This document shows positions 1 through 64,000 of a stretch of DNA of 64,000 nucleotides, piece by piece. The notes under the pieces are model-generated. The model had not been told where the DNA came from, did not search any database, and saw only the letters and a program-made list of their open reading frames with translations. This DNA comes from Rotaria socialis (Eukaryota), in contig CAJNYD010000459.1 of the NCBI GenBank assembly GCA_905331295.1, positions 350,975 through 414,974 of the forward strand. The letters run 5' to 3'. Positions within the stretch are counted from its first letter, which is position 1; each line of letters begins with the position of its first letter. The translations under genes and the position numbers were made by a program.

Positions 1-315
1 ATTTCACAGCATTTGAACCCAATAAAATTTGAAAATTCTAATTTTATGTAAAATGCACGTAAAATCCGAAGCATTTTTTAAAATCTTTCATAAATTCCGA
101 CTATGGTTTCAGAGAAGGCGAAAAAACTGATCTTGACTGCTGTATGGAATCAGAGGACAACTGTGTTCTTTACCAGGCAAAAATGTCATCTATCAGACCA
201 TCTACTAGCAATTGTTCCATCTCTATATATCATATTGGGATGAAAAATGAATAAAAACATCAAAATGCATTAAAAAAAATGAAAATATAAATAAAAATTG
301 TCGATATCAATGATA

Positions 316-470
316 GAGGACGGCGGCAGCTAATAAATTTTGAAATTTCGCATGCCATCGGCGACGCGGCGGTTATAATTAGAGCGCCTCAGCGGTGACG
401 GCTCAAAAAATCTTAAAATTTCCACTACCCCGGCGGCGGCGGCGGCTCAGCCCCACGGCTGACACCTCTA
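316..470. mobile_element. Terminal part of a hAT-like DNA transposon/MITE (other end not identified in window)
   Basis: GC-rich GGCGGC subterminal repeats in AT-rich DNA ending in ...GACACCTCTA (reverse complement TAGAGGTGTC, a hAT-type terminus). Confidence 0.45.
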
Positions 471-698
471 TTTGTATGTTTTCAGAAATATTTCCTTTTG
501 AATTCAGACACTGGTATACTGATATTCGAATTAAATTGAATAATATTTTTTACAGATTCAAGTTCATCTTTTAGTATTCGTTTTTTAAATGAATTCGATG
601 ATGAAAAGAAAAGAAAAAGTTTTTTCAATCTTCGCTGTAAAAAAAAGTGACAAGAAAACAATCAATTATTGTGAAAATATACATATAACATAGCAATA

Positions 699-2561
699 TT
701 AATCGATAATCATCTGATCGGCTCCATTATTATTGGCTCCACGATGCATTGGTTGTTCCGAAACATTCATCATTGCTTTGAAATGCTTAAAAAGATAATA
801 GCAGAAAAATATATTGTGATACATATGTTTTTCTTTTTATATTACTTCAGAATTTTTGAATCCAAGATAGAGTGTAAATAAAGCATTTAATGATTGAATA
901 CGTGATTCATACACAGGAATATCCAGAAGTGCTTAAGATAAGTAGAGATCAAATATATTAACGAATAATAATATTTTACATACAACATGCAATATCAGCG
1001 TATGTAGCTAAGTCTGTATCAACATCAGCAGGTGGTACCGATGTCTAGAAGAGACAGAAAATTATTTAATACACCATAATTGCTTAAAAATAATAAACCT
1101 CTTTAAGAAGTTCTTCAAATTGAACTGGCCATTCTTGCATTAAACTATCAATATCGGGCATAGGTCTATAAGAATATAAGGTCATAATTTATAAATTTAT
1201 AATTTTCTTTGTTGACAAACTTTCGATATTGAATAGTATCAACTGTCTTGGCTTTTTGTAATTTACTAATATTATGTACCCATTCTTCAATTGCTTTTGG
1301 ATTTTTGTCAGCATTTGATACACGTCTAATAGCCTATGAAGAAAATTTACGCAAGAAGAAAAATAACTCCAATAAATATCGATATTTGCATTCCGTTCTA
1401 CTCACATTTGTTAAACTTGTACTTATAGGTTGTTTGGATGTATAACGTAGTTGAAGCTTAAGAACATGTGGATCAGTTTGTCTTGATGATGGTTCATCAA
1501 GCACAGCAAGGCCAAGTGAATCTTCTTTTCCATCAGGTCGTGGTACCTTTATTGAAAAGAAAATTGCTTATTCCCGACTTGTTTTTATACGTTCATATAC
1601 TTTAAGAAAAGCATCAATGTCACCAATAGCTGGTATATATTCTGAAATAAATGGTCTTAATTTTGTATCAAGTACGATGTCTTGTGGTTGAAATCTAAAT
1701 GGAATTTAATTGGAAAAAACTTCTTGTGCAAGCGAAGAAAAGATAATCGATTACTTTTCAATACATTTAAATATATCTTTTATTTCTGCCGACACTGGTA
1801 AATCTCTATACAAGGATGGATCGTATGCATTTGGATCGGGTGCTCTATATTGTTTTTGACCACCAGCACCACCATTTAAGATTTGTGATGACGGCGGATC
1901 ATAATCTGAATCGCCTTGTGTATCATCATCCTATAGGATAAATAATGCTTTTCTAAGATTAAAAATGACATATCAAATATCATACACGCGGACTAACACC
2001 GGGACTTTCGTCTCGTTGATGATGTATTGGTGGTTCACGAGAAAATTTCGGCAGACTAGCTGGTCCATTGGAATCTGGTGCTAAAAAATTGAAATTGGAA
2101 CAATCTAAGACAAATTTAGATTCTTTGTCTTAAGTTCAAAGCAATTTTTATACAAGACAATATTTAGAAAACTATAACATATATTTTTCACAAATATTTA
2201 TTTAAATAAACCTGGAACGGTTAAAAGATTTGATCGCTTAAGGCCAGTTCTTGGTGAACCTAGGCTTTCTATATTTAAAAATCTTTTTATTCATATGAAA
2301 ATAAAAAACTTTTTAAATAAATTCACAAACCTGGAGGCCTTCGACTACCAGGCTGTGGCGTATATACACTGGCCACATCCTCTCCATCGATGACCTTTAA
2401 ACAGAAGAGAAGGTCATTTTCGTAAAACTTAGTTCATTGATTTCTTACATCCATTGATTCATCGTATATTTGATCTTGTACAACACGAATCTATATATTT
2501 CTCTAATAAAATTTAAATTTTCGTAAAATAAATCTTCTCGTACCTCTTCATCGTCGCTCAT
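699..2561 (-). CDS. IFT46: Intraflagellar transport protein 46, multi-exon
   Basis: Spliced translation starts MSDDEE (ATG 2561-2559), includes YDPSLYRDLPVSAEIKDIF, LRPFISEYIPAIGDIDAFLKVPRPDGKEDSLGLAVLDEPS and MPDIDSLMQEWP, and ends ADQMIID-TAA (701-699). Many short GT-AG introns. Confidence 0.93.
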
Positions 2562-5500
2562 TTTTTATTCTTATCTACTGAAATGAACTTAAAATTGACG
2601 ACATGCTTATTTTCCGTACTCCTAGTAATACCTCTCAGAAAAGAAAAATCTCGAACGAGAGAGAGGTCAGCACTAGATAGTTATTTGATCTGTTGATGAT
2701 GATATGAATACATCGTATATCAAGTGAAATACGAACAGCATGAACTCATGCCAATTTCAATCATTTTCATCATCATATCACTACAGGTATACGATATTAC
2801 ATAAAAGCATTCAATCTTTTTTTAGATATACTTTAGTGAGAAGACCAACAGAATATGTTGATACTATCTATCAGTAACGCCTAACAATTATTGATGTGTA
2901 TGTATATATACCATGCTGACGTACATGCAAATACTTGTTGATTACGTAGGTTTCATTCAAATTTCAATTCAACTGATCGTTATATTATGCATTCATAACA
3001 TTGCAGCAAACTGTGCCATTTTTTTTATATGTGTGTTGAAGTCAGTTTACATCGTACATTGATAAAATCAGTCAATCATACACAATTACTTTTCTTATGT
3101 AAAACTTTGCAACATATACATAAATATTGAATATTCATGCAGAACGCGTTCAGTATACATTGGAAATAGAGAATGACAAGAACGCAAAAAAATAAATTAT
3201 ATACACATAGCAGCAAGTAACTGTTTTTCTCTTTGCTATTCTCGAGAATTTTCCTATGTCTACTAGATAAACTAGTTAGAATTTGATGTGTAGTAGTTTT
3301 ATCAATTGAAATACGCGTAGATTTCGACTGATCAACAGCGTCAATTCTGAAGATGATCGCATTCAATTTACCAATAAAATTTCATCATAACTGCACAATA
3401 CAAGATAAAGCTTTTGCACGTATTATATAAATGTCAAATATTATCTGTTACATTTTATACTTTGATTTTGATAACATTATCTATTGCTTAAATTCTTTTC
3501 CCTTAATGTTAAGTTGATGATGTTGGCAACTATTAATGAAATACTGGCTAAAATTTCTGCAAATGTTTTTGAAGTATGGGTTCAATAAATTTAATTATAT
3601 CGAATTAAACGGTTACATCAACAAAAAATTTACTGCATGAGAAATATTTGCTGCTCATCAATCTCATACCAAATCGAGCGTTGTTGTTGTTGTTGTTGTT
3701 ATCATAGATTAGAGAACTATTCAATCGTAGACACTCTCGACATTGCATTATAGACAGTCTATGAACATCGATATGCTATAAGTACTGAAGCCTGTAATGA
3801 GCAAATGTAAATAGGTAGAAATTGAAATAGGATACATGTTGAACACAAAGTCGCTACACGATACGAGAAAGTTGTGCATGTTTCATCCATATTTGTGAAG
3901 TTGAAAATCTGAATTAAAAAGAAGATAGATTGAGTTTATTACAAGAAAAAACATGCGGAACAAATGAAAATAAACTGACAGCAATACAATGAGCGAACCG
4001 ATCGTTATATTTTAGAATTTATCAATATTATTCAGAAATATTTTAATTGCATCAACGCAAAATTTTAGGAGAGAATCCCTGGGGTTTATATCTCACTGCG
4101 TGAACTGAAAATAAACTCATACGATACTGCGAAGATTTTCTTCCAATCGAGTTTTGAAGTCGAATTACTGTCATCGACCTCAAGTTGCAATGTATTTCTA
4201 GATATTCGCTGATAAAATAGAATGTAGATCTGCAGATATTTGTATCGATATTTCTAATAATCTTGAAATATGTTCGCAATTTTTATCTGACAAAAATGTT
4301 GTTTTTTCAAATCGTGATATCGAATCTACACGTAATCTGGATTTTGCATCATGTTGGTGGAAGAAGAACATCCTTTTTGATTGAAACTTTGCGAGCATTC
4401 TAAAATTTCCTTAGTGAATAAATACTGACGAACTGGTTGAAATTCAATAACATAGACATTAGCAGTGTCCAAAGACATACACTGAAAAAAACTTCTTTTT
4501 TGACTTACCATGAACAAGAATAAATTATAGTGATACCTTTCATAACAATAAAATCTGATAGAATAAAACTTTTGAAGTCTTATGTAAATATTTTATAAAC
4601 TTTAAATAAAACTAATTGATCATCGAATCAAATCTTCAAAAATTGTATGATACAAACGATATTTCAAAATTAACTGTGACCAAAAAAGTTCATTTTATCG
4701 TGGTTCATTGTTAGTCAAACTGTTTGTTTTTGAATAGAGACATTCCTCACTGTACTAAATTCTCAATCATCCTTCCATAAACAAATCATTTGTTTCTTTG
4801 ATTCATCGACGCCAGATGTGTCAATGTCAACTGCAAAATTAAAACAGATCTCTGCGATGCGTCATCATAAGACAATTTAGCTTTGCATCATCATTCTAGT
4901 AGCTTTTAATATTATGCATCATGGTTAAAATTTTATAACAAATTTGGAAATAAATTATGATTCACAACTACCATGGCAACGGACTTCTGATTCAAATGTT
5001 TATATTATGTAACAAAGGTTATAATTCTGACTATGCAAAGTACAACTGAAGAGATACTTGAAATTCAAAACGATTCATAAACTAATTCAATATGAGTATT
5101 TGTTTTTTTTTCCTTTGCAAATCAATACTGTTACACGACATATTATAATAGAGAAAATTGCGTAATTTTGCAATAAATCTATCAATAGCATACATCAAAA
5201 ATAAAAATATTTGATATAAAATAAATTTCATTCGTCATCATCATCATCATCATCATCATAATAGACACGATCGACAAAATCTTAGCAACGTTTGTCAGAA
5301 TATTCAATACTTGAAAGAAAAACTAATAATATCAATACATGAGTCTATATCGCGATTTTTTAATATTTATCTCTATCCCAGTTATGCTAATATGTACGTG
5401 TCTTCATGTCAAAAGCAAATATGAACTAGCCCAATCTATGATATAGATCTTATATTTGTTATTTTTTGTTGTTCTTTTTATTTGTTACATCGAGAATCAA

Positions 5501-5896
5501 GAGTACCAGCAATATTGAGACTAACAAACAACTGTGAGAGATAGATAAAGAAGTAGAAGTAGAAGAAGAAGTAGAAAAAAACATATCAATAGAATCCATG
5601 AAACAAAGTATGAAACGATAAATTCAGTCGAATTTTTCCTATTGTCAAATGTGTTTTATCAAGACACAATTTGTTTTTTGTTTATCCGTTTTTTTATTGC
5701 CTGATATGTGAAATTCTATGAAGAGAAGAAAACGAGAAGAAAAAAAGAACAAACGCACATAATTTTTCGAGTACATGAGCTTGAAAAAGAAGAAAAATGC
5801 CAAAGATCAAAGAAAACAAACAAATGAAACGCCCTAAATTTGTTTTTTTTTTGTATTTTTTTCGTTTTTGGTTGGGATGGGGGAATGATGGGAACG

Positions 5897-5920
5897 AATT
5901 CGACACTTCGTATTCAATCC
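5897..5920 (-). promoter_or_regulatory. ODC 3' UTR element, perfect 24-nt complement of the 5' UTR element at 8803-8826
   Basis: mRNA sense GGAUUGAAUACGAAGUGUCGAAUU, about 108 nt after the stop codon and upstream of AATAAA (5698-5693). Confidence 0.7.
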
Positions 5921-6027
5921 AAATAGCCTAGAAAAGGGAATATCAGAGAAATGAACCATCATATTCGCTCATCATTTGGATGGACATATGAATAGAAACG
6001 ATATGAAGGTCTTTGTTGCTCGATTAA

Positions 6028-8753
6028 CTATTGACTCGTGACAACGGCTGCTTCTTCAATGAAATCTTCAGGTATCCATGGTAGCATATCATCTTCAACT
6101 TCATTTGAGCAATCACATGAATTCATACGCATAATACATGTATCAACTTGATGTTTACGTGGAATAAGCTGAAATGCTGCTTTTACCGAATCCCTAAGAA
6201 AGCAAAAAAAACAAAAATTTTAAAAACATATTTTTCCAAAAAACTTAAGTTTTATAGAATTAAAATTTTCCATTTCTGATTTAAAAAGAAAGATTGGCTC
6301 AGACTTCCAAAGAAGGCATTATTATTTAAAATATGACTGGCCTCACATGTGAGATATTCGAGTGGAAACTGCGTAGCGGAATAAGCATCATCACCGCCAA
6401 TCAAACTGTCCGAACCTAGATTCGAACGTAGGTTGTACTGTTTTATATCTTATTAAACAATTCAACCATATACAGTGATAAACTACGCACCAGAAATGTT
6501 TGGACATAAAGTAGATTGGTTTGCCATATGGAAGACCATTGAATTGAACAGCAGCTGATATTGTATAAGCACCCATATTTTTCCATAAAATCCAATCACC
6601 AATATTTAATTTTGGTATTTGTATAGATTTATTAATACAATCAAGACCATCACATGTCGGTCCCCAAATTGATGTTGTGTATTTTTCATTTAAATCACCC
6701 TATATAAATAGAAGAAAACAAAAATGATGAGAACAAATTTAGAGAAGTTTATTTAATAGATCAAGTTGATTAATACCAACCTTAGTCAATACATGAGGTT
6801 CGGGTACATAGTGATCATAAAGAACACAATTGAATGAACCATAAACACCATCATTGATGTAATACATATATTTCAAGTTTCCTGTTTCTATTTTACAGAA
6901 AAAAAAGGGTATTATTCAGAAAGTTTCTCTAGTAAGAACTTCAGCAGAATAAACTCAGATTTTTAGATTGAGATAGCAATAAGATTATTTCTAACATTCA
7001 CAGAGATGATTAAGTTCTATGAACTGCAATTTAGATTTGATCGGTAAAGAGAATGAAATTTATTTTCATAAACATAACATTAACAATTCGATCCAATGTA
7101 TCGGTACTTGAAAATTGTACAGATTTTCAAAACAAAATATAATAAATTATCAATAAATATTGAAAGACAAAATTTTTATTTCGTGCAAGAAAATTAGTTT
7201 TCTTCATTGTTACTGTCAAAATTTGCAAGCTCAACAATGACTCATTTTTATTTAACAAGTAGTCTCTCAACTATTGCTGTTAACTTCTATTTATTAGGAT
7301 TAATTTTTCTGAAATAAAGCGTTAATTTTCTCTCAATTGAGTTATTTTTCTTTAATCACATAGGATTCATCAATCTATTTAAATACATTTTCGATCGTAT
7401 AATTTGATATCTCTTTCGTAGCAATCAGACAGTTTGTTTCTGCATCATAATCGATATCTTTTTTGGGTATTTACAAAAGAAAGCTCAATAATATATACTT
7501 TCCATTACGAATAAACTAACCTGAATCGACCATTTCTCGTAAAGCAATTACATTTGTTGCTAATGCATAAGCTGAAGCAACGTAATATCGACCTGGTTCA
7601 GCTATGATTTTAATATGACCATCATCAGGAAAATGTTCCTCAAGTGCTTGATTAACAGCTACTGAAATTTCAGTAAAATAATCTTCAGTTCCTGTATTTC
7701 CAGGAAAACCACCACCAATATCAAGTAAATGCATATCAAATCCTAATTTGTTTCCATAGTTCATAATCATGCGAGCATTTTGAATAGCATCAACGAATGC
7801 GTTGCTTGTCATTTGACCACTACCGCAATGAAAACTAAAAAAAAACACAGAACGAAATGATACAGTAATTCATTGGGCATTATTATACCTGACGCCAATG
7901 ATTCTCATGTCAATTTCTTGAGCTTTATCAATTAATTTACGTGCTGTGTTCATGTCAGCACCAAATTTCATTGAAAATCGGCAAACAGCATTTGAATCAT
8001 CCGTTACAATACGTAAAACAAGTCTAACAAAAGAAATATAATAATAATTTCTCGAAACACATAAATATCTACATACTTAGCATTTGGATATATCTGCTTA
8101 ATTTTCATTAATTCTTGTTCATTGTCGAATGTCATAATTTCAACACCAACTTCTTGAGCATACCGTATGTAAGATGATTGCTTGCATGGATTAGCATAAA
8201 TGATACGATCGGCTATTAAAAAAGCAACGATATAACAGATTAAATATTAAAATAAAAAATAATTTCTTACCTGACGCTCCTAAATCCATAACTTTTTTAA
8301 TTTCTCCCTAAAAAATGAATTCATAAGATTATTTTCAAGAAAAGATAATTAAAATCAATTTACTTTGCTTGCACAATCAAAACCAGCTCCAAGATAGGCA
8401 AGAAGTTTGATAACATTGATATCATCATTACATTTAACAGCTAAGTAAAGAAAGAAAAACATAATAACTCTATATTGTCTGAATAAAAAAATTATAATAA
8501 ACTAACCATAATGTGGTTTAACACGAGGCATTAAAGTAATCCAACGAATATGTTTATTGCACACATCTTCAAGATCGACAGCATAAAACGGTTCGACTTC
8601 ATCTTTCTAAAATATATTGAAGATAGTTATTAAATATAAGCATACTTTTGCTTTTAATGATATTACAAGTAGATCGATTTTCTTTTGGATGAATTCTTCA
8701 GCTGTATATTGATTTTTAGTAACAACAATTGAATTATCTTTAATTAGATGCAT
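6028..8753 (-). CDS. ODC1: Ornithine decarboxylase (PLP fold type III), catalytic residues intact, multi-exon
   Basis: Starts MHLIKDNS (ATG 8753-8751). Motifs PHYAVKCND (PLP lysine), [58 protein letters not shown] (catalytic Cys), NMGAYT. The last exon ends VVTSQ-TAG (6030-6028). Confidence 0.96.
6292..6402 (-). ncRNA. SNORD14: U14 (SNORD14) box C/D snoRNA in the last ODC intron
   Basis: 7-bp terminal stem GAUUGGC/GCCAAUC, box C GUGAUGA (6394-6388), box D CUGA (6302-6299), U14 domain A-like CGCAGUUUCCAC (6373-6362) and domain B-like CCUUCUUUGGAAGU (6316-6303) directly before box D. Same strand as the host gene. Confidence 0.88.
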
Positions 8754-8802
8754 TTTTATTTTCTAATTAGAAGAAACTAGTTTGAAAGAGGGACTGCTGA
8801 TA

Positions 8803-8826
8803 GGATTGAATACGAAGTGTCGAATT
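8803..8826 (-). promoter_or_regulatory. ODC 5' UTR element, perfect 24-nt complement of the 3' UTR element at 5897-5920
   Basis: mRNA sense AAUUCGACACUUCGUAUUCAAUCC, starting 1 nt after a leader-intron acceptor and ending 49 nt before the main AUG. Confidence 0.7.
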
Positions 8827-8936
8827 ACTATAAATATTAAAATGATAATTGAATTAAAAAAGAAAAGAAATTGTGATTTAAACTTACGTCGACGATAAAA
8901 GGGAGTTGTTCAGCGATTAAATTCCAATGGCGGGTG

Positions 8937-9145
8937 CTAGCGAAGTGGACCCGGCGTCCAAGGAAATTCAGGCAAGACAGATGATGAACAATCGTGTACC
9001 AATAACAAACAGAAACTTTGATCAGTTAAGTCCTAATGAATTTTGTAGCAAAACGAAAATTATAAATTTCATAAAAAACTAATTTGCAACAAACCTTAAT
9101 TGAAGCACCCCACCCTTTGTCGTCGATACTAGCTTTGGACAATAT
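8937..9145 (-). CDS. Non-AUG upstream ORF (uCC-like regulatory peptide) in the ODC 5' leader, two exons
   Basis: After removing a 62-nt GT-AG intron (9094-9033): ILSKASIDDKGWGASIK|DLTDQSFCLLLVHDCSSSVLPEFPWTPGPLR-TAG, about 48 codons from AUA (9145) or one fewer from UUG (9142). Resembles the AZIN1/ODC uCC (LSDQ...EPPWEPS). No AUG in the spliced leader. Confidence 0.8.
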
Positions 9146-9530
9146 TTTCGGTGTCTTGCGAAAGACGAAAAGAAGTAACCTCCCACTTGATTACACACAA
9201 AAAGTGACTGTAAACTTTTGTATGTGTATTTGTGTTATAGAAACGGACGATAGTAGTCAGACGAAATATGTTGCAGATCAAAAGTAAAATTTGCAATATA
9301 CGTCGAAAGCGAAAATGAGACTATAAAAGAGAGAGAAAAAAATTCAGATATAAAGTAGAGAAAGACGCATCGAGAAAAGACAGAAACAAAGTATAGAAGA
9401 TTAGTAGTGACAATATTGTATAAGAAATAATTTTACAGTTGTCTATTATTTTATTTTTCTGTATAAATGATAACGTTTTTAATCAAAATAAAAAAACTAG
9501 TCATGTCAAGAAGTTGACTTGAGGCTTATA

Positions 9531-9596
9531 ATGACGCATGACGTATAGCGGTTGTTGGATATAAAAATGATAGGATAATGGCGGGCAAAAGCCAAT
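9531..9596. promoter_or_regulatory. Candidate ODC proximal promoter motifs
   Basis: Tandem ATGACG CRE/ATF-like half sites (ATGACGCATGACGTA), a GC-rich GGCGGGCAAAA and a CCAAT clustered about 300 bp upstream of the leader exon. Motif matches only. Confidence 0.25.
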
Positions 9597-10702
9597 AGAA
9601 TTTTTTTCCTTTTTTCTACTACAGTAAAATCTGTCATTCTTATCGTTTTTAGTTAATTGTTTTTAACATAAATGAATAAAAGAAAATTTTGAAAAATTTT
9701 GAGTTCTTTTCGAACTCGGCGATATCCTAGACACCAATTGGTCTAGCTAACAAGGTACATAATTGTTTGTATGTATCACTTAGCTATAAGAATACTTATA
9801 TAATCGAATCGTAGGCGTTTTTCAATAGACCAAATCAAGTTCTTTTCTATGAATGTTATAATCCTGTAGGAATGAACATAATTCCTACAGGAGAAAACAT
9901 TGTCATATACAATATAAATATAAATCGAAAATAGTTTTAAAATTAAATAATATTCCTTGAAGCATGTCTAGCTTTTCTTTAAACTGCAATTGGGCAAACA
10001 AAGATCAACATCCATAACTCGTATACTCATTGCATAAACCTATATGTATACGCGTTGAATATTCTATCAATTAATGTTTTCTGATGATGTCTGCATTATC
10101 GAATATTTTAATAATAAATATTGAAAATATTATTGTCAATTATCATCAATAATTATTAATTGATCGATTTTATCCTTCTCGTCAACAATCCATCGTTTTA
10201 ATTTTTTTTATATATGTTCCATCATGGCTGATCTTATTTCCCAAAAAAGACTAAAAATCTTAACTATTACTTACAGATTACACTATGCTTTTGCTAGTTC
10301 ATTTTGTATTTTAGATGAACTCATTCGCTTTCAATATTCTGCGTGTTTTTATTGAAAAAAAAACAGAAAATATAATATTTGCATACCGTTTGTCTATAAA
10401 TGGCACTTAGCAACAACGCAAATAAATTAGAAAAAACACTTCATTTATCTATTTGTTACTGTTGTATGTAGAAAAACAAAAGAAAGCAGGATGTTGTTTC
10501 TTTGCTAGTTATTACTTTTGAAAAGGGAAAAACACTTAATTTCACTCGCATAGTCAAATACAAGAAAATTTGTTTCTGTTATTTTACATAAGTATGATCA
10601 CATGAATTAATGCTCACTATAATTTATTGGAGCTTTGACTCTTCTTCTCATCTACTTGGTGATATAGAATGTTCTAATTTACATCTATTTTACAAGTTCT
10701 TG

Positions 10703-10927
10703 TTTGAAAAAAAATGATTTACCTTCTAAGAATGGTGCAATAATTATGAAATAGAATAAGAATAAATTCCTGTGGATAGGCGGCGGACCCCTTAGGCTTG
10801 GGGAGGCTCATTTAATTTGAAAAAAATGATTTAACTATTAAGAATGATGCAATAATTATGAAATAGAATAAGAATACATCCCTGTGCATAGGCGGCGGAC
10901 CCCTTAGGCTTGGGGAGGCTCATTTAA
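10703..10927. repeat. Tandem duplication of a ~113-bp unit that includes the left end of the adjacent MITE
   Basis: 10703-10815 and 10816-10927 are near-identical, both containing TAGGCGGCGGACCCCTTAGGCTTGGGGAGGCTCA. Confidence 0.85.
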
Positions 10928-11058
10928 TTTGAAAAAAACGTTGTAGAAACAGATCATCTATTAGTATCAGATTTGTTTTTAATTTCATCTTTCATCATCC
11001 TTATCATATGAAAAAAATTTTGAGCCTCCCCTACATTGAAATCGTTCCGCCGCCATTG
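10887..11058. mobile_element. hAT-family MITE (172 bp)
   Basis: TIRs CATAGGCGGCGGA / TCCGCCGCCATTG with 8-bp TSD TCCCTGTG (10879-10886 and 11059-11066). Confidence 0.85.
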
Positions 11059-11198
11059 TCCCTGTGCTGGTATTAATTTAAGATTTTCAAAAATCTTTCT
11101 TAGGAATTGATGGTAAATACATCTAATTATCATAAGTGCTAAACTTATTCAAAATAAAAATATATCTGCCAGTACCATATCATGTGTCCTACCACTAT

Positions 11199-11890
11199 CA
11201 GAGATGCGAATGAGCAGAAAAAAACTTCAATGAAGTTCAGATGAAGTGAAAAGAATGTTATAATGTAATTTTATATGCTATCCATTCTTTTACGATGTTT
11301 ACTGTCTGACAATGTCAGTTTTCTATCCGCTACACTTGTGTATATCATGACGTTTTTTTTTTGCGCACTCTAAAACTAAGCGCATGCATCAATTGTCTAC
11401 AATCTGTTATGTTCGAAATTGCAGTAACGTCAAGCATTTTCTAAATAGAAAGTCATTGAGCGCCCACCATCCTTACATAGTACTTGAAGTTAAATATCAT
11501 GACTCCAGTGTGAGCTCATTATGACAGGGGTTGAGTGTAGTGTAGATAAACAACATAATTTACGAGAAAATTTTGTGCAACGGGTAGTACATAATAAAGG
11601 CTGATCCAAGTTTAACATAATTAATGTTGAAAATAAAATTATAATAGACTACTCAGATAAACACATTACAGATGGAAAAAATGAATCTGTAGCAAAATTG
11701 TACTTCTACAAGTGAATCTCACTAGTGTTGTGATTTATCAAAATTGATAATTTAGAACTAAATGAAGCGTGAATTCCATCGCAGCTTATAGTAAGTCTTT
11801 GGACATAGAGACATTAGTTACAAATTATAATTATAAAAAACTTCACAAAAACTAACCTAATCTTTGGAGAAACGCCACCGTCATACTAAA
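11199..11890 (-). pseudogene. Decayed hAT transposase fragment
   Basis: Minus-strand fragments YKLRWNSRF (RWNS-like hAT motif, ~11775) and WWALN (~11460), plus a hAT-like terminus CAGAGATGCG at ~11199. Multiple stops. Confidence 0.35.
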
Positions 11891-12132
11891 TAAAATACTG
11901 TATACTCTATTGCAACTCTCTCTCTCTTTATATACTGTAGAAGAATGCACTGGAAATTATTGTAAATACTACTATCTATATTTGGAAATCATGACAAATA
12001 ACTTTCAAACATATTTTATATAATAACTGATTTTGTTAATCAAAAAACAGGAAAATAAATATTATGTTTTATGAAATTTTATTTGTTTGCAATAAATATG
12101 TGTTTGTAAGTTCTTTCATTATTTTTCTTCAG

Positions 12133-14672
12133 ATGTCTATCGAAAACACAATACTTTCGATTGATAATCAACTATCAACATCGTTCAATGAAATCGCTGA
12201 TATTGAAGTTGAAAATTTCTTTGGTTGCTATTTATTAAATAGTTTGAATCCAGCTTGTAAAGGTCGGACTTATATTGGTTTTACTGTTGATCCTCATCGA
12301 CGAATAAAACAACATAATAAAGGCAAAGATTTTGGAGGAGCAAAAAAGACCAGTGGAAAAGGACCATGGTAAGTAAAACAAATGTTTTCTGTTTGTTTTT
12401 CATTAAAAACACTTCAACACTATTAGGGAAATGGTCTTAATTGTACATGGCTTTCCAAATGAAATAACAGCATTACGCGTAAGAGTGAACATTAGGTATA
12501 AAGGATTAGAAAATATTCGTGATTTTTATAGTTTGAATGGGCATGGCAAAATCCTGAACAATCTATACGTCTTAAACATTTAAATTTATCAAAAAACAAA
12601 AGGAAACACACTTTACAATTTAAATTGAAAATTCTTGCTGAAATGCTTTGTATTGGTCCATGGGCACGTTTGCCACTTACAGTTCGATGGTTATCAGACA
12701 AAAAACAAGTACTAGAACGAATGCCACCATTGCATATGCCTATAACAAGTGGACCAATTAATGTTTCCAAACAAACGAATACAATACCATCGAAACGAAA
12801 AAAAACGAACAAGCAAACTTTACCAATAAATGACGATTCACGATGTTTTAGTTCTTGTTCGTTATGTAACAATATTATACAAGTATGTAAAAGGCTATTG
12901 TCTATTCTATTCAATACTGTGAAGTCCAACAAGTGAAATACGAGAGTTTATTTTAGTAGCATAAGCACATCGTAAAAAAACTGCAGCCGATAGATGAGAG
13001 TAATCTGTAGTTTTTTTAATTTTTGAACATAAAAAGTCGAGAACAATTATTATCGCTTCAAGATTGATTGATTTCGAAAGAGGAACTGTTGAAAAATTGT
13101 TATTCAATTTTAAATGCAATTATCTTTTTTGTTTTAAATTAAAGAAAGAAATTTTTTTTAAGTATACAAACAAACTACAAAGTCAAAGTTAATTAGGAAA
13201 GTATAGATAATGAACTCTCAATGGGATGTCCTCATTCAGCAGAGCATAATTTGACGTTAGCAGTTTTTTTCTTTTATTTCGTTTTAAATTAATAATTTCT
13301 TATCGAAGAATAACATCATCAAACTATTTCAGAAATGTTACCAACTCTTTTTTATCGGCTGTTTATCATTTGAAGAATCATTAATCAAATACCATTGCTA
13401 GACATTTTCGATGAAATAGCTTTATATTTTAGTAAATTTTATTTTTGATACTCTCGTGCAAAGAAAATAGAAAAAGTCTGGTGATCGATTTCAATATTTG
13501 TTTTTGAATACAACTACGCAGAAAACTTATAGAAACCTTGAAATTTCATTTCTGTTTATTTTTCATCAACATTCACATTAAATCAAACAGAAAATATGCT
13601 CAACCTTTTGATGTCGAAATTTCTTCTAAGAGTAGAAGAACTTTGGTTTCGCCAAGGACATAAAAGGTCACAGACGAATAATCAATTATCTAAGATTTCA
13701 CTGAACAATATAAAATTCAATAGTTGCAGAGTTTGATAGAATGTGTTTAAACTTTGTAGGATTCTTCATGTAACTCTCTGATTACCATTTTGAGTCTACG
13801 TCATAGTATAGATTTGATTAAATTGCCATTTTATTTGCAGTTAGATAAGAAGATTTATTGTAAGCGTAACTTTCTAATGCGAAAGTAGTGACATAATTCT
13901 GTACGTCTTCAAGTACTAAGATAATCTACAAATTCTGATTGAACTCTGAACACGTAATACTTTCTTGTTCACCTGATAAGCATTCGTCGTAATATTATCT
14001 AACGATATCGTACGTTGAGTATTAGAATAATAATGAATAGGTAACAATATATAGTCATTGTGAAAGCATAATAAATTATTTGAAAAATAAAATAGTTGTG
14101 TACGATTAGTAATCCCCTCGCGAACAATCTGTAGAATAGATAATTTCAACTTTGTTGTTTTAGAAAGTATCGAATTATTTCCTTGTATATAATCTTGAGA
14201 ATTTAATGTTCATCTAGTAGATCAAAATTCCGTTTTCATAAAATCGAAAAGTTTTGCAGTATATTTTTTTTTTGTTACCAAAAATGTAGTGCATCGAAGG
14301 TAAGAGAAAAAAAATAGTATGTTTAAACAGTATGATAAAATAAGACTAGTAAATAAAGGCAATGATAAAGCGTCATTTGTGGAGACGAAAATATAAATAT
14401 TTTAATATCGGACTTTGTTCTTATTTTAGCCACCAATGCACGTATCTTGCCCAAAATGTTCTATATCTTTTCATATTATATGTTTATCAAAATGTTTTCT
14501 TAAGAATACTGAAGAACATTATATTATTCCTATTGATGGTTTATGTCCTTCTTGTAAAAAGAATTTACTATGGGGTGAAATTATACAAAATAAATATACA
14601 AATAGATCATGTGCATTACCAATAGTCACACATTCTGATGAATCAGATGACGATGACGATGTTATTCAGTAA
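12133..14672 (+). CDS. SLX1: Structure-specific endonuclease subunit SLX1 (GIY-YIG nuclease with C-terminal RING/PHD), 4 exons
   Basis: FFGCYLL...[17 protein letters not shown]...[34 protein letters not shown], followed by C-terminal CSLC...CPKC..FHIICL...CPSC..LLWGEII. Long intron ~12883-14429. Confidence 0.94.
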
Positions 14673-17600
14673 TTTTCATATCAAACTGTATGTTTCTTTA
14701 ATTAGTATATACTATGTGGTTATATACAATTCAAATGTCTATTTTCTCGTTTTCTTTATGTTATTATCAAATTCTCTGTTCTGTCAGGTTTTTTTTGTTT
14801 GTATCTTCTAATTAAATCTCTCTCTATTAAATATAGAGCATGTATTTTCTACTAGATTGAATATCCTATGTATAATAAACAATTAAGAGTGCCTGTTAAA
14901 AACAAATCATCAATCTTCAATGATAATCATTCATGATGATCTTAATAATTAATAAGAATTCTTTTGTTCATTCGATAGTTAAACTTAAATTTAAATCTAT
15001 CATTCTATACTAGTATTAATCAATGAGATATCCAGGACAAAATTCTATTCAATGATTTGATTCTACAAATGCCAACCATAATGCTTATTCAACATTGATT
15101 GCTTTTATTTTTGTTGTATTTATTCAGAAAAAGAAAACATTGATTTTCGAGTTTGTTGACATGTTTTATAAATAGATCAAATAACAATATCGTCTTATTA
15201 CAGAACGGCAAGTATAAAAACCATGCAGGGTAAAATTTGAAATCAGTGATGGTGTACAAGACGCGGATATTTTCCAGCAGCTTAAAATCAAAAATAAGTA
15301 CGATGCACTTTTCACTGAATATCAGCATTACAAATTTGCTGATTTTTATTTGTTCTCTTACATAATAAAATATTTCGGATAATATTTGACTAGAAAACAA
15401 ATACTAAATATTGATCGCAAAACTAATATACACGACTAAAATGTCCTTCTCGGTCAAATTTGTGGCAAAAATAGCAAATGACATTCGATTCTAATTTTGT
15501 TTTTTGTTGTCTCGACAGTCTTCGCAGTCAATCATGTCTATATACTAAGGTTATTTTTCTGCAATGAGAACAGCATGAACAAACTCTTAGTTCTTTTCGC
15601 CAAGCTCATTGATTGATATTAAAAAACAAAATTTCATACAATCAGATTTCCGATGAATTAAAGCTATTATTAATAGTAGACAATAATTACAATATTGAAT
15701 TAAATTCTATTCATAAAATGTTGACTCACAATTTAAAGTACTTCATTGTTTTTACAAAATATCAACGGAACATTGAAGTTTTTTTTACCTTTGAAATGTT
15801 GTCTTTCATATGACTATTTACAAAGTCCAGAACTATCATAAATAAAAGTTGAATATTTATTTTTCTTGCATATAAACAAAAAACTTTGCTATGTGACGTG
15901 TTAGATAGTTATGTTTACCTAACTCTTTATTTCTTCAAACCAACGCTAACTAGAATCACTTTTACAACTCCAACAACTTCTCCTTTACTTTACTTCATGC
16001 ATATGTTAAACCAATTAGTCAGTCTCATGACCAATAGAGATAACAGAAAGAAGATAGGTAGTGGTCAAAGATAGCACTACTGCCTAACATCATGATCATC
16101 AGTTAAAATTCTTGTTGTTATCGAGAGGGATCTGAATGTGTAGGGAAAAAAAGATTCTTCTTCGATCTGTTTTATTGTAAAAGTTCGTTTGAAAAAAATA
16201 AAAACAAGCTGTCAATTCATGAGACATGCACACTATCATATGCAAAAAACTTTGAACTCTTTCAAAACCAGGTGATATTATGTTTTATTCGAAGTTATCA
16301 CATAGATAACCTGGCAAGATCATTTCGCCTTATTTTTTTTATATAATTACTGTGGACTTGATAAAAATATATTTTTACCAGCAAAATCAGAAAAAAAGAA
16401 GCACAAGGTCAAAGTAATTTCGACACAATTTGCATCAAATAAATCATAACTAGATGGTATTCAAGTGAAACTTGAATACGAATGCGATACGAAACTTGAA
16501 TCGGATCTTCACGAAAAATCTTCAATTCAGAGAAATCTTGAATACTTTTTATGTCGACATGATGAAATTCATCACTGAGAAAACTATTCTTACTTAGCGA
16601 TACATTCTTACGGGTCGATTTCGATTGATCGATTAATTATCTCCATGATTCACTATCTTAGATCAGCTGTAAATGAATAGACTATAGTGACTAGCATATG
16701 TTCGTGACGTCACTTTAATTATCTCGCGATAAATTTCTTTCATTTTCGTCATTTTGGAACCACACTTGTGAGTGAACAGAATATCAGATTAAAGAATAGA
16801 AAAAATATGTCAGAAGTTTGATCTCGATACTTTCATCGCCCGTTTCAATGAATTCTCTATGATTTTTTGGTACTCAAGATCATCGCGTCACAAAATGATG
16901 AAAAAGATGCGTATGTCGAGAAAGCAAAAGAAAAAGAAAACACGCGACGGGCTACATAAATGCTATGCTTCGCATCGCATCGCATTAAAAATATCCAATA
17001 GATTCGTTTTTTTCTTCTAGATGTTATCTTTTAAAATCATAGATCATACTGACATTAAAATAATTATTGTAGCGTTAAACGAAATATCTTAGAACATTTT
17101 GTTTTAAAAGAATTCTAAGTAATAATGAATCACTTCTAATCTGTCTTGAAATTCCAGCAGTCTTTCTCATTCAGTTATCTCAAAGAAAAAAATTCTTATA
17201 CTAGCTTTATGATAAAAAAATATCTTTACTGTCTCAGAAGGAAAAAAAAACATGAAATAGTGAGAGCAATGATTACGATTTGTAAGGATTCTTGGCAAAT
17301 ATTAGCTATTGTCAGAACGATAGTATGAAATATAAGCTTCATAGACGACCTATATATAGTGTAACAGAAAATGGTCTACTTTATTACATGATCAAAAAGG
17401 CATGGCATTTATTGAAAAAGAAAACAAGATTGGTTGAGAGCATATAATTTCAAATATTCGTTTTTATTCTGATGAAAAAACAAATTGATAGACTGCAAAG
17501 CACTAGTAGCTATGTTGATGAAGTCTTTTGACAGTCTTCTTTTTTTTATTATTTTTAATAGTTCTTTCAACAGATGCATTAAAAGTCATCCTCGTTGTCA

Positions 17601-18888
17601 CGTTGCTCTTGAGAATATGTATAGAGAGAGAGAGATTGCGCATAAAAACGTGAGAATCATGTTTTATGATTGAATTGATACCATCACATACAATTTTACA
17701 GTGTCATACAAATAGCTGGTCAAAAAAACACCAAATTTACCTTTCGAATTTCGAAGTAATTACAGTATAGACTAAGGACAGTGACAGACATTATCAATCA
17801 CTCTTTTTGTTTATGTTTTAGACAAATGTGAAATTAATTGATGAAAATAGAAATTAGGCGATAAAATAGTCGTATGGATTCGAAATATATTAATATCGAT
17901 AGACGAGGTTTATTTACAAAATAGATTTTTAATGACCAATTTTGACCTTGGTAAGATGATTGATCCTAATGCAATTTATTTGATCTATTCCGTTAGCAAA
18001 AAACATCATTTATTTTGGTATGATGATGTGAATTTTATCTGGAGGAAAATGTTTCGTAATTTTTAGCAAAAAAACAATTATTTTTTTTTGATTAAATATT
18101 GATTTTTTCGATAATTAACATTCACTTCTTCTCAAGGCATTTTATAAAAGGGTAGACTCTAAATACCATGCCGTTATAAAGTCTATTTAGGTATGAAGTT
18201 TTTGTGGCATAAGATATTTAAATGTTTCTTTTAATTTTTTGAGTCCTATTTTTCTTTTTTTTTGCATCTTCAATGAGGTCACTGTAACCTAACGTTTCTT
18301 TCTCCGATTTATGCTTCGAGCAATATTTTTCTGATGACACTATAAGCTAAAATACTTTTTAATGTATAAAATAAGCATTTCACTTAATAAAATATTTTAA
18401 TATCAATTTTTTCTTATTTTGATTAATTCAATAACGACAATAATTAATTTTACATATGGGGGCTGTTTTTTTCTCTACAATTATTTTTTAAAACGTTATT
18501 AAAGTTTTATCGGGCCATTTTTCTTATAGCTAATTACTATTATGTGTCCTTATGCCTAAATATTTTGTATAGCTAAATATTTATTAAAAACACATGATGA
18601 GCACTGCCATATAAAATACGCTAGAAAAATAACACTTCAGTAAATACTATATTGTTCAACTGAAGTGATATGTCAATGAAGACATGAACGGTATAAATGA
18701 TTAATCAAATTGTTCTTTTGTTTACCTATGGTTCATGATATTTTCTATGAACGAGCGTATGCTCATAAATATCTCGATTTTATGAAAAATTAAAAAATTA
18801 AATTGCTAAACAGAAAATTTAAAAAAAAACAAAGGAAAGAAAAAAGAAAATTATGATGAGCAGGAATAAGCGAAAAACATATTTTTTC

Positions 18889-19617
18889 TTAATAAGTTAC
18901 GATATTTATTTCACTAATTGTATTTATACTATTTGATGGAGATTGATGAAAGATTTGTTTTAATAATGATAAACATGTTACAGTTGATGATGATGTTGAT
19001 CGTACTGTAGAACTCCTCCTCGTTTTAGCCGTCGTTTTGGATGAAAAAATATTATTTAATATTAAATATTTACTTCTTCTCGAATTTCTTCGTAGTTCAT
19101 TTTTGTCATGTTGCGGGCTATTTTTGTTGTTTTCATCTACAAGTCGATCATCCATTTTTAACAAAAGAATAGAATGATCAAATATAACCGGAAAATAATC
19201 GAGTTTAAATGAACATGGGTGGAAATGTATGAGTGCACCACGCTGGCAAGAGTATAGATCAAATTTATTAGGTAACAATGGTGGTAGATGATAATTTAGT
19301 AAGGCACGCAATTGTTCGATTGTTTTATCAGATGATATAGTAAATGTTATATGAGAATGATCGGATAATCTTTCAGCTGTTATTGTAATAGATTTCCTAT
19401 AAAACACACATATTATTATAAAATTCATATGTACGCGAAGAAAACATAATAAACAATTTTTTTCTCTAACGTTATAAAATAACCCAGTAGACTTTTTTCA
19501 GCGTTTACAGAGAATAAAGTTTAGAATGACTTACGGGTCAACTTTGGTTCGTCGAGATTTCTTCATGTTTTTGCAACGCTTATAGCATTGTTTTGTATAA
19601 ACGTCTAATTCATCCAT
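18889..19617 (-). CDS. Uncharacterised protein, 2 exons (possible ubiquitin-like fold followed by a basic Ser/Thr-rich tail)
   Basis: Exon 1 MDELDVYTKQCYKRCKNMKKSRRTKVDP (ATG 19617, donor GTAAGT at 19534) joins in phase to the long ORF KSITITAERLSDHSHITFTISSDKTIEQLRALL...; stop at 18889. The fold assignment is a guess. Confidence 0.65.
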
Positions 19618-22334
19618 ATTAAATAAATATAACGATCCAAATCAATGTTAACGTATGACGGCTGTTATTTACTAGGCGTTTCGTCGTATTCTGGTTTTAT
19701 TTTTTTTTTGTTGCCGGTTCTTTTAAAAAGTATTTTTCGTGTGATTTATCATTCTTCGTCAATAACGTAAAACTTGCGAGTGTGATGAGGCGACGAATGA
19801 AATATGCAAGCAACAACAATACGGAAAATAAACCAACGAATAATAATAAACGAATCGATACTTCCTTTTATTAATTCCAATATAAAGTAGAAATAAATTT
19901 ATCTAAAGTAAAGGTTAAAAAGCGATAGAAACCGTAGTGTCTTACAGCAAGATTTGTATGCATGCAAATTATTGCACAGCGATATATTTTTTTCACAGCG
20001 TTTTTACTTTATACGTTGTTCTGCCTATCAACAGAATGTTTTGACCCTGATGAGATGTAATGTTGACAGCGGTATGAAAGAGAGAAGAAGAAAAGAAAAA
20101 AGACCATTGCGAGTTTGTTGTAAGAAAACACAAGTCGTACACATAAAACATCATTGTTAGGTTACTGTGACCTATCATTAATTATTTCCCATAGATAAAA
20201 GTAGATTGGTAATTATTATTAACTAGCAAAGTCTATGATTGATTTCTAAATCTATTGCCTAGTATCTTGAAACAAAATGTGGATATAATTTTTTCCTCAT
20301 AATTTCTTTAATGAGATTAGAATTTTCTTTTCTTTTCGCTATTTATTCGGATAGCATTTATCGACATGCGATAAAAAAAACATCTCTATTTTTATTAGAA
20401 AAAAAAAGATAATGATATTTATTAACAGTTTGAGTTATTTAATTACACCGTTAAAATGCACGTAATAGAATACGTTCTTCTACTTTCGACTTGTTAGTAT
20501 CAAAGAGCTATGATCCTTGGTAATGTATTGAGTTTTCTGAAAGAAGAATTCAGGTTAGGACACGGTGACTTTACAATGATTGAGTGTAATCACATTAAAA
20601 TTATTTGATCTAATTGTAGACCTTGGTTTTATTGTAAATAGAAAACATGAAATATAAGGAAGCAGTTTTTATTTGTTCAGATCGGTTTACTTTGTGATTC
20701 GTTTTCTATTTTAAAAACAATCGATCAGAAATTAAAACAGCTAAAACTTTGAAATTGTTTATGATGTTTACAAGGAAAATTTTATAATACTATTAATTAT
20801 ATAATAAGGGCTCAATTGTCAGGTATTGTGCTTAGTTTGATGTCTATGGCAAGTATGACTTTTCTTTTATTTAAGTAGATCTATAGAGAATGTAAGATGG
20901 CTTTTTCTTCTCGAAAAAAATCTAACTCAAATTTTAATTAACAAAGAGGGTCACTGGTGGTAAACTTTTGTCTGTTACAGCTGGAGAACAGTCTTGTTAA
21001 TAAGAAAAAATGGCACTCTTATATCACAAAATGAAAATAAAAATTGACTATCATTCATATTTAATTTAATTTCGACTAATGGATATTTGTTATATAATTA
21101 TTCGATTTTATTTGTTTACTTTTTAGAAAATTAAAAGTAGGAAAAATTTCAGGAAAAATAAAACAGAAAGTATATCGATTAAAAATACAATTAATTATCA
21201 TAGAATTAATTTTGAATTCTTAGAACTCTACTGTTATGATCTCTCAGAGAGAAAAAAAGCATGTTAGTGTGCATGGACAGGAGAATTTATTTTCATGATT
21301 GAAACAATTAAGATAACTGAGAAACTTATTAGAACTGAAATTATTTCATTTGATATATATATATATAAGAAGCTTAAAATTAATAAATCACTATTCTTTT
21401 CTTTTCTTACTTGAAACTAGAAGGCCAATTGAAGAAATCTTGCATGACTCAATTTTATTTTTGATTACTAAATTAAATTTGCTAACTAAAAACAAATAAA
21501 GCAGTAATTTGATTTTTAATCGAATAGCAAAACTAAAGTCTATTTTGTTCTACTATCATTGAAGCATTTTATGTTTTTGCGAGGCAGACATTGTTTACTG
21601 ATTATTATTTTCAATGAAATTCTATCCACATAAAACATCAAATATGATGTCTGTTTCCTTACTAAAGTATATATTCGGTATCAATTTATTCAAGAATAAA
21701 TTATCATGTATAATAAAGCGAATGATGTTCGTCTGCTTAACGCAGAGTTTGTTACTCGTTCGTCCACGAAATCAATTCATTGGTTTAATACTGCTTAGAA
21801 TTGTTAATGGATGTGTTGATAGCTGTCAATATCGCTGGTTGCTAATACCAAAAAAGAAAATCTGCATCATTTCGGTTTATTTTAAAAGCTGTTAGCATAC
21901 TAATGAATTATTTCATGATTTCGGATATTTCATTGTTCACTAGATAACTCTAAGTATACAGAGAAATCTATATAAAAATATGTTATTTTTACTTGTAAAA
22001 ACATTAGTGAAATCACGGATTTATATCATGCATTAGGATGGTAAATAAAACTTCTAATGTCATGTATCAATGTAATGTTCGTTATTTGTTCTTGATACTT
22101 CAAGCAAATTTTCATGCATGATATAACTCACATTATTGCATAATAAAACGGGCCATGATGTGTAAAATCGAAGTCCTGTTTCTTTTATTGTATTTATCTA
22201 GCTGGCAAGTTGAATTAAATATTAATATATGATAATCATAAAAAAAATTGAATTTTGTAAACTAAAAAGGCCTGGCATATATGTGACCATATTCGAATAA
22301 AACCAATATCGAACATATAATTTTTTTGATATTT

Positions 22335-23089
22335 CGGTTGGCCGTAGAACGGCCGAAAGGAAAAATATCGAAAGGAAAAATACCGAAAGAAAAACACCGA
22401 AAGAAAAATATCGAAAGGGAAAAATGTCGAATGGATAAATGTCGAAGAGAAAAATGTCGAAAAGGAAAAATGTCGAAAGAAAAATATCGAAAAGGAAAAA
22501 TGTCGAAAACAGAAAAGATAAAAAAAGCGACGTCTACTAAATGAAGGTTCTAATAGTTTGTTGTTCATTGTTGTTGATCTGATTATTCCATTGGTTTGAC
22601 AATGATAACCCTTGATACTATTGATAAGTAATATCTTATGAAAACTAGCTAAAATAGGCGTAAAATAGTATACAACGATTAAAATTTTATCATGATGACT
22701 ACAGCTTGCTCATTTTTATCTGGTGAGAATCATCCGCCAACTCCAGTTATTTCATTTATTCAGTCGTAAAAAGGAAAACCTTTCCTTGTATCAGATAAAT
22801 ATATTTTCAAACTGAATACAACAGCAACAACTAGTAAATATTGGATATGTGTATTTTTCTTTATAACTCTTATTTATCTATGATCTATGCTATGATGCTA
22901 TTATGATTTCAAGAATAAAAACATCTTAGTGCAAATTTTCGATATTTTTCCCTTTCGATATTTTTTCTTTCGATATTTTTCCTTCGACATTTTTCTTTCG
23001 ACATTTTTCCTTTCGTCATTTTCTATATTTTTCCTTTCGATATTTTTCCCTTTCGACATTTTTCCTTTCGGTCTTTCTACGGCACACCG
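22335..23089. mobile_element. Foldback-type non-autonomous DNA transposon with modular TIRs
   Basis: Termini CGGTTGGCCGTAGAA / TTCTACGGCACACCG, each followed by ~150-170 bp of tandem 15-16 nt CGAAAGGGAAAAAT(A/G)T units in inverted orientation. Flanking direct repeat ATATTT (22329-22334, 23090-23095). Confidence 0.8.
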
Positions 23090-23254
23090 ATATTTCAATG
23101 GAACTCTGCCGATGTCTATTGTATTCGCTATCGAATAAATAGAAAAAAAATAATAGCCAGACAAGAAAAAAGTATCAAGGTGAATAGTTGTCATGTGGAT
23201 GTAAAAATAGTTCTAGCAATTCAAAATCTCGAACCACTCAAGTGTTGATGAGTA

Positions 23255-23511
23255 GGAATGGATGGAAAAAGGCAGAAAGGGAAAATGTCGAAAGGGAAAA
23301 ATATCGAAAATAAAAATGTCGAAAACAAGAATATGAGGTGAAAATGAACATTCAAGATTGGACCTGTGGGTAAGAAAGACTTGTACTTCAACGTACTCTC
23401 ATTTTCAGCATTTCTATTCATCTAAATTTGTAAAATTTTTGTTTTCGATATTTATATTTTCGACATTTTTCCCTTTCGATATTTTTCCTTTCTGCCTTTT
23501 TCCGCCATACC
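23255..23511. mobile_element. MITE sharing the CGAAAGGGAAAAAT subterminal repeat
   Basis: TIRs GGAATGGATGGAAAAAGGCAGAAAGG / CCTTTCTGCCTTTTTCCGCCATACC with flanking direct repeat ATGAGTA (23248-23254, 23512-23518). Confidence 0.8.
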
Positions 23512-25087
23512 ATGAGTAGAAGTCGACCAAATTCAATTCATTTTCCTTTGTTCTGCATCCATATATGTTACTCAAATTCTTTTGAAAAGTTAAGAAATGC
23601 AACGCCCAACTTGATTTGATTTTAATTTTTTGACAAAAAACGAAAGTCTGAAGTAAATATTATTTAACATACTTATAATAATAATAGGAACATATAAGTG
23701 AAAAAAATATGAATTCCTTGTGTAGGGTTCATAATTATTATTACGCTTTACTTGCGTTTAAATACTTGAAAACGTATTTTCAAGTTGCATCATAGATCTA
23801 GTCATTTTCTAGAAACTGTGAAAAGCAGACAGTTCACTTCGTAAATTATTTTAATTTGAAATGTTTCAATCAATGATATTCGACCCGAAAGAAATCAAGA
23901 TAAGGATTTAATTTTATATAAATTGAATAGAATTATAAGCGACTATTTTTATTGTCACATCAAAAATCAACAAGACAAGATTTTCAACCAAATTCTATTA
24001 TTTTTATGCGTGTACTTTTCGACTAAAGAATATATTTATTTTAAGAATATCAACGATTCTAATTATTTAGTTATATCATTTCAATATCACTAAACCTTAT
24101 CTAGAAATTTTTCATTAGGCTGAAAGTCATTTATCAATCATACAATTAATTTTATGATGTTTTAAATATTCATTTATATTAATTTATTTCTTCTTAGAGC
24201 TATGCATATTTGCATGCTGCTGCTAAATTTTTCAGTATTCATCATATTTTAAATAAGGATGATTTATAAAACAAAATATGGGACTCTCAAAGTCATTTGC
24301 ATGTCTATCTAATATAATTGTAGAACTATCTGGCGATTAATCCAATATTCTGTGATGTCATCAAGACCCAGTTGTCATTTAAAAATAATTTTATTCAAGT
24401 TTTTATTTAGTAAATAAATAATTCAGGGAAAAACAAGTTAGTTTATGAGTAGAACTTCTTAGAATCTCTTTGTTCTTTTATCTTCAAGTGATGTATATTT
24501 TTAATTAATTAGTGCAAAAAAAATATTATTTTCTACTTCAAAGCACATCCTCCGGGAAACAGTACAAATGCCGAGCACTTAAGTGGTTAAGGTTTTGCAT
24601 TATTCATTCACGTTGAATATGTATAATATAAGTTTTATCATAAAATAATAAACGCATGTGACTCACATACATACGTATCAAACAAGTCAAAATTAAGACG
24701 AAATAATAGGATAAAAAAGTTTAAATGCAATGTGTATTTGCGTCATACTCACTGCAGTAGGAAAATTTTCTAAAACTAATTTTCCAGCATATAACTTATT
24801 ACTCTTGTAAAAGTAGTTTTACTTTTATTTTCTGTTTTTCTTTATCTCCAATGTGGATTACAATCAAGCTAAAATGATACATAGAAACGCAAAGCTAATG
24901 TTAACAACCCATGAAAAAACAACGTGACTATGAAAACAAGCGCAAAGGAAAAAATGACTCATCGCACTGGGTTTTTTTTAAAGGCAAACATATAAAGAAA
25001 GAAAAATTCTTCAATAGAATAGAAGTCGTTTTCTTAATAGACTATTCTAAAGCAAAGCTTGTTTTCACAAATTATTAAATACGAAAA

Positions 25088-28000
25088 ATGGCTTTTAAAA
25101 GATCTTTCAATACAACTTCAAAGAATCTTAAGTAAAATAATGAATCTACTAAACATAAAACAATATTTTCTCATTCAGAAATAATGAAACGAACAATTTA
25201 AAACTTGTCGATCTACTTGAGCGTTTTGAACAAGAACGAAATGGATGTGAGCAATTGGTTGAGCAATCAAAGCTAGTTGATCGATTTTTTTCCGATTCTG
25301 AAATGAATAATTTATCGATACTGGTTCAATTTTTTCAATTTCTTTTACATTCAATCCATAGATCAAGACAAAATGTTGCTAAACTTGTTATACGTTTACC
25401 TGGTTCAAAACTTTTAGATTTTTCTTATTCATATTTAAAACCGCATTCGTTGATTGACGAGAATCAAAAAAAATTATTAGAAAAATTTGTTCTTGTTTTA
25501 TCTCAAATTTTACAATTTTTACTTGAACTTCACCCACAGTGTTGGGAGCAAATAGATTCATTAGGTTTATTTGATCGACTTGACAAATGGAGCACAAAAA
25601 TTTCCGTTAGTTTCATTTTTCTTCTTCAAAAGTGTATATTAGATAATATATTTGCTTTCCCTAGGACGAAGATGTACAATTAGAAGTTAGTAAACTAATC
25701 TCTCGCAAAGATGAATTACTCAATGAACATACCAGTAAAATAAAGAAACCTAAATCTGAAATTGAAATTAAAACAGAACCAGACGACCCACCACCAGATG
25801 ATTTTCATCAAGTATATCGTATCTTATTTTTCATCTTGATTTAAAACTTAATTGTAAATTTTAGCTTTCAATTTACCCTACATTAGATGAAATTTTTCAA
25901 CAACAAACTCCCTATTTACGAAAGAACATTACAACTGGTCAATATAAAAATGGCACACATTATTTGGATGTAATTTAACTGTTATAATTTAACACGAATA
26001 TTTTATTTCTTTTTTTTTGTTTTTAAGATTCATTTTCGTCTTCTTCGTGAAGATTTTCTTTGGCCATTACGTGAAGCTATATGCCAATATATGAGCGAAG
26101 ATAATCGAGATATATCATTTCGAAATAGTAATGTTCGTTTATACAGAAATACTATATTAACAGGTTCAATATGTTCACAAGCGGGAATACTATTTTCATT
26201 ATTGATTGATGTCAGCATGCTGCCTAAATCGATTAGTTGGGCTAACACAAGACGTTTAATTTATGGAAACTTATTAGCTGCAACATTTGATGATTTTGAT
26301 AGTAGCTGTTTTCTATTAACGGTTGAAGATCGTTCAAATATTGACAAGAATGGAACAATAAACGTTCGAGTAAATCTCATTTTTCTGTGTTAAAGAAAAA
26401 CAAATTATGAATTAGAAACTATAGACAACTGTTTAATATTCATCGACTTCATACTATAGTTGCGATTAACTATCAGTAGACTTGATAGTTTCATTGTTAC
26501 TCAATATCTCTACTAACGAGCAAAGTTTCAGATCAAAGCTCTTTACTTTAGATTTTTTGAAAGAAAATCTTTTCGAATTCTTGTAAGCATTTCTTATATT
26601 TATGTAGAAATCTATTAGTAGTCGATAGTATAAAATCGAATGGCATTCCATAGTTGTTGAATATGTTTCTTTCTGAGATGAAAAATTTTCTTTTTTTTTT
26701 CTTTTTTTTTAGTGTCAAAAAGCGCTATGTGATTATCAATTAATGAAGATATCACCAGGAACACGTTTTACATTATTAGAAACGACATCATACTTTGAGG
26801 CTTATCGACCAATTTTGCAAGCATTACAAAATATAAAAGATGATCAGATACCCCTTGAAAAATATTTACTTCAATGTGACACAAATGTACCCATACCACA
26901 GTATTTTGAAAAAAAATCAGATATCGATTTTCGACCTATACTAGTGAAAACTTCTGGAGAATATAGTGAATTCGATGGTACTTTAAGCGATATTAAAGAG
27001 TTATCAACATGGCCAAATGCGCAACAACTCGGCCTTGATCAAAGTCAATATACAGCATTACAATTAGCTTTAACAAAATCGGTAGCCCTCATTCAAGGTA
27101 TTGTTCGCATAGATCTTTTTCAAGTAACATTAACATCATTCGTCAAGAAAAAGATCTTCAATATCATTCAGTCAATATTTTTAGCTAAGGAAAATTCATC
27201 CATTGACATAGAATTTATTAATCTTTAAGAGCCTATATCATGTAATTGCTCTTTAGAAGACTTACACAAAAAAAATTCTATTTCTAAACTGAATAGTGTC
27301 AAACGAGAAAAATACTATGTATCGATTTTGCTAACCATATAGTGGATAGACATGTGTGGAAGAGGATCGCTCACAAAGAAAAGCAATTGTCTATTGCATT
27401 CGTCAGCTTCTATGTTTATCGTATGCTTATCTTATTATTTTATTACTTAAAAAAAAGTAGAACTCATTGTATGATTGATCATTAAAAATAAAAATCTAGT
27501 GAAAATTTTCGTTAAATTATTATAGGTCCACCAGGATGTGGAAAAACTTTTCTTGGTGTTCGATTAGCTGAATTATTTTATCGAAATCGGGAGCGAATAT
27601 CTGGTTGTGAACGACCGATTTTGATGATTTGTTATACAAATCATGCATTAGATCAATTTTTATCATCAATTATTCAAAAACTTTCTCTTACACCTGGTCA
27701 AATCGTACGAGTTGGTGGTCGTAGTTCACATCCTCAAATCGAACCATTTTTAATTCAAAAGCTACGTCAAAAAAAGCCAGATGCTCGTTCAAAAAATGAA
27801 TTATTGGCAACTAAATACGATATACTAGCTACCATAAAAAGACAAATTAATGATTGCAATTTGAAATACTATCGATGTTGTCAACAACTACTTGACATTG
27901 ATCAACTCTTATGTGTTATGGATCGAAGTCAATTTTTAACATTATTAGATCCAATTCTATCAGAGTTGGATATTTATCAATGGCATTGGAATACCAGCAA

Positions 28001-31000
28001 AGGCGGACTATATTGCTGTGGATCATCAAAATCAAAAGCAAGCGATAGTGATGATTCCGATGATAGTCAATCTGAAAATGAAAGTATCGCTGAACCTTTG
28101 TCGCCTTATGAAATTAATCAACGAATGAAAAATCGAATTAATTGTCATAAATTAAATAATTTATCAGATGATGATCAAAAACTAATTAAAGAACTTTTTA
28201 TTAAATGGTTAGATGCAACGCCATTACAAATAATTAAGCACGAAATGAACATAGCAAATGAAGGTATAATTTATGATTTAGAATGACGATTGCTCGTTCA
28301 AGCATTTTAAAGATGGATATCTAAATAACGTATATAATTAAACCATGTTAAATTTTATAAGACATTTCTTTAGTTTGAGAGTTTAAACTTGTAAAAGAGT
28401 GAGTTGGTTGCCATTGTTTTTTTTTTCAGACAGACATCACCACTATATTATCTAGTTTCGATCTTGAGAACTACTTCAATGGTTTCTTAGAGAAGCTGCT
28501 TTTGAGTAGTTATTAAAAGAAGAAATTTAAAGATTATATTAATTCTTTACAGAAAGATTTATTTGAGAAAGCGATCATTTCATCGAGATTTCAATTATAG
28601 ATTCGAGTGTTTCTATTCTGAATTATTGATAATTCTAAAAAGAAAATCGGCTCATAGAACTGATAATTGTTCCGGATCTAGTTTTTATGAATCTTATTGA
28701 AAGCATGCTTATCTGCTCTTATTAAAATAATAAAGCAATATATTTTGAAGAACTTTCAATATTATTTATTTTCTTTCCTCATTCTATGAGGAATCGCAGG
28801 ACAATTGTTTCTAATGGCAGTTTCTCATGAGTGTGTCTTGTGAAAACTGATAATCGAAAACGATGAAATAGTTGCAATATAATTAGGAAAAGAAAAATCT
28901 TCAAGCGTTGGATGAGTGATTAAAATTTATTTATTTTATTTAATAATTTCTAACTCGGTTCAATTGATTAAACTGGAATATATATTCTTAATCAGGAAGT
29001 ACCCGAAAAAGAATCTTTGCTAGCATATTTCAATTTTTTTTGAAGCTCATAATCAAAGCGAACGTATTCTTTTCTAATCCATACTACTTTTAATAGATGA
29101 TGATGGTCAAAATGAATTTCAAGAACAACGGAAAAGAAAGAAAAATAAAAATAAAGACAAAGCAGCAGCACTTCTAAAAGGTATATTTGAGTTTATTAAG
29201 TTAAAAAATAACTGATCGATTGCTATTTTTTAGAAGTGCTAAATGATCCGATTCTAACAACAAAACCAACAAATAATACAGCCACTGCTGATGAAAATCC
29301 AGTGAATTTAGAAGAAAATGAAGAAGAAATGCGTCGATTAGAAAACATCGATAACTCATTTATACCATTTTCAATGTCGAATCAAATTGATGAGAAACAA
29401 TATCAAGAAATTGATACTCAACAACTCGAATATATGGAACGTTTATTAAATAATCGAGCAGCCATATTATCGGATGATATAGTCCTGAGTTTTAGAGATT
29501 TATGGGCAAAATCAATAAATAAAGAGCAACGGCAAGATCTGTATCGCTATTGGCTTTCGAAATATGTTCAACAACTTACAGGTTTAACAGGAATAATTTT
29601 CTTTATAAAATACGAATCAGAAAAATATCTAGCAGAAGTATCCATTTTTATTGCTGATTCTTTTAATCATTGCATATTCATACAATACAACATGGAGCAT
29701 AAGAAAAATAAGAAATTTTTTGTATGTAGCATTCATAGATTTCAGTCGTCAGAAATATATTTCTTTACACGAATACTGTCTCGTATTTTTTTTTTATAAA
29801 TTTCTATTTTTTTCCTAGAACAATGGTTTCGTTTAAATGAGCAATACGATGAAAATCATAAATCAATGCAAGAATTATGGCTAGCTAACGATCAATTATA
29901 CATGGACCAAGCATTTATGTAATGAAATTTAGTAAATCCTATTGTCTACTCTTTTGTTTACTTAAGAATTGCTATGACAACACATTGTGCCTCACGGTAT
30001 CAAAAAGTATTGAAGCAAATAGCTCCTCGCATTTGTATCGTAGAAGAAGCAGCTGAAGTAAATTTTAAAAAAACACTGCTTATCAATAAATTGAAAATAT
30101 TATTCCTTTTCAGGTATTTGAATCACATATTGTTACAGCAATTGGAGAACGAATTGAACATTTAATTCTTATTGGTGATCATGTACAACTTCGTCCATCG
30201 CCAAATGTTTATACATTAGCAAAACATTTCAATCTTGATGTATCCTTATTTGAACGATTAATTAAAAATCAAATGCCATCTGTTCAATTGTGTGTTCAAC
30301 ATCGTTCAATTCCAATTATTTCTAGTTTAACACATCATTTTTATGACATACCAATACTCAATCATGAATCAGTACTTAGTCGTTCGCCCATTATTGGGGT
30401 AGCTCATCCACTTTACTTTATTGCTCATAGAAATTTCGAAGAAAATGTTGCCGATGGCCAATCAAAAAGAAACTCCTATGAAAGTAATTATGTTTTACAA
30501 TTAGCTGATTATTTAATTCAGCAAGGATATGAAAAAAGAGATATAACTATTTTAACAACATACATGGGTCAACGGCAACAAATTCAAAAAGCAATGAACC
30601 AATTAAAACATCTTAAAGGCATTCATGTTACCGTGAGTAGTTCTATCAAATACGTATCGATATTGTAATTATTTAAGATTTTTAAAATTCTTATATATAT
30701 TTAGGTCGTCGATAATTTTCAAGGAGAAGAAAATCGAATTATTCTATTGAGTCTGGTAAGAAGCAATGCTGACCAACGTCTTGGATATATTGGTGTTGAT
30801 AATCGTATATGTGTTGCATTATCGCGTGCGCAAAATGGATTCTATGTTATAGGAAATTTTCATTTACTTGCTGAACATAGTGAAACATGGAAAATTATAA
30901 TAGATAAAATGAAACTACTAAAACTCATTGGATCAGGTTTGTATATTTTCTAAATTTCGAGAGCTATGGATTCAAATTTAAAGTTTCATCCAACAGTATG

Positions 31001-33314
31001 TGGCACCCTCTATATATTAGAGTGAGTGAACGATCTAGGTTTCAGCTATTTATTGACTAGTTTCTGAAAAAAGCCAGCGTAATGTTCCGTTTGTTTTCTT
31101 CTCAGTTCTCCATTTAGAGAGCTACGAGTTTACAATGAGATAGATCAAGATCCAAAAAAATAACAAAACTTCTACTTACACAGTTTCCCAATATCTTATA
31201 TTTAAAGATTGTCATCTGTAAATTTTAGGTCTTCCAATAAATTGTCCGAACCATCCTGATAATCAATCAATATGTACGCATCCAAATGATTTTCTTAAAC
31301 GACCTCTTGGTGGTTGTGGACTTCAATGTGAAGTTCGCCTTGAATGTGGTCACCAATGTCCATTGACGTGTCATAATACGTCACATAATAAAATAATTTG
31401 TCAAAAGGCTTGCTTAAAAAAATACGATGATTGTGAACATGTATGCCAACGAAAATGCCATTTAACAACTGCATGTTTACCCTGTGATGAAACAATTCAA
31501 ATGAAAATGCCTCATTGTGAACATATTAGTGATTTAGTATGTTTTATGCGTAAAAATAATCAACTTGAATGTGGTGTGCCTATGCCGTATACATGTCCTA
31601 GTGGACATCAAGTTCAAATACGATGTTGTGACTTAAGAAATCAACAATTAAAAGATCGTCTATGTACACATCCATGTCGCTTTACTCTCGTAAGAGATTT
31701 TATTCGTTTTTTTCTCGTTTATAATCAATTTGCATTACCGTTTAGGAATGTGGACATATTTGTAAAGGTACATGTTCGACATGTTTTCAAGGGCGATTTC
31801 ATCAACAATGTGATCAGCAAGAACTTATTGTTTATATATGTGGTCATAGTCGTCACCAGATTTGCCATGAAATCGGACCACCTTGTCAAGAAAAATACAT
31901 AAAACTTTGTGATCATCAAGATGAACCAACGGTACCTCGCTATCTTAATGGATGTCTTGTCTATGAATGTAATCGATACTGTCGGAACAAATGCAGACAT
32001 TTGCGTTGTACGCAACGATGTAAAATGGAATGTGATCGTAAGCCATGTCATGAAAAATGTGGACGACGCTTTGAATGCGAACATTATTGCAATGGAATTT
32101 GTGGAGAACCTTGTATTGATTGTTTACCTTGCCGTGTACATACTTTACCAAGAGAAATTCAAAAGGCAATTCATCAGAAAAATATTAGAAATGCTACTTT
32201 TGTTCAACTTGAATGTGGTCATCTCTTTGAAACAAAAATTCTTGATAAACTTGTTGACAATTTTGAAGAACAGTAAGTTTATTAAATAAATTCTTGTCTT
32301 AACTTAGTCGAATCATTTATTTTATTTTTTTCTCTTGCTAATTAAAGAACGTTTTTACCAAATGGCTTTATGTATATTGATTATCCTCGATGTCCTGAAT
32401 GCCAATGTCCATTGCTACGATGTAAACGTTATTCACGTCTTATAAAGAAAATTCACAATAAAATTGGCAGTGGCTGTATTTCTCGAAAAAGTCTTTCTGA
32501 TTCATTAACAAACAATGCTATGATCAAGTTACATCTGTTAATTGCATCGACTCAGTTGCCTGAGCACATAGAAAAAATTATACGAAAAAATCTTGACAAT
32601 GATCGTCAGAAGATATTTGGCACTTTATTCGTGCATGTTTTGAATCTTTTTAGTGAACTCGATGATAATGTCTCTGATGAACGTAGTAAAATGTTAACGG
32701 CTATGCATGAACATATTAAAAAGAATGATTCATTATTTCTTACTCGGCAACAATGGTCAGATATTGAATATGAATACAATCGATTGTTATTTATTAGTTC
32801 TATGAGAAAATTCGATCTGAAAGCATCTGACACGGAAACATTAAATGATATTCTTTTTGGACCGAATCCATTCAGTCAAATTGCACGCCAGACATGCCAA
32901 AGTTTATTGAATCCAGATAGTGAAGAGAGTGATAAATGGAAATCGATTCTTCCTGATGAAAAAACATGGGTTGATTTTGAACGAGATCAACTTATATGTG
33001 ATAGAAAAATGGCGATGTGTCCGCAAGGTAAAATGATTTATCGAAAAAGAATTAAAAGCACACGGTTTATATAAGACTAATAACAGAGATTCCTTTTCCG
33101 GCAGTGTTTGTGTCTCATAAGTCCATACGTATGTACAAAATCAATTCTTCTGATTTTCTTTTTTTTTATAGGAATGCATATCATTTGGAGAAAGAGCATC
33201 GATGAACAACAATCAAATTGTCCTGTATGTAGTATGGAAAAAGAATCTACAATCAGCATTGGCAGAGGTGCTAGAAGAGCAAATAATCCGCACGGTCGAT
33301 TTCTTCGACCATGA
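25088..33314 (+). CDS. ZNFX1: NFX1-type zinc finger-containing protein 1 (UPF1-like SF1 RNA helicase, NF-X1 zinc fingers, RING-like and RZ-like C-terminus), multi-exon
   Basis: HYLDVHFRLLREDF, RLIYGNL, YFEAYRPILQALQ, LIQ|GPPGCGKT (Walker A), CYTNHALDQFL, IVEEAAEV, LIGDHVQLRP, SLFERL, VDNFQGEE, RICVALSRA, repeated Cys/His NF-X1 fingers, FVQLECGHLFE...PRCPEC. Start ATG 25088, stop TGA 33314. Confidence 0.93.
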
Positions 33315-34664
33315 TCATAACTCATTGTGATACCAATTGAATATTAACAAGTTTAAATAGGTAATAAATAAAAACTTAACTTCTGCGTTTGAAATAAATA
33401 CATGTACTTCATCATGAAAATGTTCAATTATAATTTTTTTATTCTGATTTCATATTCATTCAATAATAAATATATATGTATCAATCAGCTACTGATGGAA
33501 AAATATACTTTTATATCCTGTTGTGTTAGTAATTTGAAAAAACGAAATAAGCTTTTATTCAAAAAAAACAATTATGAATAAGATTAGACTCAGCAGTAAA
33601 ACAAAAGTGAAAGTAATTTTATTAGAAGGCAGTGACTCTGTAAACTTATGTACTCAACCTGGTGGCTATATGCACATGCGTTTAGGTAGCGATTTCCAAT
33701 TTAATAATGAACAATGAATACAGAAAAAATTCTTTCGAATCATTATCAGATTTAATAAAACTTGAAGAAAAAAATATTTTACAACTAAAAATAAATTTTA
33801 AAGAAGAAAGAAAAGATTTAAAAAATTATAATCAAGATTTTCAATATAAATATCTTCAGTTAAGAATCGATGCAAGAAACAATTGTATTTCTAATAAATA
33901 GTTGGAAGACTAATGAATAGGCCAATGGTCGTCTGATATTCTGACAGATATACAACAATTGTGGATTTAGAATTATTTTGATTTCAAAATATATCAGCTG
34001 GATCTAATATTAGAAGAGCAACGTGAAGTTCTTCTTTTTTAGAATATTTTTCTGTTAGTGTCATTGTACTTTAATTATATAATATCATATTTCTTTACCG
34101 TTATTTGACGGTAATGAATTGAAAGTAGGGATCTGTATAGTCTCGATACCGGGATCAATATTTTGAAATTTGATTCCGGCAATTTATTTTTATCAAGTAT
34201 TGGGCTAGGCATTCTGATATCTATTACTTATTTTATGATCACAGATCTAAACAACAGTAATATCTTTTTAAAAGATTTCCATAAAATTTTCTTTATTTTG
34301 ATCTCAAGAATCGAGAGTTTGCAACAAATTCGCTTTTTTTTACTGTATAATTCAAACTATATTTGTCGTAGACTATTCTAAGGTTTACATTTGTACTACT
34401 TCAATCTTGAATCAGGGGAAGAGATTGTTATCTCAATAAAGAAATAAAAGCAGAGTTATAGTGTGGTCATGAATGTGTTTCTATAGAAGATTGCATTTTA
34501 TCGAAACTGATTTTTTAGTATTGAAGTGCGAATTTTGGGTTTCCATTGACGATTGTAGTACTTGTAACATCATTGTCTCAACATAGTTTAATAACATGAA
34601 TTTGAATTCAATATTTATCTAGACAACTATGAAGATTTGAATAAAACAAAATTTCCCTTATTCA

Positions 34665-35573
34665 CACTAGTCGACGATCTTGACTTTGATCTGTTCAGAT
34701 TCTTGCTTTTCTTGATTGTCAGACAAGATTCTTTTGTCATTCCTACTGTACAAGATTCTTGCCTGAAAAAACAGATCTTGACTTTCTGGCAAGATTCTTG
34801 GGTTCTTGCATTTTTTGCACGATTCTTGTTTCTTATTGTTCTAGTGTGATTCTGGTTTCCTTGTCCTTCTGGTATGATTCTTGCAATGCAAATGAATCTG
34901 ATTTATACAAGATTCATTTCGTTTCTATTATCTTTTTATTTCTACTTTCAAAAGAAAAATGCACAAAAAGTAAAAGATAGCTGTAATAAAATGTACAATC
35001 AGTTCATACCAGAAACATCATAAGAAGAGAAAACTGAACAAAGAAAAACTAGCAACAAAAATTTTTTTTTAAAATTTTCGACTTAAAAAAACGTTTACTA
35101 TAGTTCGTCGTCGTCTTCATCCGTATCATCATGTAAAACTAATGTTTCTTAAATTGTGGTCGAAGTGATTTGTTTCAATGCAATTATTCCTTAATGATTA
35201 CTTTCTTCATGTGTAATCGCCGTGGATACATGTCTTACTCAATTAGAAATGAGTATATAACGTTCACACGTCTATATGTATAAGTATACATGCACAAAGA
35301 TATCATGTGGTATTTTTGTTGAAGATTTGATAATAATTCTTGAAAAGAAAAGATAAATTTCAAAAAATCTTGAATATCTTGTCATTCTTACCTGATTCGT
35401 ATTGTTCAAATAAATCAGGCGGTTTTCTGTTTTTCTTGAATTACATGCAAGACATTTTTTTACTTCTCTTTCGAAAGGATTCTCGTCTGAATATTATGAT
35501 TAAAACGAAACCTGTCTGGCAATCAAGAAAAACAAGAAGCTGGACAGATCGAATCCAAGATCGTCGACTAGTG
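34665..35573. mobile_element. Non-autonomous CACTA/EnSpm element (909 bp)
   Basis: ~65-bp imperfect TIRs beginning CACTAGTCGACGATCTTG, subterminal CAAGATTCTTG repeats, 2-bp TSD CA. Confidence 0.85.
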
Positions 35574-38500
35574 CAGGATTGAACTAGTCTAAACATGTGT
35601 CTTAGATTGATCTACATCAAATATATAAATCTGATTCGAAACAATTTTCTGTATTTATTGTGTCTCAATAGACAACAAATAGATGTAAGTTACAGTTCGT
35701 TTTACGCCAACAATAATGGTATTTCAAAATTAATATTCAACTAGAAAATGCTCACATCCCGATAATTGCTTTGATTCGAAAGATTTTTCATTTGAGATAA
35801 AATTGTAACTCTACGCAAGCTTTTTTATGTTCGTGATCTGTGCAGACCTCAAGATTTGTTCATAGCGGAGAAGTTTGTTGCTCAAGATAAGCGTTTACCC
35901 CGGTCGAAGAAAACGATCAGTAGGGCGTGGATGTGGGTGTAAGGAAAGGCGGACACGGGGATGTACACACACGCACACAACATGGCAACTGTCGACGTGA
36001 GGAACGGCGAACATAGCTACGCATCTTCACACACACACACAAGCCAATTTATAAATTTTTGTATTTTATAAAAACTAAATATTTTTCTGACGGTGGCGTG
36101 AAAATATGAAAGTGGGTTTTTTTGCATTTATATTCGAAGTCAAATTAGGCAGCTACTCAAAGATTTCGTAAAATACTCTTCAGGTTTCATTTCAAAACGT
36201 GAGCATAAAGTAGAAACACTTGCAGAACTTCATTTCTTATATCATTAATTGTTTCACTGCTAATCATATTCCACATCGAACAAAATATTTCCAATAAACA
36301 GTAGTCATACCAAATCGAAAGGGTTGAAGTACTTAAGATTATCAAAAACAACGTNAGCTGATATATTTTGTACTAATCACCAAAATAGTCTCATTTTGCT
36401 TTGATAAAGTGAATGTAAATATTTTTGACTTTTTCTACTATCTTTGTAGGTTAGTTTTGTTGTTTTGTGTATTTATGTAATGTATATTGCTGTTTTGCTT
36501 TAAAATACTACTCTTAACATGAAAAATAGTTACTGAAAAATATATTAGTGAACATCAAGCAAGTACAACATCTCCTAAGAAATGTAGAAGAAAATCAGTT
36601 TTTAATTGGCTCTAAAGAGTCTAGTGGCCGAGGGGGGGGNTGGGGCCGAGCCCCCCCTAGCTTAAAATCCTGGTTACGCCGCTAACTGTAAGTTGTAGTC
36701 ACAATGAAAACTAGTCATGCACGTTTTCTGTTGAGGAGTCCAAGTAATCATATTCGTTTAAGCGAAGGAGTTAAACACAGTTACGAGAATATTTTGGGCG
36801 TTGAATTAGGACACAAGTGTTAAGTTACGGAGATAGATATAGAAAATGTAATAGATTAAGGTTAAAGGGTTAAGTTAGGGGATAGATTATTTTAAGGGAT
36901 TAAGGTAGATGATAGATTTATGCGTTCAAATCGTGCAAGCGCAGATCGAGTGCATTGTAACTGTGACGAAATTTCAGCTACGAAGCCAATTTGAATGTGA
37001 ATTTAAGATGGTTGGGTATGGAATCATACTTTTAGGAAACCTGAAAAGGGTTTCTATTTCGTTGCAGATCTGCGAATATTGATTAAGTTCCGTCTGAACC
37101 TTTTTCAGCGCAGATAACTTGTAGAACCTTGTTATAAATCCGACCTGATCCTGTCGGGTCCCTTTATTTTTATTACATGATCCGATACAATCCAGTCGGA
37201 TCCATGTGTCTTAGCTGATCGAATCCAACGAGATTCAGGGCTTGTTCCGATAGAATCCGATCGGATCTTAAAAGATCTGAAGAGCCAGCAAAGTCCAGTG
37301 GGATTCCGGGTTGAGGAATTACTGACGGGCCCAACGGAAAATTAATGTACAAGTCAAATTATTTTGTTGAATTAATAAATTGAAATCCTAATTATAAGAA
37401 AGTGGCTATGTGGAGATAGCGACTTTCTTATTAAAAAATGTGCGCATTTGCATGTAAAACGGGAAAGGCTCTCTGAAAATATTCTCGGAGGCTTGATCAA
37501 ATACTTTGTCATCAAAAACATTTTTTCTGGTTGTATCATTTTGCTTCAATCAATGAAATAGACAGAAATTTTCATGAATTAGTTTCTAATTCTTATTCTG
37601 CTAACAGAGGTTTTCTTCTCTCTGCAATTGTGTCTATGATCTAGTTTCTTTTTGATCATAATTGGTTCTCAGAGATGGCCGAACAGATCAAACCGGATTT
37701 TCTACTAAAGATAAAGCATAAAAAGCGATAAAAGTTATGCTCGAGGAAAAATATTCCCCAAGCAAGTACTCATAAAATGTTTGAAGGATCTTGAGAACCC
37801 ACTACATTCTCGACGCATTCATTGGTTAATCTGTTCGTTTGAAATTAATAATATTGTGTTTAAGTCGGTATAACCTTTGTACAAAATTAAAATTGAGCTA
37901 TAATAAAAATTCATCATTTTTTTTGTCCAGAAACGCTAGAAGAAGTTCTAGGTAAGAAATCAGCTATTAGTAATCGGAATCCTACAATGTTGAATTTGAG
38001 GGCCAAGAACAAACATGATCTATTTAATCTATAGAGAATATTGTCAAGTATTTGTCTTCAAAAGAAACCCTCTATTGTGTTACGGTATATTTATTTTGCC
38101 ATTTTCAAGAACTAGCTATATGCTCAAAACAAAGAAGACAACAAGCTAATGTTAGCTTTGTCCACATTTTTAAAATCGACAATTATATATAAATTTCTTG
38201 AAGATTCGAACCAAATAATAGAATAAATTATTACAAGTATACCCATAAAAAGAAAAAGATCCTCTATTCGTTTTTATCTCAACAGTATTATACGATGCAA
38301 TTATTTTACACTTTTATGACCATTATACTGCTTGCTTTATTGAAGTCTTCACTGATTTGATAGTTTCAAATGTATTGAATTATACACAACTGAATTCCTT
38401 ATCAGTTTTACTAGTTTCAATGATAAAAAAATGAAGTACTGTTGATCTCTAACTAATTATAGTACATATTGATATTTGATAAAATCCGAACCTTTTTTTT

Positions 38501-41500
38501 CTCTCATTGCTAATATTTACTTGTCAAGATAAAATAACATATGTACCATCAATAATTGTTCTGAATCACTTATGTGTTCTATGGTACATGTGCGCTACAA
38601 TCACTTGGATTGCAAAGTGCATATGCGCAATTGCACTCGACAAACAGAATTGTATGTGTTCAATTCTGTTGTGTTCTATCTTTACACGTAAATATTAACA
38701 ATCTTAGAAGGAGAAAATAAACTGCGAATTTTCTATATATAATCATATGTTATTATTAAATAAAAGACATCAATGGGAGTGAGTTGAAATAATTTTCATC
38801 GTTCAAATTTTTTTTTGATTTTTTTTTCATTGTGTGAAAATCGTATGAGATCTAATTTGGATTCTCATAATTATGTTCTAAGCAATATACAAACATGTCA
38901 ATGCACTTAGATCAAAGAATATAAATCATTTAGAATATCTTGATTTCATAAGGTTTATAAAATCGAGAGAAGCCTCGGTATATTCATTCAGGCTATTTTT
39001 ATTGTATTGATATTCGAGCACAAAAATATTTACTGACTTTGCTTTTATTCTAATTAGAACTGTGAAAATGAATCTACTAAGTATATTTTAAAATAAATGC
39101 AGCATACCTATTAATGCCTATTAAAAAATACAAAACAAAAATGATCTTTCTCCTAAGTTCAGAAAACTTTGATAAAAACACTAGAATATATTCTGAGAAG
39201 TCACCCAGTATATATATATATATATATATTAAAAATTGGTGACTCTTAATTTTGTCTCACTTCAAAATCAAACAATCACGCTTCCAAAAACTTCTACAGA
39301 AAAAAACGTTTTCAAAATCCTACTATAAACAAGAACTACTTTGGAAGCAATCATAATCGATTCTGTCTTTCATGCAAAGCAATGTTTATATAAAAATGAT
39401 TTCTTCACTCATCATCAAGTTTGTAGTGTTTACATTCACAAGAACTGTTATTTTGTAATCGTTTTTGCTCTAGATTAAACTGCGCGTGATCACAGATTAA
39501 AGTACTATTGCTAATAAATTCCTAGTCACACCAACGTCGTGTTATTCCGAGTACGAAAACAGTATCAATATTCTATTTTTTTGAAAATTTATTTGCTAAA
39601 ACAATATTTTTTTATACTGACTTTCAAGTTGGCCATAAGGGTGTAGTTTTCTCAATTCTATTTTCTACATTACATGAGAGTGTACAGCGTACAAGTGCTA
39701 TCAAAAATAACGATGAAAATTATCCAATAAAAATTTTCAAAAACAATGTTCGACATTTTAATGAAAAAAAAATAAAATAGATTTAAGTTTGCTCGTGAAT
39801 GCTAATGCAAATACATGTCAAAGGAAAAAGAAGAAAAAAACATGACATATTGGAATATTTTATTCTATTAGACTAACGTTGCTAAATGCCTGCATGATAT
39901 CTCAAAAATAAAAAAAGATGTTTTTTTCTCTAGAAAACATTTACGATCTTTGGTACGCACTGGGTAAAATTCCAAAGATAGATCCGTTGACTTTCTCAGA
40001 TTGATATTAATCCATTGAAGAAAAACAGACGAAGCAACATATGCTAACATGTAACTCAGTCTTATAGTGAATAAATGGAAACCATAGTTGCATCATCAAG
40101 TAGGTCTTCTTATATTTTTATAAAAAGACGTGCCAGAATATTATTTTCCTGTTCTTACAACACGTTTTTACTAACAAATATATGAGACCTATTTTTTCTT
40201 CCTTCTATATCTTTTCCATTTAAAATACTTAAAGGATGCTTTAATATTAATAAAAAAAGAACGCAAAAGGCTCCCATGAAAGAAAATTGTTATCATAGTT
40301 CTCTTTTTATAGCAAAAACAAATATTAGACAGTTAATAAAAAAAAAAGACTAACAAATACTGACCGGTTGAATATGATTTTAAAAAGAATAAAAGACCAA
40401 AAATATGAAAAATCCTACATTATGTACATAAGGTAAGCAAACTTCGCAAAATAAATAACATTCATTGAGTTAATGCTAATTTTTGTTTTCTTCAAAATGA
40501 TTTAAAGTAGTTTTTTCTTCTTCTGAAATTTTACGAGATTGCGAAAAAAATTCCATCGCCGAATTTTATTTTATCAAAGCACTTCCATAGAATAAGAAAC
40601 AATAATTATTTATTTTAATGGAGAGAAAGCGTTCTTCTAATATTCTACAGTCGGACTCACTAATTAAGTCATGTAAACTGTTTTCACATACATCTAAATA
40701 GCACATTTATTATTCTTGCTCGATTCTATGACTTTTTCGTACCTAAAGAGCGAAAACATTATTTCAGATCAAGGCTTTTCTCTCTTGAGTTAAGTTTATT
40801 TAATATGGATTCAATGCAAATAAATATTTTTAGTATATAAATCTTATTCTTGTGTATTATTTTTATATGAAACTATACAACAGAATTTCTATGTTGTTTA
40901 TGCACGAAGAATCATCATTATATGCATATATTCTTTTGAGAATGTTCTTGTTTGCACTGACAGTGACTTACTACCGATGATATTTGATAAGAATAAGAAT
41001 AAGAAGAGAGCTACGGACTAGGTAAAATGTGTTTCGTTCTGTTTATTTCTTTTTTCATCTCGCAAAGACGTGCTTTAATGTAGCTAACACGCATATCATA
41101 TACCTGATAAGCAATGTGTTCTTTACTTTTATCAACGTTTTCAAAGTACGACTGATGAATAACAATGTTCCCATACGTCAAATAATTATTCTGATCGCTT
41201 TATTATAGTGTAATATATAAATAACAATACATATGATAATCAATCGATATCAGTGAGTAAAACAAAATACTTCATAGTTTCATGACATGTATCTCTTAAG
41301 ATCTGTTTGAAATAATTTTATAAACACCTATTTTAATATACGTCTGGTGTTAGTTTAGAAACATCAAACCAGCTAGTAAATACTGAAGCAGTGTTAGTTA
41401 ATTAATGTTTTTACTTAAGATCATATATTCTAACATGAAATATGGTGGGTAGTAATTTAGCATAATTACTTTTTTACGACCAATAAGAATATTTTTTAAG

Positions 41501-42016
41501 TAATAGTTTGGATTCTAATGTTTCCGGTGCGTCAGATAAAAAACAAATATCTAAATAGTTTTAAAAGATAATATTTTTTTAAAGATATTATGGTAAATAT
41601 TTTTTATCTACGATTGGTTTTTCTTTATTTTACTTTAGTTGTATAATTATATTTCAGTATGTCCTCTCAGTTCTTTAGCACTATATATTTATTTTCTTTT
41701 TTTAGAGTTTTAGCATAATTTATTCAGCATAAAATTAGCAAGGAATGTCTCCGTAGTATAATAAAAAAAGACTTAATCTTTGTTCACATTCTTTTCTTTC
41801 GTTCTTTCTGTTTTTCTGTCACTTTTTATGACTTTCAATATAATATTTAGCAGAACTAGAACTAGAACTAGAAATAAAAATGAAATTTATATAAATTTAA
41901 AAGAAGATTGTATCAACCAGTTTGATAATTATTTATTTTTGCTAGATATTTAGATACTTGAGAAAGTATGAGTAGTTGAATATATTTTTAATGTATTACG
42001 CCTTTAATTACATGTG

Positions 42017-42482
42017 TTGAGGAAGGTCATTATAATTGTATTATTTTGTTTTTTCTTAATTATTTTTCGATTAGAATAATTAATTATTTTAAGATGTTTA
42101 GGAGATATTTTTCTTCTTCTTCAGTTTTATTTTATTTGGTGTTATGTTTTTGTTTTTACTATTTTACAATACATATCTGACTGTTCTTTTTCTTTTTCTT
42201 TTTCTTTTTCTTTTAATAGCGGAACGTAATGTCAAAACCTGTAAGTTTAATCTGCCAGTATTACCGACGCTGTCATTCCTTTCTACTATTACAAGAAAGA
42301 AAAAGAATAGTCAGATACGTATTGGTAAACAGTAAAAACAAAAATAAAACTGAAGAAGGAGAAAGATATCTCCAAAACGTCTTAAAATAATAAATTATTC
42401 TAATCGGAAAATAATTAAGAAAAAACATTAAAACAAAACGAAGAGAAAAAACAAAATAATACAAGTACTACGTCTTTCTCAA
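42017..42482. mobile_element. Degenerate MITE with long inverted arms
   Basis: ~42045-42200 is an imperfect reverse complement of ~42296-42465 (e.g. TTCTTAATTATTTTTCGATTAGAATAATT vs AATTATTCTAATCGGAAAATAATTAAGAA). TSD not clear. Confidence 0.6.
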
Positions 42483-45400
42483 TGCATTTTAGATATCGAA
42501 GTCTTAAGTTTAGTTTATATTTTATTAGGCTGCCTATCTACGGATTACACGAGTATAATATATCCTCTTTATTTATCAAATTTTGCCTTTTATCTGAAAG
42601 ATTTTTGTAGTCTTTTACAGCAAACAATAAAATAAGTATGATTAGGAAATGTAGGATGGCAAGAATGTAGTTTATTTTTCTGTGCTTGTCGATTGTGGGC
42701 AGTATGATTCAAAATTTCATTACACAAGCCAATATTTGAAATTAAAAAAATATTTAACTGTCAATAGATAGTACATTAGGACTTAAATGTTTTTGGTTTA
42801 AGAACAAAAATACTCATTATTTTATCATGTAACATCATCTCAGTGTTTACAACATTGTTAACAGTCTATTCATACCAACCCTTTCTTTTTAATCTAGACG
42901 GATAAGCCTTTAATTATATCTACCATGGTTTCCACCAAAAATAGTAGGTTCCCCAATATATTTACTTATCTATTGATCATTTTTCATTGTGCTTTTTACT
43001 ATTATTATTATTATTTGATGTTCATTTTATCCGTTTCGTTACTTATTATCTTGACTATTTATCATTATAAGACAATATTTCAAAATTAAGCAATAAAAAC
43101 TCAAAACGATAAATATTTCGGTCAATTGTTTCAAAAAAATCTTGTACTGACATTTTTATTATTCGTAGTAGTAGGTGATAAATAGTCAATGTCTTCATTT
43201 TTTATTATTTCTATATTTTATTGCCGTTTTTACCCTCACGAATAGTATGAAAGGAACTCTGTTGGTAGTATTAAGTGATGTGTAACGAAAGGTGAAAATC
43301 ATGACAATAATAATTAGTCTAGTAACAAGGACATTTATATACTAGGAAGAAAAACAAATTTGAAAAAGTACAATCATATTTATAAATAGACAAAAAAGAC
43401 AAACAGGGCAGTATAGGAAGCCAATAGGTTGAAAAAAAACATATGACATATGAAGTAATGAAAACCTCATTAAAATTTGTGCATCTGAATTACATTTACT
43501 AACGCCGAAAGTTTAATCAATGAAATTGAAAGATATGAACTTTGATGGGCTTTTCATTTGTCGTAAGTGTCATTGGTTTTGTTTTTATAGATTCAAATAT
43601 GAAGAAACTTATGAAATCGTTTCCTTCGTTTTCAAAATCCCTAAAACTTATGGTTGTTTTGATCGCATTGATCTGCCATTTATCAGCATGCAGACTTTTT
43701 CAGCTATCTAAGAACAAGCGATAGATTCAATGGTTTTTGATTGCATTATAACACAGGTAGAATTTTTCGTACTGACGTATAAATTCTACAAAAATTCTTC
43801 ATCAATATCCGTATCATTCACATTTGACTTTGATTAACATATCACAAGATAAATATATTAGTTTTTAGTTTCAGATTACAAAATTGTAATAATAATAATA
43901 ATAATACGCAAGTAATCATATAGATCTCGTCACAAAGAATTTAAAAAGCATCTGACCACGTGACAACGACCAGCAATGATGTTGTATTTTTAAGTAAATA
44001 ATCTCGTAAACATGATATATATATATATATATGTTAGCATTTATGTATGTATCTGACTTGTACTAGTATCTTTCATATGGCTACTTTAATTGTCTGCCAT
44101 TTTTGTTTGAAAAGACGTGAGCGTATGTGTTGACTTCTTATGTGTCTTCAATCAACGGACACAACTACTCAAGAGATGAATCACTACTGGTTCGTTCGTA
44201 TTTATTGATCAATATGTGACCGATCATCATTGAGAGAAGAAACATTTCAGAAAACCTACGAAACAAATACTCCACTGATAAATAGATTAAAATCTGTCAA
44301 TACCAACCCTGCGAAGCACTTAGGTATATTAGGAGCCGTATAAATTGTAACTAAGGAACAAATTATAGAATTATAAAAGTTGTGTGTGGTGAAGAAATAC
44401 AGCTAGAGCTAAATAAGAGTTAACAGATAGAGAAAACTTGCTATTGTCTTAGTCTGCTGCGCAATCAATATTCTATTGCATTTTAGTTCAACAGTTAATT
44501 AATGTTTTTTGACCGATGAAAAACGCGGCGATACTGAATAACAAAGTGTGATTTTATGAAATGACAGCTGAAAATCAGTTTGCTAAAGAATAATATTCTG
44601 TCAAAATACTTATGAAAATACATTTTTCATCGCCAAAGTCAAAAGATGGTATTTTATTGCTTGAGAAAGGTAAATAAATAGATATATTCTTTATTATTGT
44701 TGGAACTGAAAACGTTTCCAGTCAGCTTTTGTTTTGTGTCAGCTATTAACAAAAACCTTTTTTTAACCTGAGTAACATTATAGAGTTCTACGCAGTGAAA
44801 TTTCACATTATTATAGCAGGGTTCAATCCTCATTTTTGACAATACAACAGAGTACTGTTCTTTTTCTAAAACATAATCTCAACCGGACTGCTACTATAAA
44901 ACACGAAAAAGATCTATCCATTTTTGAGTACTTTCATTGAAGAAAAATGTTACTCTTGTAAGTAAAAATAAAAGTTTTAGTTCGTCATGATCAATTATTT
45001 TCAGTTTTCTTTCATAAAAAATTTATAAGTATTTCGTGTTGGTTTTTAGATGAAAAATCGGCTGTCATAGTAGTTTTAGTTGGAGAAAGCATATTCAAAG
45101 TAGCGTAAAATAAACTGTGATGAAGATCAGGTATATAATTAGAAAAAAAAGTGTTTATCATTGATAGAAATCGTGAAGATGATCGAATATGCAACAGAAA
45201 ATTGTATAATATAGTATAGTGGATATTTACTGTGATATTTCGTATTGTTCCAATAACTGCATGGTTTTTTTAATATTCGTTCTACATTTATCAGAGTGAA
45301 GATCTGAGTAGTGTTTTTAAAAAATCCACTGTGCTTTCATGACATAATTAATAATTATTTCATACTATTACTAATAATACATATTACCTTCTTTGAATAA

Positions 45401-45790
45401 TACTTTACCACCGATTATGACTTTTCGCTAACGGATGAAGCTCCCCAGGTGTTGCCTCTTCAAAGTCAATTATACTTTGTCTCTTGATACCATGTGGTAT
45501 CTTCATACGAAGCCTTAGAAAAATTGAGTCACTATCTCTTTCATCAATAGCTATGAATACTTTTATTTTACTTCTACAATGCGCCACATATACTATTTAA
45601 AAGAACCCTTCAGTCGATGAAAGTCTTAAGGTATTAGTTCACTAATTGCTTTTCAAGTATTGTTTTGATATTTATTATATTGACAAAATGTTTTTATTTT
45701 TGAGCTTTTTATCCTGGCAGGTAATTGAATTTCATTCTTCTAAAGAAAGATCTTAGAATTTTTTACTGTGTCAAGTAAAAATATTGAACT

Positions 45791-45902
45791 TGGTGAAAAA
45801 GAGCGAAAAGGAAAATAGCGAAAGAAAGACAAAGAAAACTTCCATATATGGATATTTTCTTTTCTTTTTTTTCGCTATTTTCCTTTTCGCTCTTTTCCAC
45901 TA
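45791..45902. repeat. ~110-nt imperfect palindrome (hairpin / mini-MITE)
   Basis: GGTGAAAAAGAGCGAAAAGGAAAATAGCGAAA...TCCATATATGGA...TTTCGCTATTTTCCTTTTCGCTCTTTTCCACT. Confidence 0.7.
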
Positions 45903-48106
45903 ACACCAAAATATTCTTCTCTATCATCAATGATTATAGTTGTGTGTTTCTAGCCTTGATTTTTAGGGTGCTGAAGAGCTTTTTAATCGTTAGACAATAG
46001 CACATTCTTTACACACTTCGGTTTTACTTATGCTACGGACAGTTTTCGTGCGTTCTTTCATTTGTAATCGCCTAATATATCTGACACATAAATAGAGTTT
46101 TGCTCAATTCCGCCTGTAAGACATATTTTGTATTTTTTCTATGGAATTTGAACGATTTCAAACCGTTTTCTATCATCCGATGGCATGTTTATTTTTAATC
46201 ATAGCATGTACATTCGTATATATATATATATATATATATTTATACAGTCATTGATGTTTCATGGGATATGTGCTGTAAATTATGTGACAATTTAAATTAT
46301 TAATGTTTTTCTTTTTATCTATATTTTGATAAGGAATTTACATCTGAATCTAATCCAACTCATAAAAATTTTAAAATTATCACAATAATATTCATAATCA
46401 TCGATGGCGTAGATGAATCTTTTACATGATGCGGCGTTCTATTATTCTTTTTCAAAAGAGGATATCTAGACCCGTGAAAATTGTAAAAACCGAAAATTAA
46501 AATCTTTGTACACGTTACTCTCTAATTTGAAATGATAGCAAAAAGCAATACATATAAATGAAAAATTTTAAATTTTTAGGTGTTGAAGAACACGATAAAA
46601 ATCTAAATCCTTTTACAGATTTAATCAAGACACTATTCTATTTATAAGATAAAAACAATTGAAATTGAGATATCCCAGCATTTGTAGAAGCGCCTTCCTA
46701 AGAAATATGTAAAAATACTTGTAAATTTCTTTTAGTTATTACTATTGATATTGTCAAGAAACAATGGATGTGACTATTTTATGAATAGCGTTTGATAGAA
46801 TGGAATCAGCGAATTGAGACTTCTACTTCTACTATTCATAAAAGAATTTTTTAGAGACACAAAATAATGCATTATTAGATCGGCTTACAATTCACCTGTA
46901 ATATGAACTTTTGAAAAAGACTTTTGACAATACTCTTATAGAACAGTTTTTCATATCTTTTTCGCTCTTACTTATGATTAAAGATTCGATTGAATTATGC
47001 TACGTTAAGATTTTTTTCTTCTACTATTCATACCTTATTAATGATGCCAGATATTTTCTGAAAATGTTACTCATTGATTTTAAGTCATCTTAACGTGTGT
47101 CCAGCATACGCTTGATGAAGTACTTTGAATTCAGTGATGATACATGCTTTCGGTATCAAGCTAATACTAAGTAACGAGTAGTGAAATTTTTGAAACAATG
47201 CACGATAATACGCACGAGTTAAAACTTCGAGTATCTAAAATTTTAAATTAATAATTTAAAATCACATTGAAACCGAAAAGAAAACTTATCATTGAACTCG
47301 ATGTAGGTCATTTTCCTATCTTCAGTTGTCTTAAATTGATGTTACATTAGTTGGTTTAAATTCATCAGTCTTTGAAGAAACGTTGTAACTTTTGAACAGT
47401 ACAGTCTGCATATTCTGGTTTTTTTTATTTTCAGTAAATATACATTTAATCAGCCAATTTTTAATTGTAAATAGAAAATACCACAGTTTGCTGTCTGACT
47501 TCGATCTTTAAGTACTGAGAAATGAGATCTATAGCAATTCAATTTCACTGATTAATTTTTTTCACACTAATGAACATAATCTTAGATATGATTTTTGTTG
47601 CTTTTTTGTTATAGTTAACACAGATAATTTAAAATGTTAATAAAGAAATCGCAGTTTTATAAGGAAGTATCATAACAGAAAATGTGATGAATATTTCAGC
47701 AAGCATGTTCTTCTTCGTTTTTGAGAAAAGACACACGAGTTTCAGTTTATCATTATCTATAACCCTAGAAAATCTTATGACGCACGCATATTAACTATTT
47801 GTTTCATCTCTTCTATTTCTCAGTCAAAAAGAAAGAGAACATAATATCTAGTGAATGCAAATGTTTATGGTTTACATTGGAAATGATGTTCTGTTCAACT
47901 AAATCTTAAGAAAATTTATCTATACAATGAAGTTAAACGAAGAATGTAAATATCAAATTATTATTCATAATAAATAGCTATTAAGTTCTACTACATCAAT
48001 TTTGCATAACTTAGAACTATAGATGAGAATAGCTAATCAATAATAAAACGCCTATATCACTAAATTTTATTTTATTTTTTTATTTAGACTTTTAACAAAG
48101 CTTCAA

Positions 48107-49238
48107 ATGCAGTGTGTAATATATTGTCGTAATCGAACAGTTTTATTGACATCGTTTACGTTATTCGTCTTACTATTTACATACGTCATTTATCCATGGT
48201 TTTATTATGCTTGGATTTGGCGAAATAGTGATATCAATCATCTTGATTTTCCAATAGCATCAAAATCAAATGATACTGTTGCTACTGTTCCACGTATAAT
48301 ACACCAAACGTGGCGCGACGCTGATAAAATACCAATCGATTGGCAACAAGCATCAAATAGTTGCAGATCATTTCATCCTAACTATCAGTACCGTTTATGG
48401 TCAGATAAAAGTGCTCGTCTTTTGATTGAAAAAGAATTCCCCTGTTTATTATCAACATTCGATGAGTATCCATATGATATTCAACGTGCCGATGTCATTC
48501 GTCTTGTTGTTTTATATGTTTATGGAGGAATTTATTTAGATTTAGATATTATTTGTCTAAAACCATTGGATAAATTACTGACATTTAAATTTATTTTACC
48601 AAAAACCATGCCGGTTGGTTTATCCAATGACTTTATACTAGCCGAGCCAAAAAGTCCATTTTTACTACAAGTTTTGAATGATTTACCCAAATATAATCGA
48701 AATTATTGGACTAAGTAAATTTTATTTCGTTAATTTATTAACGAAAAGAAAAAAAAACAATACTTATTCTTTTTCTAATTAAGATATTCAACTGTTATGT
48801 TTTCAACGGGGCCTATGTTTTTAACACATGAAGCATCATATTATCCAAATCGGTCTTCTATAAATGTTCTTTCTCAAGAACTTTACGGAAAATATATTTT
48901 TAATTCGTCACTTGCTCTGTTTCGACATTTGAAAGGTATGAAGACGACAAGAAAGAAAGAGACGATGATTACTTATAAAAGGATTTAATTTATATCGTTT
49001 AGCTTCGTCTTGGCACGGCAATGATGCTGCATTCGTCAAATGGATTTACCGTCGACGCACAATTTTGTTCCTAGTATTAACTGCTTTATTTGTGATTATC
49101 AATGCCATTATTTATTCTATTCAATATCGCCATACACTTAGGAATGTTCTTAAAAAAATTCCTTCACTCATAAAGTCAATATCAAATGGGCAATCTTTAA
49201 GATATGAAAAAATTCATTCGAACATTGTTCTTATTTAA
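48107..49238 (+). CDS. Glycosyltransferase family 32 (DXD), SUR1/CSH1-like inositol phosphoceramide mannosyltransferase, 3 exons
   Basis: N-terminal hydrophobic anchor, VPRIIHQTW, YPYDIQRADVIR..VLY.YGGIYLDLD, GLSNDFI, VMFSTGPMFL, SSWHGNDA, C-terminal TM segment. Introns 48715-48783 and 48936-49002; stop TAA 49238. Confidence 0.88.
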
Positions 49239-49581
49239 TTAGAATATTGTTTTTTTCTTCTGTTTTTAAAACCAATTTATTGTATTCGATAGATTGATGC
49301 TTAATATATTTTGTTATCCATATCATGATGATTGGATTTCGAAAGCAATAATTATTCATGATAAAATGATCATTTCTCAATTAGCAAAAGTACAGAGTAA
49401 ACAGAGTACAATAAGTTTATTCCATCGTGTAAAAGCTTCCATACATCATTTCACGTTCTCTCGTTATTATGTGTTGTAAGACGTAGTTTTTTATATGAAT
49501 TTGCTGAAATCAATATACGTAGCTTCTTTTACAGCTAGTATAATGCTTTGAGCTGACTAGCAGAAAAATTATATTTGATTG

Positions 49582-49689
49582 CAGAGATGGGCAATTCAGC
49601 GTTTTTTCGACTCAAGTCAAGTCACGTCAAGTCATAATCCATTCAAAAAAATCATCAAGTCATTTTTTGACTTGAAATGCCCATCTCTG
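49582..49689. mobile_element. hAT-family MITE (108 bp)
   Basis: TIRs CAGAGATGGGCA / TGCCCATCTCTG, internal TCAAGTCA repeats, 8-bp TSD TTTGATTG (49574-49581, 49690-49697). Confidence 0.9.
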
Positions 49690-52617
49690 TTTGATTGTTC
49701 GTTTCGAGTATTTTGTAATAAGCGAGAAGGAAAATAAAAGAGAGTCGAAGAGATTTACTGGCATCTATCCTATAAAATGCTGAAGTTTATACTTTAAGAA
49801 TTTTCTAAGACTGAAATCGCTTTCTACACTCCCACTACTATTACCTACCACTATTGTTATATAAAGCAAACTAATGAAATCAATCAAGAATATAGTTAAT
49901 ACTTTAGGGGACAAATTCACGTAAGCATTCCGTAATTATTCAAAAGGCAAATCAGTAGATGAGCTTCTTTTTTTTCTTTTTAGAAACTATTCAATGGTTC
50001 ATTGGTTGAACACAATAAAGAAACAGAAAAAAAGTCGAGCAACACTGTGAACGAGCGTGGTGGTGCCAAAGATGACTACATGAAAGATAAATGAGATGAA
50101 GATAATCATGCTGCTTTCAAAAAGAAGTTCATAAATAGAAGACTACCCACTAATACACGTGCAAGTGCGCATAAACATTGATGTATACATGTTTCTATAC
50201 ATAGAAATATTTAATATCGCTCTTGTTTGCTTTGAGTTGTTGCTACTATGTTTTTATTGGAGTCTCCTTCTATTCACGAAATGGTCAAGATATTGTATTT
50301 GATTGCTTATAATTGGAGTTCATTTTTTAATTTAAAAAAATTATGAAAGTTGAATAAAAATACAAACTGAAGCTAAAAGCGTACTATTCACGAGCAACAA
50401 TATTCAGCAATGAAGTAATTATTTATTTCATAAGATTTATTTTATAAATTTCGATATCACCGTATTGGTGTTAGTTCAAAAATGTAACGAGTATATTCGT
50501 GTCACGTATTCATCAGTGTGATCTAGTTGTGAACTAGTTTGTGTAAGTCACGAGCTTTAAATTACAAAAATCATTTATTTATGGCTTTTGACTATACTAT
50601 ATATTTATCATAAAAAGAAAATTCTTCACAATTAGTAAATGACTAGCAATACTTGTTGTTTTTCGTATTTTAGCCAATTATGACGTTAAATTCTAGCATG
50701 TTAAAATCATATTCAAATACTTCAACAAATGATAGTTATGGATAGAGAAATATTCATATAGAAAAGGAGTGCCATCAAATATTTTCCATACAATGACTAA
50801 GTATTCTAGAATACTCAAAAGCACTTCCGCCAGTATTTGAATCAATTAGAAATAACAAAAAATAACTTTTAAAAAATTCTTTTTTTTTATGAAAAATGAA
50901 TTCATCTGAATAATGTCCAACGCATTCGAATGATGTTTTTGTTTATTGATAAAACAGATTATTCCTACAGATACTTAATGTGATAATGAAGAATTTAAAT
51001 ATTTAATTTAATGCAGTATTTTTCAGTGTGTTTTTAATGATTGCGGAGAAATATTCAATAGCTAGCACTTCTATGGTTCTTATGTTTTACAATGATATCC
51101 TAGAAAAATGCAAGAAAAAGCTATATTTATAAGCTTTAGTTTTCATACGGTTTAATAGTGAATTATAAAAATTTCTCATGATGGCAACGTATTTCTGAAC
51201 AAATAAAATATCAAAGACATCATTGGTCTACTGTGGAATAATACTCCCATATTCTGTCTATTAGAATATAATCTATATTTAGATATTATGCCATTTGATA
51301 TGACGACATTAATGGCAAGTATTGATTACTACTCAATATAACGCATTTTTTGTTTATAAATTTCTTTCAAGGTCTATTCTCATCATATTTCTTTTCGTTT
51401 CATGCAACTAGAGATCATGTAACATTTGAGTTCTAATTCTGTACGTAAGATGAATCATATTATGTATGATCTATAGAAAATATCGAGTATTTCGATATAA
51501 GTTTGTGTTAGCATCATTAATTCATTCAAGTTGATGTTGCTTATTATGAAATATTAAAACTTCCATTAGTCATAATAACTATCGATTGTATGGAACGGCT
51601 AAGATCAATATGAACTGACTCTTTAAAACTAATCTATAAAATAGTGAAGTATATATATGGCATTGAAATGGCATGGATGCTCATGTATCCTTCCTCATAG
51701 GTTAGCTATGATTTTAGATACACTTATCAAATTTAATCAAGAGACAATCAAAATCATGTTTACTAGATAAATATTGAAACAATGAAAAGTATCGATATAT
51801 AGTAGATGTGATCAACGCTTTACGTCAAGTATATATCTTCCATATTTTATGATGTACTAATATTATTAATTCTAGGTCATAGATATTTGCTAAAACGGAA
51901 AAAGCATTTCATAATTTTTATCAACATATGTTCTATTATTTCTATTCTCTTTCAATTAAAGTTTTGAATACAAATATCCTTTCAGATGGCCTACTGAGCA
52001 TTCTATTAATTATATATATCTGAAACGTTCAGCTGCATATGCATTAAATTGATAGAATATTTCTTGATGTTACAAATTTATTAGAGCTGTCGACTTTTAG
52101 AGTCATATTTTTGTCACAGACGATTATTAATCATCATGGGTTTTAACCAGACGAAGTTTTAATACTCGTGATCTTCACATTAGTTTGAGCAGGTAAATTA
52201 AATGTCAATATTTTAAATTTAGTGTTCATTTTCCTCTTGCACGTTGCGCGTTGATAATGGAACGACATATTAAAACAAATTCACTATCATTTTCTCATCA
52301 AACGATGAGCACTGCTTTAATGTCATACTTCTGACGTTTTAGAATTTTGTTAGGGTATTATCAATAATTTCACTTTCGAGTCACGTTTTTTTCCACGATT
52401 TTTTATTATGGTTGAATCATGTATTTATCTTCCGTGCATATGAAATACTATCAATATATGCAACAATTTTTGGTATTCCCTCGAACATTAAACTGACTTG
52501 AATCAGATACAATCAAGTTACTGTCTGGAATTGTATGCCAATATCTGAATACTGTCTACACTCGTATTTTAACTCTGAAATTGATTTTATGATAATTTAC
52601 TAATATTGTTGAACCAA

Positions 52618-52981
52618 CCCAAGCAGACAAACTTTTTCAAAAACGTGTTTAAACACTCAATCGGGAACCGCGATTGTGGGTCATTAACGCTCATTAATAA
52701 GACGCAAGAAACGCGTTTTTACGCAGAATTCTCACTTTCCAAACGTGAAAACGAATAAAAACTCCAATTCCGAGCGTTTGAACGAATTGGTTTTTAATTT
52801 ATCGAATAATTGTGCTGTTAAACGCTCGGAATTGGAGTTTTTATTCGTTTTCACGTTTGGAAAGTGAGAATTCTGCGTAAAAACGCGTTTCTTGCGTCTT
52901 ATTAATGAGCGTTAATGACCCACAATCGCGGTTCCCGATTGAGTGTTTAAACAAGTTTTTGAAAACGTTTGTCTGCCTGGG
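52618..52981. mobile_element. Palindromic MITE with CCC...GGG (CMC-like) termini and ~160-bp near-perfect arms
   Basis: 52618-~52779 is nearly the exact reverse complement of ~52820-52981, with a ~40-nt spacer. Confidence 0.85.
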
Positions 52982-53679
52982 TAGGCTTGATTGCATTTTC
53001 CTCTCAGTTATTCATTCATTTCAATGAGTCTATACTAGGCATCCACTCAATTTAAACTCAAAATGTTTAGATATTTTAGTACGGCTATCATAATCTCTCT
53101 CGGAGAGGAACTTATTAAGAAATAAATTAAAGGAGACCTCGAAAAACATTTCTCTTACAAAACATGTACTTTATTATTCACATAACAAATACGATAGTTG
53201 TTTATTAATATATGTACGTTAAAAATAAATAGCTCAAACTATATTGTGTATTTAAAAGCGACTATATTTCGCAATACATTACAAGCGTTTTATTGAGTAT
53301 ATTGTTCAGAATAAAAATCTGATTATATAAAATAAAATTAGTCGAAACGGTATCAAAGGCGGTATAAAAATAAGATTAGTGGATTTAGTGAAGCTGTCGC
53401 TTTATATTCTAACTGAGATGAGTATAAAAGTTAATTTGATTGAAAAATTTCAAGCCATAGGCATAATCATCGATGTCAGTAGCAAAAACAAACCAATTCA
53501 ATAGCATTGCTGCTTTCGAGATATTTTTGTCGGAATTCAACATAAATGATTTTTCGAATGCCATAAAAAAAGCTTCTTTAGTTAGAACAAAATAGATTAT
53601 TGTAACATATAATGATATGATTTTGGTTGTGTTAGGTAAATTTTCGAATGATTTTCCTTGATTATCAGTTCGTAATCTT

Positions 53680-53910
53680 CCCATGTAAAAATTTCAGCGA
53701 AAAAGCTGGCTTAATACAGCTTAAATTTTCGCTTAAACAGCACCTTTCAGCGCACATTTTTAAGGCACTAAAGGTGCTTAAGATCATAGACATCAGCGCT
53801 TTTAAGCACATAATTAATTAACCTTTTCAGCACTTTCCAGTGCACATTTTTAAGCGATATAAAATTCTTAGAATTATGATTTTAAGCGCTAATAAGCACT
53901 TTAAGCAGCA
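53680..53910. mobile_element. Left end and subterminal repeats of a CMC/EnSpm-like element
   Basis: Terminus CCCATGTAAAAA followed by repeated TTTCAGC(G/A)C and TTTTAAGC motifs, upstream of EnSpm-like coding remnants. Confidence 0.5.
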
Positions 53911-53931
53911 CATTTCTTTTTGTTTGATCTC

Positions 53932-54637
53932 TGGTATATCCCTACATACTTCTACACGTCGCGTAGTACTTCTAACTAGTAATGCTCGTCTGGTCTCCTT
54001 GGTAGAATCAATGTCGGTAGACGAGGCTATCAAATATATAAGAACATTGTAGACGAGATCGAGGATCATATGCATGTGTATTTATTCTGTCAGTTGAAAA
54101 ACCGATATAGATAGTAAAAATGGGAAATGGTATTCATATATTTACATATTTCTATAAGTCTCGATGTACTTCAACCTATTTCTAAAGTGTCGCTGGAAAT
54201 TGCTATGTATTTTAAGTTCCAAAACACCTCCTAATCAATGACACCACTTTGGAAATAACCCATGTAATAAAAACCGCATGAAAATCGGCGGTTAACCGCG
54301 ATTTTACCGGCCCGGTTACCGGCTCCCATTACCGTAGAACGGATAAATACCGCGGTTTACCGCAAAAATTGATCGGGTATTCGCAACATGGGAAGTTGAA
54401 GTACATCGAAACTTATAGAAATATGTAAATATATGAATACCATTTCCCACTTTTACTATCTATATCGGTTTTTCAACTGACAGAATAAATGCACATGCAC
54501 ATGATCCTCGACCTCTTCTGCAATGCTCTCATATATTTGATCGCCTCGTCTACCGACATTGATTCTACCAAGGAAACCAGACAGCATTACTAGTTAGAAG
54601 TACTATGAGACATGTAGAAGTATGTAGAGATATACCA
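53932..54637. repeat. Long inverted repeat (~245-bp arms, ~220-bp spacer)
   Basis: 53932-54175 is the reverse complement of 54396-54637 with scattered mismatches. Confidence 0.9.
54259..54391. mobile_element. Mini CMC-type MITE nested in the inverted-repeat spacer
   Basis: Termini CCCATGT / ACATGGG, ACCGC/GCGGT internal repeats, 2-bp TSD AA. Confidence 0.7.
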
Positions 54638-55539
54638 AAAATATTAGAAAATAAAATACGTACTTATCATTGCTGCACAAAGATTGTTATTCTTTCTATT
54701 CTCGGTTCAAACTAACTTTTTGATGCCAACCAACATGACAATTGATAAAATCAATCATTTAAATTGAAAACCAATCATATAATATATCAAACGAATGATT
54801 TGTTGTCGTTTTCATACTGTACAAGAATATTTACTATCTGAAAATGCTGCAACGAAAAGAAAACAGAGAGAATCTTGTTTAAAAAAAAGCAAAAGTTGCA
54901 TACTGATTCGAACTACTTCGAAAAAAATAAATGAAAATGAAAATGAAAATGAAGATAAAAATAAAAATAAAAATACCTGTACATTATACTCAAATTTGGT
55001 TCTACATAATGCCGTTGTGCCCATCGGTGTCATCATATTGATGTATCTAAAGAGAGAACCTTCTGTCTTTTGTCTTTCTTCACCGTACGATTTATAAAAA
55101 TTTTCTTACAATACTGATACTTTGTAGTACAAATAGATCAAGTAGATCAAATAGTTTAGATTTTAAAAGCCAAATACTAAAATGGGCAAGTGATCATAAA
55201 GATTTTTCCGCTTCTTTTTCATTATTTTTCTCTTCGACAGATGTCGTTATATTCAAGTACCCCTATATCGATTGATAACATTGAATATTTCATAGGAAAA
55301 ATAGAGCAGAGAAAATATGTGAAAAAAAAGAAAAAAGTGAAATAGTTTTAGTCAAGTATTTTCTTTTATAGCTGACCTATTTGAATAAGCAACGTCATAC
55401 TATGCTATGTTTAGATATTTATTTGTTTCTTGTAGACGAATAATTAAAAATAATTGTCTTGTTAAATTTATTGTTTCAGAACTAATTTATCGTTTACGTT
55501 CAGCTTCTTATTATCGTTTTGTTTCGTTTTCCGAATCAA

Positions 55540-56400
55540 ATGGTGACACAGCAAGACAACGGCAGTACGAAGATTCAATATGTATTAGCAAAAACAAAAG
55601 ATGCAGCCCTTCACATAATCAATTATAAAGATTTGATTTTTCATCGAAATAAAAACAAACTAAAAGTTCGTGATGACGTTTCTTTGAATGGAAAAACAAG
55701 ATGTGATCGTGGTCGTGGTAAAATAATCGTTCTCGGTACGTTCGACCATTGTAAAATAAATATTGTTATAGATAGTTTATAATTCTACATGAGAAAATTT
55801 AGTCGATCGAAATGCAATCGTTTTACAAATATTTAATTAAAATCACTAAAACATTTAATTATGATCTTATTGTTGTCTTCATATAATAGGTACAAAGGAT
55901 CAATGTGAAGCAACAAAAACTGTTATTGAAGAAAAATTGCCATGATCTAAATCTTCATCAACTCTTCGATCATCATCATCAACAACTCTTCCATCATCAT
56001 CATCATCGTCAACATCATTGTCTGTACCATCGGCAGCTGTTGTACGAAAATGTGCAACTAAAAGATTAGCGATTGATGATAATGATTCGTGTGATTCATC
56101 AAGTACGAGACGTAAAGTCGTTCATGTTGGTGGTGATAAATCTAAAAATATACCACATGCTAATGTTTCAATTGTTGTGCCTATCATCTCATTAACAATA
56201 TTGTTTGTAACGACAACATCTTCTGTTCCGGAAGTAGCCAACACAGCACGCATTCTGAAGGATGTCGATTGTTCGTCGGATTCAAACTCAGAAAAACAGT
56301 TAGTTATTGATGAACAAATTGTTGATGATTGTGATGATGATGATGTACAAACTGGTAATAATAAAATTTTTCAAGCACACTTCATACTAGAGACAATTGA
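55540..56400 (+). pseudogene. Disrupted spliced gene, probably the accessory ORF of a CACTA/CMC element
   Basis: MVTQQDNGSTKIQYVLAK...GRGKIIVLG spliced to TKDQCEATKTVIEEKLP, then an in-frame TGA before a Ser/Asp-rich continuation. Adjacent to a transposase remnant. Confidence 0.4.
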
Positions 56401-56559
56401 CAGTGGAATATTAATGGTTAACTTTTTACTTTAATTCAAAGTCGGAAAAAGCTTTTCTAGGTCAAAATGAATCAAGCTAAGTGTATAAGCTGGTTTCATC
56501 AGTTTTAGCTCAAAACTTAGTCAGGCTTCTATTGTGTTGGATTGAACTTATACTTAAAC

Positions 56560-57673
56560 TATCATGAAGCTTATCGCGGGTAATGGCCGGAAGTAAAAAT
56601 ATATTTCGCTCGGATATCCTTAAGATTTCAACAGGTTACGGTTAGAACTCTTGATAATGGATTATGGTTGTATAATTCTATATGGATTTTGGTCATTTTC
56701 ACAATCTTTATCAAAACCTTATCAAACTTGATAGAACCGACGATCTTGGCATAAAATTTCATGGAATATCATATGTAACTTGTTGACCCTAGTTTTTTCG
56801 TTTGAATGGCAATTCTCTAGATTTTCAAAGATTTTTTTATGGGAAAGTGATAACAGATTGTTTTCAAATACCTCAAGACGAAGATTATGCCGGAGAATTT
56901 CTGCAACACTGCTTTAGAAAGACGCTAGAAGATGCCACAAACTTTACCGGAATGCTGGAAACATGGCACAGACTATTTTGCCATCATAGGGATCTAAATT
57001 TCTTGGTTGTTTATGCATTTTTGAAAGGAATGTACATACTATGCTTATTCACTGGATTATTACTTTCCAACTACTAGCAATGATCGACACTTTGTATTAT
57101 TACCTGTCATAACTCATAAATCTTGGAGATAAATTGAATACTGAAATTAGCATTTCTTCTTTATAACTGATATCAATTTGCGATTTTACTTTGCCAATTC
57201 TAGGATTTATCACTCGGTCAACAAAAAGCACAACTCTGCATGCCCCCGAGATAATGAACAATTTGCTGTATTTAAGAAGTGCTTGTTTTCAGCTCGGTGA
57301 TCCTATTATGCATTCTGGTCTGCGAGATTTTCTTTTGAATTTGATAAACAATTGTCATTCTGCTGAACAATCATCATCTCTTATCAAACCACGACACTCA
57401 TTGCGTATTACTGATCCAAGGATTTCTGAATTATTTTCATGTACTACTAAGTTCTATTCAATAGTTTGCATTGGCCGAGTTCGATTTACTGCAAGCAATT
57501 ATTGTCGGGACAAGCATGTGGATGATTCAACTATACTTTATCGAGCTGACAATGAGATCCATTTCGGACGGATTCATCGCATAGTCACAGTTGATGGTGG
57601 AGATATACTTCTTCAAATATTTTCACTTGCATCTAGTTTTTATTTTGACTGTGACACNGCAATTAATGCATAG
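56560..57673 (+). pseudogene. Degenerate CACTA/EnSpm (CMC) transposase C-terminal fragment
   Basis: GRVRFTASNYC...DDSTILY...HFGRIHRI resembles EnSpm-type transposase C-termini. The upstream part is broken by stops and frameshifts. Confidence 0.55.
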
Positions 57674-58309
57674 CCGATTAGCCTGGTGTGCTTTACTAAC
57701 AGAATGACTTCAAAGCGTGTAGCACGAGCAAAGGTAAAGTTATAGAATTACAATAAAAAAATGCGGATGGAAAGAAAAAAAGTAAGGTCAATATACCAGA
57801 TAAAGATGCGATAACGTTTTATGTATGTACATTCATGTATGTGTATGACAGATGTTCGTGAATCTGACCATCACGAATGGTAATGAATGAAATCCTCACA
57901 ATTCTTTTGTAGTTCCTCAAAAATCACAGATATAACATCAAAGTAACTTTCTAAAAGATATGAACAGTAATTTTGAATACAACTTAGATTATCGATGTAA
58001 GGTGCACTCAGAGCAAAAGTCGAGCAAAATTTTTTTCACTCTTATATTGTACATGGTTGGATAGAACTTGACGAGCTGATCACAAATATCACCTTGAAAT
58101 TGTTTTTTTGAGTAATTTTTACCTGAAAAAAGTTCAGAATACTAAAAAACTTGAATAAATAAAAAAAATGACTATCTCAGCTTTTTAAGGAAAAATCGAG
58201 TTTTTGCTTATTTTAAGTAACGATAAACTTTTGAAACTCTTTCATTCGTATTTAACATTAAGAATTCAGTAAAAGTGTTTAGATTTATAGCTATTTCATC
58301 ATTCATATC

Positions 58310-59430
58310 TAGTTTTGCATTGAGTTCACAGTGAAACTTTGGACAAAAAAATCACCTGAACATTATACTTCCTCCCTAGTATTTCTAACTTTGATACATT
58401 TTGAAAAGCAGGATGCTGGGAAAGTAGATTTCGTAGTTCAGCTAACCAGATTGAAGGATGAACAGGCACCTTCAGTTCTTTCGCCATTTCACGCAAACCT
58501 TTAGTCTGTCCACGATACTTGCCTGAAGTAAAACGACAGGATACAATGATGAGTTTACCTGAATCCTCAACATATTTTATAGAATCTACCGGACACTTCA
58601 TATCTAATCCTTTCTTGAAATTATTAATGCTATACTCATGCATTGAATGGGCCATTAGGATGTTAAAGAAAGAAGTCGCTGATCATATGTGAACACCCAC
58701 GACCTTTTGAGTAAAAACGAGTATAACCGTGTACTGCCCATCTTTTGACTGACACGTCTCCGCGCTTAAAAGTGAACTCATTATGAACTAAAGAAAAAAA
58801 GAAATTTGTTTTAATTTTAAAATAAAAAATCATGCTCTATTTACAGATAAGGATAGTAGGATTGCTTGGCGGATTTTTCCATACTGCTTGACTCTCATCA
58901 CTTATCTTGTAATAAAAAAAATTTCTTTAGAAGAAAATAAGAAATGAATTCTTGACGATGAGTGACTACGTCCTGCCTTTCATTACCTTCAAAATACGGA
59001 CTTTGGATATTTGGTTGAAATTGGGCTCCCAAACGAAGAAGATCTATACGACAACTGTCTTCAGATCGCACTAAAACATCATTGAGTTTTTCCGTCTGTG
59101 TTATTTCGTAGAATTTTGCATGAACATAGTTCGCAAAATCAGTGCCTGTGAAGTCAGTTGATTTACGTGAGCAAGATTCGATAGTGAAAACTTTTGCATC
59201 TGTTTCTAGTTTTGGAAATATATTATAGAATATTTCATGATGGTTACCATTACCACCTCGACCTTCATCCTAAAATACTTCTATATCACTTGACATGAAA
59301 ACATCAGTTCATTTATGTGCATTTTCACAACGATATGCACCAATACCTGTTAGAAGTTCGTCGATCTGACTCCAAATCAAGACCAACATGACGAAGAATA
59401 GTATAAACGAGAACTGATAGCTTACGAGGC
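58310..59430 (-). pseudogene. Degenerate IS630/Tc1-mariner-like DDE transposase
   Basis: Frameshifted fragments LSVLVYTILRHVG, ERQDVVTHRQEF, GRGCSHMISDFF, KGLREMAKEL, LSQHPAFQNVSKLE and VIFL.KFHCELN, the last matching the FLPKFHCELNPIE motif of this family. Confidence 0.7.
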
Positions 59431-59477
59431 CTGCACACACTGTACATAAAAAACGTATATTAATATACTCTTAAAGG

Positions 59478-61358
59478 CAAGGGGGAAAGTGCAGGTTTGG
59501 AACCCCCAGCACCTCAGCACCTTTTCAGCACCTTCAGCACCTTTTCTATAGTGAGATTTACTTCAGTGGTATGGAAATAAATCGGGAAAACTACCTTCAT
59601 TTTCAATAGTAGAGGTGAATTTGTTTTTGAATTATTCACTGAATCTGAATGAGAATTATTTCAGACTAAAAAAGCCAGCAGAAAAAGAAAAACATCCTTC
59701 GAAAGTAATCGTATATCAAATTGCAAAATGATATATCAAAAAGTTTGATCCTTCTTTTATTAGTGTGACAACTAACAATACGCTCTGATTATTTTTCAGA
59801 AGTTTACTTTTCATTTTATCACCATTTCATTTGTGCAGCTTCTGCTTTCTCTGAGTTATCAAAAAAAAACATTGTACGAAATCTCATACTCCTTGGTAAA
59901 AAAAGCCTGCACATAATTTTATTAGCTTGAAAATCATCATTGAATTCTGATTATTTTCCAATTTTATTTTGTATTTCATGAAAAATCAATTTTTAACACC
60001 TGGAGCCCCCCTCAAGGGTCGAGAAACCTTTTCTTTGCTGGTTTTAATATAGATAGTTATATTTCCATAAAGTTAAGCTTTCTGATTACAATTATTGTCT
60101 CAGTTTTGAATTTCATTGAACAATAAGAAAGATATGAAGCACTCTCTCAGAGCGTTAAAAACAATTTCTGACCTGAAGACCCATGAATATTCGATTTATA
60201 CTGTTTGAAAATAGGTCTGTTAAATGTACAATGTTTTTCTCTGTCAGAATATATAAGAACGACCTAGATATTCAATCTTTTTTCTCTCGATAAATTTTAA
60301 ATACCAGCCCCGATCGGGTCATACAGGTACAAATACTGCTTTTCTCAGTCTTATGAAGCATAGTTTTTCGAGGTGTACCAGTAAGATTTTCTTATCGGGT
60401 ACGTAATTAAATGTGCTCTTTCTAATGAAAGAGTTTTCAACTTAAAACTCGATGCAATGTAAAGCGTTTTCGCTGCAATACTAGTGTTGGAATCGAATTT
60501 CTGTCATTGCTTGCCTGATACTTGATAGTTTCAAACAGAATAATTCCTACGCGACTGAATATAAATATTATATTTGTTTTAAGCACAAAATCTAATTCGA
60601 TTTAATTATTTCTACAAATTTTGTTTTCGGTCAGATTTTTACGTCTGGTCCCCTTCAGGCTCATCTGAAAACAAAATATTTTATTCAAAACAACTAGTTG
60701 ATTGATTATTAATTGATCTACTTTATCTCAAACACCATTCCCAAAGTTTGGAAACTATTCGCATTGTCCACATGGCTTTTGGGGNAAAAACATTCTGTAT
60801 CGAAGTGGTCTATTTTCAAACAGTATAAAACGAATATTCGTGGACCTTTGAGCCAATAGCTGTTTTTAAGTCTTCCCGAGAGTGCTTCAGATCTTTCTTA
60901 GTATCCAATGAATTTTAAAATCTAAGATGATATTTGTGATCAGGAAACTTAACTTTATCGAAATATAACTACTCGCACTAAAATTAGAATGAAACTTTTT
61001 TTCGATCCTTGAGAGTTAGGTACCCCGGATGTTAAAAACTGATTTTTCATAAAATACACAGTAAACTCCTGGAAAATAATCGTAATTCAATGATGACTCT
61101 TAAGTTAATAACATTAAGTGCAGGTTTTTTAGTGTTCAGGTTTCTAATTTGGCACGCCTCTGATTTGATTATGGAATTAGTGTATTCAACAAGATTGTGG
61201 AAAAACAATGAGTTTAGCAGAGAATTAACTCATCATGTCGTATACTACTCCTTTATTTTTCTATAGCTTTTCGGCAACTACTAACACCTTTAGCATCTTT
61301 CAGCACCGTCAGCACTTTATAATAAATTTTGGTGCTTGGAGCCAGCACTTCCCCCCTG
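59478..61358. mobile_element. hAT element (1.9 kb, internally decayed) nested in the CACTG element
   Basis: TIRs CAAGGGGGAAAGTGC / GCACTTCCCCCCTG, CAGCAC subterminal repeats at both ends, 8-bp TSD CTTAAAGG (59470-59477, 59470 copy repeated at 61359-61366). Confidence 0.88.
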
Positions 61359-61480
61359 CTTAAAGGGTTTATGATACGTTGCACTTTCATAAACCCTTTA
61401 AATGGTATATTAATTTTGTCCCATACGCCTAAAAGGGTTTATCACTTTTTTTCCATACCAAAAAAGCTTTTTTTTACAAT

Positions 61481-62287
61481 CCTCATTCAGACAAGCGCCT
61501 TAAAAAAGCGTTAACAATCTTTCAGAAAAAAGAATCCAAAAACAAATGAGTATTTTTCGTTTGTGTTTACAATGCAGCTCACAACGTATTTTTTGTAATC
61601 TACTACCAGATTAAAATGAAGGTTTTGGAACTTACTGCGTTGTCCTAGGTTCAATCATGAGATTAATTGGTTGATAGTTTAAGATGTTATCCATTCGGTC
61701 AGTCGTACGATAACAAGATGAAGTAAGAAATGCTACTTAAATCGAACGAAATTTTATACGAAACTGAAAATGATATAAAGTTAAGCGGGACAATTGTTAT
61801 TACATTTTTGATTTTCATGAAAAAAATACAAATATTTTGCATTGAAAAAATTATTTCTTTGGAAATAAAAATTATTTTTTTAAATATTCAAATAAATTAG
61901 GAAAAATTTGTCTCAGAAATATATTTCCTCAAAAAAATTTTAAAACGATTTAAAAAGATTTTTTTCCATTTTTTCAAAAATTTTCTAACATATTTCTTAT
62001 TTTTCTAGAAATCTATATCGTATATATTTCTTATACTTTTATAAAATTGTTGATCAATTTTTTAAATCTTTATAAGTACATCTGTTAAAAATAGCACATA
62101 TTTGTCTGGAGAGTTGTATAGGGTGCGGGTCATAAAAAAATTCTATTAGGAGATGTAGATGCAAAATGTATGAAATCATAAATACGGCGTTTTTACGAAA
62201 TGTTAAGATGTTTTAACGTCTTACAATATGAAAGCGTCAAAATATGTATTCGCTGTAACGCATTTTTCAAGGCGCTTGTCTGACTGG
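61481..62287. mobile_element. CMC-type MITE (~0.8 kb) nested in the CACTG element
   Basis: Inverted termini TCAGACAAGCGCCTTAAAAAAGCGTTA / TAACGCATTTTTCAAGGCGCTTGTCTGACTGGG. Confidence 0.7.
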
Positions 62288-64000
62288 GTTGTCCCATATG
62301 TCAGAAATCGACCTTCATAGCTCTTTCCCATGTATAGTTTCGACGAATCTAAATAAAAAAAAGAAATAGTTATTTATAAAATAGTTTTATACTTACACTA
62401 TTTGTTTGATATGGAACTAAAACTAGAAAAATATAAGATTTATAAAGACATATGTGAAACGATATATTCACTTTGAATACATTGCACCAATGGACCGAAA
62501 TAAAAGGAAGGAAATAATCACAGAGAAAGTTTTGATACTTCCATTTTCATTTTGAATTTTGAATGGAAGTAAATAAAAGAAAAGATACAAATATATAAGT
62601 AAATCACCCTTATTTTCCATTAGCTGTGGTGACTGACCTAAATTAAAGACAAGCTGAAATTATTTTTGAAATGTTACTACTTACATTATTTTGAGCTTAT
62701 TTTCAACCAAGTAAAGGAAGAATATCAATATATTGAAGCAAAATGCCTACTTTAATTTGTTCTTTTGGATGGATGTAAAAACAAACTTTTTTTCTGAATA
62801 TCACAGCACGTTTGGAATAAATCCTCAATCACCATAATATCTTTCAGATTGATTTAGCTCAAAGTTTTTGTATGAAGTTGCTCACGTGAAGCCATCTGCT
62901 TTTGATTTTTAAACAATGTACGGATTGAAGTTTAGCTCGAAATGATTCAAAATTTATTAGAGAAATTAGCGCCTCTTTATCATACCGTTATGTTTTACGA
63001 AACAGGTACGAAATGAAAAGTGTATCGATGCATGAATGGCAGCATTGTGAGAAAATGATTGGATTAATATGTTTATTATATTAAATTGTTTGAAGTGCCC
63101 TGTGAGAAATTTTCATGATATATATATATATATAAGTTGAAAAAGTGTGATCCTTTGAACGAAGAATAAAAAGTCCTTTTGATGATGGAGTAGAAGAATA
63201 AATCCCTCATCGTAGAATAAAATACCCTTAGTACGAAAGTAATAAACCCTTTTCTCGAAACCGCATATTAAAATACCCTTGAAGATAAAATCATATACCC
63301 TTCTCCCTAAATCTCAGATTAATAAACCTTTTTTTTCTTGTATCATCTTTTTTTCATATACCCTTCGTTTCATAAACCCTTCAAGGGTTTAGCATGATTT
63401 GTAGAAAGGGCAAGGGCTTATTATTCTGCTCTTTTTGTTTACAGTGTGTAGGTATTGGAAGTTGGATGCTGATTTATTGTCGTTGGTTAGTGATAGGTGA
63501 ATGATATTGTGGCATTTGGTAATTCATTTTTATTGTGATATGTTTGTGGAGAGTTCGATTTGAAGCAACGGAAGAGGATTGGAATAGAAAAACATGGTTG
63601 GATTATTGTGATTGTATAGATTTTGTGTGCAACTGACGTCGCTGGAAACTTTTCCTATTTCTTATTTTTTGCATGGTTGTTGTACAAATTGGAAAAAGTA
63701 ATAAAGAACCGGGATTGGAGTTGACGAATGTTTTGACTAAGGTACTAATTGGAGTGTGATTTTTAATGAATGAGGTTGATGAAAATTGATGTGTTAAAGC
63801 TTTTTTTTTTGTATTACAAACTAACGTTCAGTTTGAACTTAAGTTGCAAGAGAATATGTTTTAAGGAAAATAACTGTATTGAATCACACTGAAGAGAACG
63901 ATTTTGCATTGCTAAATTTATGGTAGGTTGGCGTTTTATCTGTATTGTAATTTTGTCTAAATGTTTTCAACTACCTTTTGTATTGATATGAGCGATTCCA

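Follow-up and report, generated by a model that had tools for sequence, protein, structure and literature searches.

In RNA viruses, pairing between 5′ and 3′ regions takes the form of flavivirus cyclization, of the rotavirus and influenza panhandles, and of contacts between 3′CITEs and the 5′UTR. For a cellular mRNA, Chen and Kastan (2010) reportedly described a duplex between the 5′CS and the 3′CS of p53 mRNA. Direct contacts between 5′ and 3′UTRs have been called very uncommon in eukaryotes (PMC10158990). The hbs mRNA of B. subtilis has a 14-bp 5′/3′-UTR pair (PMC5737220), and in yeast HAC1 a long-range helix between the 5′UTR and the intron blocks scanning (PMC5114014). Homologs of ornithine decarboxylase (ODC) carry the uCC, in which two adjacent prolines are nearly universal (PMC2811004).

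Here, we describe a long-range helix between the 5′UTR and the 3′UTR of the ODC mRNA of bdelloid rotifers, starting from a 64-kb stretch of DNA (the window). The conserved helix is almost certainly a real RNA element, and it is predicted to extend over about 32 bp around the whole coding sequence. As in the viral pairings and in hbs, direct base pairing closes the molecule into a loop, but the bdelloid ODC mRNA is a capped, spliced, polyadenylated, nuclear-encoded animal mRNA, its arms are internal and non-terminal (the mRNA 5′ end is about 370 nt and the poly(A) signal about 200 nt away), and no relationship in sequence to those pairings is expected. With p53 it shares the setting in a cellular animal mRNA, the direct pairing of the two UTRs and a tie to translational control (PMC10158990). 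Unlike the p53 duplex, the bdelloid helix is near-perfect over about 32 bp, covaries across a whole animal class and in two paralog lineages, keeps a fixed distance to the conserved uORF upstream of it, and is not known to have a binding protein. Whereas the partner in HAC1 is an intron that is excised by Ire1 splicing (PMC5114014), the partner in bdelloid ODC is the permanent 3′UTR, and release would therefore have to occur by unwinding rather than by excision. The uORF resembles the uCC of ODC homologs and of AZIN1 in being a conserved non-AUG uORF of about 47 codons with a C-terminus rich in proline and tryptophan (PMC2811004, PMC9082881). The sections of these two papers on uCCs describe no long-range helix for any of them, and PMC2811004 mentions neither secondary structure nor rotifers. 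We found no report of UTR-UTR pairing in ODC mRNA or in rotifers in a literature search that covered few subscription papers.

The ODC gene and its two complementary arms

According to the exon model, the minus strand of the window encodes a 455-aa ODC in 12 exons separated by GT-AG introns, with the main AUG at 8753 (Table 1). The protein is 98.2% identical over 455 aa to the Rotaria magnacalcarata cluster P0001, and its largest exon matches bdelloid rotifer ornithine decarboxylases (97% to the R. magnacalcarata cluster). It carries HYAVKCN and GPTCDGLD, which we take to be the motifs with the catalytic lysine and cysteine. Judged by its sequence, the gene is a bdelloid rotifer ODC. A second ODC paralog of the same organism is present in DNA and RNA contigs.

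A first-pass annotation of the window had pointed out a 24-nt segment of the ODC 5′UTR with an exact reverse complement in the 3′UTR and had judged a chance match unlikely. The two cores are indeed complementary at 24 of 24 positions; with up to 3 mismatches allowed, the 24-mer has 2 sites in the 64-kb window, and 100 dinucleotide shuffles gave 0 matches. Apart from this pair, the long exact inverted matches listed for the window belong either to simple repeats or, as arms, to closely spaced inverted-repeat elements. The annotation had assumed pairing end to end over 24 bp. Pairing is supported by covariation (see below), but the length has to be revised to about 32 bp: in the window, the full arms pair beyond the cores with 3 mismatches in the extension. 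Exon 3 contributes the 5′ arm from its second base onward; in two related organisms, this exon shows 5 differences each, none of them listed within the arm.

Both arms had also been placed in the mature mRNA, which is borne out by spliced contigs from 3 runs of 3 studies (labelled "RNA?", with spliced joints; the runs covered are 3 of 4). These contigs join 8888 to 8827 and continue through the 3′ core, one ending at 5683 and the other two reaching 5487 and 5462. The exon model gives 49 nt from the end of the 5′ arm to the AUG and 107 nt from the stop codon to the start of the 3′ arm, in agreement with the 49 and about 108 nt proposed initially. The position of the 3′ arm ahead of AATAAA is confirmed by the sequence, and no AATAAA or ATTAAA lies between the stop codon and the 3′ arm in any of 11 sequences checked for early polyadenylation.

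At the other end, the contigs begin next to a polypyrimidine tract with an AG acceptor, which on sequence grounds is likely to be a spliced-leader trans-splice site. Where the genomic locus L012 has a splice acceptor, the matching transcript locus L008 carries a foreign leader; four of the eight transcripts shown begin with ACCAAGAG or CAAGAG. Both observations fit the spliced-leader trans-splicing described for bdelloids (PMC1925144).

The last ODC intron contains a SNORD14-like sequence (51 bits, E 8e-9, under the gathering score of 64), which is also present in loci L016, L056 and L057. It was the sole match of an Rfam search over positions 4500-11000 at E ≤ 1; the arms match no cis-element, miRNA or snoRNA family there.

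Table 1. Positions of the ODC features within the window
Feature	Position	Strand	Remarks
Putative spliced-leader acceptor (polypyrimidine tract and AG)	9321..9345	-	mRNA 5′ end, assigned on a sequence basis; contigs begin at 9315-9322
Candidate non-AUG uORF (uCC-like)	8937..9145	-	48 codons; ends FPWTPGPLR-stop; split by intron 9094-9033
Nucleotide-conserved motif (AU)CGCUGAACAA	8906..8917	-	CGCUGAA invariant; first base of exon 3 lies 28 nt downstream
Leader intron	8828..8887	-	3′ splice site 1 nt ahead of the 5′ arm; joint 8827/8888 in contigs
5′ arm	8796..8826	-	perfect core 8803-8826; start of leader exon 3; exonic in spliced contigs
Ornithine decarboxylase CDS	6028..8753	-	455 aa; 10 coding exons; within the loop of the predicted helix
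U14 (SNORD14) box C/D snoRNA-like sequence	6295..6399	-	last ODC intron; apart from the helix
3′ arm	5897..5927	-	perfect core 5897-5920; 3′UTR; in contigs spliced to coding exons
AATAAA polyadenylation signal	5693..5698	-	about 200 nt past the 3′ arm

Conservation and covariation of the helix

A scan with 56 aligned bdelloid ODCs yielded 58 metagenome loci. Both UTRs are available for 15 bdelloid loci (9 intronless transcripts and 6 genomic loci), and in all of these, as in the window, the arms pair in the same register over 23-32 bp. The helix energies range from -40.3 to -48.8 kcal/mol (11 distinct rows among the window and the 15 loci). Where only one end is present, the 5′ arm was found in 6/6 loci with the 5′ end and the 3′ arm in 3/3 loci with the 3′ end; these counts exclude L046, L048 and L053, which have neither end, as well as L047 and L052.

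In a quick protein tree, helix-bearing loci fall into both well-supported ODC paralog clades and into two unresolved deep branches. Each paralog clade contains Rotaria and Adineta proteins, and the deep branches adjoin Didymodactylos (protein only). Since the helix occurs in both clades, it likely predates the duplication that gave rise to the two ODC paralogs. Bdelloids are ancient tetraploids.

The range of the helix appears limited to bdelloid rotifers, the only group in which it was seen. It was absent from all 21 scorable non-bdelloid ODC mRNAs (mostly monogonont-like), which scored 19-35, two of them above the maximum of their own 60 shuffles by 2 points. All nine bdelloid mRNAs scored 56-70, with shuffle maxima of 30-45. 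The non-bdelloid set comprised 26 transcripts, of which 5 had UTRs too short to score and several others had short 3′ ends; most belong to one clade, whose member L042 groups with Brachionus calyciflorus. Arm profiles gave no match in the non-bdelloid ODC transcripts, and no ODC relatives were found in prokaryote genome contigs. Six matches to a degenerate arm pattern in viral contigs (4 of them two near-identical pairs, representing one AT-rich stretch) were dismissed as chance, as none had both arms.

Covariation was analyzed in a MAFFT alignment of 8 transcripts. Standard pairs make up 93.3% of 255 cells, compared to a mean of 85.2 after shuffling, and none of 500 shuffles matched this value. 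Both sides have changed at 16 of the 32 pairs, compared to 5.9 in shuffles, of which again 0/500 reached 16. When the partner was slid by 1-3 columns, pairing fell to 25-38%; as the structure was named from the same sequences, it is favored over the slid versions. The aligned rows are related, and the pair-count controls correct only partly for this kinship. Of the 296 cells in 10 rows, one of them the window, 284 are paired, a level matched by 9 of 100,000 row shuffles, and 22 of 25 double-sided changes are Watson-Crick. Among the single-sided changes, 9/19 retain a G-U pair and 10/19 disrupt the pair. Arms combined with their own partner have a mean energy of -45.1 kcal/mol, compared to -33.5 kcal/mol for mixed arms (0/100,000 permutations, two near-identical rows included), and the own partner ranked first in 6 of 11 rows. 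Combining the 5′ arm of L008 with the 3′ arm of the window, for instance, gives a predicted -24 kcal/mol, compared to -42 to -49 kcal/mol for the cognate arms. Conservation and compensatory substitutions are thus both found, in orthologues as well as in paralogues.

The whole-mRNA minimum-energy fold contained the helix in 9/9 mRNAs, where its net gain relative to the best helix-free fold is -14.0 to -25.7 kcal/mol; in the four mRNAs computed, the pair probability was 0.91-0.95. In the complete mRNA, the helix is thus predicted to prevail over local folds.

Could the arms instead be inverted repeats at the DNA level, such as transposon ends or gene-converted repeats, or a product of chance, without any function in RNA? 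The window is rich in inverted-repeat elements, and G-U and A-C type single changes are similar in number, so that a wobble bias does not prove on which strand pairing occurs. However, each genomic locus (7-12 kb) contains only two copies of the arm, always at the same places of the ODC mRNA, and the arm profiles recover only the two expected sites in bdelloid loci (E ≤ 8.4e-4; next best 1.6). The same holds for the window, in line with the initial view that the 24-mer is neither a transposon TIR nor a dispersed repeat. Furthermore, the arms are kept in both paralog clades and the deep branches, while the flanking UTR cannot be aligned between helix-bearing loci. The outermost pair is still G-U in 5/11 rows, so the arms have not been homogenised. 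We regard this explanation as largely refuted and extremely unlikely.

Conservation is uneven along the helix. Twelve of the 32 pairs are invariant, mostly at the outer end, and the sequence of the outer 9 bp hardly changes within or between the two paralog clades; it is the inner part that co-varies. The invariant outer pairs, beyond what pairing explains, suggest a partner that reads the sequence. This pattern is best accounted for if a protein or nuclease (Staufen-, ADAR- or Dicer-like, or resembling RPL26/nucleolin of the p53 type) lands on the helix as dsRNA and sets the stability or translation of ODC mRNA. Such a landing site would persist at low scanning flux and couple repression to decay or storage. 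A near-perfect duplex of about 30 bp would suit this role, as would the expanded Dicer and Argonaute families of bdelloids. There are also precedents, as the p53 5′/3′ duplex is a protein-binding platform (PMC10158990) and the hbs pairing modulates cleavage by RNase Y (PMC5737220). However, a dsRNA landing site leaves the fixed distance to the uORF stop (see below) unexplained, and four runs list no base changes within the 5′ arm, although rare variants are lost from contigs. On balance, we consider this role unlikely.

The leader upstream of the helix

None of the nine spliced leaders contains an upstream AUG. All 15 leaders examined (including two near-identical ones) have a candidate uORF of 43-48 codons that ends in W-x-P-G-P-L-R/S. 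It begins with an invariant AUA-UUG with A at -3 (one leader is incomplete upstream); in the window, the putative start is AUA at 9145 or UUG at 9142, inferred from conservation alone. Indels occur in threes, and changes near the end are biased toward the third codon position (0.04/0.06/0.16). P-W is found at the C-terminus in 12/15 leaders and adjacent prolines (P-P) in none of the 15. The uORF may work like the uCC of ODC homologs, but as a variant that lacks the adjacent prolines and the terminal P-S of the described uCCs (PMC2811004) and is followed by a long-range helix.

Two other coding readings of the leader were rejected, as was an extended form of the uORF. A second short frame at the base of the helix (I-A-E-Q-x-P-F-x-x-x-stop) has an invariant stop and length, but it shows no codon-position bias (0.18/0.17/0.15) and is closed upstream in L001 and L002; it is not coding. 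Readthrough of the uORF stop to the in-frame UGA of CGCUGA is not supported, the frame being lost in L055 and pre-empted in L005. The CUG of the motif, read as the start of an N-terminal extension, has a weak context and is not in frame with the coding sequence in the window, L003, L005, L007 and L016.

No conserved local fold was detected in the leader (consensus -7.4 kcal/mol; window segments with z of 0.11 and 1.84), and the long-range pair is therefore the only strong structure there. A kissing-loop between small arm hairpins is not supported: the 5′ hairpin has about 0 to -1.6 kcal/mol and is broken in 5/14, and the 3′ hairpin is variable (-0.8 to -6.1 kcal/mol). For CGCUGAACAA, no pairing site common to all 9 mRNAs was found. 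TURBS-like elements, which tether rRNA for reinitiation, are complementary to 18S rRNA. Across 16 stretches of non-rotifer 18S, neither the motif nor the arms showed a consistent site of complementarity above shuffles; U14, used as a control, gave one consistent site in 9/16 and was itself within the shuffle range.

The distance from CGCUGAA to exon 3 and the 5′ arm is 28 nt in 15/15 leaders, and that from the uORF stop is 49 nt in 12/15 (46, 48 and 52 nt in the others). On the inner side, the distance from the 5′ arm to the main AUG varies between 37 and 80 nt, and that from the ODC stop to the inner end of the helix between 34 and 105 nt. The helix had first been described as lying just before the ODC start. 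It does lie upstream of the AUG, but its spacing is fixed to the uORF stop and CGCUGAA, not to the AUG. Fixed spacing together with the 12 invariant pairs means that the outer face of the helix is fixed in geometry and nearly fixed in sequence; the inner face drifts.

These inner distances bear on the idea that the helix aids translation by holding the ODC stop beside the ODC AUG, so that terminating ribosomes start again within the loop without meeting the repressive uORF. The inner end is separated from the stop by 34-105 nt and from the AUG by about 5-50 nt, and the closed loop excludes the uORF. In mammals and Neurospora, ODC 3′UTRs are reported to relieve repression by the 5′UTR. However, re-entry would not account for inner spacings that vary widely while the outer ones are fixed, L004 and L008 leave very little single strand ahead of the AUG, and first-round ribosomes would still need to open -40 to -49 kcal/mol. 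We therefore judge re-entry to be quite improbable.

In keeping its distance to the helix, the uORF stop equally keeps a fixed distance to a splice junction. The leader intron directly ahead of the 5′ arm is shared in position by 7/7 genomic relatives examined. Its position would suit a helix that acted in the nucleus, where pairing in the pre-mRNA could mask or present the adjacent 3′ splice site and make excision of the leader intron depend on a completed 3′ end, with CGCUGAACAA, which lies 28 to 19 nt upstream of the junction, as a splicing enhancer or a seat of the exon junction complex. Conserved long-range pairings have been tied to human pre-mRNA processing (PMC8052449). On the other hand, both arms remain in the mature mRNA, the spliced form is found in 9/9 transcript loci and in the window contigs, and the 3′ arm is transcribed 1.5-3 kb after the short leader intron, which makes a nuclear role very unlikely.

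A candidate brake on scanning

The reading that we consider about evenly balanced between right and wrong is that the helix forms a tunable barrier to scanning ribosomes and cooperates with the non-AUG uORF to restrain ODC translation. Hairpins near -30 kcal/mol are scanned through, while those near -50 to -60 kcal/mol block scanning, which would place the bdelloid helix in a tunable range. Before reaching the ODC AUG, 43S complexes that slip by the weak uORF start would have to open the 5′ arm, where they would pause. With a ribosome stalled at the end of the uORF, the 49-nt spacer up to the helix would have room for about one small subunit, and pausing at the helix may feed a queue that increases initiation at the uORF. 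Neither arm is crossed during translation of the coding sequence, so the helix could re-form after each passage.

RNA duplexes are stabilised by polyamines. High polyamine levels might thus tighten both steps, the stall at W-x-P-G-P and the helix, and at low levels helicase-assisted scanning would pass. Non-AUG initiation is raised by downstream structure or stalled ribosomes, as in the AZIN1 uORF, and the optimum spacing for direct stimulation by structure is 14-16 nt (PMC9082881). The helix lies about 190 nt downstream of the putative uORF start, far beyond this optimum, and a queue must therefore be assumed. A local hairpin would be a simpler barrier, so that the long range needs an extra reason; with its partner in the 3′UTR, the brake would hinge on the condition of the mRNA's 3′ end. 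It is the combination of the scanning block known from HAC1 and uORF stimulation of the AZIN1 type that leads us to favor a brake coupled to the uORF.

Direct 5′UTR-3′UTR pairing is routine in RNA viruses, and there are few well-supported cases in cellular eukaryotic mRNAs. In bdelloids, the helix lies in ODC, a classic gene of translational control, directly below a uCC-like uORF. The natural compensatory variation in the arms means that evolution provides ready mutate-and-rescue pairs, and one construct could address how a 3′UTR alters scanning ribosomes in the 5′ leader. More tentatively, and with somewhat greater doubt than confidence, we propose that the stalling uORF and the 3′UTR-partnered helix, spaced for one small subunit, may form a two-part polyamine sensor that gates the entry of ribosomes into the loop, a viral-style end-to-end switch that would be older than the bdelloid genome duplication and would have been retained by a cellular animal mRNA ever since.

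Ends and untranslated regions of the bdelloid ODC mRNA

Comparison of transcript and genomic sequences indicated that the bdelloid ODC mRNA appears to be trans-spliced to a spliced leader. The leader end CTTACCAAGAG in the transcript L008 (1-11) stands where the genomic locus L012 (3925-3964) has an acceptor. Further downstream, the ODC leader carries the invariant motif CGCUGAA(C)AA, whose spacing to the splice junction and the helix is fixed at 28 nt. Between the stop codon and the 3' arm, a short motif, (U)CAACGAAU, was found in the 3' UTRs of the relatives L002, L004, L008, L009, L045, L056, and L057, and its counterpart in the window is a diverged form.

Features of the ODC gene and its surroundings
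Feature	Location	Strand	Remark
Putative trans-splice acceptor, ODC mRNA	window 9321-9345	-	
Invariant ODC leader motif	window 8906-8917	-	
Diverged (U)CAACGAAU counterpart	window, about 5960-5990	-	
U14 (SNORD14)-like snoRNA, last ODC intron	window 6295-6399	-	Rfam search
Same, relatives	L016 6650-6752; L056 1505-1606; L057 1477-1578		
Long ODC intron	window 6888-7520	-	633 nt
Tandem repeat	window 10708-10931		upstream of ODC; 112 nt, two copies, 94% identical
GIY-YIG nuclease exons, SLX1-resembling	window 12040-12936	+	divergent, upstream of ODC
Long inverted-repeat elements (MITE- or foldback-like)	window 52614-52985; 53912-54657; 42036-42464; 59900-61130; 22326-23511		

ODC introns and neighbouring sequence

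The U14-like snoRNA was found in one paralog clade (window, L016, L056, L057); L011, L012 and L045 gave no match. U14 is usually hosted by hsc70 and ribosomal-protein genes, and ODC is not known as one of its usual hosts. The long intron (most ODC introns measure 53-81 nt) is partly covered by RNA-labelled contigs (window 7102-7347 in X10), had no match in the Rfam search of the ODC region, and could host an undescribed small RNA.

The nuclease exons were assigned by motifs of GIY-YIG/SLX1-like proteins. One of the inverted-repeat elements has a perfect 134-nt arm pair with a 40-nt loop between.

Separately, many bacterial genome records of the GTDB collection, at least 51 (L065-L115) and an estimated 460 or so, contain eukaryotic 18S rRNA contaminant contigs.

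Monogonont-like ODC leaders

The monogonont-like ODC leaders (L022-L029, L034, L037, L040) share conserved blocks, for example RAFVLG and FETQKSS when translated in some frames, and an obvious P-W uORF is absent from them. This suggests that leader control of monogonont-like ODC differs from that in bdelloids.

Follow-up and report, generated by a model that had tools for sequence, protein, structure and literature searches.

The AUU-initiated upstream conserved coding region (uCC) of vertebrate antizyme inhibitor 1 (AZIN1) mRNA was reportedly described by Ivanov et al. in 2008 and 2018. As outlined in the literature, inhibition of eIF5A by polyamines stalls ribosomes at a Pro-Pro-Trp (PPW) motif of AZIN1, and the resulting queue boosts initiation at the AUU codon (PMC9082881, PMC11550727). 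The uCCs of invertebrate and fungal ornithine decarboxylase (ODC) mRNAs fall, according to a review, into four independent groups of 22–100 codons, with known putative UUG starts; in the same review, almost all uCCs have two adjacent prolines, and a Pro-Ser end occurs in animals of six phyla (PMC2811004). Rotifers are not mentioned in that review, and our literature searches on rotifer ODC, uORFs (upstream open reading frames) of bdelloids, and uCCs found no description of a rotifer uCC; the uCC alignments of 2008 and 2018 may list one.

Here, we describe a uORF in the leader of an ODC gene of the bdelloid rotifer Rotaria socialis, located on a 64,000-nt stretch of contig CAJNYD010000459.1 (hereafter the window, in whose numbering all coordinates are given). 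A sequence-only reading of this DNA had proposed a uCC-like, non-AUG upstream frame on a catalytically intact ODC; the frame proves to be spliced and conserved and the active-site motifs are present, which bears the proposal out at the level of sequence. We consider it probable, if far from certain, that this conserved, spliced, and AUG-less uORF acts as a uCC-type polyamine/eIF5A queuing brake on bdelloid ODC, with the stall at TPGPL rather than at Pro-Pro-Trp.

Like the AZIN1 uCC, the rotifer uORF lies in the leader of an ODC-family mRNA and has a putative non-AUG start with A at −3. The AZIN1 uCC has 52 codons and the rotifer uORF 47–48, and in both, conservation is concentrated at the C-terminus. 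By eye, the rotifer E-x-P-W-x-P matches four of the six residues of AZIN1 EPPWEP (peptide from the S5 legend of PMC9648851), and the start-to-Trp distance is similar (codon 41–42 in the rotifer, codon 49 in AZIN1). Unlike the AZIN1 uCC, the rotifer uORF has AUA/UUG instead of AUU and GPLR-stop instead of PS-stop; no AUG uORFs accompany it, its host appears to be a catalytic ODC, its frame is split by a conserved intron, and its leader is probably trans-spliced. With the invertebrate and fungal ODC uCCs it shares the catalytic ODC host, a length in the 22–100 codon range, and a precedent for the UUG start, but it has neither the adjacent prolines nor the Pro-Ser end of the uCCs covered in PMC2811004. 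The tiny/small uORF pair of plant AdoMetDC, outlined in the same review, also resembles the rotifer arrangement, in that a tiny ORF overlaps the start of a sequence-dependent uORF of ~50 codons in a polyamine gene; the plant pair has AUG starts, whereas the rotifer tiny ORF has an AUU start and a different overlap, and its conservation is not significant. Because Pro-Pro(-Trp) is absent near the C-terminus and the frame ends in PLR-stop rather than Pro-Ser-stop in all seven sequences that we compared, we do not file the rotifer uORF as a PPW-type uCC. Judged by its ODC leader, conserved frame and C-terminus, and putative non-AUG start, its sequence features are those of ODC-homologue uCCs as a broad class.

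The ODC gene and its surroundings

The ODC protein is 98.2 per cent identical to P0001 (named Rotaria magnacalcarata by its source), and its other named close matches are from Rotaria, Adineta, and Didymodactylos. The bit score of P0001 is 454 with mouse ODC and 310 with antizyme inhibitor. In the window, the protein retains the K65, H193, and C347 motifs, which we take to be the active-site Lys (PLP), His, and catalytic Cys. Judged by these motifs and bit scores, the gene is a bdelloid ODC of the catalytic type rather than an antizyme inhibitor. Its features are collected in Table 1.

Table 1. Features of the Rotaria socialis ODC locus, in window coordinates.
Feature	Position	Strand	Evidence or remarks
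AG of a 3′ splice acceptor, preceded by a polypyrimidine tract; 5′ boundary of leader	9321..9322	minus	X1/X6 contig ends; conserved
Start block of 12 invariant nt, containing AUA (9145–9143) and UUG (9142–9140) in frame	9140..9151	minus	Identical in 7/7
uORF exon 1, 17 codons	9095..9145	minus	Frame reading, contigs, homologues
Overlapping AUU (A at −3, G at +4), −1 frame, opening a 4-codon ORF	9129..9143	minus	Stop position (TAG or TAA) shared by 7/7
Phase-0 intron within uORF, 62 nt, GT-AG	9033..9094	minus	Spliced in 4/4 runs; position shared by 7/7, length 53–62 nt
uORF exon 2, 31 codons and TAG	8937..9032	minus	Frame reading, homologues
Conserved C-terminus PE[F/S]PWTPGPLR-stop, with predicted stall segment TPGPL (8957–8943)	8937..8972	minus	Homologues, second ODC copy
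Invariant non-coding 10-nt block past the uORF stop	8906..8915	minus	Identical in 7/7; spacing from stop shifts by 1–2 nt
Second leader intron, 60 nt	8828..8887	minus	X5 and X6 contigs; same place in 7/7
Conserved non-coding block opening leader exon 3	8803..8827	minus	Homologue comparison; no fixed frame
ODC, 10 coding exons, 455 aa	6028..8753	minus	Splicing to intact protein; catalytic residues present
U14 (SNORD14)-like box C/D snoRNA in last ODC intron	6295..6399	minus	51 bits, E 5.9e-9; gathering score of 64 not reached

The window is AT-rich (~30 per cent GC), and its introns are short. One ODC intron (7520–6888) is unusually long at 633 nt, compared with neighbours of ~60 nt; a contig of 246 nt from sequencing run X1 covers 7102–7347 within it, and no Rfam match was found in this intron. 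The U14-like snoRNA in the last ODC intron is also seen in L014, a homologous locus from metagenomes (2040–2142, minus strand, 46.9 bits, likewise under the gathering score of 64); the match is absent from two other homologous loci, L025 and L001, both of which may stop short of the last ODC intron. In vertebrates, U14 is hosted by other genes. A domain scan of 14 of the 39 long ORFs of the window placed a GIY-YIG domain (12040–12369, plus strand, E 1.3e-6) upstream of ODC, in an ORF that is possibly the remnant of a Penelope-like element, and also revealed an exon of the AAA_11 helicase type at 27516–28283 and one of a DXD glycosyltransferase at 48047–48715, both on the plus strand.

Splicing and extent of the leader

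The transcript evidence consists of contigs from four runs (X1, X3, X5, and X6), one of which is RNA on record and three of which are presumed RNA; such contigs give neither strand, expression level, nor true 5′ end. Read from AUA at 9145, the uORF runs for 17 codons, is interrupted by the phase-0 intron 9094–9033, and continues for 31 codons to TAG at 8939–8937, giving 48 codons with the coordinates, frame, and peptide of the sequence-only reading. That reading depended on splicing of this intron and on transcripts that begin upstream of 9145; the intron is skipped in contigs of all four runs (joint 9031>9094, CT..AC), and transcripts reach 9322. The second leader intron is skipped in X5, where pieces 8888–9031 and 8667–8827 are contiguous, and in X6. 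Continuous spliced contigs join the uORF exons to the ODC coding exons.

The X1 and X6 contigs stop matching at 9322 and carry 4 and 5 extra letters, respectively, and positions 9428–9574 are uncovered in all four runs. The acceptor sits 157–186 nt before AUA in each of the seven sequences. More than half of bdelloid transcripts receive an added leader of 23 nt (PMC1925144). Because the contigs end at an AG after a pyrimidine tract and leader addition is known from bdelloids, 9322–9321 is likely a trans-splice site at which the spliced leader (SL) would be added.

From this acceptor to the ODC ATG (8753–8751), the spliced leader is 445 nt long and contains no AUG, compared with ~6.6 expected from its composition. 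Shuffling the leader 5000 times yielded four AUG-free sequences, and none of 2544 overlapping genomic windows of 445 nt was free of AUGs. The earlier description of the leader was thus accurate as to the lack of AUG and too short as to its length (~360 nt). The same holds for all seven leaders (424–450 nt), none of which has an AUG where ~6 would be expected in each. The leader is purged of AUGs and spliced as described. Before splicing, the leader has a single ATG, located at 9072 inside the uORF intron, and intron retention would bring in this upstream AUG plus an in-frame stop.

Homologous leaders

Homologues were sought in metagenomes with a degenerate pattern for PE[F/L/P/S]PWTPGP, which matched 40 loci. 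Thirty of these were dropped as chance matches (GC 0.50–0.76, no ODC by tblastn), and the remaining 10 are AT-rich ODC leaders, nine of them recognized by tblastn and one (L037, which had no tblastn match) by its near-identity to L001. L014, L032, L037, and L040 were left out as near-identical to L001. The comparison set therefore comprises the window and six distinct loci (L001, L010, L023, L024, L025, and L034), whose ODC identity was confirmed over 62–395 recovered codons; because L010, L023, and L024 are close kin, these seven sequences represent about five lineages. The pattern fixed positions 1–2 of most PE.PWTPGP codons, and ODC loci lacking the motif are not retrievable with it, whereas it left the start block, the intron, the frame, the LR-stop end, and third codon positions unconstrained. 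The C-terminal pattern had no match in genome_contigs or viral_contigs, and when 1.84 billion representatives were searched by phmmer with the exon-2 peptide (31 aa), there were three weak matches in long proteins, none of them plausible.

All seven sequences share the acceptor, the AUA-UUG start block, the phase-0 intron, an open frame of 47–48 codons, the PE[F/S]PWTPGPLR-stop end, and the second intron. Additionally, a diverged second ODC copy, seen only as contig pieces in X1 and X3, aligns to the leader at 9116–9151 and 8928–8972 only, and provides backing for the conserved start block and C-terminus that is independent of the search pattern.

Selection on the uORF

The uORF frame is free of stops in all seven sequences, for which P is ~0.02 if codons 7–35 change neutrally; the +1 frame is likewise without stops in six of the seven. 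The peptide encoded by codons 7–35 changes as if neutral (pN/pS of 0.72 versus a simulated neutral value of 0.79 ± 0.16), and across the three frames the ratio is 0.72, 0.87, and 0.75, so that frame 0 is not singled out. The only indel within the uORF is of 3 nt, as against 13 gap runs in the 5′ flank (six of them not multiples of 3) and four after the stop (all four not multiples of 3). Neutral-like change, a frame kept open, and a sole in-frame indel together suggest that the middle of the uORF is a spacer.

The C-terminus behaves differently. In the last 12 codons, four of the five variable columns are third positions with synonymous change, and pN/pS is 0.09, a value that is partly circular because the search pattern fixed much of that end. 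In the seven sequences, what is conserved is thus the start block, the open frame, its length, and the C-terminus, and not the middle peptide. The conservation of frame and peptide anticipated from the sequence alone is found in the open frame and the C-terminus of all seven sequences and breaks down in the middle. A proposed parallel between LTDQ and the LSDQ of AZIN1 does not survive the comparison: in the six homologues, the place of LTDQ is taken by LPSE, LTSE, LTFE, LTSE, LTSK, and VIAK, and LTDQ is spaced 20 residues from the E of ExPW, versus 25 in AZIN1 (counted by eye). We also rejected the possibility that the frame is an N-terminal extension of ODC or is joined to it by stop read-through, as the distance from the uORF stop to the ODC ATG varies from 100 to 127 nt with all three phases represented.

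Synonymous sites of the C-terminus are more conserved than those of ODC (pS of 0.12 versus 0.38; four-fold sites invariant in 5/8 versus 5/15), which indicates an added constraint at the RNA level. Together with the conserved non-coding blocks that extend past the stop and a possible invariant 5-bp hairpin in the WTPGP codons, this reduced synonymous change could mean that the conserved blocks are RNA elements (structures or protein-binding sites) and that the frame is untranslated. We regard this explanation as highly improbable, since none of the 15 predicted pairs of exon 2 has a compensatory change, no window has a consistent folding z-score across the seven sequences, the leader has no Rfam match, and the uORF changes mostly at third positions and has an indel only in frame. 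A conserved RNA structure was rejected on the absence of compensatory pairs (0/15) and on a junction hairpin that is unsupported in the window and in L001. This hairpin, ~30–65 nt after AUA, would form only after splicing and has z-scores of −1.1 to −3.7 in L023, L024, L025, L034, and L010, whereas the window scores +0.5 and L001 scores −0.1. The 5-bp hairpin of the WTPGP codons (8960–8946) has two varying third positions in its loop and shows no covariation. Separately, the translation of the block at 8827–8803 also occurs in N-terminal extensions predicted for two ODCs of Adineta, P0021 and P0052; these extensions are probably annotation errors.

Candidate start codons

Both AUA and UUG have A at −3 in all seven sequences, as had been noted from the window alone, and U or C rather than G at +4. 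Invariance of the start block was reached in none of 2000 neutral simulations. Directly 5′ of the block lies a one-base indel; in L034, an in-frame stop occurs five codons upstream of the block, and the loose end of X3 at 9151 reads alike. On these grounds, we rejected a start upstream of the block. Because of the L034 stop, AUA and UUG are the sole in-frame near-cognate codons before codon 17 that are common to all seven sequences, and initiation may take place at AUA, at UUG, or at both. In the L001 lineage, an in-frame AUU in poor context, four codons upstream, reads I-H-P-K; by eye it resembles the IPPK start of AZIN1, and we note it as a lead only.

The best start context belongs to the overlapping AUU, whose A at −3 and G at +4 make it better placed than either AUA or UUG, and AUU is the usual uCC start according to PMC2811004. 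Its 4-codon ORF might compete with the long uORF, as in the tiny/small pair of plant AdoMetDC, or feed it by an antizyme-like +1 shift: the ORF stops after four codons in all seven sequences, including one in which TAG has changed to TAA, and a +1 shift at this stop leads into the frame of the uORF. We consider this very unlikely. An AUU arises automatically wherever AUA adjoins UUG, the retention of the stop is not significant (chance of 0.07–0.48 in simulations), and the stop is preceded by differing codons (AGC, GAC, and AAC), unlike at a dedicated shift site.

The C-terminus and the predicted stall site

PW is preceded by F or S, and never by P, in all 10 ODC-type loci, despite a pattern that permitted P; in the window it is F, as had been reported from the sequence. 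TPGPL is invariant in all seven sequences, with part of it fixed by the search pattern, and the F varies to S in one lineage. TPG, PGP, and GPL are listed among the eIF5A-dependent pause tripeptides of yeast (Fig. S4 of PMC5499558); such Pro/Gly matches are not rare because the list holds more than 200 motifs. A search of the supplementary text of the same source, in a jumbled, machine-read, and perhaps incomplete version, did not find FPW, SPW, or PWT. Additionally, the mouse Azin1 uCC has its strongest disome site at a GP dipeptide (bioRxiv 10.1101/710061). We place the predicted stall at TPGPL rather than at FPW because TPG, PGP, and GPL are listed, FPW and SPW were not found in that text, and F varies to S; the role of FPW as a stall site, which had been proposed along with its presence, is therefore doubtful.

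The same polyamine/eIF5A brake could instead stall ribosomes at the Pro-Trp of E-x-P-W or at termination after Pro-Leu-Arg, which we judge unlikely. The E, P, and W are conserved and align by eye with EPPW of AZIN1, although the search pattern required them; a stall at this site is disfavoured by the consistent lack of P before PW and by the failure to find FPW, SPW, or PWT in the available text of the yeast list. The pattern left the L, R, and TAG free, and these are invariant in all seven sequences; termination is another step at which eIF5A acts (PMC5499558), a case in point being the PS-stop of HOL1 as summarised in PMC11550727; here, the stop has no adjoining Pro.

The missing prolines also bear on whether the uORF responds to polyamines at all. 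Adjacent prolines and a terminal Pro-Ser are both key for polyamine dependence according to PMC2811004, and exon junctions lie downstream of the uORF stop. The uORF might accordingly be translated and inhibitory without responding to polyamines, as a constitutive damper, a trigger of nonsense-mediated decay (NMD), or a detector of some other stress, for example desiccation. We think this improbable, because a weak start and a distant, conserved Pro/Gly-rich end on the first enzyme of polyamine synthesis match the known queuing design, and a plain damper would have no need of a fixed length or a conserved C-terminus.

A model for the polyamine brake

We infer that the uORF is translated, that ribosomes stall near its end, and that the stall responds to polyamines. 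Under the proposed TPGPL brake, which is modelled on AZIN1 (PMC9082881, PMC11550727), most scanning subunits would bypass the weak AUA and UUG codons and arrive at the ODC AUG, 123 nt past the uORF stop. The few ribosomes that enter the uORF would depend on eIF5A to clear its Pro/Gly-rich end. At high polyamine concentrations, eIF5A would be inhibited and ribosomes would pause ~126–138 nt from the start, with the middle of the uORF acting as a spacer of fixed length. The queue behind the paused ribosomes would park scanning subunits over AUA and UUG, which would raise uORF initiation and repress ODC. So formulated, the brake is a variant of a described mechanism and not a new one.

In a more elaborate version, the bdelloid ODC sensor would have been rewired twice. 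Its stall would have changed from PPW to a PPW-free TPGPL/PLR-stop, and entry would be gated by a six-base triple start (AUA/AUU/UUG), with the 4-codon AUU ORF either bypassing the brake or feeding it via a polyamine-stimulated +1 shift at its stop. We regard this version as quite improbable; if it were true, antizyme-like and AZIN1-like control would be combined in one leader.

Implications

Searches for uCCs that are keyed on PP will overlook members such as this one. The queuing model has so far been built on one tested motif, PPW in AZIN1, and a lineage that lacks Pro-Pro and the terminal Pro-Ser, yet keeps a weak start, the spacer length, and a Pro/Gly end, would offer a natural test of what the sensor requires.
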